From Octopus sinensis (lineage: Eukaryota), in assembly GCF_006345805.1 (NCBI RefSeq), contig NC_043004.1, positions 76,260,001 through 76,324,000 of the forward strand: a stretch of 64,000 nt of DNA. Direction: 5' to 3'. Both the position numbers and the translations under genes were made by a program. The notes beneath the pieces were generated by a model. It was not told the origin of the DNA. It made no database searches and saw nothing but the letters and a program-made list of their open reading frames with translations. Below are positions 1 through 64,000 of this stretch, one piece after another. The first letter of the stretch is position 1. Each line of letters starts with the position of its first letter.

Positions 1-662
1 TATGCGTGTGTGAACGCGTGCGTGTGTGTATGCGTGTGTGAACGCGTGCGTGTGTGTATGCGTGTGTGTGGTGTGTATAAATATGAGGTAATTAATCTAG
101 CAGAACTGCTAGATTAATTGCTCTGCATGGGAATATTTCGCGAGTCCTGCAGCAGCAGTCAAAGGGTGTCGAACACTTAAAATGCTTTCGCAGTAACATG
201 AGAAACACGAAGCACGCACTTATATGCAAGCATTTCCACCGCGTGCACACACACGCACACACTCACATATGCATACACTCTCACACACATACGCATATAC
301 ACGCACACAAGCACCCCCCCCCCCCCCACACACGCACACAAGCACTCACGTACACACGCATACACACACACACACTCATACGCTTACACACGCACACACA
401 CACTAGTACTCTCACACACGCACTCACACACGCAGAGACACGTACATAAACACTCACACACGCACACATTCACACACACCTCCACATATGCACACTCTCA
501 CACACAAGCACACACACTCTCTCTCTCTCACACACACGCACAGACATACATGCACACACACGCATACGCACACATTCACACACACGCACTTTCACACACA
601 CTCACACACACACACACACACTCAAACACGCACGCACAAATGATTATAAGTGTTGTATATAA

Positions 663-694
<32 letters not shown>

Positions 695-784
695 CTCCAT
701 TTATTTATTGCTAATGAAACAATTTCCAGATGTCATCTCTCTTTGAGATTCTGCAGCAAAGTGCACTTGTCCATAATGTAAATT

Positions 785-1149
785 GCGCATGCAGTCATTA
801 CTGCTATATGTGTGGAGCTCTCTGATTTAGAAATTGCCAGCATCCTAAACATTCAGACTCTATAAGAACATCATAGTTTATTGAACAGGTTCAAAACATG
901 ATCAATAATAATACCAGAAAATCAGTGAGAACCGTTGTCAAAGAACTTCAGGATGAGGTTGGATCATCCGAACTGTAGAGCACAAGGATGTACAATACAA
1001 GTCGTATGTATTAAGGAGAAGCCAGCTCATGACTTCAATGACACAAGCAAACTGTTTGTTTTGTGTCAAGAGGTTGCTTAACAAGGATAAAAACTCACAA
1101 ACATAGCATGCTTTGGTTCTTTTCTGATCAGGAAATTTCAACCAAGACT
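785..1149 (+). mobile_element. Decayed Tc1/mariner (maT/DD37D-like) transposase, N-terminal part
   Basis: Frameshifted translation HAVITAICVELSDLEIASILN...RKSVRTVVKELQ...QYKSYVLRRSQLM...KRLLNK...MLWFFSD..FNQD resembles maT-type transposases up to the first catalytic D. Confidence 0.75.
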
Positions 1150-1151
1150 AC

Positions 1152-1418
<267 letters not shown>

Positions 1419-1659
1419 CATATTTATTTAGAAATATTTGTGTCTTTCTATATGTACATGGATTTGTGTAAATATCGTATATAAACATGCATATATATAT
1501 GTATGCATGTATATATATTTGTGCTTATGTGTGTGTGTATACACACACGTATACATATATACATATGTATACATGCATACAATATAGATCTATACGTACA
1601 TAAATATATACCACCATATGTATAAATATAAACATAGAAAGATAGATAGATTGACAGGC

Positions 1660-1696
<37 letters not shown>

Positions 1697-1930
1697 GGTA
1701 GATTGATAGATAGCTAGCTAGCTAGCTAGCTAGATAGATAGATAGCTGGATGGATGGATAGATAGTTAGACAGACAGACAGATAGATAGATAGCTGGCTG
1801 GCTGGCTGGCTGGATAGATAGATAGATAGATGATAGATAGATAGACAGACAGACATACAGATAGATAGAAAGATAGATAGATAGATAGATGTAATTAAAG
1901 AAATATATACACACATACATATGACGACAT

Positions 1931-2023
<93 letters not shown>

Positions 2024-2031
2024 CATACATA

Positions 2032-2370
2032 AGCCTAACTAGAGAAAAGACAAATGGTTGTGTGTAGCTCCTTCTGATGCCCGCAGATTAATGCACACTA
2101 ATTGTCCAGAAAGTGTGTTACTTTTAGGAATGGTGAGTAACGAAGGTCCTGTCGTTACAGCTTTCCACAAAGTCTTAGACTTTATACTGCTGGATACGTT
2201 GAGATGCTTGACACTGTAGCCAAGCTCTGGATATTTGGAATGCGCAATTGAAGGCGATAGATATTTCAATAAGACTGAACACTTTCTCGTAAAACTCCCA
2301 AAACCCAAGAACAGATGCCAAAAGATCGTTGCGATCATGTAACGCCAAACTTGTCTGGAGCGAAGTATGG
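2032..2370 (+). mobile_element. Same maT-like transposase, catalytic part, resuming after an ~880 bp microsatellite+SINE insertion
   Basis: DKWLC...MHTNCPESVLLLGMVSNEG...FPQSLRLYTAGYVEMLDTVAKLWI...IFQ*D...DHVTPN; collinear with the 785-1149 piece. Confidence 0.75.
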
Positions 2371-2504
2371 CTGAATTTGGGTTTTGGAGAAAAGCAGGCA
2401 AATCCTTAATTCATATGTCATAACTGATCAAGATGACCAGGGCAATAAAAAGTCTGCAAGACCATCTTAAGGTTTAAAGGTTGATGAACAAAATTCGCAA
2501 CATA

Positions 2505-2790
2505 GGTGCCGGAGTGGCTGTGTGGTAAATAGCTTACTTACCAATCACATGGTCCTGGGTTCATTCCCACTGCGTGGCACCTTGGGCAAGTGTCTTCTAC
2601 TATAGCCTCGGGCCGACCAAAGCCTTGTGAGTGGATTTGGTAGACGGAAACTGAAAGAAGCCCGTCATATTTGCGTATATATATATATATAAGTATTAGA
2701 CTTCCAAAGAATAAGTCCTGGGGTCGATTTGCTCGACTAAAGGTGGTGCTTCAGCATGGCCGCAGTCAAATGAGTAAAAGAGTGAAAAGC
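2505..2790 (+). mobile_element. SINE family A, internally deleted
   Basis: Head 2505-2668, then (TA)n, then tail GAATAAGTCCTGGGGTCGATTTGCTCGACTAAAGG...GTAAAAGAG. Confidence 0.85.
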
Positions 2791-2855
2791 GAGTAACATT
2801 ACTACTAAGCAGGTGTGCCAAAATTAACTCTATATTAAAAAGCGGAAAAAAACAC

Positions 2856-2886
<31 letters not shown>

Positions 2887-3254
2887 CAAACATACATACA
2901 TACAAACATACATACATACATACATACATACATAAGCACTTTAAAAATACACTCAGAACGCAGAACAATCAAAATATGAAGGACATTTTTCAAGTTCAAA
3001 ATGTGACATTGTTTTTTGTTGTCTACATTTCCAAAGATGGAGCCTCGTGTCTTTGTTAGGTACCAGCTCCTTCGTTTCAGAAAGACTTCAAATAATTAAA
3101 AATAGAATAGAATACTGTAGTGTGGACGCCCCCGGACGATGAAGTAGACTAGTCCAATACGTAGATATAGAGGGAGAAGTCTAGACGTCGAAGAGAGAAG
3201 AGAGCGGAGTAGTGTTGAGTAGTGTTGAGTAGTAGAGGCATCCGAACGGGCGAC

Positions 3255-3285
<31 letters not shown>

Positions 3286-3844
3286 CACACACACACACAA
3301 ACACACTCAAACACACACTCTCACACACACACTCACACACTCACACACACACACACACTCACACACACACTCACACACGCACACTCAAACACATACTCAA
3401 TCACGCTTACACTCACACACACACGCACACACACTCACACACACTCACACACGCACTCACACACACTCACATACGCACTCACACACACTCACACACACAC
3501 ACTCACACACACACACTCACACACACACACACTCACACGAACACACACACACACGCACACACACACAAACACACACGCACACACACATTCGTGACTACGA
3601 ATGTAGCCTTCCTATTCACCAGGCCAAAGAACGACCTCTTGATGACTAAGTGCCTGTCATGGAATTTTCGTGGGAGAATATAAAGAAAACCGGAATTCTA
3701 ACGACTCTGTCAGTTCACCGTCTTTGAGTGTGTATTCTTAGATATGAAAACAAAATTCCGACCAGATTATATCGAGATACTGCAACAAAAGATTTATTAT
3801 AAAGAAATTTAGATTTAGTTAAATTTTCAACGAATTTAAACATA

Positions 3845-4033
3845 GGCGCTGGCATGGCTGTGTGTTTAAAAAGCCCGCTTTGTAACCACACGGTCACGAG
3901 TTCAGTCCAACTACGTGACACCTAACGCAAGTGTCTCCTACTATAACTGCAGGCAGACCATTGCCTTGTGAGCGAATTTGGTAAACGAAAACTGTGAGGA
4001 AACCTGTCATACATACATACATACATACATACA

Positions 4034-4067
<34 letters not shown>

Positions 4068-4225
4068 CGACGGGCTTCTTTCAGTTTCCGACTACCAAAT
4101 TCACTCACAAGGCTTTGGTCGGCTTGAGGCTATAGTAGAAGACATTTGCCCAACGTTCCACGCAGTAGGACTGAATCCGGAACCATGTGGTTGGTAAGCA
4201 AGCTACTTCCCACACAGCCACTCCT
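3845..4225. mobile_element. Two oppositely oriented SINE A heads around a (CATA)n tract
   Basis: 3845-4010 on + (diverged), 4067-4225 on -. Confidence 0.75.
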
Positions 4226-5283
4226 ATATATATATTTCGGACCTGGGTTCTCATTCCTAAGGTATTTTTCGATGCCTGACCATTTCCTTCAAATATCTAT
4301 CGTTTCATTGTTGCATTGTTTTTCTTAATTTAAAATTATTCTCTCGAGATTGCCCAATTAAAGTAACAAATTGGAAAAGTCATTAGAACGTTCTGGTATT
4401 TATTCTAATGTCTTGCACTCTCGGCTCAAATCCCGACGAGATCAACTTCACCTTTCATCCTTCTAGGGGGTCGATAAATAAAGTACCAATCTACGTGATA
4501 AACTGGTGAAACTGGTAACGCTTCGGCTGGGCTGTCTTCCGATATCTATTCTGGCTCTTTGCGTTCTGAGTTCAAATCCCACTGCGGCCTGCTTGGGTTG
4601 GTGATAGACTTAATTTCTTTCCCGGTCCAACACCACCATCTGGATCACAGACATCTTTAACAGAGTCAGCCGACTAAAGAATACTTCCTTGCCCATACCG
4701 TTCAGCACCGGCAGTCCTGCAAAGGGGCATGCAAATTGCTTATCCTTTTGACTAAACGACTCCAAAAATTTCTTGTAGTTCTGACAAAACCTTTTAACAT
4801 GGTTGTTTGTTTTTGATTGCTGATATAAGACACACAGCCTCAGATTTTGGGAGAGGAAACAGCCGACTTACATCGGCCCAACTATTTAACTGGTACTTCA
4901 TTTTATTGACCCCCAGAAGCAAAGTTGGCTCCAGATGGATTTGAAATCGAATCTCAAAACAACCCCAACAACTATACAATATTTAACACACGGGGGTGAC
5001 AGCGCTAAGGAGTGATGTGTATCAATACAGACTTGTCAGTTCAAATATGCTTACGGGTTCGAATATACCTCAAGTATATGTGAACTTGTAACAAGTTTAT
5101 GATCTTTAGCATAGCTTTCTCTCGATTTCTGTTTTTAACTCGCTGGCCCTCGCACCACCAGGCTACTTAACATCATCCTATTCGTGTCCATAGAGAAGCC
5201 TATACGTTGTTACTCTGCCTATTAGAAATAGCAGCTAAATCATCCTCAAAGCACCCTCTCGTTTCTTTAAAAATGGAATGTAA

Positions 5284-5495
5284 TACAGGGTGGCCCAAAA
5301 GTAGGTTTACAGTTATTCAATTATCTCTTTCGCCTCCCCTCACTCTCCCCTACACAAGTTTATACAACAAACCCAGAAATGCCGCCTCCGTAAAAGCACC
5401 GCCCCACTCTCGCCATGGCCTCTCCTTAGATCCGCTACTGAACTTGTGCAATCAGCAATTTTTTTTATCACTGTACAGGAAATTACTTTTGGTTT
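5284..5495. mobile_element. Possible degraded Tc1/mariner MITE
   Basis: TACAGGGTGGCCCAAAAGTAGGTTTACAG at left; partial inverted match CTGTACAG..TACTTTTGG at right. Confidence 0.35.
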
Positions 5496-5916
5496 AGTAA
5501 ATCTAATTTTGTCAGTTGCTTTGTCACGTGATCATTCATACCTACAAAAGCGCATTCTGCCAAAGGATATCTATCTGTATTTATATAAATCTTTCATTCA
5601 CAAAATTCTTTCAAACACCTGACGTGTTTCTATTTTTGCCTTACCTCTCCTCGTTATAGTTCCCTTTTATAGCGCATGAAATTTGTTTGAAGTCTGTCTC
5701 GGTGATTATCGACTATAATCAGTCACTAAAGCAGTTGGAATCAATATCGATCTATAGAATTAGTTTCCATATTTCCCATGTTCCGCTCTGTTTCTACAAA
5801 ATTTTAGTTTCCCGCCATTTTCATTTGTACATTCTTCACATTAAGTTCAAGGTCAAACTCTGTTTACTAACGTTAATATTTGTATATCAGAGGAAGGGGG
5901 GGGAGATAGAGAGAAT

Positions 5917-5962
<46 letters not shown>

Positions 5963-6293
5963 CAGAGATGTAGAGCCACAGAAAGAGAGATAGAAAGTGA
6001 GAAGGAAACGGAGAGAAATAGAGAGAAACAGATAGAGAGAGATCCAAAGATGTAGAGCTACATACATATATACATACATACATATATATATATACATACA
6101 CACACTCACACATATACACACACATACACACGCACACACATACACGCACATACACATACACACACAAACACATACACATACACACACATACATACATACA
6201 CACAGATACATACATACACACATACACATACATACACACACATACAAATCTGCATACGTACATACATATATACATATTCACATACATACATAC

Positions 6294-6402
6294 AAAAATA
6301 CCGCTGTTGATATTGAAATTCCAATGAAGGAGCCTTGGATCTTGGTTAGAAGCTGGTTCTTTCTCTATTAGTAAGAAATCTCGAAATAAACTGAATAATG
6401 AC
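6294..6402 (+). repeat. ~110 bp module embedded in (CATA)n, copy 1
   Basis: Also at 8509-8624, 14099-14210, 43491-43602 and partially at 36540-36583; the four full copies are flanked by CATA repeats. Confidence 0.85.
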
Positions 6403-8132
6403 ATACATACATACATACATACATACATACATACATACATACATACAAATACGATGGCACACCAGTGAAGTAACGTGGAGTCGATTCTAGTTGGTCAGTT
6501 CTAGTTCATAGCACTAATATTTAATAGGATCTGGGTTTAGCAAACCAAAACTTTGGCTAAGTTTTGCTTCTCCACTAAAACGCTTCAGATGTGAATGGAA
6601 TTATAACAGGCACCGCTATGACTATTAAGATCATTAAGACGTTGCTGTTTAGGCCGATTTAGATCTGATCAAGTACTTCTATGACGAAAGCTGTTCTATC
6701 CTAGAACACACCAACATTTCTCAGTTACAGTATATCTACGACTCATTATCTGATGTGTCCTTCCAGTTTTAAGACGGTAGCGTGTGCCGTGAGAGATCAT
6801 TTGATGTTGCTTCTACTCGTTTGAAAAGGCAAGAGAATTAATATAATTTGCTTGCAAAAGAAAATTTAAAGCAAAAGGAACATAAAAGTTGATGTTTACA
6901 CCGATGTTTATTCAACGACATGGAAATTTGAATTATTGGTTTGATGTCAGGTGTTAGGCAGAATCTTAAAGGATTATCAGTTAATCTATTCATCTTTGAG
7001 AGACACTAACTTTTATTATATTGATCGATTTGCTTTTCACGTTTCTATAATTTACAAATACCCTCAGACGTAATTACAGGCCCTGTCTAGCTAACATCTT
7101 GGGGATATTTAATTATGGGTGAACCGATTTCAGTACACGAAGTAACTGTCACAGATTCGGATACCATTTAAACTCTTGCATGATCGGATAGCAGAAGTTG
7201 ATTTTTGGATTGAATTTACAAGTACGAGGCAAAAATCATGAATCTTATTAGAAGAATTGGAGATGTAGGCCAAGTCAAAAGGAACTGGAGTCTGAGGTTG
7301 TTAATTGGTATGTTCAGTTGTGGCAGTGGATAGAGTGAAAAGATGGTCGTAGACATAGGCATGTTCTCCGGTCTGCATAAAGGACTTTTTTTAGATGGAG
7401 TGCAGTGGGTACTGAATTGGCTCCGTCCTATGTACCCAAGCTTCATCTGCCATGACCAAGCAATCTGGAACGCGGATAGTGGGGTTCTTGGATCGTTGAT
7501 TTTACATCAGATTTTTCTTTTTCTAGACAGGTGACCAGAAGGTAGAAACCAGCGAATCCCATCTGCGAGGGACTGGAGTCTGAATTGTTTTTCCTTTCGC
7601 CGGTTATCAACCAAGGCTAATGAATCCAGTCTACCCAACCAGCAAGCTCTATAGTAACCGGAGGCTTCGACGAAAAGATGTTGTTACGGAATTAGTAATG
7701 TAGGAGAGGCCACTTCTACTGACCACCCATCTAGCAATGCAAACAAGTAATCGCACAGCATTCATTACACTTCCTTAGGTGAGGAGGAAGTGTCAGACAC
7801 AGACTTCACCAGCATTCCCGCGTGTGTATGTGTGTGCAAGGGTGCAGGAATGTATGTATGTGTATATGTTTATGCACGTATATATGCAAACACAAACACA
7901 AACGCGTACTTATTCATCTTTTTATATTTTGGTGGGGGGTCTTAGCACCCATAAAGCTGATTACTCGATCTCCATGACTTATAAGTGATCGAGATCTCAA
8001 TATTCCCTGACAAGCGGAGCGCCAATCCGTTGCACCCTGAAAGAACGAAAGGCAAAACAGACTTCGTTGGAAGAAAGAGCCGGAAGGAATGCCGTAAAGT
8101 ATTTTGCCGGACGTGCTAACGATTCTACTAGC

Positions 8133-8163
<31 letters not shown>

Positions 8164-8508
8164 CATGCATGCATGCATCCATACATACATACATACATAC
8201 ATGCATGCATGCATCCATACATACATGCATACATACATACATACATACATACATACATACATGCATACATACATACATACATGCATGCATGCATCCATAC
8301 ATACATGCATACATACATGCATGCATGCATACATACATGCATACATGCATGCATACATACATACATGCATGCATGCATACATGCATGCATGCATATATAT
8401 ATGCATCCATACATACATGCATACATACATACATACATACATACATGCATACATACATACATACATACATACATACATGCATGCATGTATTCTTGCATAC
8501 ATACATAC

Positions 8509-8624
8509 AAAAATATCCTGTTTTTGATGTTGAAATTCCAGTGTGGGGCGGGGAACCTTGGATCTATGTTGGAGACAGGTTCTTTCTCTATTGACAAGAA
8601 ATCTTGAAATAAACTGAATAATGA
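8509..8624 (+). repeat. (CATA)n-embedded module, copy 2
   Basis: AAAAATATCCTG...GTTGAAATTCCA...TTCTTTCTCTATTG...AAACTGAATAATGAC. Confidence 0.8.
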
Positions 8625-8799
8625 CATACATGCATACATACTTACATACATGCACGTGCATACATACACACACGCACATGCGTGTGTGAATTTAAGTTAG
8701 TGGTGTTATTTTGTTTAGCCCTAGGCCAGCTCATATTTAGCAGAATTATGTTGGAAGATATTGCTGTAACCTCTATTCGATCTTCCTTTTTCTATCACA

Positions 8800-8805
8800 G
8801 TGTCT

Positions 8806-8861
<56 letters not shown>

Positions 8862-9385
8862 TCTTCTTCTTCTTCTTCTTCTTCTTCTTCTCTTCTTCTC
8901 TTCTTTTTCTTCTCTTTCTTCTTCTTCTTCTTCTCCTTCTTTTCTTCTTCTTCTTTTCTTCCTCTTCTCTTCTCTTCTACTTCTTCTTCATTTTCTTCTT
9001 CTTCTCTTCTTCCTCTTCTTCTTCTTCTTCCTCCCCTTCTTTTCTTCTTCTTCTTCTTCCTCTTTTTTCTCTTCTTCTTCCTCCTTCCTCTTCTTCTTTC
9101 TTCTTCTTCTTCCTCTCTCTTCTTCTTCTCCTTCCCTTCTTCTTCTTCTTCTTCTTCTTCTTCTCTTCTTCCTCTTCTCTCCTTCTTCTTCTTCTCTTCT
9201 TCTTCTTCCTCTTCTTTTATTCTTCTTCTTTTCTTCTTCTTTTCTTCTTCTTCTTCTTCATTTTTTCTTCTTCTTCTCTTCTTCTTCTTCTTTTCTTCTT
9301 CTTCTTCTTCTTCTCTTCTTCTCCTTTCTTCTTCTTCTTCTTCTTCCTATCCTCTTCTTCTTTCTTCTTCTTCTTCTTCTTCCTT

Positions 9386-9418
<33 letters not shown>

Positions 9419-9770
9419 TTCTTCTTTCTTCTCTTCTTTCTTCTCTCTTCTTCTTCTTTCTTCTTTTCCTCCTCTCTTCTTCTTCTTCTCCTTCCTTCTT
9501 CTTCTTCTTCTTCTTCTTCTTCTTCTTCCACTCCTTTCTCTTCTTCTTCCTCTTCTTCTTCTTCTTCTTTATCTCTTCTTCTTCTTCCTCTTCTCTTCTT
9601 CTTTTCTTATCTCTTCTTCTTCTTCTCCTCTTCTTCTTCTTCTTCTTCTTCTATCTCCTTCTTCTTCTCCTCTTCTTCTTCTTCTCTTCTTCTTCCTCTT
9701 CTTCTTCTTCCTCTTCTTTTCTTCTTTTCTTCTCTCTTCTTCTCTTCTTCTTCTTCTTCTTCTTCTTCCT

Positions 9771-9818
<48 letters not shown>

Positions 9819-9898
9819 TTCTTCTTCTTTTTTTCTTCTCTTCTTCTTCTTCTTCTTCGTCTTCTTCTTCTCCTTCTTCTTCTTCTTCTTCCTCTTCT
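8800..9898. repeat. ~1.1 kb degenerate (TTC)n polypyrimidine tract
   Basis: Almost only T/C on the + strand; source of the spurious 443 aa and 366 aa ORFs. Confidence 0.97.
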
Positions 9899-10179
9899 AA
9901 CTAGTCATTTCCTTTCTGAGAAGGTAGTCTTATCTCAGAATGTGCGCTACGAGGGACTTTTAGCCTTTTATTTCTCCCAGGTCGAGCAACTACTTAAAAG
10001 CATTCTCGTTTAACTTACGTAATCTTTGTCTGGGATATATATATATACATATATGTATATATGTATGTATATGTGTGTATATATATGTGTGTGTATATAT
10101 GTGTATGTATATTATACATACATATATATACATATACATATATACATATGCATATATATGTATGTGTGTATACCACACA

Positions 10180-10221
<42 letters not shown>

Positions 10222-10818
10222 ATATATAATCATATATAGATGTTGGTTGGTGTGTGTTGGTGTACTATGCATGGCATTGCTTAGTCTGGAAGGAATTAAC
10301 CATAAACAGTATAGGCTTCCGTTTCTTCATATGTTAATAATTCTCCGATATGTTTTTATATTATTTATAAACAATAAACATATTTGTGAAAGCCAATCTT
10401 TTATTTGACAGGGGACTCGTGAAACAGAACTAAATGGGAGTCAAAAGAACCGTCCTTGAAACATTCGGTGCTCTTTCAAATTTACCTTAGTCAACACAAT
10501 TTTGTACCAACAATGGCTGGTCGGGAATGTAGTTACTATGATAGATCTAATAATAGTTCTTGCTAATTTTCGGTTCAAGGCCTACAGTTTTGAGAGGAGG
10601 TATATATCGATTTCACTAAGCCAAGTACTCAATTGGTACTTATTTTATCGACCTCGAATATACGTAAGGCAAAGATGATTTCGGCGATATTTGAACTCTG
10701 GAACGTAAGACGGAAGGAATACTGCTTGGAATTTTGTCTGACGTGATAATGATTCTGTCATCTCGTTGTCTAGATCTGCTAGGAAATTTAACCAAATCAT
10801 TTCATATCACACTATACC

Positions 10819-11051
10819 TGTTTCTTTACTACCCACAAGAGGCTAAACATAGAGAGGACAAACAAGGACAGACAAACGGATTAAGTCGATTAGATCGACC
10901 CCAGTGTGTAACTGGTGCTTATTTAATCGACCCCGAAAGGATGAAAGGCAAAGTCGACCTCAGCGGAATTTGAACTCAGAACGTAGCGGCAGACGAAATA
11001 CCGCTAAGCATTTCGCCCGGCATGCTAACGTTTCTGCCATCTCGCCGCCTT
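10819..11051 (-). mobile_element. SINE family B, full length with TSD
   Basis: Reverse complement of GGCGGCGAGATGGCAGAAACGTTAGC...GAGTTCAAATTCC...GTCGACTTTGCCTTTCATCCTTTCGGGGTCGA; ATCACACTATACC on both flanks. Confidence 0.9.
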
Positions 11052-11834
11052 AAATCACACTATACCGGAGCAGTGGACAGGACAGGACTGGACAGAACTG
11101 GACGGGATGTCGACAGTGTCATACCCTGAGATATTCGTTCTAGTTCAGTACGCTATCAGTTCAAATCCCGCCGAGGTCATTCTTTCAGGATCGATAAAAA
11201 AAAAATAAATAAATACCCAGCCAGCGTATTGGATTGGCGGAAATGTATGGACGTTGGCCTGGATGCCTTGCAATGTCCGTTGCGGCTCTTTGCGCTTTGA
11301 GTTCATATCCCACCGTGGCCTACCCGGCTTGTAGCCTTGATCTATCACCCGGTTTAACGCCACCACATGGCACCTCGGGGCCTTTAACGGGGACCACTAT
11401 GTTGTAGGTATTCGGGCCAGATACTTTCCCTCCCTCCTTCCCTCTCACTCTGCTTCCATTGTTTCGTTTTTATTTATTGAAAAAAAAAACCCTGGACGGA
11501 ATTTTTACCTATTAATTACATGAATAATCTTAGATAACCGACATTTTCCGATTCCCTGCATTATAAGGAAGCCTACAAAGGCTATGGGCTTTCTTCCAGG
11601 CTTAAAAAAATAAAAACAAACTGAGATTGTCCCATATTTGTATTTAGCATGCAGAACGCTCACGTGTGTCTATCAAATTATGTTATCGATTACACAAGAG
11701 AATGATTGTTATTCCCTTCTGAAATTCAGACAAAATTGTATATGGCGGTTCCAATCCTGTAAGTCGACCAATCGATCCTGTCTTTCTTCTTCAACTTGTT
11801 GATTAGTAAGTATAATAATTCTGTAGAAATTACT

Positions 11835-12522
11835 AATAATGGTTTCAAATTTTGACCCATGGGCAGCAAGTTCGTGGGAGGGGGTAAGTCAATTACATCG
11901 ACCCCCAGTGTTCAACTGGTGCTTATTTTATCAACCCCGAAAGGATGAAAGGTAAAGTTGACCACGGTGGAATTTGAGCCCAGAACGTAAAGACAGACGA
12001 AATACCGCTAAGCATTTTGTCCGGCATGCTAACGATTCTGCCAACTCGCCGCCTTCATAGAAATTAATTATATTCTTTTTTATTCTGAGCACAAGGGCCG
12101 AAATTTTGGGGGAGAGGGCCAGTCAGTTAGATCGATCCCAGAACGCAACTAGTACTTATTTTATCGTCTCCGAAAGGATGAAAGGCAAAGTCGACCTCGG
12201 CGGATTTTGAACCCAGAACGTAAAGACAGACGGAATACCGCTAGGCATTTCGCCCGGCGTGCTAACGTTTCTGCCAGCACGCCGCCTAATGTAAATTAAT
12301 AATATTCTTTTCTATTCTAGGCACAAGGCCCGAAATTTTGGGGGAGGGGGGGCAGTCGATTAGATCGACGTCTGTACGCAACTAGTACTTATTTTATCGT
12401 CCCCGAGGGGATGAAAGGCAAAGTCGACCTCGGCGGAATTTGAACTCAGAACGTAAAGACAGGCGAAATACCGCTAAGCACGTCATCCGGCGTGCTAACG
12501 ATTCTGCCAGCTCACCACCTTC
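11835..12522 (-). mobile_element. Three head-to-tail SINE B copies
   Basis: Three ~225 bp units separated by AATTAAT(T/A)ATATTC-like spacers. Confidence 0.9.
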
Positions 12523-12599
12523 TTATAGAATTTAATAATATTGAAGTGCCTAATGCATATTTTAATAATTCAGTCTCCTTTTTTCTTTATTTTGTAGCC

Positions 12600-12800
12600 A
12601 ATTCTCATTCGTAGCTACCATCAGAGGTGCATTAGGCTATATACCTTCAAATTTACAGAAAACCCTAGAAAGAGCAAAAGAAACTGGCGTGGGTTTTCCA
12701 GATTCAATTTATTTGTGGCACAATGAAAATGTGTAAGACATTCCAAAGATTCTCCATCTGAAATTCTTTAGGTGAATAGATGCACACACACACTTGGGTG
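12600..12800 (+). mobile_element. Probable 3' end of an R4/Dong-like LINE ORF
   Basis: FSFVATIRGALGYIPSNLQKTLE and FQIQFICGTMKMCKTFQRF resemble the GALG-containing C-terminus after the restriction-like endonuclease. Confidence 0.5.
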
Positions 12801-13090
12801 TCTGCATCGAGGGTTCAAACGCTACACCGACTCAACAACATATTTACAAACACCGGGAACTCTCTTGACTGAAAAAGTCTTGTCACTTTTTTAGCGACCA
12901 ACTTGAACTCTCTTAAGAACTTAAATAAAATATGCATACATACAAGCGAAGCTATATGCATACCTATTCTTTTATGCGTTTCGGTCCAAAGGTTGTGGCC
13001 ATGTTGGGGCACCAGTATCATCATCAGTTTTTCAATGGAAATTCTCATGTGGTTAGGTTTATGGTGAAGAAGAGAGCTTGATATTGCTGC

Positions 13091-13485
13091 TGTTGCTGTT
13101 GCTGTTGAGCGAAGCGGTCTTCGTCCCAGAGCTCGCAAGATCGTGCCTCTGTAGTGGGAGAAGTCCGAAACGTGGTCCTTTGCTATTCGTAAGACCCGCA
13201 GAAGAGAAAGCAGGTCAACCCCCGACACCGAGAGCATCGACGGATGGATGAATGCGAATCCAGGCTCAGCGGTTGCGTAGGATGTCGGAGACAAGAACCA
13301 GGAAGAAAGAGTGAGAGAAAGCTGGAGCAAAAGAGTACAACAGAGGTCGCAACCCCACCCCCCTTTCGGAGCCTCGTGGAGCTTCAGGTGTTTTCGCTCA
13401 ATAAACACACACAATCTGGGAATCGAAACCGCGATCCTCCGACCGCTAGTCCGCTGCCCTAACCATTGGGCCATTGCGCCTCCAC
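13091..13485 (-). mobile_element. tRNA-derived SINE family C, tail type 1, 12-bp TSD
   Basis: Head GGAGGCGCAATGGCCCAATGGTTAGGGCAGCGGAC...GGTTTCGATTCCC; (CAA/CAG)n tail; TGATATTGCTGC at 13079-13090 and 13486-13497. Confidence 0.9.
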
Positions 13486-13874
13486 TGATATTGCTGCCCA
13501 CTTTTGAGTTTCTTACCGTGTTGTAGGTTCATCTGGGATCTTGGACAGCTGAAGGCTAAAATATTTCTTGAAAACATCTGCCCCAACACCACGTAGGCCA
13601 ATACCAATATTTATTGATGCATTTGTCTTTGTGGGTAAATGCCTAATTTGGACAATCCAGAAAACTGGAGTTTTCAGAGAAAGGAATCAACCTGCTGACA
13701 CACATATTACGAGTACAATCTGTAAGCGGAACAGTAAAAGTATACAAGACTTTACTCAAGTTTAAAACGTGAATTTGTTTTTGATATTTTCATTCCAATG
13801 ACAGAGCTATGCATCTTTGTAAGAAACCAGCCCCTTCCTCACAGGAGCACTTCAAATAAATAATTATAAATATA

Positions 13875-13907
<33 letters not shown>

Positions 13908-14098
13908 TACTTACCTACCTACCTACCTACCTACCTACTTACCTACCTACCTACCTACTTACCTACCTACCTACCTACCTACCTACCTACCTACCTACCT
14001 ACATACATACATACATACATACATTCATTCATACATACATACATACATACATGCATGCATACATGCAATCATGCATGCATGCATACATACATACAAAC

Positions 14099-14210
14099 AA
14101 ACGTACCCTGTTGTTGATGTTGAAATTTCAATGAAGTAACCTTTCATCTAGTTTAGAAACCGGTTCTTTCTCTATTGGCAAGAAATCTCGAAATAAAATT
14201 GAATGATGAT
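14099..14210 (+). repeat. (CATA)n-embedded module, copy 3
   Basis: Similar to 6294-6402; contains TAGAAACCGGTTCTTTC. Confidence 0.8.
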
Positions 14211-14442
14211 ATACATACATACATACACACATTTTACGCACGTACGCATATTAGAAATATTTCGCAGGATATATTGGCGAAAGTATTTCTTTATGCAAAC
14301 CATTAAAATGATATTATTATCCAGAGAAATGATAAAACGGACACTCCCAAACGGAGACAAAATTATATAAAGATAAATATATAAAAATATATGTTGACAT
14401 TTTTGAAGATATTGATGTGTGTGAGAATACATACATACATAC

Positions 14443-14519
<77 letters not shown>

Positions 14520-14608
14520 TATGTATATATACGTGCATATTTATGTGTGTGTGTCTATATATATACATATATGTGTATATTTATGTGTGCGTGAGAGAAA
14601 GACAGAGA

Positions 14609-14680
<72 letters not shown>

Positions 14681-14747
14681 GACAGACAGACGGACAGACA
14701 GTTTAAAAAATATGATGAACAGAAACTGCAGTACATACTACTTCACT

Positions 14748-14784
<37 letters not shown>

Positions 14785-14799
14785 GTGTGTGTGTATAAA

Positions 14800-15070
14800 G
14801 GGTAAAGACCCCCTTCGGTCATGAATGACCATGGGTTTGCACCTAGAGAGTTACCCTCTGAGGCACAAGTCTGGGCAAGGTTGTTTATGGAAGGCCAGCA
14901 GTCGCCCATGCATACCAGCCTCCCCTCTCCACGCCACCAGTGTTATCCAAGGGAAAGACAAAGGTCGATACCGCTTGGCACCTGTGACGTCGCAACTCAT
15001 TTCTACAGCTGAGTGAACTGGAGCAACGTGAAATAAAGTGTCTTGCTCAAGAACACAACACGCAGCCCGA
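14800..15070 (-). mobile_element. SINE family D body and tail, head truncated
   Basis: Reverse complement TGTGTTCTTGAGCAAGACACTTTATTTCACGTTGCTCCAGTTCACTCAGCTG; related segments at 25925-26070(+), 31570-31715(-), 59165-59465(-). Confidence 0.65.
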
Positions 15071-15099
15071 CATATATATATATATACATATATGTATAG

Positions 15100-15326
15100 A
15101 TTCTCTTTTTACCTGCTTCTGTCATTTGACTGCAGCCATGCTGGAGCACCGCCTTTAGTCGAACAAATCGACCCCAGGACTTATTCTTTGCAAGCCTAGT
15201 ACTTATTCTATCGATCCCTTTTGCCGAACCGCTAAGTTACGGGACGTAAACACACCAACATCGGTTGTCAAGTGATGGAGGGGGGACAAACACACACACA
15301 AATACATACATACATACATACATACA

Positions 15327-15359
<33 letters not shown>

Positions 15360-15527
15360 TCACGACAGGCTTCTTTCAGTTTCCGTCAACCAAATTCACT
15401 CACAAGGCTTTGGTCGGCCCGAGGCTATAGTAGAAAACACTTGCCCAAGGTGCCACGCAGTAGGACTGAACCCAGAATCATGTGGTTGGTAAGCAAGCTA
15501 ATTACCACATAGCCACTCCTGCGCCTA
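15100..15527 (-). mobile_element. SINE family A, full length with internal microsatellite
   Basis: Head, central (TATG)n and tail all present. Confidence 0.9.
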
Positions 15528-15531
15528 TAGG

Positions 15532-15591
<60 letters not shown>

Positions 15592-15679
15592 TATTATTTG
15601 AGACAAAACCACTATTTGCAAAACAAACAAGGAAAGACTTAATCAATACATAAAATTTAATAAATAGTCAAAAAAAACG

Positions 15680-15722
15680 CCACTACAATCGTTTCTTGTC
15701 TTGATCGACAATCTTCAGGTGG
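15680..15722 (-). ncRNA. Minimal type-I hammerhead ribozyme
   Basis: Reverse complement: CCAC CTGAAGA TTGTC gatcaa GACAA GAAAC gatt GTA GTGG. Confidence 0.85.
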
Positions 15723-17508
15723 ACTTCCAATCTAAAAAATCAAAATTTTAAAATATAAAAATAATACTTTTAAATAATTAAAGTATAAATGAAAAAATAT
15801 AAGTATATAATCCATATATAACCTATATATAATCCATATCGAAAATATAGACTAATTACCACGAATTCCCTAAAAAAACCATGAAAAACAAAACTCTTAA
15901 AAACATATAACGATAAAATCTCCCTTTGCTAAACTCTATAACAAACCTATAAAGTAAACCCCCTAACCTAAACATTCACACACAAATACACACACGTAAA
16001 CCACAGACTCACGACTTATACACATACCTATACTAACTTATAAACCTCAATATACACCAAAACCCACTCCCTCCCCACACAGACAAATTAACACATACAT
16101 CCCAAAACCTAAATAACAACCCATATACACATTCACACACAAAACACACACTCACACGCAAAACACTCACACACAAAAGATACATATACTCCCTCACATA
16201 TACGCCTATACATACTCACTAAACTCGACATATACAACAATACTTACACACCACAAAAAACATTATATACATTTATGAGCTTTAACTCACCTTAGCATCT
16301 CTAACAACAACTTGCAGTAAACCAATCCCATTCTCTATGCCTACCTCACTACTACACTATTCCATTCACATTCCAAGCAACGCTAGTCCACCACCCGGTT
16401 ATTCACGTGGCAAAACGAACACCACTCAAAAATTATGAATGAAACAATGTAAAAAAATAACCAACACCTAAAATAGACAAAATACCACGAATTACCTAAA
16501 AAAACCATGATAAACCAAAACTCATAAAAGCATATAACGATAAAATCTCCCTTAGCTAAAAGTTAGTATAGGTTTGTGTATAAGTCTTGGGTCTGTGGTT
16601 TACGTGTGGGTTTTTTGTGTGTGAATGTTTAGGTTAGGGGGATTGCTATATAAGTTTGTTATAGGGTTTAGCTAAGGGAGATTTTATCGTTATATGCTTT
16701 TATGAGTTTTGGTTTATCATGTTTTTTTTAGGTAATTCGTGGTATTTTGTCTATTTTAGGTGTTGGTTATTTTTTTACATTGTTTCATTCATAATTTTTG
16801 AGTGGTGTTCGTTTTGCCACGTGAATAACCGGGTGGTGGACTAGCGTTGCTTGGAATGTGAATGGAATAGTGTAGTAGTGAGGTAGGCATAGAGAATGGG
16901 ATTGGGTTACTGCAAGTTGTTTGTTAGAGATGCTAAGGTGAGTTAAAGCTCATAAATGTATATAATGTTTTTTGTGGGTGTGTAAGTATTGTTGTATATG
17001 TCGAGTTTAGTGAGTATGTATAGGCGTATATGTGAGGGAGTATATGTATCTTTTGTGTGTGAGTGTTTTGCGTGTGAGTGTGTGTTTTTGTGTGTGAATG
17101 TGTATATGGGTTTGTTATTTAGGTTTTGGGATGTATGTGTTAATTTGTCTGTGTGGGGAGGGAGTGGGTTTTGGTGTATATTGAGGTTTATAAGTTAGTA
17201 TAGTATGTGTATAAGTCGTGAGTCTGTGGTTTACGTGTGTGTATTTGTGTGTGAATGTTTAGGTTAGGGGGTTTACTTTATAGGTTTGTTATAGAGTTTA
17301 GCAAAGGGAGATTTTATCGTTATATGTTTTTAAGAGTTTTGTTTTATCATGGTTTTTTTAGGGAATTCGTGGTAATTAGTCTATATTTTCGATATGGATT
17401 ATATATAGGTTATAATATTGATTATATACTTATATTTTTTCATTTATACTTTAATTATTTAAAAGTATATTTTTATATTTTAAAATTTTGATTTTTTAGA
17501 TTGGAAGT

Positions 17509-17551
17509 CCACCTGAAGATTGTCGATCAAGACAAGAAACGATTGTAGTGG
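17509..17551 (+). ncRNA. Minimal type-I hammerhead ribozyme
   Basis: Stem I CCAC/GTGG, core CTGAAGA, stem II TTGTC/GACAA, GAAA, stem III AC-gatt-GT, cleavage triplet GTA (17545-17547). Confidence 0.85.
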
Positions 17552-17722
17552 CGGTTTTTTGACTATTTATTAAATTTTATGTATTGATTAGTCTTTCCTT
17601 GTTTGTTTTGCAAAATAGTGGTTTTGTCTCAAATAATATTTTATAATATTTTACTATAAAATTGGATTTAATCCTAAATCTGATTTTTTTTCCCTGTAAA
17701 TTTGGATATATTCCCTAATATT

Positions 17723-17763
<41 letters not shown>

Positions 17764-17909
17764 GCATTATTTATTCATAAGTAATAACACGTAGTAAAAG
17801 GTTTCGTTCAATCAACTTCAAAACTGTTGCCACTTGTTAGGTGGAATTCACTGAGATGTGCAACCAAAGAGAATCAGCTTTAACGGACTTTAGTGCTTAG
17901 TTATCATGG

Positions 17910-17956
<47 letters not shown>

Positions 17957-17980
17957 TGCATACATACATACATACATACA

Positions 17981-18012
<32 letters not shown>

Positions 18013-18014
18013 AA

Positions 18015-18190
18015 TGGCGACGAACTGGCAGAGTTGTTAGCACATCGGATAAAATGCGTAGCGTTATTTCTTTCGGCTCTATATATTCTGATTTCAAATC
18101 CCGCCGAGGTCAACTTTGCCTTTCATTCTTTCGGGGTCGATAAAATAAAGTACCAGTTAAGTACTGGGTTCACTCCATCCCTTAAAATTA
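18015..18190 (+). mobile_element. SINE family B
   Basis: GGCGACGAACTGGCAGAG...GAGGTCAACTTTGCCTTTCATTCTTTCGGGGTCGATAAAATAAAGTACCAG. Confidence 0.8.
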
Positions 18191-19139
18191 CCCACCCTGT
18201 CCCCGTCCCTTAAAATTCCTGACCTTGAACTAACAACCAATTAGCGTCCCACCCCAGGGCCCCCAAACTTATTCAAGCTTATGAAGCAACCCAAATGTGC
18301 CGTCCCCATGAAAGTATCACTCTTGTAGACCGCCCCGCCTCTTGCTACGCTACTGGACTGATCAATCGTCCTCTTTCACAGAATTAAAATGGTTTTAAAC
18401 TTAAATCTTATTCAACACCAAGACGTCGGAAGAAGAACATAGATGCAATTCTTGTTTGTCTTTCCAAAGCTAAAGAGAAGAATGGCAAACTATTCCGTTA
18501 TATTTCAGGCTGTTCGTCTGTTTGCAAAGCATTGGCTGAGCGCAATATTAAATGCAACCTCATCCAGGATATGTTATTTCAAATATACATTGATCATCAA
18601 TGCATTTTATAGTTATCCAAAATAGAGAAGGTGACATATGTTCACTGTGAACATATGTCACAGGTTGAACAGCGACTTTGGGGGTTTCAGCTAAGCCTTC
18701 TCTACAAAAAATTGATTATGAAAGATAAATAAATGATCTCTATCTACCACGACGATCTGATTGTTCATTTTAGTTAAGGAGTATCGTCTGCCTTTCTTAT
18801 TGCCAATATGTGACCCACGTACAAACAATATGGAAGTAGACAGTGCACGACAGCAAAATACTCGCGTACATAATGATAAAAATGTAGAGTTTGGAGATAA
18901 AGATTAGAGCAATGTGGTATCTCAAAGCAACAATTATCCATTGTTATTGGAACAAATATGTAGAGCAAATTCCTGGCAGCTCCAAAATAAGTGAAATGGA
19001 AAATTTCACATAATTTACGTAAATTCCTCTCCCCGTAAATACAATCTTATTCATTCGTTTTTGTTATAAATTTTATAAAAAGATGTTTTTTTTTCTTATG
19101 ACTGATAAATAAAGTTTTCAGTTGCTTGGTATCTCACCT

Positions 19140-19671
19140 GTTTAGTGGCTTGCTCTGATGTAGTGCTAGGCAGTGGCTCTCATGGCTTCTGATCTTAGCT
19201 GTATCTTGTTTTGTCTTGGTATAAAAGATAGGCTACAACAAATCTGCTCAGTACCACAGATTTGCTTGTCAGTAGTTTGACCTTAACCAATTGAGCATGT
19301 CCCTTAATGGCTGATGATATGTGCATCTCTGATCACGAGCAGAAGTAGTGGCCATATGTTGAGAGGAATTCTTTGGGGTTTGGATAATTCACCTTTGGAA
19401 ACATAGTTATTTCGTTCAACATCCTTAAACAACCCTTATTCAGGAACCTTTTGAGGGGGATGGACTACTCGACCTGAAGAAAATTCTAACTAGGCCCTAC
19501 CTGCAAGGTCATGCACTATTTATCTTGATGTGAAATCACTATGTCGCATACATATGGTTGTGGTGCATGTGCCTGGTGTACCCTTATCAGAAGGGTAGCC
19601 GTGATGGCTATACTAGGCTTCATATATTTTACTCCAGTGTCACTTTGATGACATGCACTGCTCTCTCACTC

Positions 19672-19715
<44 letters not shown>

Positions 19716-19737
19716 TAATAATAATAATAATAATAAC
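19140..19737 (+). mobile_element. Probable LINE 3' UTR fragment ending in an (AAT)n tail
   Basis: Complex non-coding block ending GCACTGCTCTCTCACTC(AAT)n; single copy here, so the assignment is inferred. Confidence 0.45.
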
Positions 19738-19899
19738 GAGAATCCTTTCTTGTTTTGGTACAAGGGGCCTGAAATTTTGGGGCAGGGCACTAACTGATGA
19801 CATCAACGCAATTACTCAACTGGTACTTTATTTTGCCGACTCCGGATGTGAACTCAGAGCGTAAAGACGGACGAAGTGCCACTAACGATAATGGCACAT

Positions 19900-20065
19900 C
19901 AGAGCCGGCCTTAGAGTTGCTGGCGCCCCCGGCAAGCTGGACTTCGGTGCCCTTACAAGTATAATTTTTTGAAACTTTCACAAGGGGAAAAACTGAAATG
20001 TAGACTAAGAAGCACATGGTGCTCCGGGCGACTGCCCGAAGTGCCGGTACCTTGTGCCGGCCCTG
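19900..20065. mobile_element. hAT-like MITE
   Basis: TIR CAGAGCCGGC / GCCGGCCCTG; 8-bp flanks TGGCACAT and TGCCAGAT (6/8 match). Confidence 0.65.
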
Positions 20066-20099
20066 TGCCAGATCGCTGACTTAATAATTCATCCTATAA

Positions 20100-20303
20100 T
20101 AAGCAGAAGGCCTGAAATTTTGGGGGGAGAGGGACAGTCGATTACATCGACCCCAGTGCGTAACTGGTACTTATTTCATCGACCCCGAAAGGACAAAAGG
20201 CAGAATCGACCTCGCCAGAATTTGAACGCAGGACGCAAAGACGGACGAAATGCCGCAAAACACTTTGCTTGGTGTGCCAATGATTCTGCCAGTTTCGCTG
20301 CCT
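20100..20303 (-). mobile_element. SINE family B
   Basis: Matches the 12310-12522 copy. Confidence 0.8.
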
Positions 20304-20315
20304 TAAATCGCTGTC

Positions 20316-20409
<94 letters not shown>

Positions 20410-21097
20410 CAATAATAACAGTAACAGCAACAACAACGACGACGACGACGATGATGATGATGATGATAATGATATAATCACAGTTTGGTGTTCACACATC
20501 CCGACTTTGTTTTTCATAATAATCTTAATAATTCATGTTTTTGAATGAAATTTTACGTTTTCGGAGGTGTAAATTGTATCGACGAAAGTTCTCAAACATT
20601 AAATATCTTATTTATTTATGTTACGCAGCATAAAAAAAAACACATCTATGACATTGATATCTATTATCAACGTTAATTTGGTAGACACAATGGAAACTAT
20701 GGCCCACTTTCCGTCTGGCCTACTTTGAATAGAGATCGAAAAGGTCGTGTAACGAAAGCTTTAAACAAAGCAGTCTACTACAGATCGAAAATATTCTGGT
20801 CGATATCTTGCCATGCGTTTTGTTTGCCTTATTTCATGTTATGTTGAATAATGATCGTGAGCAGTAATGGGGGTGGGGGTGTTTTAAGAACTAGAGGGTA
20901 CGCTAAAGTACATGAGAGTGAGATTTGGCAAGAAGTGGGTTTTGGACGTTATAAGTAACATCACCGAACTGTGTCGGCTGAAACGAAAGGGAATGCTGTG
21001 CTCCTGCGACACTCCACCCATTTACGTTGCCGGCAATGTATTGAAAGGTTTAAAAAGCTATAGATTTTTTTCTTTCAGGATAAATAAATAAATAATA

Positions 21098-21510
21098 GGT
21101 GCGGGTGTGGTTGTGAGGTAAGAGGTTTCCTTCCCAACCACATGGTTCGGGGTTCAGTTTCACTACGTGGCACCTTCGGCGAGTGTTATCTGCTTGAATT
21201 TGGTAGACGAAAACTGAAATAAGCCCGTTGTGTATACATATATATATTTCTTTATTGCCTACAGGAGGCTAAACATAGAGGGGACAAACAAGGACAGACA
21301 AAGGGATTAAGTCGATTATATCGACCCCAGTGCGTAACTGGTACTTATTTAATCGACTCCGAAAGGATAAAAGGCAAAGTCGACCACGGTGGAATTTGAA
21401 CTCAGAACGTAACGGCCGACGAAATACCGCTAAGTATTTCGCCCGGCGTGCTAACGATTCTTTTCTACTCTAGGCACAAGGCCCGAAATTTTGGGGGAGA
21501 GGGCCAGTCG
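21098..21510. mobile_element. SINE A head (+) followed by SINE B (-)
   Basis: 21098-21232 family A; 21245-21510 family B. Confidence 0.8.
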
Positions 21511-22879
21511 ATAAGACCTGTTATTTTGTATACATGACGTACTTGTCGTACGTGAATTTGTGACTGTAATGCTGCAGCCTGGGTCACTTGTACAGGAGTT
21601 CTCGCAGGTTGTATATTCGCTGTTAATCATGGTGAAGTAATTCACAAACAGTGCTATTCTGTACTTTGTATACAGTGTTATTCTGTATACATGACGCACA
21701 TACAGACACTCATGTTAATCTACCAATAAATATCCTCTTAAACATTCTACTCGGTTGTGTCTCTCTCTTTCCCCTCTGGTACATACAAATTATTATTCAA
21801 GCCTTCTGAACGGAGTCATTAGATGGTTTCACAACGTGAGACGACGACCATCTATTGTTATTTTAGATTTGCGGCCAAGTACCGAAATTATCTCATATCT
21901 CGCTACACCCTGTTGCCTTGAACACTTACACCTCTGAGATGTCTGTTGCTTTATGTGTGACCACGGAATAAACTCAGATGTTTATTCGCATAAAAAAAGC
22001 AAAAAAAAACCTCCAAAAACACTGCCCCGTGAAATTTATCTTTGCATCCAAATAAACACTTATATCTGAACCTTCTTACATACACACTATCCTAGCCAAT
22101 GTGGTATCGTCTTCCTACTTTCCTTCTTGTTACACTTTCTTAAGTTTTAAAACAAAATACTTTCTTTCGCAGCCTTACTGCCAAGCAGACGGTCAGTCAA
22201 ACTAAGCCTATTCCAAGAAGAGGAAAATCAAACATACAAGCAAACAAGACAAACGAAACGTGTTTACGCACAACGATATACAAGTGTGTGCTGATGTGTT
22301 TGTAGATTTGAATACAACGAAAATAGGATGAACAAGCGATAGACAAGGAATAAAGCGAAACGGGAAAAGACCAAAGGATCGAAACATATAAGCAGGAGGC
22401 AGCAGACGCTCAGACGAACAAATACGATAAACAGACAAACAGGGCGACTGTCTTTGATGTGGTTTTCACTTCAACCAGGTGAGAAGTAACTCTGTTGTTA
22501 GACTGTTAATTAGCCAAAGCAGCTGACGATGACGACCTCATTAATATTCAGAACCAGATACCATGCGTTCCCGCTAAGATTATGTGACATAATCACGTTT
22601 ATTGTGACAAGACCCGCGGACCCAACACCCGACAGTGAACAATTTCACGGCTATCACACATCTTACACAACATTGTGGTGCACACAAACACATGTACACG
22701 CAAGGCACACACACACACACACACACACACATACATGCATTTATACATGTACGTAAATATATATATATGCATGTGTGTAAGTGTATACACACACACGCGC
22801 ACACACACATATTTGTGCTGCAAGACTCCTATATATGTGTGTGTGTGTATGTGTGTGTATTCTTTTATTCTTTATATAT

Positions 22880-23104
22880 TTTTCTTGTTTCAGTCATTTA
22901 ATTGCAGTCATGCTGGAACACCGCCATAAAGGGTTTTAGTCGAAGAAATCGACCCCAGGATTTATTCTATGTATGCCTAATATTTATTCTATCGGTCTCT
23001 TTTGCCGAACCGCTAAGTTACAGAGACATAAATACACTAGTATCGGTTGTCAAGCGATGGCGGGAAGACAAACACAGATAGATGCAAATAAGTACATACA
23101 AACG

Positions 23105-23156
<52 letters not shown>

Positions 23157-23672
23157 ATATATATATAAGTATGTATGTATGTATGTATCTATAAATTCAT
23201 AAAAGAATATAAGGATAAAAATCACGTTAATGATTTTTTTATCAAGTAGTCAGCATGCTATAAATATTTATAGGCAATTTATATATTAAATTAATAATAA
23301 TGTACATATGTATAGTATGTATATATGTGGAAATAGCACAGCGGTAAGTCTAAGACATTTCAATTTAAAAGGGAATTTAATAAGAATGATTTTAAAAGAT
23401 TACATAAAGGAAATATTACCGGTTTCGATGTAATTCATCTTGTCAAATATCAATAAAAAATTTATAAAAATTTGAAGTAAAACAGATTACTTCTGTCTGA
23501 GGATCAAGAACATATATAATATATACGACAGGCTTCTTTCAGTTTCCATCACCCAAATCCGCTCACAAGGCTTTAATCGACCCGAGGCTATAGTAGAAGA
23601 CACTTACCCAATATGCCACGTACTGGGATTGAACCTGGGACCATGTGGTTGGGAAGCAAACTTCTTACCACG
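22880..23672 (-). mobile_element. SINE A split by a Penelope-like repeat inserted in its central (TA)n
   Basis: Tail 22880-23080 and head 23524-23672, with an unrelated HHR-bearing block at ~23190-23510 between them. Confidence 0.75.
23412..23451 (-). ncRNA. Minimal hammerhead ribozyme, U3:A8 core variant
   Basis: Reverse complement: GATAT TTGACAA GATG aatta CATC GAAAC cg GTA ATATT; palindromic ACCGGT stem III. Confidence 0.7.
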
Positions 23673-23994
23673 CCTTACAGACACAAAACTTTTTAAAATG
23701 TAACATTTCCGCTTGCTTGCTTTTGTAAGACTATTTGAAAAAGGTGAAAAATCCGAAACATCGAATTCACTGTCAATTATTTTCTTGTAAAAGTTTCATA
23801 AATGTGTACTAAAAAGCATTTGAATAATCGTTGAATTTAATGCTAAATTATTTGTAGCTTTAGACCTTCGGAGGATAAAGTCTGAGTCATTTTATATTTG
23901 CCGTAAATATAATCTATATTAGATTTTGGGTGGTGTATTCTAAACGCAATCATTATTTTCTGTTTTACAACTTAGTCTTCTGAGTTCATTTAGC

Positions 23995-24330
23995 ATCAAG
24001 TTAAGAATATCATGACTATAACTTATTACTGGGACAGCTAATGTATTAACACCTGTTTCTTATTTGTAGAATACAGCTTTGTTTTAAATATTCATCAAAT
24101 GTATCAATATTCCTGCTAAACATTTTCTTTCACTTGTGTATATTATATAGTGTCTGATTCTATGATTCCAAGTATCTTTTGGTCTGTGCTTCGTCTAATT
24201 ATCTTCTATCTCTTTGCTTATCTAGCACAATATTTGTGTGCTGAATTAATTTCCCTTCTTTTTTCACGGTTACCTTGAGCATTTTTCCGCTTCAAATCTC
24301 AGTTGCTCGAATAAATCCATATATTGTCTG
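23995..24330 (-). mobile_element. R4/Dong-like LINE RT C-terminal fragment
   Basis: RYLGIIESDTI ... GVNTLAVPVISYSHDILN, with stops and frameshifts. Confidence 0.65.
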
Positions 24331-24877
24331 CAGCAGAGTTTCTAGTTAGTTATTATCTACAGCATAGAATATTTGTATACAAAAGGTGCTTTTAATTTCT
24401 TTCAGTAGCGTTTGTATTCTAGTTTGGTCTGGTTTAACATGTTGGTTGAAGCTGTTAGAAAAAGAATGGAGAAACAAAGTCTTGTAATATTTCTCTTCTA
24501 ATGAAGTTACGATTATCAGTTTTCATAATTCCTTTCTTTTTTTAGGATTAATTAAGGCACGTGGCCTTAAAATTGCTGACCTTGTGCCGATAATAGAAAT
24601 AATTATTTTGATTGTTCTTATTATCGCCTACATTCTCACCGCTCAGAAACAGTAACGAACGGGTAAAGTTACCGATAACATGAGATTAATTTATTATTCG
24701 ACTGTCTCTGAAAATATTTGTATAAGTACAATGCTGATTTTATGGGAGTGTGGATGTGTATATATGAAGGTGTGTATGTGTGTGTGAGAGAGAAAGAGAG
24801 ACAAGAAAGGGAAAGAGAAAAAGAGAGAAAGAGAGAGAGAATGAGTAGCGAATGTGTACTGAGGTGAATATATGTGC

Positions 24878-24955
<78 letters not shown>

Positions 24956-25022
24956 TATATATAGATAGATAGATAGATATTTATATAGTACACATACACA
25001 CGCACACATACATGAATAAATT

Positions 25023-25066
<44 letters not shown>

Positions 25067-25494
25067 CATAGATACGCGAGTATATCTGTGAGTGTATCTG
25101 TGTGTGTATATAATGTGTGTATGTGTGTGTACATATATACATACATACATACATACATACATACACACACAACCCATGTTTTCACTGATGCGCTGAGATA
25201 CGTTGGTGCACATGGAGATACGAACTCACGCGAACAAACGTGCGCCTACGATATCTACACACACACAAACACACACAAACACCCCCCCCCCCACACACAC
25301 ACACTGCTGCATATATTCAGAAGCAGACACACCCTCGCGCTAGTTCCATTGATAGGAGTGCAGCAGATGGCGCTTGGTATCAGAGCATTTCCGCTGTTGC
25401 ACAGTAAATATATTTAGAAAGTTAGCTTTTTCTTTCATTGCGGTTCAGCTTGATCAAACAACAAAAAGAAATGACTTCAAAAGTATAGTTATTG

Positions 25495-25872
25495 TTGTTG
25501 CTGTTGCTGTTGAGCGTAGCGGTCTTCGTCCCATTAGTGGGAGAAGTCCGCAACGTGGTCCTTTGCTATTCGTAAGACCCGCAAAAGAGAAAGCAGGTCA
25601 ACCCCCGACACCGAGAGCATCGACGGATGGATGAATGCGCATCCAGGCTCAGCGGTTGCGTAGGACGTCGGGGACAAGAAACAGGAAGAAAGAGTGAGAG
25701 AAAGTTGGAGCGAAAGAGTACAACAGGGGTCGCCACCACTCCCTGCCGGAGCCTCGTGGAGCTTTAAGTGTTTTCGCTCAATAAACACACACAATGCCCG
25801 GTCTGGGAATCGAAACCGCGATCTTCCGACCGCGAGTCCGCTGCCCTAACCACTGGGCCATTGCGCCTCCAC
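25495..25872 (-). mobile_element. SINE family C, tail type 1
   Basis: Closely similar to 13091-13485. Confidence 0.9.
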
Positions 25873-26223
25873 TGTTGATGCTGCCTGAAGCCATCCAAGG
25901 ATCCAGTGAGATTTATGATCAGGTGAAGGTGTGTGGCTCAGCGGTTAAGGTGTTCGGCTCAAGATCGTTAGGTCGTGTGTTCAATTCATGGCGGCACGTT
26001 ATGTCCCTCAACAAATCCCTTTATTTCGCGTTTCTCCAGTTCACTCTGCTGGCAAAAAGAAGTTATACCTGTAAGTTGAATTTAATGCTAAATTGTTTGT
26101 ACTTTCAGACCTTCAGAGGATAAAGTCGGAGCCATCTTATATTTGTCGTAAATATAACCTATGTTAGATTTTGGGTGGTGTATCCTAAATGCAATTATTA
26201 TTATATGTGCCTATAATTGAAAT

Positions 26224-26690
26224 TGGAGGCACATGGGCTAGTGGTTAGAGCAGCGTTCGCGATCGAGGGATCGCGGGTTCGAATCTCAGACCGGGCGATG
26301 TATGTGTTTATGAGCGAAACACCTAAGCTCCACGCAGTCCCGGCAGAAGGTAATGGCGAACTTTTGCTGACTCTTTCGCCTCAACTTTCTCTCACTCTTT
26401 CCTCCTGCATCTTGCAGCTCACCAGCGACGGACCGGCGTTCCGTCCAGGTGAGGAACCTATACACCAAAGAAAACGGGAAATCGGCTCTTATGAGCCAGG
26501 CGTGGCTCGAGAAGGAACAAACAACATAATTGAAAGGGTCAGCATTGTAACATTCTGTGCCATGCTGAATCTCTCTGAGAACTACGTTAAGAATACGTGT
26601 CTGTGGAGTACTCAGCCACTTGCACGCTAATTTCACAAGTGGGTTTTTCCGTTGATTGAATCAACTGGAACACTCAGTGTCGTAACCAGG
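26224..26690 (+). mobile_element. SINE family C with tail type 2, followed by a tail-3 module
   Basis: Head GGAGGCACATGGGCTAGTGGTTAGAGC; tail GGCTCGAGAAGGAACAAACAAC; then GAACTACGTTAAG..CGTGTCTGTGGAGTACTCAGCC. Confidence 0.8.
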
Positions 26691-26709
26691 GACTTATGAT
26701 CAAAGATAT

Positions 26710-27120
26710 CCATTTCTTTATTGCCCACAGGAGGCTAAACATAGAGGAGACAAAGACAGTCAAAGGGATTTAGTCGATTACATCGATCCCAGTACGTAAC
26801 TGGTACTTATTTAATCGACCCGAAAGAATGAAAGGCAAAGTCGACCTCGGCGGAATTTGAATTCAGGACGTAGCGGCAGACGAAATCCTATTTCTTTACT
26901 ACCCACAAGGGGCTAAACACAGAGGGGACAAACTAGGACAGACAAACGGATTAAGTCGATTACATCACCTCAGTGCGTAACTGGTACTTAATTTATCGAC
27001 CCCGAAAAGATGAAAGGCAAAGTCGACCTTAGCGGAGTTTGAGCTCAGAACGTAACGGCAGACGAAATACGGCTAAGTATTTCGTCCAGCGTGCTAACGA
27101 TTCTCCCAGCTCGCCGCCCT
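26710..27120 (-). mobile_element. Dimeric SINE B with 16-bp TSD
   Basis: Two tandem units flanked by TTATGATCAAAGATAT (26694-26709 and 27121-27136). Confidence 0.9.
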
Positions 27121-27461
27121 TTATGATCAAAGATATTGCAGTCATAATGATCTCGTCTTCTTATTGGTTACATGTGGAGGCGCAATGGCTCAGTGGTTAA
27201 GGCAGCGGACTCACGGTCGTGGGATCACGGTTTCGATTCCTAGACCGGGCGTTGTGAATGTTTATTGAGCAAAAGCCCCAAAAGCTCAACTATATAAAGT
27301 AGTTGTATGCTGTCAACTTAATATGACAGTCCCATGAAGGGAATAATACTACTGCTATTTAGCCCTAGGAAGCAGCACCACTTCCTGTCAGCCTTGACAT
27401 ATTTCCTGTGTCCTTATGTTTACAAGGGGGAGACAAGAACCTCCACCCAGCTAAGCTTGGA

Positions 27462-27504
27462 CCCAGAGACTAGTTTCTGAGTCTTCCCTCGTCATCAGTC
27501 TGGG
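27462..27504 (-). ncRNA. Minimal type-I hammerhead ribozyme
   Basis: Reverse complement: CCCAGA CTGATGA c GAG ggaaga CTC a GAAAC ta GTC TCTGGG; 6-bp stem I, palindromic ACTAGT, GTC site. Confidence 0.8.
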
Positions 27505-27653
27505 GTAGCATGGCCTGCTAGTTGGAGATGCTTGTCTAGCCCCTGTAAACATCTATGAATTCTAGTGAAATACATTCACTGATTTCAAGAATAGAAATAA
27601 TACATTTCTAAATCTCTCTAGATAGACATCTCCAACTAGGAAACCATGCTACT

Positions 27654-27695
27654 CCAGACTGAAGACTAGCAGTGGCTCAGAAACTAGTCTCCGGG
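27654..27695 (+). ncRNA. Minimal hammerhead ribozyme (more diverged arm)
   Basis: CCAGA CTGAAGA ctAGC agtg GCTca GAAAC ta GTC TCCGG. Confidence 0.7.
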
Positions 27696-28039
27696 TGCTG
27701 GCTTAGCTGGGTGGGAGTGCTTATCTCCCCCTTATAAACATAAGGACACAGGAAATGTGTCAAGGCCGATAGGAAGCAGTGCAGCTTCCTAGGGCTAAAT
27801 AGAAGTAGTATTATTCCCTTCATGGGACTGCCACATATATATGGGTCTTATGAATAGCAACATGTAATCCAAATAAGGACACGAAGAATGAATTTCAGCG
27901 CATTTCTGTTATTACTTACAATCGTTTCAGTACCGCCCCGTTTTTATAAAATGATTTTACGCAAAAATTTACTTGATATTTCGTTGTTGTCATGTATCGA
28001 ACGCTTTTGCTGAGCGTTGATGACACTACAACAAAAGTC

Positions 28040-28165
28040 TTCCCGATTTAACGCAAGTTCTCCCAACGGATGAAAGCCATAGCGTTACTTCGTTCTGACT
28101 TTCTCATAACATTTTCTTGACAGACATACTGAAGTGGTTTGCCACTATCTTCCCCAATTTGGTGT
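28040..28165 (-). mobile_element. RTE/Bov-A-like retroposon tail
   Basis: Reverse complement GGAAGATAGTGGCAAACCACTTCAGTATGTCTGTCAAGAAAA resembles the RTE-derived GGCAACCCACTCCAGTATTCTTGCC motif. Confidence 0.45.
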
Positions 28166-28534
28166 CCGTTGGCACACAAGAAAGTCATCTGCCCTTCGAC
28201 AGGTCTTGTTTTTAGTCCAGCTAGGTGTCCGGAGACCCTCCTCACAAGAGTAGCAAGCTACTCCAGAGGGGTAGCCGATTTAGTCGCCAACCACTCGACC
28301 ATGGAACAAGTAGCCTCTGATGAGATCCCTGACCTTGCTGTTGCTCAATATTTACGGTTAACTACATTGGAGTGGCACTTCGTCAGACTTGCATGAAAAG
28401 GTGTGCTCTTATAAGGTGCGACGAACAAGAATTTCATGTTGCTAATATAGGGAAGAAGCAGTAAGTAAATATAGGAATAAAATTGTGATACGTAACGGGC
28501 AAAACCAATAGGCTTATAATAGCAAATATAAGAA

Positions 28535-28755
28535 AGGTGGAGAGCTAGCAGAATCGTTAGCACGCCAGATGAAATATTTAGTGGCACTTCGTCCATCTTC
28601 GTGTTCAAATGCCACTGAGGTCGACTTTGCCTTTCGAGGTTGACTTTGCCTTTCGGGGTCGATAAAATAAGTACCAGTTGAGTATTGGGGGTTGATATAA
28701 CTGGTTTACACCCCTCACCCAAAATTTCTGGCCTTGTGCCAAAATTTGAAACCAA
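28535..28755 (+). mobile_element. SINE family B
   Basis: Family B motifs with an internal duplication of GAGGT(C/T)GACTTTGCCTTTCG. Confidence 0.8.
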
Positions 28756-28799
28756 TACTAAATATAAGAAAGAAAATAAGAAGTCTCTTTCTTTTCCCT

Positions 28800-29420
28800 T
28801 TTCTCAGACTGATCTTTCGTATTGTCTTTATGGTATTTGGCATATCCTGGGATAACTCTTTTTATTCGTCATGTGTTGACGCCATAATATATTCTGGTAT
28901 ACGTGCTATTCAGATTTTTTTTTTTGGGGGGGGGTCTCTGTAAATGTCCATATTGAACCATAATCTCAAATTGATTCAAATGTAACTCTAAAGAAATCTA
29001 GTTTAATTTTTCGTGGAAGTTTGGATTCTCATATCTTAACCAGTTAAGTGCCATCCATGCTTTGCTAAACCTGATTTCTATATCACTCTTAGATTTGGAG
29101 ATATGACTTTTAAGATATTTGTAGTTCTCTAATTTTGATTTATTCTTCAGTTCCCTCTTGGTTGTAAGACATATTCTGTTTTACCAGCAATGATAAATAG
29201 TCGATTTCACTGGCATTTTCTCCAGATCATGTAGGAGGACATTGGCAGCTTTCATATGATTATCGATTATTGTCAGATCGTTGGTATAATCTACATCTGT
29301 AATTTTCTTGACAGGATATCTATTACCTTTTATTCTCAGTGAGAGAGTCAAACCTAAGTGATTTTTTGAGTCCAGTGCTTTCCTTAGTAAACATTCAAGG
29401 AATATGATGAAAATAAAAGA
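28800..29420 (-). mobile_element. RTE-like LINE reverse transcriptase fragment
   Basis: RYPVKKITDVDYTNDL (degenerate YADD), ENYKYL, DIEIRFSKAWMALN. Confidence 0.7.
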
Positions 29421-31429
29421 GTCTCACACTGCTGTGTGAAGTAAATTCGCTTCATATCATTTAGTCATTGAAATAACTTCTTAGTCATTTAAAGTATCGC
29501 CAATTATATCACCTAATATTTGTTTATATATTATTGTTGCGATTGTTGCTTAACTCCAGGTCATCCCTGATAGAGCAGACCTACGATCAAACGCATTCCA
29601 ACTGTGACAACCACGTCTTTTTCGCAGGCACATGTTCACCAAACAACACATTATCCATCGTGTGTTTTTCTAATACGGTAGGGTGTAATTTGACAGAAGT
29701 TTAGCTGTTATTCTTAGCATGGTGAACGACCGCATAGAGCTTCTGTCGTTGAATCGTGTTTGTTTATGCACCCGGGAACTATTCTAAACAGAATACATTT
29801 TCATTTCATTTCGATGTGTAGGATGGAGAGATGAACCACTCCTCATTTTTCCCACCCAGTTACACAACTGAACGTATAGAACAAAACTGACATACTTTCT
29901 CCTCACACTTTTATATTATTGCTTTCAACAGCAAGTTATAATGGTCATGGACTCGTCCCACCCCCTTGAAAGTTTGCAGAAAATTGCAGAAAAGTTTAAA
30001 AGAAAAATAGATCGCTTGCTATGAATAAAAAACCAGGTGTGATCCATAGGACAAAGTCGTCACTCCTTGTACAGACAATTAAAGAGCGTGACGTCACATT
30101 TAAAATGTTGTTTTTCCTCTTTTCTCTTCCTATCGTCTGCTTTATCAATATGAAGTGGAAATGGAAGGAGGAGGAAAGGACAGAAGTCAAATATAAGAAA
30201 ACAATGTAGACGAATCAAATGTGTAGGTTTGAAGTCAACGAAAGATGTGTAGGAAGTCGGCAAGGAGAGAGTACAAATGTTACGGAGAGATGAAGAGGAG
30301 AGGATGATGGTGAATTTAAAATACATACATATGATATGAAATATAGAGGAACAAGAGGATTCAAAACGGGAGCAGAGAAGGAAACGTGAACAGAAGAACG
30401 AAAGAAAGTTAGTGAGGCAAAAGAATTTGGTTGAAAGGTTTTCGGAGAAAAAAAATAATAATATAACTTCTGTAACAAAGCAAGCATGCAGAAAATAATG
30501 GAAAGAAAGGGGAAAGGAAAAGAGCTTAGAAAAGAGAAGGACATGGAAAAAGGGATGGAGAAAAGAATGAACAAGGAGAAAGTGAAAGAGTGAAAGAGAG
30601 GGAAAAGTAGAGAAAGAGGAGGGACAGAGGGGGAGTGAGTGAGAGAGAGATGGGAGAGTAACAAAGCCGAAATAAATTTAAAGAGAATGACAGTTGCTTT
30701 GATAATTTTACAAGCCATTTCGTTTTACCAGTATCGCTGCTATTGTACGGCAACAGCTGCCAGTGATGGAACAAACCCATAGTAATATACAACTGACTGC
30801 AGTAGAACCGGTAAACATGAACATTCCAGATTAATATAAACGCTTAGGAAATTCTATCCCCGTTCCATTTCTACTTCATCTTTCCAGTTTTTTTTTTACA
30901 TTCCGACATAAAGAGTCAACTCCGCTCCCCTTGGTACATTATCACCATCACTATCATCAACATAATCCTCATCCTAAATATTACCGTTTCGAATCCTAGG
31001 ACTGATAGGGCCGGTTACCCGATTTCCATGGCGCATAAGTGACCAAGATCACAACAGTTCCACTGAACGGGGTAACATTCTGTCGCAAAGTTATTCGTTT
31101 AGAGTCAATTGGACGGGAACATCTGGAAATGAACACAATGCACTGCTTAAAAAAACACATTGCTCATCTTGCGATCGTGAGAGCAATACTCTAAACCCCA
31201 AGGCCACGATCCTTCTTTCCCACCCGAGGAATAACATACGTAAAAATACTATGGCGTAGTCACCTATCACGAAATTCACTGAATGCAGACGGCTGTTTTC
31301 ATTGATCTGTTGAATAATTATCGTTGCTCAACAAATATATACACAACTTTATTTACTAGTACTTTCTTAAAGCATAGGCTCACTGAAAAGCTGCCCAGAA
31401 GCCTCACGGTTTTTAGAAAAAGTAACTGG

Positions 31430-31715
31430 CAACGACGAGGGTTCCAGTTGATCCGATCAACGGAACAGCCTGCTCGTGAAATTAACGTGTACATGGCAGA
31501 ACACTCCACAGAAACGTGTACCCTTAGCATAGTTGTCAGGGAGATTCAGCGTGACACAGAATGCGACAAGTACAGCTCCTTTTTGCCAGCTCAATGGATT
31601 GGAACAGCGTGAAATAATGTGTCTTGCTTCAGGATGCAACGCGCCGCCTGGAATCGAACTCGCGACAGTACGATCGTGACACGATTACCCTAACCACTAA
31701 GCCATACGCCTTCAC
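31430..31715 (-). mobile_element. SINE D head joined to a tail-3 module
   Basis: tRNA-like head at 31640-31715; tail-3 sequence at 31430-31572. Confidence 0.7.
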
Positions 31716-32234
31716 AAGAGAAATAAATTAAGCAGCGGATTCACACATTATAAATAGGATCTGTCAGCAGAACAGATCGACTTGTTTGGAGTTCTGATGA
31801 AAGTTTTCGAAAGCTTTGTTCTCGGATTTTGTTCAACCAAAGCATTTAATCCATCATGCCCACCCCTTGGTTTATTTTCAAGGCTATCATCTCCTGAACG
31901 AGAGCTTTGAACCATCTCTGAACAGTTCTGATGTCAACAAAACCATTACAAAAGGCCCGGTTGATATTCCGTAGAGGTTCTGCGGCAGAGTAACATAGTT
32001 TGTACTCATACGAGAAAATCAATCAACATAATTTGGTTGTTATCATTTTCATAAGGTCTGTGGGCACGAATTTTGTAAACCAATATTGTTGAGAAAGAAA
32101 AAGAGTCAAGATTAAATGCAAGGTATACTAATTGAGTTTTTAAATAACTAAAATAACAAGTGATTAAAAATGCGACATTTCATATGAAACAACCTAATAT
32201 ATATATATATATAATAATATAAATAGTTACATAT

Positions 32235-32392
32235 ATGCGACAGGCTTCTTTTCAGTTTCCGTCTGCCAAATCCACTCACAAAGCTTTGGTCGACCCGACG
32301 CTATTGTAGAAGTCACTTGCCCTAGACGCCACGCAGAGAGACTGAACCTGGAACCATGTGCTTAGGAAATAAACCTCATACCACAGCCACTT
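32235..32392 (-). mobile_element. SINE family A head
   Basis: Similar to 1258-1418. Confidence 0.8.
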
Positions 32393-32684
32393 CAGCATTT
32401 TTTCCTGTTGAGGAAATAGCAGGAACGTAGAAATAAAGTGTTTATTACTATGTAAAAGCTAAAAGGAACGGTTTAAATATAGCATCGACGTTTCAAATGC
32501 TTGAGAGAGACGTCGAAGACCACTCAAGTGTCTGCAAATATTCGGAAAGAATAGAAAAGTTAAACAAAATCTACAGAGGGCTGCTTTGGAGTCACCCACT
32601 TAAGAAAAAGAGAGAAGGGGGAGGGATTGAAGGAGAGATAAGATAGAGAAAGAGGCTTTATGTTTACAGTTTACACTAAAGAAG

Positions 32685-32995
32685 TGGAAGAACATGGCCT
32701 AGTGGTCAGAGCAGCGAACTCGAGGTCGAGAGATTGCGAGTTCGAATCTCAGACCGGGTGATGTATGTGTTTATGAGTGAAACACCTAAGCTCCACGCGG
32801 CTCCCAGCAGAAGGTAATGGCGAACTTCTGCCGATTCTTTCACCACAACTTCCTCTCATTCTTTCCTCCTGCATCTAGTAGCTCACCTGTGACGGACTGG
32901 CGTCCCGTCCAGGTGGGGAACCTATACGCCAATGAAACCAGGAAACTGGCCCTTATGGGCCAGGCATGGCTCGAGAAGGAACAAACAACAGCAAC
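32685..32995 (+). mobile_element. SINE family C, tail type 2
   Basis: Similar to 26224-26525. Confidence 0.85.
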
Positions 32996-33212
32996 ACACT
33001 AAACAAGATATTTTAGGAGATATTTTTCTTCTCGCTTTACAGTCACGTGGTTTCGAGTTCAGTCCCACTGCACGGCACCTTGGTCAAGTGTCTTTTACGA
33101 TAGCCTTGGTCCAACCATTTCTTTGTGAGTAGATGTGGTATGCAGAAACTATGTAGAAGCCCATCGCACGCACACACATACACACCCAAATACACATATA
33201 TACATGTGTATA

Positions 33213-33439
33213 TATGAGGAGGTGTTAAGAAGTTCTTGGCTTTGGGTAAAATACAGGTAAAATACAGAAGGATCGATTAATTATGATTTTATTCAACATA
33301 TTCCCCTCTCAAATTCACAAACTTATTGCAACGGTCCTTCACTTATTCTAAGCCCTGTAAAAGAACTCGGAAGGTTGGGCCTCCAACCAGGCCTTTCACG
33401 ACTCCCTAAAAGCTCGGAACTTTTCAACACTCCTTCGTA
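33213..33439 (-). mobile_element. Mariner-derived MITE
   Basis: ~30-bp TIRs TATGAGGAGGTGTTAAGAAGTTCTTGGCTTT / AAAGCTCGGAACTTTTCAACACTCCTTCGTA with TA ends; minus strand encodes the mariner C-terminus NKFVNLRGEYVE*. Confidence 0.8.
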
Positions 33440-33599
33440 TATCTGTTCGTCTTTGTTCCCTTTCGACTGTTTGAAAACCGGTGTTGGCTTCTTTATATCC
33501 TCGAAATCCAAGGGTTCGGCAAAATAGGATAAGTACCAGGCTTGAAAAATAAATATTACGATGGATATAGTTCTATATTTAAGCTGCTGCTGCTGCTAT

Positions 33600-33642
<43 letters not shown>

Positions 33643-34359
33643 AACACAACGACGACGATGACGACGGCGGTGGCGGCGGATTTAGATGATGACGATGCAG
33701 ATGACAATAACAGCGACGACGACGACGATGATGATGGTGATGGTGATGATGACGACGACGACGACGACTACTATAATGATGATATCCGTGTCCGTTTGTA
33801 TGCTAAAACAGTTTGCAAGAAGAAGAAGAAGAAGAAGAAGAAGAAGAAGAAGAAGAAGAAACAGATGAACATCAATATCAAGAGCCAAAACGACCTTTTC
33901 TGCGGTTTATTTTTATCACCAGCCAATCGGTTTCTTTCATTTCCACTGACAAATTGGCCGACTTCTATCAAACAAGAAGTCAAAAGAGGAATGAAAACAG
34001 CAGAAAGGTCGCTGATAAAGATTTTTATTCGTGCTGATAATTCAGAAAAATCCCAAATACGGCAGCTTGCTTTTAGCAAAGTGAAGAGTGATTTGATTAA
34101 AAATAGTTTATTCACTTCAAATTATGGCAGTGACATCAGTCTCTGAATATTCTCAATAGTAACTGCAGGTCTTTCTCCTTCCGACATCTCGCATTTAAAC
34201 GTCCGTAGGCGGCAGATTTTTCTAGTTTTTTTTTTCCCTTTTTCTTTCTTTTTCTGTAACTCTTGATTCTCATCGGTTCGCAAATATTCAGTTTTTAATT
34301 TTATTTTGTAACTAGACTACACGTGACCCGATGAGTCACCAGTAGTTCAAGATTCCAAG

Positions 34360-35047
34360 AAAAAGAGGGGGAAGAGAACTGATTGGATTCGAACACAGTA
34401 TTGGAGCAGAAGAAAACAACATAGCATGGTATGTAAAAAATGCCACAGTGCCACTATTGTTGGAAGTAAGAAGGTCAGGTTTGAGTAGGATGGATTATTG
34501 CAAAGCTAAAGCACTGAATGAAACTGAAAATAGGTGGATAAAAATGCATGGTCAATTTGATAGGGATGTTGAAGATAAGATAGACAGAAAAAAGAGATGG
34601 CTATGGATAACTAAAAGTGATTTAAAACGGGAAACTGGGGATCTAATCTGTGCTGCCCAAGGGTAAGCATTAAGAACCAATTACATCAAATACAGAATAG
34701 ACAACACATCAGAAAGTGATAAGTGCAGAATTAGTGGAAAAAATGGTGAAACCGTATGGCATATTACCAGTCAATGTACACCATTAGCCCAGAAAAAATA
34801 TAAGAGATGACAATATAGCAAGGATTGCCCATTGGATATTTTGCAACAAGTATGGGCTTGACAAAACATAAACCCGAAGGCATCAACGAAAATGATCCTA
34901 TGAGATTTTATGATCCAGTGCGACCATGGGATAGAGAATAGGAAACCAGATATAGTCTTAATAGAGAAAAAAAGCAAACGATTCTGGATCATAGATATAG
35001 CATGCCCAGCTGGGTATGCGATAAGGAAGAAAGAAAAGTCGACAGAT
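34360..35047 (+). mobile_element. R4/Dong-clade LINE C-terminal fragment (zinc knuckle + restriction-like endonuclease)
   Basis: MHGQF, KSDLKRETGDLICAAQG*ALRTNY, CRISGKNGETVWHITSQC, NRKPDIVLIEKK..IIDIACP. Confidence 0.85.
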
Positions 35048-35189
35048 ATTCACTGAATATCGGACGATATTCACTACGGTGGTATTTTGACCATATAGCA
35101 CGTGGTGCTTAGATGGACAATCGAACTGGTCATGTACATACGTACATATATAAGTATGTATACGCGCATATATGTACGTATTCGTATGT

Positions 35190-35260
<71 letters not shown>

Positions 35261-35286
35261 CATCTATATGCTATATTTTGGTAGAG

Positions 35287-35341
35287 CTCACCGAGGAGAC
35301 AAAGTATATTTTTTATACAGAGTCAGAAACCCGGGTCTGGG
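35287..35341 (+). ncRNA. Minimal hammerhead ribozyme, U4C core variant
   Basis: CTCA CCGAGGA GAC..GTATA ttttt TATAC..GTC a GAAAC ccgg GTC TGGG; palindromic ACCCGGGT. Confidence 0.65.
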
Positions 35342-35493
35342 ATTATCCCGTAATTTGCTAGTTTATTTGTCGATGTGTCTTTTTCCCTTGTGCTCCATAA
35401 ATACTTGATGTGGTTTGGGAGTCAGGCTTTGACTGCCATCTCTAGCATGGTGGTATCTTAGATAGCCTCAATTATAATTCACACAATAATTGG

Positions 35494-35725
35494 AAGGCGC
35501 CGAGCTGGCGGAATCGTTAGCACGCCGGGCGAAATGCGTAGCCGTATTTCGACTGCCGTTACATTCTGAGTTCAAATTCCGCCGAGGTCGACTTTGCCTT
35601 TCATCCTTTCGGGGTCGAGTAAATAAGTACCAGTTAGGCACTGGGGTCGATGTAATCGACTTAATCCGTTTGTCTGTCCTTGTTTGTCCGCTCTGTGTTT
35701 AGCCCCTTGTGGGTAATAAAGAAAC
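35494..35725 (+). mobile_element. SINE family B, full length
   Basis: Near-consensus copy. Confidence 0.9.
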
Positions 35726-35822
35726 ATATAATTTTAACAATAGTTATTACCTATAAGGTTTTTCTTCCCATGCTGACCACTTGATATGATCATTATTTTT
35801 AAATAATTGTCTTATCCTTATA

Positions 35823-35854
<32 letters not shown>

Positions 35855-35861
35855 CACATAA

Positions 35862-35902
<41 letters not shown>

Positions 35903-35913
35903 CATACATACAT

Positions 35914-35950
<37 letters not shown>

Positions 35951-35974
35951 TATGTATGTATGTATGTATGTATA

Positions 35975-36540
35975 CCTATTCCAAGAATTCCAGGTATCAC
36001 TCCATTTTCATCACCCACCGTATCAGAAGTGGCTTCTCCAATACCAATAACCTCCTACAGATTATATCCTCGCATAACAAGCACAACAACTATATTCTTC
36101 ACGGTAAAAGTGTGTCACTAAATAACTATAATAGCATTAATAATAATAACGATAATCTCTCCTTAAATAATTGTATCAATAGTAATAGTCCTTGTAATTG
36201 TGGTCCAAATAAAACTTGTGTTCTCAACGGAAATTGCCGAATTGCAAACGTTGTTTGCCAGTGTAAAATTACTGTAGGATCTAAAGAATTCTTTTATATT
36301 GGACTTTCATCTACGGAATTAAAAGACATATTGCGAATCACCTCTCTACATTTAAATACATTCATAAAGATACTTCTACGGGTCTTAATAAACTAGTTTG
36401 GCATCTCAAATAAAGAATTTCTTTGGATTGGAAAATTTTATCAAGATCATTTCACTATGATAAAGGGAAACCTTTCTGCCCTCTTTGTACGGACAAACAA
36501 CTATTTATCCTCTTTTCCAAACATACACTAGTCAACAACT
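35975..36540 (+). mobile_element. Penelope-like (Neptune-type) linker + GIY-YIG endonuclease fragment
   Basis: IISSHNK...CNCGPNKTCVLNGNCRIANVVCQC...YIGLSSTELK, then after a frameshift RHIANHLSTF...TGLNKLVWHLK...WKILSR...CPLCTDKQLFIL. Confidence 0.85.
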
Positions 36541-36581
36541 CTTTCTCTGTTGGCAGGAAATCTTCAAATATAACTGAACAA

Positions 36582-36632
<51 letters not shown>

Positions 36633-36738
36633 AAATGGGACAAGAACGCAAAACATCCAGACAATTAGGTGATACAAAAAGGGGACAACAAAATATCCAG
36701 ATAGACGATACAAAGAAAACAAGGACGGTTCATTCAGA

Positions 36739-36780
<42 letters not shown>

Positions 36781-36802
36781 TATATATATATTATATATAT
36801 AT

Positions 36803-36845
<43 letters not shown>

Positions 36846-37148
36846 GTATGTGTGTATGTATGTATGTATGTATGTATGTATGTATGTATGTATGTGTGAG
36901 TGTGTCTGTGTATTGCTTGCAATTATTTCATTTTGCAACTATAATATACTACTAGTTATGTTAAGGGTTTATAAGTTAATATTGTGTCTTTCTTTTGTGT
37001 TAGCAGTGCGATATTCCCATTTGTATATTCAACTCTACGAATTTTCTATAGAAGTCAAAGCGAGCACTGAAAATTATGATGTTTCGTATACAGATACGTT
37101 TACATAAAGAACGCGATCGAAGATAGAAAGAATAGGTAATAGGTGTAC

Positions 37149-37185
37149 ATGCACATTTCGAGTGTTATTGCTCTTTCATCAGCAC
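37149..37185 (-). ncRNA. Degenerate hammerhead ribozyme
   Basis: Reverse complement: GTG CTGATGA aa GAG caataaca CTC GAAATGTG CAT; stem III and cleavage site decayed. Confidence 0.4.
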
Positions 37186-37462
37186 TACATCCAACCCATC
37201 GACTGTTCACGAATGCATTGTTTAAATAGCCACTAAGTTTAGCAGTGTACTTGTTAGCAATTAATATTTATGTCCCAGCTGAGAAAATATCGCATCTTAG
37301 AAGATTCGTTCGCAAACCAACAGTTTTTAGGTTTACTCTGCGATACTTTGTCGATATACACCAGCGAAAGATAGACATACTCACACACACACACAACTCA
37401 GTCATATGTTTGTGTGCGTGCGTGTATGTGTGCATGTATGTGTGTACATGTGCGTTTGTGTC

Positions 37463-37543
<81 letters not shown>

Positions 37544-37611
37544 TGTCCATGTTGGACCGCTGAACTCTACAAGTTTTTTTTCATTCTCTCTCTGTTTATT
37601 TTCTCTTATTC

Positions 37612-37647
37612 CTTTCTGTCGAAGAGCGTAGGCTCGAAACGTGAAAG
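37612..37647 (+). ncRNA. Hammerhead-like motif, A6U core variant
   Basis: CTTT CTGTCGA a GAGC gtag GCTC GAAAC GTG AAAG; lies in a repeat shared with 45915-46070. Confidence 0.5.
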
Positions 37648-37738
37648 ACTTCCATTTTTTCCCAAGCGTCAAACTAATAAACTTGCTTGTTGTTCATACT
37701 CCTGTCTTCGTCCTTTGCTTTTCTATAAATTTCAACCA

Positions 37739-38122
37739 CAAGTCGTCGTCGACTTACGATCTCTCTAACTTACGACCGATCGACTTTACGACGATTGGCG
37801 CACCACCTCCCGGCAGCAAAAACGCTTCCCCTAGGTTCGGTTATTGATAGCCATTCTGCTGGATGACTGTCCTGTCGCGGAGACATCGAGGCAACCTCGT
37901 ATTTGTTTAAAAGACGACTGCTTGTGACTCAGAAATTTTTGACTAACACCAGTATAATAGTATCATACAGAATGCTGCGTGTGGCATTTACCTGAGAATG
38001 TATTTCTTAAGAGTGTAAAAATATAAAACAAAGCTATGTAGGCCTATAGGCCGACTTACGACCAAATCGACTTACGACCAGACAGTCGGAACCAATTGTG
38101 GTCCTAAGTCGACGACGGCCTA
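37739..38122. mobile_element. pogo/Tigger-like MITE
   Basis: TIRs CAAGTCGTCGTCGACTTACGA / TCCTAAGTCGACGACGGCCTA+TA; subterminal CGACTTACGAC repeats. Confidence 0.75.
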
Positions 38123-38781
38123 TACATGTGTGTGCGCGCGTGTGCGTGTGTGTGTGTGTGTAAACGTACAACCGGCTTCAGCACAGTTTCGGTTTGTCAA
38201 ATTCCCCAGGTATTATTCAAATCGAGGTAGTGGTAGAAAACACTTGATCAAAGTACCGCACAGTGGAGTCGAACTTGTAGTTATGAAGCCAACATCTTAA
38301 ACATAACAACCACGTCTTCTTTTTTATGTTATTCTTCTTCTTCTTCTTCTTCTTCTTCTTCTTCTTCTTCTTCTTCTTCTTCTTCTTCTTCTTCTTCTTC
38401 TTTCTTCACTTCCTCCGCCTTCCCTCCTTTACTTCCCTCCCTTTCTCTCTCTCACACACACACCTGCTCTTTCATTACTAATATATAAACACAATTTATC
38501 TCCCTGAATAATACTAATACTAATACTACTACTACTACTACTACTAATAATAATAATAATAATAATAATATTAACAACAACAACAGCAACAACAACAAAC
38601 AGTAGAAGCGTTGTGTATTCTTGCGACTGAAAAAGAGATTTTTCTTTCGTCTTTATTCTTATTTATTTTATATTTAATTGGAAAGAATTTCTGATGGCAC
38701 GAGGAATCACTTTTCTTATCGAGTAATTTATATCAAGGGCAAAGTTTAGAAATTTCTTACAAATTATTTTTACATTTTCAG

Positions 38782-38805
38782 ACATCAATTACAAATTCTT
38801 CACTT
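38782..38805 (+). other. Candidate 24-nt microexon
   Basis: ttatttttacattttcag|ACATCAATTACAAATTCTTCACTT|gtatgt in non-repetitive DNA. Confidence 0.3.
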
Positions 38806-40638
38806 GTATGTATTTTTTTGGTTCGTAAATGCTCCCTGTGTATATCTCGGTCACTTTTGCTGAGTTATTGGGTTTAACTTTATCTTACACACTGGCATAT
38901 TATGTCTAAACCTACAAGTGGTTTTTTTTCTTCTTTTTTCTATATAATCAACATAAATGGCATCGACAAAACTTGGTCCAAGAATTATGTCAGTTTACTC
39001 GACAAAAACTGCTTTAAGTAAAGGAAAGAGGGGGAAAATAAGCTGAGTAAACTAGAAGCGATAGGCTTTTGGTGGTGTTTTTTTATATTAAATAGGAACA
39101 TAATAATAAATAAAAACTGAAGGTTGTATAAGGGAGAGTTACCGAACAAAGAAAAACGATAGCTAGAGCTGAAATAGGATACAACTTGTTAAACAGGATA
39201 TTAGGAAGAAAAGCCGGGTTGAAATAGAGTCTCTTTGTGGCCGAACGGTATATACCACAGTCCAAGGAAGGAAGACCACCCGAAGGTGACGGGTTCAATA
39301 CCCGCTAGAAACAACACTTCGAACACATCGAGAGGACACCTTAGTGTCAAGATCGAGGTGGAACAAGACCACATTCGGGATCGAAATTTAAGTGGAGTAG
39401 TTGCAGGGGCGGGGGGAGGAAACTTCTTTATTTTTGTCGTATGGGAAGGGATCTGTCAAATATCCACAGATAACCTCCTTGATTCTCTAGGCCCTGGAAC
39501 CATTCTACTGACTGAAACCTTCCCTCTTTCTCTTATATGCTTTGATTGATACCAGAGAACTAACACTTTAAGCCTGAAAGCAAATTTCACATCTTTTCCT
39601 TCCCTCTTTATTTCTAGAAGTACAAGGAGAGCATGGAGCCTGTGAGACAGGCAAACAGCAGTTTCCTGTCAAATCACCTCTTCATAACAGCGATTCTGAT
39701 TGTTATCTCCTCGTTTATAAGCTATTGAATTATTTATGTCACCTCTGACCGCAACTGAAACGTATATCGTATCCACTTCAATCCTGCTGTCATTCTATAT
39801 CCTTTACAAGCAACCCAAAACAGTATCAACAAGGAAGAACAGTATAGGGTGTCACAAGTGGAGCATAAACACCAGAATGTGCTGAGGCTGGGTTTTGAAG
39901 GATTACTGTAGTTTTTCCGTCGCATCCTTTAAAATCACAGTTAATCGTTTTAACAGTTTTTTAAAACATATTTTTCTCGAGCATTGGGACATATTAGGCC
40001 GCTTACTCGATCAAGATCGCAACATTCCCTCTGAACAAAAGACGGTCTGTCACAGAGTTCAAGCTCTTTAATTTTAGGTGGGGAGAGCGAGTTGATTACA
40101 TTAACCTCAGTGTTTGACTGCTGCTTATTTTACAGATCCCAGTTGGGTTTCTTTTATCGACCCGGAAAGGATGAAAGGCACAGTAGAGTTCAGTGGAATT
40201 TGAACTCAGAACGTAAAGACGGACGAAACACCTCAAAGTATTTTACTCGGTGTGCCAGATCCCCGCCTTGAATCCTTGAATAATTCTTTCAAATTTTGTC
40301 CCAACGTCAACAATTTTGGGGAGAGAGTATTTGTCGATTACGCCGACCCCCCCCCCGCCAGTTTGTACACTCAACTGGTACTTATCGAAGCGGGAAGGAC
40401 GAAAGGCAAACACAATGTAAAACATCCGAAGAAATGACCCTAAATATTTTGTTCGACGTGCTAACAATTCTACCGTTTCGGCGGCCACTTGACACAGTCT
40501 CCTGGCAGACATATGCGTCATTGTCCATAAAATGACTTGTTTAACCGTAATATTCTTGGTTAAGATGACAGTGTAAGAAACTGGTTCTTATGTACATGTA
40601 TTGTGTATTTACACCTGCATATATATATATATATAATA

Positions 40639-40709
<71 letters not shown>

Positions 40710-41128
40710 GCAAGTGTAATCACTAATTACTCAGACTAGGCAGTTGGCGACCTTTATGCAGTAAAGCAAACAAAAAAATAAACGAAACACAGGCGCGCGA
40801 CTGAGTTGAAGGCAGATTGATTCCTGCCTTTATAGCACGTAAAGAAAACATTGTTGTAGCAATGTACACAGCACGTATACTACAGCATTACTATGAGTAA
40901 CTTAAATACTGGGATTGAAAAGAAGGGACAAATTATGCCAACCTAATCTGCAAAAGAAAAATATTTTGTATTTTATGCAGAGTAATCAGAGTAACCTTCA
41001 TAATGTTATTGAAGAATTAGGTGCATATTTTGCCATAAAAGGAAAATGTTGCTATCAATCTATTCCATTCAAGGTAGGCGCTGTCAGACGTGCCTACCTA
41101 CGCAGCACGTCCCTGATTATATATATAA

Positions 41129-41641
41129 CTAGCAGTATCGCCCGGTGTTGCTCGGGTTTGTAAGGGAAATAACTATATAAGCATTTTTAGAGAGTTACTT
41201 CCCTTATAGATGCCAATTCGGGCTTTCTTAGCCATTTCTGTTTTAGTGTCTTCAAGCCATGAAGTCGTTGTTCTAAAAGAACGCTGGTCTCCTTGACAAC
41301 GCTTTACGACGTTGATTTCCTTACACTCCCTTCCCCACAGCTTCACGAGGGAGGGAAGAAGGGGGAGAAGCAAACAGGTGCAGGTGTGACCATGGACGCC
41401 AACTCCGCCGCCATCGACACACGAAAAATTATGCATTAAAATGGAATAAAAAATGATGTTAAATTATTTTTAAAATCGTAGACTCATCGTAGACGCGCGC
41501 TAATACTCAGACGGGCTCGATATGAATCACGACTATAAGATACCCGAATTTGGTTAAACTGCACCGCAAAATGTGGGAGTAGTTAGGAATCTAAATCGAA
41601 GGGGACAGACACTCACACAACTACAGTTTTATATATATAGA
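41129..41641 (-). mobile_element. Non-autonomous Helitron
   Basis: Minus strand A|TCTATATATAT...CCCGAGCAACACCGGG hairpin...CTAG|T. Confidence 0.85.
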
Positions 41642-42272
41642 TAACAATTTAATAAATAAAACATATGCATACATACATACATACATATATGTACATACCT
41701 ACATCTATACGTATATATACATGCATATATGAGTACAGGACACCACAAATAAACGTAGAACACAACGAGAAACGAAAACATAGAAACAAAACAAGGAAAC
41801 TGACTTTTTTTAACAACGAAAAAAACAGAGTACAAGACAAACAACAGAGGGAACATTCCCCTTCTTCAGCTGCCCCTGTTTCGACTCATTGCGTGTTTCG
41901 AAGGTAAGAGCAGAACACGACTACACTGAAACAATCCTTCCCGCAAATGAATTAAATAAATTTTTTTTTTGCGGAGCGGTAAAAAAAAGGGTGACAAGAA
42001 CAGGACGTAAAAGCAATACAAATAAAGAAAAAAAACAGTACAAATAAAGATAAAAACAGTAAAAGACAGGACAAGGAAACCAACGATAAGGGCTATTTTA
42101 AGCCTAGACAGTGGAAAAATTCATTAGAACGCATTCTGTAGACCGGCTAGCGAAGACAGAAAAAGCCGATGTTGACTGGTTGAAGGTAGTATATATATAT
42201 ATATATATATACACACACATTATTTACATTATTTATATTTGACGGATATTTGTCATAATCTTGCTTGTTGTT

Positions 42273-42318
42273 AACACAACGTTTCGACTGATATACCCTC
42301 CAGCCTTCATCAGGTGTT
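42273..42318 (-). ncRNA. Minimal hammerhead ribozyme
   Basis: Reverse complement: AACAC CTGATGA a GGCTG gagggtatat CAGTC GAAAC GTT GTGTT; palindromic AACGTT. Confidence 0.75.
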
Positions 42319-42364
42319 TTGGGGAAATTTCGAACCTGGGTTCTCAGTCCTATGGTATTTTCCA

Positions 42365-42642
42365 TTAAGGCTCCAAGGTTGCCAAAGTCTCTCGAAACAT
42401 TTGTGCTGTGTACAGAGAAAGCGGTATTAATGAAAGAATTGCACAGAAATGGTTTTCACACTTCTAGAAGGGGAAATTCGACTTCACAGACTCGCCGCTT
42501 TCCTGCCAACCTCTTCGGTTCAATGAGGATCAATTGAACGAGCTCAGTTACGAGTATTCCCATTAACACACTTAAGAATTAATCCAGAAGATGGGATAAG
42601 CTTATGATACCGACGCCCGTCACCTTCACACAATGGGAAAGG
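42365..42642 (+). mobile_element. Mariner transposase HTH fragment
   Basis: AKVSRNICAVYRESGINERIAQKWFSHF*KGKFDFTDSP...FNEDQLNEL...RHLHTMGK. Confidence 0.8.
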
Positions 42643-42708
42643 AAAGAGATGAAATACAAGTAACCCCCAACCAAATGAACTGAGTGATGCTTTCTTTCGT
42701 TTGTTATT

Positions 42709-42993
42709 TGTGGGGGATGACGTCAGCAGCTGGGGAGCTGACCGGAACTTGGGGCTGACCGGAAGAGGAAGGGGCAGGAGTGACGCGCGCGCAAGCAGGA
42801 CAGCATTGGGCCGTTTCGATCGAGGTAACCGAGGGTGTCAGACGTGTGAGCTCGTTGTCAAGGTAGGGGAAAAGCAGCTGCTATTTCTAGTGTTCGAGTC
42901 GGGCTGCGTGGAAGGATGCATTACCACTGAGAGGTCTCCGTCGAGCGAAGAGAAGGTAGGTGTCCTTATTTCAAATCTTTCGCGTACACCACA
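42709..42993. mobile_element. Solo-LTR candidate, GC/CpG-rich
   Basis: TGTGG...CCACA termini; ATTT at both boundaries (overlapping the first T on the left); TGACGTCA and two ACCGGAA motifs. Confidence 0.45.
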
Positions 42994-43280
42994 ATTTGAG
43001 GGTATCTAGATACTATTTCTAGCAGGTCGTATGGCTCTACGGAGGCTCTCCCTCTGTCAGCTCAAGCGGAACTGGTACATGTGCGACGTTGGATTCAGGA
43101 ATGTCTTTTATTCTCATTAGATTACGATCGAATTGTTGGAAGGAATTAAAAATGTGTGTTTTTAATTATCTTTTTCTCTTTCCAGATGCTTCAGTCATGC
43201 TTCTTATCGTTTTGTTGTTTATTGTTTAAGAACATAATTAATTAATTCCAGATTGCAATTATTTCTTTTGTGCGTGTGCA

Positions 43281-43311
<31 letters not shown>

Positions 43312-43397
43312 GCGCGCGCATCGCGCGTGTATGTATACACGACTGAGTGAACAAACGAAAGTAGCTCTCAACACATTTGGTAGGAGCTATATATACA

Positions 43398-43436
<39 letters not shown>

Positions 43437-43490
43437 CATGCATACATACATACATACATACATACATACATACATACATTACAAACAAAC

Positions 43491-43602
43491 AAAAATATCC
43501 TGTTGCTGATGTTGAAATTCCAATGAAGGAGGCTTGGATCTAGGTTAGAAACCGAGTCTTTCTCTATTGGCAAGAAATCTTGAAATAAAACTGAACAATG
43601 AC
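43491..43602 (+). repeat. (CATA)n-embedded module, copy 4
   Basis: Similar to 6294-6402. Confidence 0.8.
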
Positions 43603-43894
43603 ATACATACAAGATTCCTTCCAGAAGTTTTGAGACTCTTATAGGAGAGACAGTTATGACTGTTGTAGATTACTGTAATTTTGGTATATCATAACTATAA
43701 ATCTAATAAGCTGACCTGCCAACTTTTGTTATTCTAGATTGAAAGAGACGGCTGTAACAGCTCTTTGAATACATCCGACTAAACACTGCTTGTCACGGCT
43801 GACTTCATTGCAGATTGAAACCGAGACGTGAAGACAATTTGGGCGTTCGCTATGCAACGAAGTTTTGTGTTTAGCCGGGAAGAAACAACAACAA

Positions 43895-44078
43895 AGACAA
43901 ACAAACGGATTAATTCGGTTATATCGACCCCAGTGCGTAACTGGTACTTATTTAATCGACCCCGAAAGGATGAAAGGCAAAGTCGACCTCGGGGGAATTT
44001 GAACTCAGAAAGTAGCAGCAGACGAAACACCGATAAGCATTTCGCCCGGCGTGCTAACGTTTCTGCCAGCTCGCCGCT
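43895..44078 (-). mobile_element. SINE family B
   Basis: Near-consensus copy. Confidence 0.85.
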
Positions 44079-44087
44079 ATAAGTTTA

Positions 44088-44137
<50 letters not shown>

Positions 44138-44138
44138 A

Positions 44139-44186
<48 letters not shown>

Positions 44187-45408
44187 TGTGTGTGTGTGTG
44201 GAGGCGCAATGGCCCAGTGGTTAGAGCAGCAGGCTCGCGGTTTCGATACCTAGACCGGGCTTTGTGAGTATTTATGTATGTATGTATGTATGTATGTATG
44301 TATGTATGTATGTATGTATGTATGTATGTGTGTGCGTATGTATGTATTAGTTGATTGATGGATTTATCGATTGATCGGTTAGTTGATTGATGAATGAATA
44401 AATAGACTTTTAGAGAGATATGGTATTTTATTACATTTGCGGCCTGGTAATGATGAATATAATTATAACAGAAGAACAAAACAACAGCGAGTAAAGGGGA
44501 GAATATCTATGTGATCACCCAACCTGCAAGAAACAACAGCTAAAATCCCCTCCTGTCATCCATCTAGAAGTCATGGCCATCTTAGAAAGAAGGACACGTT
44601 GCTTAACGTGATCCTTGGCTTAATACAACGATCTGCTTAACTGCAAATAATGTCCGATCGGAAAACAAGTTGTCCGGTTGACCCCTGTTCTCTGCTCGCA
44701 AGCCACGCAAAAAATAACTGGAAATAGAAAAGTAAGTGGAAGACAGAAAATCTTTAAACTAATATGGTATCGTTGTGAAGAAATTGTAAATATTTTTACA
44801 GGAAATGTTTAGGCCTATAAGGTTAGGAAACCGAACGGCGGTGTTGGTTCATACCGGAAATTGTCGACGAATATTTTGTGCTTTGGACGTCTTTCCTCTC
44901 TAAAGTGTAAATTTCCTTAAGGTGTATTTGGTACAATGACTTGAGGATATCTTTGAGATTCTCAGAGATGATTCAGATATTGTTATATATAGACACTCGC
45001 GAGTCTGAACTCGCATCCACACATTTTCACTCACTCACTCTCACACGCAAACGCACACACGCAGGCATGCATGCACGCACGCACGCACAAACACACACAT
45101 CCACTCGCGACTATTTCCAAATACACACTAATTCGTATACATAGGAATGAACATATACAAACAGTTTACATATACATACATACACTCTGCCTTTCATCCT
45201 TTCGGGGTCGATAAATAAAAGTACCAGTTTCGCACTGGAGTCGATGTAATCGACTTAATCCCTTTGTCTGTCCTTGTTTGTCTCCTCTATGTTTAGCCCC
45301 TTGTGGGCAATAAAGAAATATATACATACATACATACATACATACATACATGCATATGTCAAGGCGATAGATAGACAGACAGACAAGAAGACAGACCTAC
45401 AGACAGAC

Positions 45409-45525
<117 letters not shown>

Positions 45526-45591
45526 TAGGTAGGAAGGTAGGTACGTAGGTATGTAGGTAGGTAGGTAGGTAGGTAGGTACGTAGGTAGGTT

Positions 45592-45677
<86 letters not shown>

Positions 45678-45871
45678 CAGACAGGCAGACAGACAGAAAG
45701 ATAGATAGATAATTTTCATTTATGTATACAGTACGAAAAGGTTTGACGAAATGACTTTGAAGAAAGAACTCAATATGTAAAGTAGAGTAATGTACAAGCA
45801 CACACACAAACACACACATATGTGTGCACGCGCGTTTGTATTTGTGTGTACATGTGTCTACGTGCACGTGA

Positions 45872-45915
<44 letters not shown>

Positions 45916-46000
45916 GGAGAATTCACAAAAAAAAAGACGAAGACAGGTGGTGTAGACTGCAAACAGATGTATTAGTATAACGCTCGAGAAGTAAAAAAGT

Positions 46001-46036
46001 CTTTAACGTTTCGAGCCTATGCTCTTCCACAAAAAG
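46001..46036 (-). ncRNA. Hammerhead-like motif, A6U family, second copy
   Basis: Reverse complement: CTTT TTGTGGA a GAGC atag GCTC GAAAC GTT AAAG. Confidence 0.45.
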
Positions 46037-46224
46037 GAACACAAAAAGAAACAAGGAGAGAAAATAAAGAATGTGTAGTGGCTGGCGATCTATCATGGCA
46101 AAGGCCGAACAGAAGGGTCACACAGGAGAGCTAGGGAGAAGGGGAGATAACAAAGTGGTGGTGATCCAAAACGAAGGTGCGCGTGCGTGTGCATAAGAGA
46201 GTTTGTATGTGCGTGTGGAAGAAG

Positions 46225-46868
46225 CCTGGTCCGGATCAACTTCTAACTCTTCTTTCAGTTCGCAACACGCATTCAGTCGTGACTGCTTTTGATCTTCTGT
46301 GAGCAAGCGAGGTACAAACTCTTTTCATTCGCAATTCCTCACTCAAAATTCGTTGGCAGGAGCCCCAGGACACACCACTCATATCAACAAGTTCGTCAAT
46401 TGTTCAGTGGCGGTCCTCCAAGATCAGATCATGAATTTTCGTGATGTTTTCATTCGTTCGAGAGGTCGATGGCCGTCCTGAACGAAGTTGGTCTTCAAGT
46501 CACCAGTGATCATTCCTAAATCGCGAAAACTACTCGTAAACTGGAGTTTTGCTTATGTCAGCGTTCTTGTAAGCTGTTCGAAGCATGACAACTGTTTCAG
46601 CCGTAGTTTTCCCAAGCAGAAGACAGAATTTTACGGAAGCACATTGTTCCTTCTTTTCAACCATCGCAAATATCGATGAACAGGGGAGAAGCATTGCAAG
46701 ACAAAGACGCAGACGCACCACGCAGCGACATGGCTCGACCCTATGACGACGGTCGGCAGACCGATGCCTGAGGGTCGCATCAAGTGGCCTCTAGCGACAG
46801 ATGCCTGAACTACAACGGGCTCGTCCAAAAGAGAACGTTTCCGGTTACTTTTGGGTACTCCCTTGTGT
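46225..46868 (-). mobile_element. Mariner element 5' half: TIR + transposase N-terminus
   Basis: MVEKKEQCASVKFCLLLGKTTAETVVMLRTAY...FSRFRN...RSGRPSTSRTNENI...LTEDQKQSRLNAC; TIR-like CAAGGGAGTACCCAAAAGTAACCGGAA. Confidence 0.9.
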
Positions 46869-46870
46869 GC

Positions 46871-46907
<37 letters not shown>

Positions 46908-46908
<1 letters not shown>

Positions 46909-47306
46909 TCTTTACTCTTTTACTCTTTTACTTGTTTCAGTCATTTGACTGCAGCCATGCTGGAGCACCGCTTTTAATCGAGCAACTCGACCCCGGGACT
47001 TATTCTTTTTGTAAGCCCAGTACTTGCCGAACCGCTAAGTAACGGGGACATATATATATACACCAGCATCGGTTGTCAAGCAATGCTAGGGGGACAAACA
47101 CAGACACACACACGCATATATATATATATATATACATATATACGACGGGCTTCTTTTCAGTTTCCGTCTACCAAATCCACTCACAAGGCTTTGGTCGGCC
47201 CGAGGCTATAGTAGAAGACATTTGCCCAAGGTGCCACGCAGTGGGACTGAACCCTGAACTATGTGGTTGGTAAACAAGCTACTTACCACACACCCACTCC
47301 TGCGCT
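46908..47306 (-). mobile_element. SINE family A, near full length
   Basis: Head, microsatellite, and tail ending in (GTAAAAGA)n. Confidence 0.9.
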
Positions 47307-47343
47307 TATACATACATATATATTTATATATACATATATATAT

Positions 47344-47552
47344 ATCATCATCATCATCATTTAGCGTCCGCTTTCCGTGCTGCCATAGGTTAGATGGTTT
47401 GACTGGAAATGGTAAGTCGGAGAGCTGTACCAGGTTCCAATCTGGTTTTGGCTTGGTTTCTACGGTAACCACTCCGAAAGAGTAGAGGATGCCTTTTACG
47501 CGTCATTGGCACCGGCTATAACTTCGATTTCACTTGGCTTGACGGGTCTTCT
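47344..47552 (-). mobile_element. Probable LINE (RTE-like) 3' end with (ATG)n tail
   Basis: (CAT)n TTAGCGTCCGCTTTCC; same terminus at ~63617-63650. Confidence 0.55.
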
Positions 47553-47933
47553 CCGATGATGGCTTAGCTGGCCGAAACTTCGAAGTTACTGTCAATAATA
47601 TTCTTGTTAAAGAATAATTATCTATTTACTTTCATACATACTTATATATGCACGTAAATATAATAAGATGTCAATATAAACCATAACTAAGGCAGCGAGC
47701 TGCTGGTGCAGTCGTTAACGGGTCAGACAAAATGCTTAGCGGAATTCCGTCCGTCTTTGCGTCTTGAGTTCAAATTCCGCCGAGGTCGACCTTGCCCCGA
47801 GATTTCTGGCCTTGTGTCAAAATTTGAAACCAAAACAAGCCATACCTATATTTAGACACATTTGCACGAATTAAAAATAATATGTGTACCTCTACATTCA
47901 CATATATGATGATCACACATACCCACATGCATT

Positions 47934-48634
47934 TACAGGGTTATTATAAAAAAAGGGTAGATTTCAAATTTTTTTTAAACAAACGGTAAGAAACACAAAC
48001 ACATTCTATATATTTCTTGAAAGGGGAAGGTTTCAAGTTCACAGCCGAACATGATCAATTGAATTAAGCCTTAAATAAAATAATATTTTGATTTTGTTTT
48101 AATGTTTCATTTTGTTCATCTTATTTAAAGTTGCATAATTTTCATTAACGTGCAAGTGGCTGAGGATTCCACAGACACGTGTACCCTGAACGTAGTTCTG
48201 GGGAGGAGATTCAGCGTGACAGAGAGCGTGACAAGGCTGACCTTTTGAAATACAGGTGGGACACGACTACTGAATTTGGCTGAGCTGGATCGTATTCCCT
48301 TAGGAAATGGCAACGCCACATGAAAAGTCTTTTTGTGTGCTGCAGTTTGAGAAATGCGAATCGATTGTGCAAGCGCAACGTGAATTTCGCCGCCATTTCA
48401 ATAAAAATCCACCTCGTCACAATATCCACAGATCAGATGATTCGAGTGTGGCAAGAAACAGACTAGCGTTTCGATGTTTGTCGAGCAACACATGGTGCTC
48501 ATGTTGAGTGCATACTACCTTGAAATAAACTTTAAACCTTCCCCTATCAACAAATATGTAGAATGTGTTTGTCTCTTACCATTTGTTTTAAAAATAAATT
48601 TAAAATCTGCTCTTTCCTTTTGAATAACCCTGTA
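47934..48634 (+). mobile_element. Internally deleted Tc1/mariner element with ~105-bp TIRs and DUF4817-like HTH start
   Basis: TACAGGGTTATT...GGGGAAGGTTT inverted at both ends; MATPHEKSFCVLQFEKCESIVQAQREFRRHF joined to C-terminal WQETD*RFDVCRATHGAHVE; nested retroposon at 48143-48300. Confidence 0.85.
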
Positions 48635-49334
48635 TAAACGTATATATGTATGTGTGTGTGTGTGTGTGTGTACGTTTCTGTAAGATATTCATAAATGGAT
48701 AAATTTTCAGTCATATTTTTTCTGATAATCCTCTTTTCCTGTTTATTTCTCATATTTTGAGGAAATTCCTTTTCGTTTCTATTTCCAGAGGGAATGATCT
48801 GTGCATCCTTCCAGCTGACATTGTTTCTAACACCTACCACAATAAGGAGAGGACATTCCAACACTACTTTCCTCCTTCAACTTGCATCTTCTATCCTCTA
48901 ACCGCTACTCTCTTCTGACCTCTGCCTTCCGCGTCACATCCACTGGCTCTCGTCAACTGTCTCAGGAATTTCTTTAATGCGGAAAAGGCAGCAGTTTGAC
49001 TTAGGAATCTATGCGAGGAATGATGTTTTTGAAGTTTACACTTAAACACCATCTGATACACACACACACACACTCACACACACACACACACACACACAAC
49101 ACACACACACACATTCTTGTGCATGTTAGACTTATGTAGGTGTGTCTGTATGTATATGTGTGTATGTGTGCATATATACTTTCGAAATGTCACTCAGCTT
49201 AAAACACATTGATCGTCTCGTGTCCAATATGAGAAAATCACTTGTTATGGTAATCGCTACTGATATTCTACAGAAATAATAACCAGCATTGATTTGTTAC
49301 ACTGATCCCTTTGGTGGCTAATTAAGCAATGTGT

Positions 49335-50132
49335 GGAGACGCAATGGCACAATGGTTAGGGAAGCGGACTCGCGGTCATTGGATCGCGGTTTCCATTCCC
49401 AGTCTGGGAGTTGTGAGTGTTTATTGAACGAAAACACCTAAAGCTTCCACGAGGCTCCGGTAGGGCTGTGGTGGCGAACCCTGCTGTACTCTTTCATCAC
49501 AACTTTCTCACAATTTTTCTTCCTGTTTCTGTGTGTACCCGTATTTCAAAGGGCCAGCCTTGTCACACTCTGTGTCACACTGAATCTCCCCAGAGAACTA
49601 CGTTCAGGGTACACGTGTCTGTGGAGTGCTCAGCCTCTTGCACATTAATTTCACGAGAAGACAGTTCCGTTGATCGTATCAGCTGGGACCCTCGCCGTTG
49701 TAACCGACGGAGTACTCCTTAAAAGCATTGGGAGAAGGCTACAAAATTGACGTCATACACCTTGATTTCAGCATGGTATTTGACAGAGTGGATCACAAAA
49801 TCCTGCTGAAGAAACTGTCCAACATTGGAGTCTGTGGAAAGCTGCTGCAGTAGATAAAGTGTTTCCTGACGAACAGAACCCAACATGTTGTGTTTGAGGG
49901 AATACGATCCAGCTCAGCCAAAGTCAGTAGTGGTGTCCCACCTGTATTTCAAAGGGCCAGCCTTGTCACATTCTGTGTCACACTGAATCCCCTCGCGAGA
50001 ACTACGTTAAGGGTACACGTGTCTGTGGAGTACTCAGCCACTTACACGTTAATTTCACGAGCAGGCTGTTTCCATTGATCGGATCAACCGGAACCCTCGT
50101 CGTCGTAACCGACGGAGTGCCACGACGACGAT
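49335..50132 (+). mobile_element. Composite SINE C: head, tail 3, LINE RT fragment, tail 3; 13-bp TSD
   Basis: TTAAGCAATGTGT at 49322-49334 and 50133-50145; 49723-49940 encodes IDVIHLDFSMVFDRVDHKILLKKL...FLTNRTQHV...SSGVP. Confidence 0.85.
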
Positions 50133-50335
50133 TTAAGCAATGTGTTCGTGGATGGCCAATGGGTTGGATGTAGTGATGGCGAAGGAGCAAGAACTCCTGA
50201 GGTATGGCATATACACCCATAACCGATGTTTCCATCTTTGATCTCATTGTTGTTTAAATTAGGCGTATTCGGATACGAAACCTCGTGACAAAATTAGGGC
50301 TGGCTCTCATTTCTATAGAAAATCTGTAGAGATAT

Positions 50336-50552
50336 AGGCGCAGGAGTGGCTGTGTGGTAAGTAGCTTCCTTATCAACCACATGGTTCCGGGTTCAGTCCC
50401 AATGTGTGGCACCTTGGGCAAGTGTCTTCTACTAAAGAGACCGATAGAATAAGTACTGGGCTTACAAAAGAATAAGTCCCGGGGTCGATTTGCTCGATTA
50501 AAGGCGGTGCTCCAGCATGGCCGCAGTCAAATGACTGAAACAAGTAAAAGAA
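50336..50552 (+). mobile_element. SINE family A, internally deleted
   Basis: Head fused directly to tail. Confidence 0.85.
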
Positions 50553-50734
50553 CAAAAAAAAAGCTAACCTTGACAAGTGATTTAATAGCACTGCTAACAC
50601 AGCAGTACACTGTAATTACTTATAAAGTGTTTAATATACTTTATAGTATATTATAAAACGAAATCCGGTGTCTTTGAAAGTCATTAATATTAGCAAAGGG
50701 CCCAGACAGACAAATATCCTGAAGCATCTTTTAA

Positions 50735-51690
50735 GTTCTCAGAGGAAACACTAACATGACGGCTGGAGTGATAGTCTTGCTCTCTGGTGATTTCATACCA
50801 ACTCTACAATCAGACATATGGGGAGACCTGCTGATGAGTTGAGAGCATGTTTCACAGAAAACTAGATTTGGAGATGGGAGGGAAGAAATTTCATCTTCCT
50901 ACCAACATAAGTGCTGCACTTAACAGATATATCTCAGTAACCCAGTTTGAAAAACGTCTTTCTTCAACAGGGTCACGGTTAAGCACTCAGCTAGCACTGA
51001 ACATGGAGATGTCAAAAGCAAAAGTAATTGAGTAATCTATTGTGTCTGGGGAGAGTAATTTGCAACCTTTTTACCGGTGATTGTGTTACATAAAAAGGCA
51101 CAAAAAGAAAATAACTCTCCCCAGACACAACAGAATATGCTTCAACACACGAACTCATATAAAGAATCTTGCAAACCAAATCCAAAAACGAAATAATTGA
51201 GTAATAATCACAAACAATTCCCAAGGATTATTACTGAGAATTTATCTTTGCTTTTCACAGAAAATTAGAAGCAATGGGTGTATGCACTTAAATATTTCCT
51301 GTAAAAATATTTACAATTTCTTCACAACGATACCATATTAGTTTACAGACCCCACCCACTTCTCTATCACTTGGTATTTTTAGTATCGTCTGGAGATCGA
51401 GAGCCGGAATTAACGAGACATTTTTTTCTTTTATTTATTGCGATCAGACATTATCTGATCCTAATGTCTGATCGTAGTTTTGAAAATCGCTGTATCAAGG
51501 ACCACATTAAACAACGAGTCCTTCTTCCTAGAAACGTGCACTCTCCGCCTTCTCCAAAGTGACATTGCGCAGGATATTAATACCACCATAATTCAACAAT
51601 TGCCAATCCAGCGCAGATGGTTCAAGTCCACCAGTATTGTAGCTGACGTCAACAGCGTTTCTCAATTCTTTAAAGACTACAGCTGACCTT
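50735..51690 (+). mobile_element. Decayed Helitron Pif1-type helicase fragments
   Basis: LRGNTNMTAGVIVLLSGDFIPTL..RPADELRAC..KFHLPTNI (cf. GDFRQTLP...L.TNMR); later DINTTIIQQLPIQRRWFKS. Confidence 0.65.
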
Positions 51691-51847
51691 CTTCCCAATC
51701 TACAAGTGAAAATTAAAATTATTTGAATACTTCTCTATTTTAAGCCAATCAATATTTATCCTGCTATAGTCCTGGTCCTACAAATACCCAAAGCCTTGTG
51801 AGTGAATTAGGTAAACGAAAACTGTGTTGAAGCTCCTTTGTCATATA

Positions 51848-51900
<53 letters not shown>

Positions 51901-52074
51901 CTTTGATAACTTAGATAGGTTTCGGCCAGTATAGGTCGAGGCCATATCTAACTCAATAGCACCACCTGGTGAAGTCTTTTAGTCATACATGGGGCACCAT
52001 AGCTCACTCCAGCAAAGAGTTATTATTGTTGGAGACATATCTGGGTGAAGGATGTTGGCCCGGGACTTTTTGAA

Positions 52075-52375
52075 GCACTCCGTCGGTCACGACGGCGAGA
52101 GTCTCAGCAGATACGATCAATGGGAACAGCCTGCTCGTGAAATTAACGTGCAAGTGACTGAGTACTCAATAGACACGTATACCCTGAACGTAGTTCTCTG
52201 GGGAGATTCAGCGTGACACAGAGTCTGACAAGGCTGGCCCTTTGAAATACGTGTACAACAGAAACATGAAGAAAGAGTGAGAGAAAGTTGTGGTGAAAGA
52301 GTACAGCAGGGTTCGCCACCACATCCCTGCCGGAGCCTTGTGGAGCTTTAGGTGTTTTCGCTCAATAAATACAAC
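52075..52375 (-). mobile_element. SINE family C body with tail type 3
   Basis: Reverse-complement match to 49415-49718. Confidence 0.85.
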
Positions 52376-54871
52376 TTCCGGTCTGAAGTTGTATGTGTCC
52401 TGTCATAGAGGTTTGAATTGGAGGTTTGAAGAGAGGTTATATGCTCGCAGCCATTGGAGTCTGATGAATTGTCTATAAAGCTAAGCACTTTCTGGATGAA
52501 AAAAAACCATTGGTCAATTTATAACTGCACACATAATTAACTTCCGCTCCAATTTTTAGAGTGTGCTTTTTTTTTTCGGATAAGGATCCACTGACGATAT
52601 ATATATGTACACACACACACACATACATGTACATACATACATAAACACACACACACATACACATACACACACATATACATACATACATGCATACATACAT
52701 ACATACATACATACATACATACATACATACATACATGCATACATACATGCATACATACATACATACATACATACATACATACATACATACATACATACAT
52801 ACATACATACATACATACATACATACATACATACATACACACACACATATACGTATGTATGAATGTATGAATGTGGAAAGCAATAGATAATAGATTGGGT
52901 CAAAATTCCCTTCTTTTTTCATTCAAAGGTTTTTTTTAAACTCGATAGTTGTAGACTTTTATTTATAACCTTATTTACTTCGAGTTGTACATTAAAAAGA
53001 AATAGTTCACGTTCTCTCGAAGTTTCTAAATTCTAATGACGAAAACCATATGTATATATGTGTGCGTGTATCTCTGTGTTTGTGCCTGTCCCACTAGCGT
53101 TCGACAACCAGTGTTGGTATATTTACATCGCTTTGACTTAAAAGTTCGTCAAGAGTGACGGTGGATTTATTCAATTAAACCTTGCAATGCGGTGCTCCAG
53201 CATGTCCGCAATCCAACGACTGAAGTGAGTAAAAAGTAAAAGATAAGGTTAAGACTTAGCTTAATTACCGCCTCCAAATTTAATGGCGTCGTGCCTATGA
53301 AAAAAGCGGTATGTTATCAGAAAGAAATATTTCATAGTTGCATATTTTGATAAATATGTTAAGCCTCATTTTCAAATTCATACTAATCATCTCCCACAAC
53401 CTTCTTCCTTAAATTTCCTTCATTTTTTTCCTTTGATTATTCGTATTTCAAACTCATCTTCCTCTTACTTTTATCTATCTTCTAAAACACGTATAGAATT
53501 ACTAATTTTCTTTTTAGCTTACCTATCTTAATGAAATACTTATTAAATCATGTGACGAACCAGTCAACCAATCAAATTTCAGCATATCCCAGCACTACTT
53601 CATTTCCGCTTGGTTCGAATTTCTTCTATACGGATTTTCTCATATTCGTCCACATTCTTCGTCGAATGTTCACATCAGCAGATGGGCTCGGCATTAGTCT
53701 TTTTATTTTCGTTCATATATTATTATTATTATCATTATTATTAGTAGTAGTATCATTATTATTATTAGTAGTAGTAGTAGTATCATTATTATTCTACCTG
53801 CTAACTTCTGTAGTGACGTCAGCCACGACACTGAGTCACACACGCTTGGTAGCGATTTGAGAAATGGGAATTGGTAGCTTGTTTATAAGTACAATTTAGT
53901 GTGTAATCTACAGCTTTTTAAAAGATGTGTCAGGCAGTTCTTGTCAGTTTGCGATAAACAACGAATGAGATTTGAAAGTTTTATATAGGAAGCCAAAAGA
54001 ATGCCATACCGCCAGCAGGGAATGCGCAGCTTTGAAGCCAAACCTCAGCTCATTCTTCGTTCTTACATTTTTGCACCCGCCCCCATCTCTGTTCCTCCGC
54101 TTGTTTTATCTCTCTTTCTCTAACTCTTCGGCTTCATCTATCTATGATCTTATTACTTCTATTTCTAACATTAACGCTTCAATTATTGTCGGCTGAGGCG
54201 ATATTATTATTATTATTATGAAGCGCTGGTCAACCGAGGCCGACTTTGCCTTTCACTCTTTCGGGGTCGATAAATTTAGTGCCAGTGAAACACTGGGTCG
54301 ATGTAATCGACTCATCCCTTACCCACCAAATCTGAAACCTTGTGCCTCCAGTATGAGGCGCAAACATAGCTGGGTGGTTAAGAATCTCGCTTTGAAACTA
54401 CGTAGGTTCGGGTTCAATTCTATTGTACGTCACCTTAGGCAAGTGTCCCCTTGGTACACCGTTTCAGTTGGCTAAAGCACAAGACGGTCTGTGTTGACAT
54501 TACACCGCTAGACAGGCGGAGGAGTTGCAGTAACGGTGGCGGAGTCTTAAGAAGACCAACAACCAAATGTCTATGTTTGAAAGCGATCCACGCTATACAT
54601 AGTGGGTCTCGGTTGGCAGTTCGCAGCACCATTTACAGTTTATCAGTTTATTTCCCAAAGGTAAATGATTAAGCTTCGGGTTAACCACCTGGCCCGGAAA
54701 AACCTCAAGCTACGAAAAAAGCTGAAAGGGCAAAAACCTCGCAGCAGCCGGGTTATTTGCAGTGAAACTGGCCACTGACTGATCCTGCTGGAATACTTTT
54801 TTGATAATGGAAGGCAAGGTTCATGATATCGGAGGAATATCATCTCCTTCTATCATTCTTCTTGTTCTTTA

Positions 54872-55234
54872 TGTAGTTCAGGCTTTCGGCAAGCGAAGAG
54901 AGAAAAGACTTCAAGTACAACTGCTATTTACAACTGGTTTATTTACAGGAAAGTTGAAGTGTGCTACTCTCAGCTACCACCTTAAGCTCCGACAGATAGA
55001 CAGACAGAAGACCACAGCCAGTGGTGTTGTTCAGCCAGTGCTGCTGTGTTGTGGTGCCAAAGAAGAGGCTGGTCTGAATCGGTTTCCCGTTTATATAGTT
55101 TTCTCCATCGCGAGCCTCGTTGTGATCTCGCGCATAGCAAATGGATGCAGGTGAGGTCTCGCTCCAGTCTGGGAGATGGCAATGGCTGCCGCGAGATCTC
55201 ATTCAATATGGCGCTGGCTGCTTGTGCCGCTACA
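54872..55234 (-). mobile_element. Solo-LTR candidate
   Basis: TGTAG...CTACA termini; on the minus strand TATATAA (~55095) precedes AATAAA (~54940); TSD imperfect (CTTTA/GTTTC). Confidence 0.5.
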
Positions 55235-55689
55235 GTTTCACAGCCCCATGCATCGCACGACGTGGGAGCAGCCAAGTCTAAAAGATGCAGTTATAATTTC
55301 GAAATGGTAGTAGCTGACATAAACAAACAAACGAGTTGTCGGCAGTTTTATATAGTGTCTAGCAACTTTCAAAAGGGCCTTTAGTTTGGGTTTTCTGCTA
55401 CTCTGAACGTTCTTGTTTCCGAAATTTACCGGATCATATTTCATAGAAGAATTAAGGATGATCGTAATTGACGTCACAGATGCCGATTGGCTTCCTGTAT
55501 AGCTTTATAAATCCGATTTTTGCTTACAGACATAGCTAACCTCTGACAAAACCACGAGAGAGTATTTACTTTCCTTGTTGATGAGTACAGACAGCGTGCA
55601 TGACGATTTTAGACTCCCTAAGAATGAGATATAGGAATTCTTGGGAAAGGCACTTAAAAACTATGGAGCGTTCCCATCTTGGAAGCAAT

Positions 55690-56530
55690 TAATGGTTTTT
55701 AGCATAGGCACAAGTCTACAAATTTTAATGTGGAAGATGATACTGGAACAATAGTTGACTATAAGAAACCTAGTTCTCGAGTCGTGATTTATTTCATCGT
55801 CTCCTGGAAGATGAAAGGCAAATTGACCACAGTTGAGATTTGAACCTACAACTTAAAGGGCCAGAACTAAATACCGTAAGGTTTTTAATCTGACGCTTTA
55901 ACTTTACTACTACTCCACTGCTCTTACTAATAATGGTTTTAAATTTTGGTACATGACCAACAGCTTTAAGGGAGAGGGCAAGAGCGCTAGTCGATTACAT
56001 CGACTCCAGTACTTTACTGGTACTTTACTTTATCGACCCCGAAAGGATGAAAAGCAAAGTTGGTCTCCGCAGGATTTGAGATCAGAACGTAAAAATCCGG
56101 AAGAAATGTCACTAACCATTTTGCTTGACACTGTAACGCTGACTTAGTCCCCTTATTAATAATCTTCTCTGCTATAGGTATAAGGCTTGAAATTTCGTTG
56201 GGAGGGGGCTAATCGATTACATGGACCCTAGTGTTCAACTGTTGTTATTTATTTCATGGACCCCGAAATGATGACAGACGACTTTGGCTGAATTTGAACA
56301 CAGAACGTAAAGACGGACGAAATACAGCTAAGCATTTTAGCCGAAACGCTGACGGTTTTACCTGTTCACTGCCCTTTTCCCCTTACCAATAATAATTTCT
56401 GAATTAGGAATAAGGCCACAGCTGTGAAAGGGGTCGAGTAAGTTAATCGATTAAATGGAACCCTTTTCTATATTCTATCGACGCCAGAAAATGAAAAGCA
56501 AAGTTGGTTTCGGTGAGATTTAAACTCATA
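55690..56530 (-). mobile_element. Tandem array of ~4 old SINE B copies
   Basis: Repeated (G)ATGAAA(G/A)GCAAA..TTTGAA..CAGAACGTAAA blocks separated by (AAT)n. Confidence 0.7.
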
Positions 56531-57734
56531 GATTGGTTCGACGTTTCAGTAGTAGATTCTTGCTTCCGTCTACGGTCAGTTCTGTCTATGGTCAGTTCTG
56601 ACCATCGTCAGTTCTGTCTGCAGCTAGTTGATAATAGAAGTAATTAAACGCAAGAAAAACAACAAATACTTCCATAGTTTTCACTGGCTGAAGTTTTCTA
56701 TAGAATGTAGGAAAAATACCAACTTTGCTGTGATCTATAAAAAGTTTTAGTGTATGTGACTAAATTCTTAGCTATTCTGAATAAATATAATTTATCTAAG
56801 AGAGGAAATTACAACCGAAATTCTTCATATTTCCAGTATCTATGATTAAATGATGTTATTCATTGGTCGAAGGTGGCAGGCTGACAGAATCGTTAATATG
56901 CCGGCCAAAATGACTTGCGGCAGTTATTTCGTCTCTTTACGTTCTGAGTTCAAACAGAGGTCAATTTTGCCTTTCATCCCATCGGGGTCGATAAATTAAA
57001 GTACGGGGATCAGTAATCGATTTGTCTTCTTCTTCTCAAATCGCTGGCTTTGAAACCTGCGTCCTGTCCAGAGGAATGTTAAAATCTCCATCTCCTATAC
57101 GCCATGGAAACCGAGTAACTGGTCTTGCGCCCGCGCTCGCGTGTATGTATGTATGTATGTATGTATGTATGTATGTATGTATGTATGTATGTATGTATGT
57201 ATGTATGTATGTATGTATGTATGCATGTATGTATGTATGTATGTACTAGACAGGTATAGCATTAAATAACAACAGATTTTCGAACACAACAGCTGTGTAT
57301 AGTTTAAATTACGTTACGTACCATAAAATAAACGAGGAAACAATTCTGCATGTGTTTCTAAAACAGATTAATACATGTAGCCTCATTTTTCACTGATTCA
57401 TTCATCACTGATCTGAGATAACACGTTATTCTCAATCGCGAACAATATTGTGCTTTTCACGGTTTGATCTGTGATCAGTCGAAGATTCTGCTCATACCAC
57501 AAAATCGCACCGCAGCAATATTTAGTGCATTGATTGGTGTCACCAAAACGGCTGCACCAAAAACGTTTCATGACCCCGGAAAAAGTGAGAAGGCTCGATG
57601 CCAGCACAACAGTATTAGCTTTGAAAGAATCGCTTCTAACCGAGTCCATACTATTTTCGACTTTCGACGGATATATTGATGATCTGCGTCCAATCTATTA
57701 ATCCTAAAAATACTAACTTTATCAGTAAAGTCAG

Positions 57735-57772
57735 CCGTCTCTCGCGAGGCGAGGACGGGCTTTTTTTGCTAA
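57735..57772 (+). other. GC hairpin + CTAA|T, possible Helitron 3' terminus
   Basis: CCGTC(T)CTCGC gag GCGAG GACGG followed ~10 nt later by CTRR. Confidence 0.4.
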
Positions 57773-59574
57773 TTGTTTTAGGTTTTAGGTTCGCTTGTTA
57801 TCCCGAGCAGACATAAACCTATAATCAAAGGAATTCCAACCCCAATTATGCAGTCAACGTTTTTCAGACATAATGTCTCTAATATAAGAGACTACAGAAC
57901 CGTTGAAATGTTCCCTGTGGGCCTCAATTTTTTCCAAAATAGTTTTCCAATTTAATGAATTTATAAGCCATTTTGTCGTTGCTGGCTTCTAGATAAATTT
58001 TTGCGTCGTAATTTGTTTCGTTTCTAAGCATTTCCGGTGATGTAAATTGCGGGCGAGATATGCGGGGATGTACAGGCCACCACACCCAATAACACTCACT
58101 CCTACACAGATGATACTGTCTTTCATTCTTCCCCGACTTTTCGTGCCCAAGCGCCATCTACATGCAACCTGCCGTATTTATCGACCTATAAAACCTACTC
58201 TCGTACAAGAAGCACTATTTTACGGCAATATTTTGCAGGGGAAAAAGCAAAAAAAAATATTATTACGTTTCCTCATATATCTACTGAAATTTGAGAAAAA
58301 TGTCTGATTCTGTGTCTAAGTACAATATTGTGACAGTATACTGGATGAAATGAAACAATAATTTTATCATAAACAAATTCCGTTATATCAACACCGTATA
58401 TCAAATTTATCTTCACTCAGATGAACTGTGTCTATATTTTGGTGAAGAAAATAACCTACCTATTATGTTTCACGTGACCGTGGTCGACCACCAGAGTGGT
58501 ACACCGCCCGCTATGGTTTTGTTGTCAACCATCCGTTGCCTTTCGTTTCTCTTGGCAAATGTGTCATTTTGATTATTAAAAACAGAAAATGTTTCTTAAA
58601 GTAATACAGTCATTTAATAATATAAAATTATAAGCCAGGTGTGGATTATGTGAACTGGGGAAGACGGTGTAATGAGATGATGTGATATCCCCACATAACT
58701 ACAAGCTTTGTACTAAAAGACTGCGATACTTTGGTTTGTTTTCAACTTATTATTACCAATATTTATTGTTCCTAACAGGATTATGCTAATTTGGTTTCCC
58801 AGTTTATGGCACTAGGTCTTCTAGCAGTAACATGGTCATCAGACGGAAGGCAATTTTTGGATGCAGTTGAAAATAGAAATAAATTATCACGCTTCTTATA
58901 CGCAGGTAAATACGGTAAACATTTCTCGTCAACCTTGTACCAATTCCATGAACAAACACTTCGAAATTAACCTCCAATGGGGGTCATACAGATCTTGTTT
59001 CAACAACACTCACAGTCACTACACCAATCACGAAAACATGATCGCATCTCTTTATCCTCTCTAAATATGAACGCTTAGGAGCACTTCAAATGATAGACTG
59101 CATCACAAACAATGGCTTTTATCTTCAGGGTCATAAAATACTAATACTTCAACCCACAACAATTATTCACATGATCATGTGATCGACCAGACGATCAAAT
59201 GTTGTTTTACATCGCTGGTTGCAATGCGCTTTGCATCGTTTAAGCTTTTGAATGATGCCATCCTGCTGGATAGGGTATCAGACCAACTTATCCCATGATC
59301 AGAATGATAGTCTATCGCAGGGTTACCCATTTACGTGGACGAGCGGAACGGGAAATGAAGTGTTTTGCTCAAGAATATAACACGCCGCTCGGTCCGCGAA
59401 TCGAAACTAGTATCTTGCGACCAGGAGGGCAACACCCAAACCACTAGGCCACGCTACTTCACGCAACGGTAATTAACCCTCTATAAAGCTGCTGCTACAA
59501 ACTCAGATATCCAAAATCATAGCCTAAGAAAGGTCAATCGATTAATTGTCAAAAACTTACAAATATTCACGACA

Positions 59575-59995
59575 AGGTTATGTGGTTAAGAAGCTCGCTT
59601 GCAGCTACATGCTTTAAGGTTCAATCCCACTGCGCGGCACTGTGCCTTGGCCAAGTGCCTTCTATTATAGTCCCAGGCTGATCAATGCCTTGTGAGTGAA
59701 TCAGGTAGACGGAAACTGTGTGGAAGCCTGTCGTATGCGTGTGTGTGTGTGTGTGTGCGTCTGTGTGCGTGTGTCTGTCTTTGTTCTTGTGTTTGTCCCC
59801 CCCCCGCTACTCCGCTTGACAACTACTGTTGGTTTGTTTACGTCCTCACAACTTAGCGGTCCGGCAAAAGGAACAGACAAAATAAGAACCAGCCTTGATG
59901 TAAAATTTAAGTACTGGAATCGAATTGTTCGCCAAAACCCTTCAAGGCTAAATACCCCAGCATGGGCGCCGTCCAATGACCGTAACAAGTAAAAG
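59575..59995 (+). mobile_element. Diverged SINE family A
   Basis: Head, (TG)n and tail recognisable. Confidence 0.75.
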
Positions 59996-60305
59996 TTCAA
60001 CATACACACACGCACACACACACTAATCCGTGCAAAGGTTCATACATACGTGTATACACGTGTGTGTGTGCGCGCGCGTGCGTGCGCGTGTGCGTGCGTG
60101 CGCGTGTGCGTGCGCGTGTGCGTGCGCGTGTGCGTGCGTGCGTGTGTGCGTGCGTGTGTGTTGTGTTTGTGAGTCAATGTGTCAATCCCAACCTACCTAT
60201 TTTTTTATTCCTATTTCCTTGTGTATCTATTTTTCGTGTATTAGTCTTACATCTATATTAGTTTATATGCGTTGTGTGTGTATGTCTGTCTGTACGTATA
60301 AACAT

Positions 60306-60352
<47 letters not shown>

Positions 60353-60760
60353 CACACATATATATATATATACACATACATACATACGTACGTAAACGCA
60401 TTTGTGTATGCAAATGGCGGTATGGAGAGGTGGAGGCAGCTAAGTCGAAGCTGTGTGTTCTCAGTTGAAATAGTTTGGTAAGTCTGTTTGGTGAGCCATA
60501 GATTATTTGCCCGCAATCTAATGATAGTCCTACCTATCAGGGATCAACTCTGGCTCGCTGCCAAAGGCATCGTAAGGTATGCAATGTTGACTGATTGTCG
60601 GCTGCTTTCGGTTTTGCTTTTGCCTTTTTGTTTTTTTTTTTACATTTTCCTTTTTTGTTACTTTTTCCTTTTTTTTTTTTTTTTTTTGCTACGAATGCAG
60701 ACGACCTCTGCTAACATCCATAAAAAAAGATTTCTTTCTGCACACTTTCATTCCTCCTCG

Positions 60761-61460
<700 letters not shown>

Positions 61461-61534
61461 TGAAATTTACCGAAAAACAAACATCAAGCTATAACCTTTA
61501 AGCTTATAAAATATACCATTATTAATATATATGT

Positions 61535-61760
61535 TGAGCTGGGAGAAACGTTAGCATGCAGGGCGAAATGCTTAGCAGTATTTCGTCTGTTTTTACGTTC
61601 TGAGTTCAAATTCCGCCGAGGTCGACTTTGCCTTTCATCCTTTCAGGGTCGATTAAATAAGTACCAGTTACGCACTGGAGTCGATGTATTCGGCTTAATC
61701 CCCTTGTCTGTCCTTGTTTGTCCCCTCTATGTTTAACCCCCAGTGGGCAATAAAGAAATA
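61535..61760 (+). mobile_element. SINE family B
   Basis: Near-consensus copy. Confidence 0.85.
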
Positions 61761-61879
61761 AATATATACACACATATATACACATACACACATACATACA
61801 AACATACATACATATATATATTTCTATATATATATATATATGTATGTTTTCCCGTCTTTCTTTCTCTCTCTCTCTTTCA

Positions 61880-61911
<32 letters not shown>

Positions 61912-62291
61912 CTTTCTATCTATCTATGCATATGGATGCATTCAATTAGCACAGATATCCGGATAGTTGTCTCCGTATTCGTTTGTTAATTCCGTGGGAG
62001 AGAAATATGGCGTCTAAGAAAGAGAGAGAGAGAGAGACAGGCAGAAAACAAAGAGGACACGGTCTGGGTGTGTGTGATGGCGGTGGTGCTGTTAGAAGCG
62101 GAGGAAATTGTAAATCATGGAAGATAAATGAAATCAGTTGAAATCCAGACATCATCCCTTGCATAAGTCTTCTTATTCTCTCTTTCTCTCTCTTTTTCCT
62201 TCTCTTTCTTTCATTCTCTGTATATGTGAATGTGCGTGCGTATGTGTGTGTATATACCTATACATACATACATACATGTATAAATGGTTTC

Positions 62292-62359
<68 letters not shown>

Positions 62360-62533
62360 TCCCAAATTTTGGCACAAGGCCAGTAATTTCGGGGGATTAC
62401 ATCGACTCCAGTATTAAAATGGTACTTATTTTATCGACTCCGAAAGGATGAAGGGCAAAGTCGACCCCGGCGATATATACATATACATATACATATACAT
62501 ACATACATACATACATACATACATACATACTAC

Positions 62534-62564
<31 letters not shown>

Positions 62565-62573
62565 ATATAATAT

Positions 62574-62629
<56 letters not shown>

Positions 62630-62633
62630 ATAT

Positions 62634-62665
<32 letters not shown>

Positions 62666-62716
62666 TATATATATAATATATATATAATACACACACACAC
62701 ACACATATATATATAT

Positions 62717-63102
62717 AGGTGCAGGAATGGTTGTGTGGTAATTAGCTTACTTACCAAACACATGATTCCGGGTTCAGTCCTACTGCGTGGAAAATGTCTT
62801 CTACTATAGCCTAGGGCCGACCAGAACCTTGTGAGTGGATTTGGTAGACGGAAACTGAAAGAAGCCCGTCGTATATATGTATATGAGTGTCTATGTTTCT
62901 GTGTCTGTGTTTGCCCCCCCCCCACCCCAACATCGCTTGATAACCGATACTTGTGTGTTTACCTAGCGGTTCGGCAAAAGAGAGCCACAGAATAAGTACT
63001 AGGCTTACAAGGAATAAGTCTTGGGATCGATTTGCACGACTAAAGGCGGTGCTCCAGCAGGGCCGCAGTCAAATAACTGAAACAAGTAAAAGAATAAAAG
63101 AA
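62717..63102 (+). mobile_element. SINE family A, full length
   Basis: Head through AAGTAAAAGAATAAAAG tail. Confidence 0.9.
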
Positions 63103-63125
63103 TATATAATATATATATATATTTA

Positions 63126-63508
63126 TCTCTCTCTCTCTATAAACGGCAGTTTGTCTGTGCGTGTTTCTGTGTGTCTGTTTGCTTGTACCCTCACCCTGAC
63201 ACGGCTTTCAACCGATTCTGATGAACTTGGACACACACGTAGCCCAATGTCATAATTCAAAACTAACGCAGCGAAAATTTTGAAAAGTTCCCCCAGTTCT
63301 GAAAAAAGACGATAAATTCGACATGGGGTCGAGAATCAGGAACCACCACAAAACTGTGTAGGGGACGCAACTCCACCTTTGTTAACTATCAAAAAAAATT
63401 TACCATCATTTTTTTCCATTTTTTTGCTATTTTTTGGCTATAACTCTCTAAAAATGCTTTATAGTTATTTCCCTTACAAACCTGAGCAACGCCGGGCGAT
63501 ACTGCTAG
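63126..63508 (+). mobile_element. Non-autonomous Helitron
   Basis: A|TC...CCTGAGCAACGCCGGG hairpin...CTAG|T; last ~68 bp shared with 41129-41197. Confidence 0.85.
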
Positions 63509-63654
63509 TTTATTTATATTTTTATATATATATTAAGGGCAAGAGCACAAAAAGGAGACACCGCGGGACAAACATACATTTGTGCTTAAGTATATACATA
63601 CATACATACATACATATCATCGTTTAACGTCCGCCTTTCATTCTGGCATGTATA

Positions 63655-63715
<61 letters not shown>

Positions 63716-63853
63716 GGAGGTAGAGAGAGAGAGAGTGATAGTACAGACATATATACATACATGTATGCATACATAGGTACTGACACACAGATACACACAC
63801 ACACACACACACACGCACACACACACACACACACTCACACACACACACACACA

Positions 63854-63891
<38 letters not shown>

Positions 63892-64000
63892 CACATATGC
63901 CTCCTCTCCCGTGTTGTCTCAGAAATTAATGCTCAGAGCCATGTAAACTAGATTCTGCTGAAATGCTATAATTTGAAAATGGAGCGTGTCTCTGGGTACG

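What the first reader, a model, noticed from the sequence alone, without database searches (positions are those of the whole stretch)
27320..27838. Second, older fold-back element of an unrelated family with the same two-hammerhead layout
Seen: ~220-bp inverted arms around an ~78-bp spacer. The left HHR has a 6-bp stem I, CTGATGA and GTC site; both keep GAAACTAGTC. It would be misread as a MITE, but I see no clear TSD. The arms have diverged, so it cannot be a read artefact. Inference: the inverted HHR-bearing layout is a recurring product of this retrotransposition mechanism, or a mobile unit in itself.
Basis: partly seen in the sequence, partly recalled or inferred. Interest (0 to 1): 0.75.

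Follow-up and report, generated by a model that had tools for sequence, protein, structure and literature searches.

The report
Head-to-head retrozyme insertion, Penelope-type
This mirror-image stretch is two shortened copies of a common 351-base non-coding jumping repeat with a predicted self-cutting RNA motif, joined back to back, likely when a Penelope-type enzyme copied the RNA into both sides of one DNA cut; the layout is already known and is not a mobile unit of its own.

Summary
The inverted arms (219 nt, 85%) and both hammerhead (HHR) cores are real. The 'spacer' is not a spacer: it is the unpaired 5' part of the left copy. The locus is two 5'-truncated copies of a circularly permuted 351-nt non-LTR retrozyme, joined head to head. 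In 97 sampled loci, 50 are head-to-head, none tail-to-tail, and all 50 junctions differ, so the fold-back does not move as a unit. Only 7 of 50 carry an HHR in both arms. Outer 3' ends fall at two fixed sites about 55 nt apart; 27 of 30 classifiable pairs use one of each, and 12 of those 30 have 8-15 bp TSDs. Inverted 5'-truncated copy, one-sided tail, TSD and opposite-strand HHR pairs are published hallmarks of Penelope-like elements. This copy lacks a TSD, likely because a deletion removed its right end. No autonomous partner was found; cleavage and expression are untested. The scan has noted this layout before, in this genome and others. Residual interest: the arms look independently primed, against a published self-priming model.

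The parts
27294..27626 (-). Left copy of the 351-nt retrozyme monomer (unit positions about 20-352), 5'-truncated, 3' end at the family's 'short' end site
   Evidence: one continuous match at about 90% to family copies
27618..27836 (+). Right copy (unit positions 107-325), 5'-truncated; 3' end stops about 27 nt before the short site and 81 nt before the long site
27540..27617 (-). Apparent spacer = 5' part of the left copy with no counterpart in the right arm
   Evidence: this stretch is collinear with the arm in other copies
27616..27626 (.). Head-to-head junction; 1-nt exact overlap inside a short imperfect homology
27462..27504 (-). Type I hammerhead motif, core intact, 6-bp stem I, palindromic minimal stem III; predicted cut between 27468 and 27467
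   Evidence: activity not tested
27653..27695 (+). Second hammerhead motif, core intact but stems I and II each carry a mismatch; likely inactive
   Evidence: and the sequence
27416..27552 (-). Long rod-like hairpin of the monomer (27416-27451 pairs with 27517-27552) with the hammerhead at its tip
   Evidence: (I6)
27170..27290 (+). 5' part of an abundant tRNA-head SINE-like repeat into which the element was inserted; its 3' part is missing from the right flank
   Evidence: the SINE label is my reading of the sequence, ARAGORN finds no tRNA

Best explanation
The locus is two 5'-truncated copies of a 351-nt non-coding hammerhead repeat (a non-LTR retrozyme) joined head to head, likely written in one event by a Penelope-like element (PLE) protein acting in trans. 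Shown: unit structure, variable junctions, two fixed 3' end sites, TSDs at sister loci. Inferred steps: (1) a tandem source is transcribed; the template is an uncut multimer or a re-ligated circle; (2) the PLE endonuclease cuts both strands of AT-rich DNA with a stagger of up to about 15 nt; (3) reverse transcription starts on both DNA ends, at unit position about 352 on one and about 406 on the other; (4) both cDNAs stop early and are joined through little or no homology; (5) the copy then decays. At this locus a deletion likely removed the right 3' end, the tail, the TSD and the rest of the host SINE. The two hammerheads are passengers.
For: Unit is circularly permuted and occurs in tandem: 26 of 97 loci exceed one unit, 3 of 97 hold two HHRs in tandem; L066 holds three. 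Head-to-head 50 of 97, tail-to-tail 0, 50 distinct junctions; second sample 44 of 80 and 0 (13 loci shared with the first). 3' ends: 66 short and 52 long of 147. One short plus one long end in 27 of 30 classifiable pairs, P 4e-6, and 22 of 22 (5 shared). TSD of 8-15 bp in 12 of 30 pairs against 0.3 in shuffled pairings, 8 of 22 against 0.1. Arms agree at 188 of 207 subfamily sites against 54% for random pairs. Short-end arm reaches further 5' than the long-end arm in 16 of 27 and 12 of 22. 5' ends show no peak at the HHR cut site: 5 of 124 within 11 nt, about 4 expected. The genome holds intact RT plus GIY-YIG frames of 775-883 aa. Same hallmarks in print for PLEs. Host SINE continues in 11 of 11 other copies but not on the right flank here.
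Against: No autonomous PLE sharing a terminal repeat with this family was found in 50 GIY-YIG stretches (30, 20, partly the same places); the few matches were short pieces that I read as separate retrozyme-type insertions. This copy itself has no TSD and a non-standard right end, and its right arm is nested in the left, so it cannot by itself separate double priming from fold-back copying. 20 of 50 pairs and 22 of 44 had at least one end outside the two sites and were not classified. About 8 of the 50 junctions sit on the monomer's own hairpins, where mapping is ambiguous. The tail (about 55 nt) is longer than the 30-40 nt in print. Shared rare variants between arms were not clearly enriched: 12 in 4911 nt, 8 of them from two loci, so one versus two RNA templates is open.
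Confidence: 0.88

Rival explanations
1. The whole fold-back is a mobile unit (MITE-like, or a two-ribozyme retroelement) that is copied as it stands.
For: Long terminal inverted arms; a junction query returned five loci whose match spans the centre; sister loci have TSDs.
Against: Those five junctions differ at base level. 50 of 50 junctions are distinct. Arm lengths vary from about 30 to over 500 nt, ends are asymmetric, 47 of 97 loci are single copies, and TSD length varies from 8 to 15 bp.
Confidence: 0.02
2. One cDNA was made and its end folded back to prime an inverted second copy (self-priming, as proposed for PLEs in PMC3846280), the tail asymmetry arising later by endonuclease trimming.
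For: This locus is compatible (right arm nested in left). A few junctions lie on hairpins of the monomer (L102, L105). Arms share subfamily alleles.
Against: A fold-back copy cannot reach further 5' than its template, nor gain a tail the template lacks; yet the short-end arm reaches further in 16 of 27 and 12 of 22 pairs. Most junctions have 0-7 nt overlap or a few extra bases, not palindromes.
Confidence: 0.07
3. Two independent insertions, or a later DNA-level inversion or duplication, produced the mirror image by chance.
For: Arms here differ by 15% and agree at only 4 of 6 subfamily sites; no TSD.
Against: About half of all loci are head-to-head and none tail-to-tail; TSDs enclose whole pairs; the family has on the order of a thousand copies in 2.7 Gb, so chance abutment is negligible.
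Confidence: 0.03

Closest known systems
Insertions of endonuclease-bearing Penelope-like elements (Arkhipova et al. 2013, PMC3846280; Craig et al. 2021, PMC8557442; passages read)
   Same: Inverted 5'-truncated copy adjacent at the 5' end, head-to-head, tail at one end only, TSD of 8-10 bp, partial tandems, microsatellite/AT-rich targets.
   Different: No ORF; the unit is a 351-nt non-coding circle-like monomer; tail about 55 nt instead of 30-40; TSD often 11-15 bp.
Metazoan non-LTR retrozymes (Cervera and de la Pena 2020, PMC7229834, passages and section 14 read; Li et al. bioRxiv 10.64898/2026.07.22.740005, parts 1-3 of 5 read)
   Same: Type I HHR in tandem repeats, unit 351 nt (mussel 350-390), GC 42%, strongly self-paired predicted circle (z -12), monomers, dimers and trimers, no coding capacity.
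   Different: Inverted pairs and tails are not mentioned in the main text of either paper (term counts). Circular RNA and cleavage are not shown for this family.
Dual minimal HHRs on opposite strands 100-700 bp apart in Schistosoma PLEs (Cervera and de la Pena 2014, PMC4209133; passages read)
   Same: Two HHRs on opposite strands close together; small palindromic helix III thought to need a dimer.
   Different: Here the HHR sits at the tip of a long rod in a retrozyme rather than in the pLTR of a coding PLE.
Poseidon PLE of Anolis in vitro (Frangieh et al. 2024, PMC11167929; parts 1-2 of 4 read)
   Same: Both target strands cut and extended; two internal RT start sites that bound the tail; AT-rich targets; HHR cleavage not needed for insertion.
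   Different: No difference in start site between strands was seen in vitro, whereas genomic pairs here almost always use one of each site.
L1 twin priming (recalled; only search listings seen)
   Same: Both target strands prime, giving an inverted arrangement inside a TSD.
   Different: L1 pieces cover different parts of one RNA; here the two arms cover the same part, which makes a palindrome.

Membership tests
Non-LTR retrozyme | Type I HHR in the unit | tested here: met
   core invariant across four related families while helices change
Non-LTR retrozyme | Unit of 170-400 nt, GC under 50%, no ORF | tested here: met
   351 nt, GC 0.42; no element ORF
Non-LTR retrozyme | Tandem copies with at least two HHRs | tested here: met
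   3 of 97 loci; L062, L063, L066, L082; not at this locus
Non-LTR retrozyme | Self-cleavage and circular RNA in cells | not testable with these tools
   only contigs of runs guessed to be RNA were available
PLE-type insertion | Inverted 5'-truncated copy joined head to head | tested here: met
   50 of 97 and 44 of 80 loci; none tail-to-tail
PLE-type insertion | Tail at one end only | tested here: met
   27 of 30 and 22 of 22 classifiable pairs; not visible at this locus
PLE-type insertion | Variable TSD in AT-rich targets | tested here: met
   12 of 30 and 8 of 22 pairs, controls 0.3 and 0.1; absent at this locus
PLE-type insertion | Autonomous partner with a shared terminal repeat | tested here: inconclusive
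   none among 50 GIY-YIG stretches; the search scored 150 of 5029 candidates
Autonomous PLE | RT plus GIY-YIG ORF in the element | tested here: not met
MITE / fold-back DNA transposon | Fixed symmetric TIRs, constant interior, fixed-length TSD | tested here: not met
   asymmetric ends, 50 different junctions, TSD 8-15 bp

The most novel reading that the evidence does not exclude
Retrozyme insertions record a rule of Penelope-type integration: every event primes both DNA ends independently, one at each of two fixed RT start sites, on an uncut or circular RNA. This would replace the self-priming model for inverted PLE ends and give insertion-site evidence that animal retrozymes are moved by PLE proteins. 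I did not find this stated for retrozymes in five searches, but the scan has noted it before.
Probability: 0.6. Interest if true: 0.4.

Novelty: new member of a known kind. Interest (0 to 1): 0.2.

Why it matters
For annotation: such loci are easily misfiled as MITEs or as two-ribozyme elements; they are dead one-off insertions. For mechanism: how PLEs make their inverted ends is still called undefined. The near-obligate pairing of one short and one long end, with independent arm lengths, is a sharp prediction that the existing in vitro PLE system can test. This particular copy is old and damaged and adds little beyond its family.

Tried and rejected
Expression: no RNA holder listed. Contigs of four runs only guessed to be RNA matched the family (one again); not counted as evidence. 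Rfam: no match. Autonomous partner: a loose contig end led to one locus of a sister retrozyme family, not a PLE; a tail-like match beside a GIY-YIG hit was a third retrozyme family; a PLE fragment abutting L117 is in the wrong orientation to be a template switch. HHR conservation inside the family: core mismatch 2.3% against 5.5% for other arm positions (24 of 1063 against 856 of 15693); kept as weak support only, since copies were picked by similarity and the comparison set includes minor subfamily variants. Family 1 against family 2: 13 of 13 core letters identical at 81% overall identity, chance about 0.07, not significant alone. A negative correlation of arm lengths was rejected as a sampling effect; it vanished in the second sample. 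One versus two RNA templates: inconclusive. Linear HHR-cut monomer as template: rejected, no 5'-end peak at the cut site. Cooperation of the two HHRs: rejected. In the left copy alone stem I is also weakly populated in the predicted ensemble (0.02-0.05). Rows dropped: L308 (same locus as L307) and L352 (satellite array). Supplements of the papers were not read; those of the preprint may list related families.

Full report
Observation. The window is from a 2.72-Gb, microsatellite-rich animal genome; earlier scan notes call it octopus-like, which I did not check. The inverted arms are at 27321-27539 and 27618-27836, 219 nt, 85% complementary, 78 nt apart. Each arm carries a type I hammerhead core in its outward-reading strand; the left has a perfect 6-bp stem I, the right has one mismatch in stem I and one in stem II. 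There is no TSD beyond TATATA.

What the unit is. A search with the right arm gave 2007 first-look candidates, 40 scored. Exact 20-mers occur 264 times (HHR core) and 851 times (3' part, shared with a sister family); reversed controls 0. Mapping shows a circularly permuted monomer of 351 nt: sequence beyond the 3' end runs on into the 5' part. The left copy is continuous from 27626 to 27294, so the 'spacer' is its unpaired 5' part. Tandem arrays with two or three HHRs exist. The monomer is 42% GC and is predicted to fold as a strongly paired circle (z -12 against 60 shuffles) with the HHR at the tip of a rod. Sister families keep CTGA-GA, GAAAC and a palindromic helix III while the helices change sequence. 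This fits the non-LTR retrozymes of Cervera and de la Pena 2020 (passages and section 14).

Unit or by-product. I took the first 100 of the 264 core hits, which are 97 loci. 50 are head-to-head, none tail-to-tail, and all 50 junctions differ; seven pairs of junctions lie within 4 nt of each other, three of them on the monomer's own hairpin; 7 of 50 have an HHR in both arms. About 8 junctions sit on internal hairpins and are less certain. Loci picked for resembling this junction differ from it at base level. A second sample, the first 100 of the 851 hits (80 loci after merging and dropping two rows; 13 shared with the first sample; includes sister-family copies), gave 44 head-to-head and none tail-to-tail. 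The fold-back is therefore a recurring by-product, not a unit.

Ends. Of 147 3' ends, 66 lie at unit 340-358 and 52 at 397-415. Of 50 pairs, 30 have both ends at these sites, and 27 use one of each (P 4e-6). In the second sample 22 of 44 were classifiable and all 22 use one of each (5 shared with the first). TSDs of 8-15 bp enclose 12 of the 30 pairs (7 more lie in simple repeats) against 0.3 in shuffled pairings, and 8 of 22 against 0.1. Arms of a pair agree at 188 of 207 subfamily sites, random pairs at 54%. So each pair is one insertion.

Known match. Craig et al. 2021 describe for PLEs an inverted 5'-truncated copy next to the 5' end and a 30-40 bp tail at one end (passages). Arkhipova et al. 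2013 show inverted pLTRs with a tail at one end, 8-10 bp TSDs and mostly head-to-head orientation, and propose self-priming (passages). Cervera and de la Pena 2014 report HHR pairs 100-700 bp apart on opposite strands (passages). Frangieh et al. 2024 show that a PLE protein cuts and extends both strands, starts at two internal RNA sites that bound the tail, and does not need HHR cleavage (parts 1-2 of 4). Li et al. 2026 argue that animal retrozymes are non-autonomous PLE derivatives (parts 1-3 of 5). The genome holds intact RT plus GIY-YIG frames, but I found none sharing a terminal repeat with this family among 50 stretches.

Mechanism. Inferred: a PLE protein cuts both strands with a stagger and primes reverse transcription on both ends, one at each start site; the two truncated cDNAs are joined with 0-7 nt of overlap or a few extra bases in most cases. 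Fold-back copying of one cDNA predicts that the short-end arm is nested in the long-end arm; it reaches further 5' in 16 of 27 and 12 of 22 pairs, which favours independent priming. 5' ends show no peak at the HHR cut site (5 of 124, about 4 expected) and 26 of 97 loci exceed one unit, so the template is a multimer or a circle. One versus two RNA molecules is unresolved.

This copy. Its left end is at the short site. Its right end stops at unit 325, a position not seen among the 147 sampled ends. The element interrupts a SINE-like repeat at 27290 whose 3' part, present in 11 of 11 other copies, is absent from the right flank. A deletion of the right end, tail, TSD and SINE remainder is the simplest reading; loss at the time of insertion is not excluded. 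The shortened end is also in a contig from another organism label. In a read-through RNA the arms form a long duplex and HHR stem I has pairing probability 0 on either strand, so the two hammerheads cannot cooperate.

The other fold-back. The element at 15579-17649 has 98% identical arms, a different minimal HHR near each outer end, no similarity to this monomer, and a terminal 80-90 nt matching the flanks of intact 781-aa PLE frames at 75-90%.

Verdict. A real, old, damaged head-to-head insertion of a new retrozyme family with textbook PLE hallmarks. I reached this reading before opening earlier scan notes; 58 notes in at least 23 genomes hold the same search words, and one in this genome reports the same two-site rule. 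Interest 0.2.

Noticed in passing
window 15579-17649: Young fold-back (98% arms) with a minimal HHR near each outer end; right end runs about 25 nt further than the left; termini match flanks of intact 781-aa PLE frames. Extreme strand skew: 42 G against 220 C in one arm, a third of the rare base in CpG.
   Followed up: partly
window 42280-42323, minus strand: A third, minimal HHR (CTGATGA ... GAAACGTT) whose surroundings match flanks of several GIY-YIG loci; probably a PLE terminal repeat.
   Followed up: partly
L352 1366-4728: A 125-bp satellite of about 27 units made from the retrozyme's 3' part (unit 272-382), without the HHR.
   Followed up: no
L219-L248: Sister retrozyme family, 349-nt unit, 81% identical, same head-to-head layout and two end sites.
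   Followed up: partly
L215 60-430, L269-L293, L251 5008-5284: Third and fourth related families with the same HHR type, longer palindromic helix III and a similar tail.
   Followed up: partly
L091-L187: In the core-selected sample many 5' ends cluster at unit 129-136 on the 5' strand of the rod; the cluster is not seen in the 3'-selected sample (4 of 124).
   Followed up: partly
L117 1575-2820: A PLE coding fragment on the minus strand abuts a retrozyme fold-back directly.
   Followed up: partly
L188 upstream of 1520: Sister-family copy next to a fragment that reads like a restriction-like endonuclease domain of a LINE (my reading, not tested).
   Followed up: no
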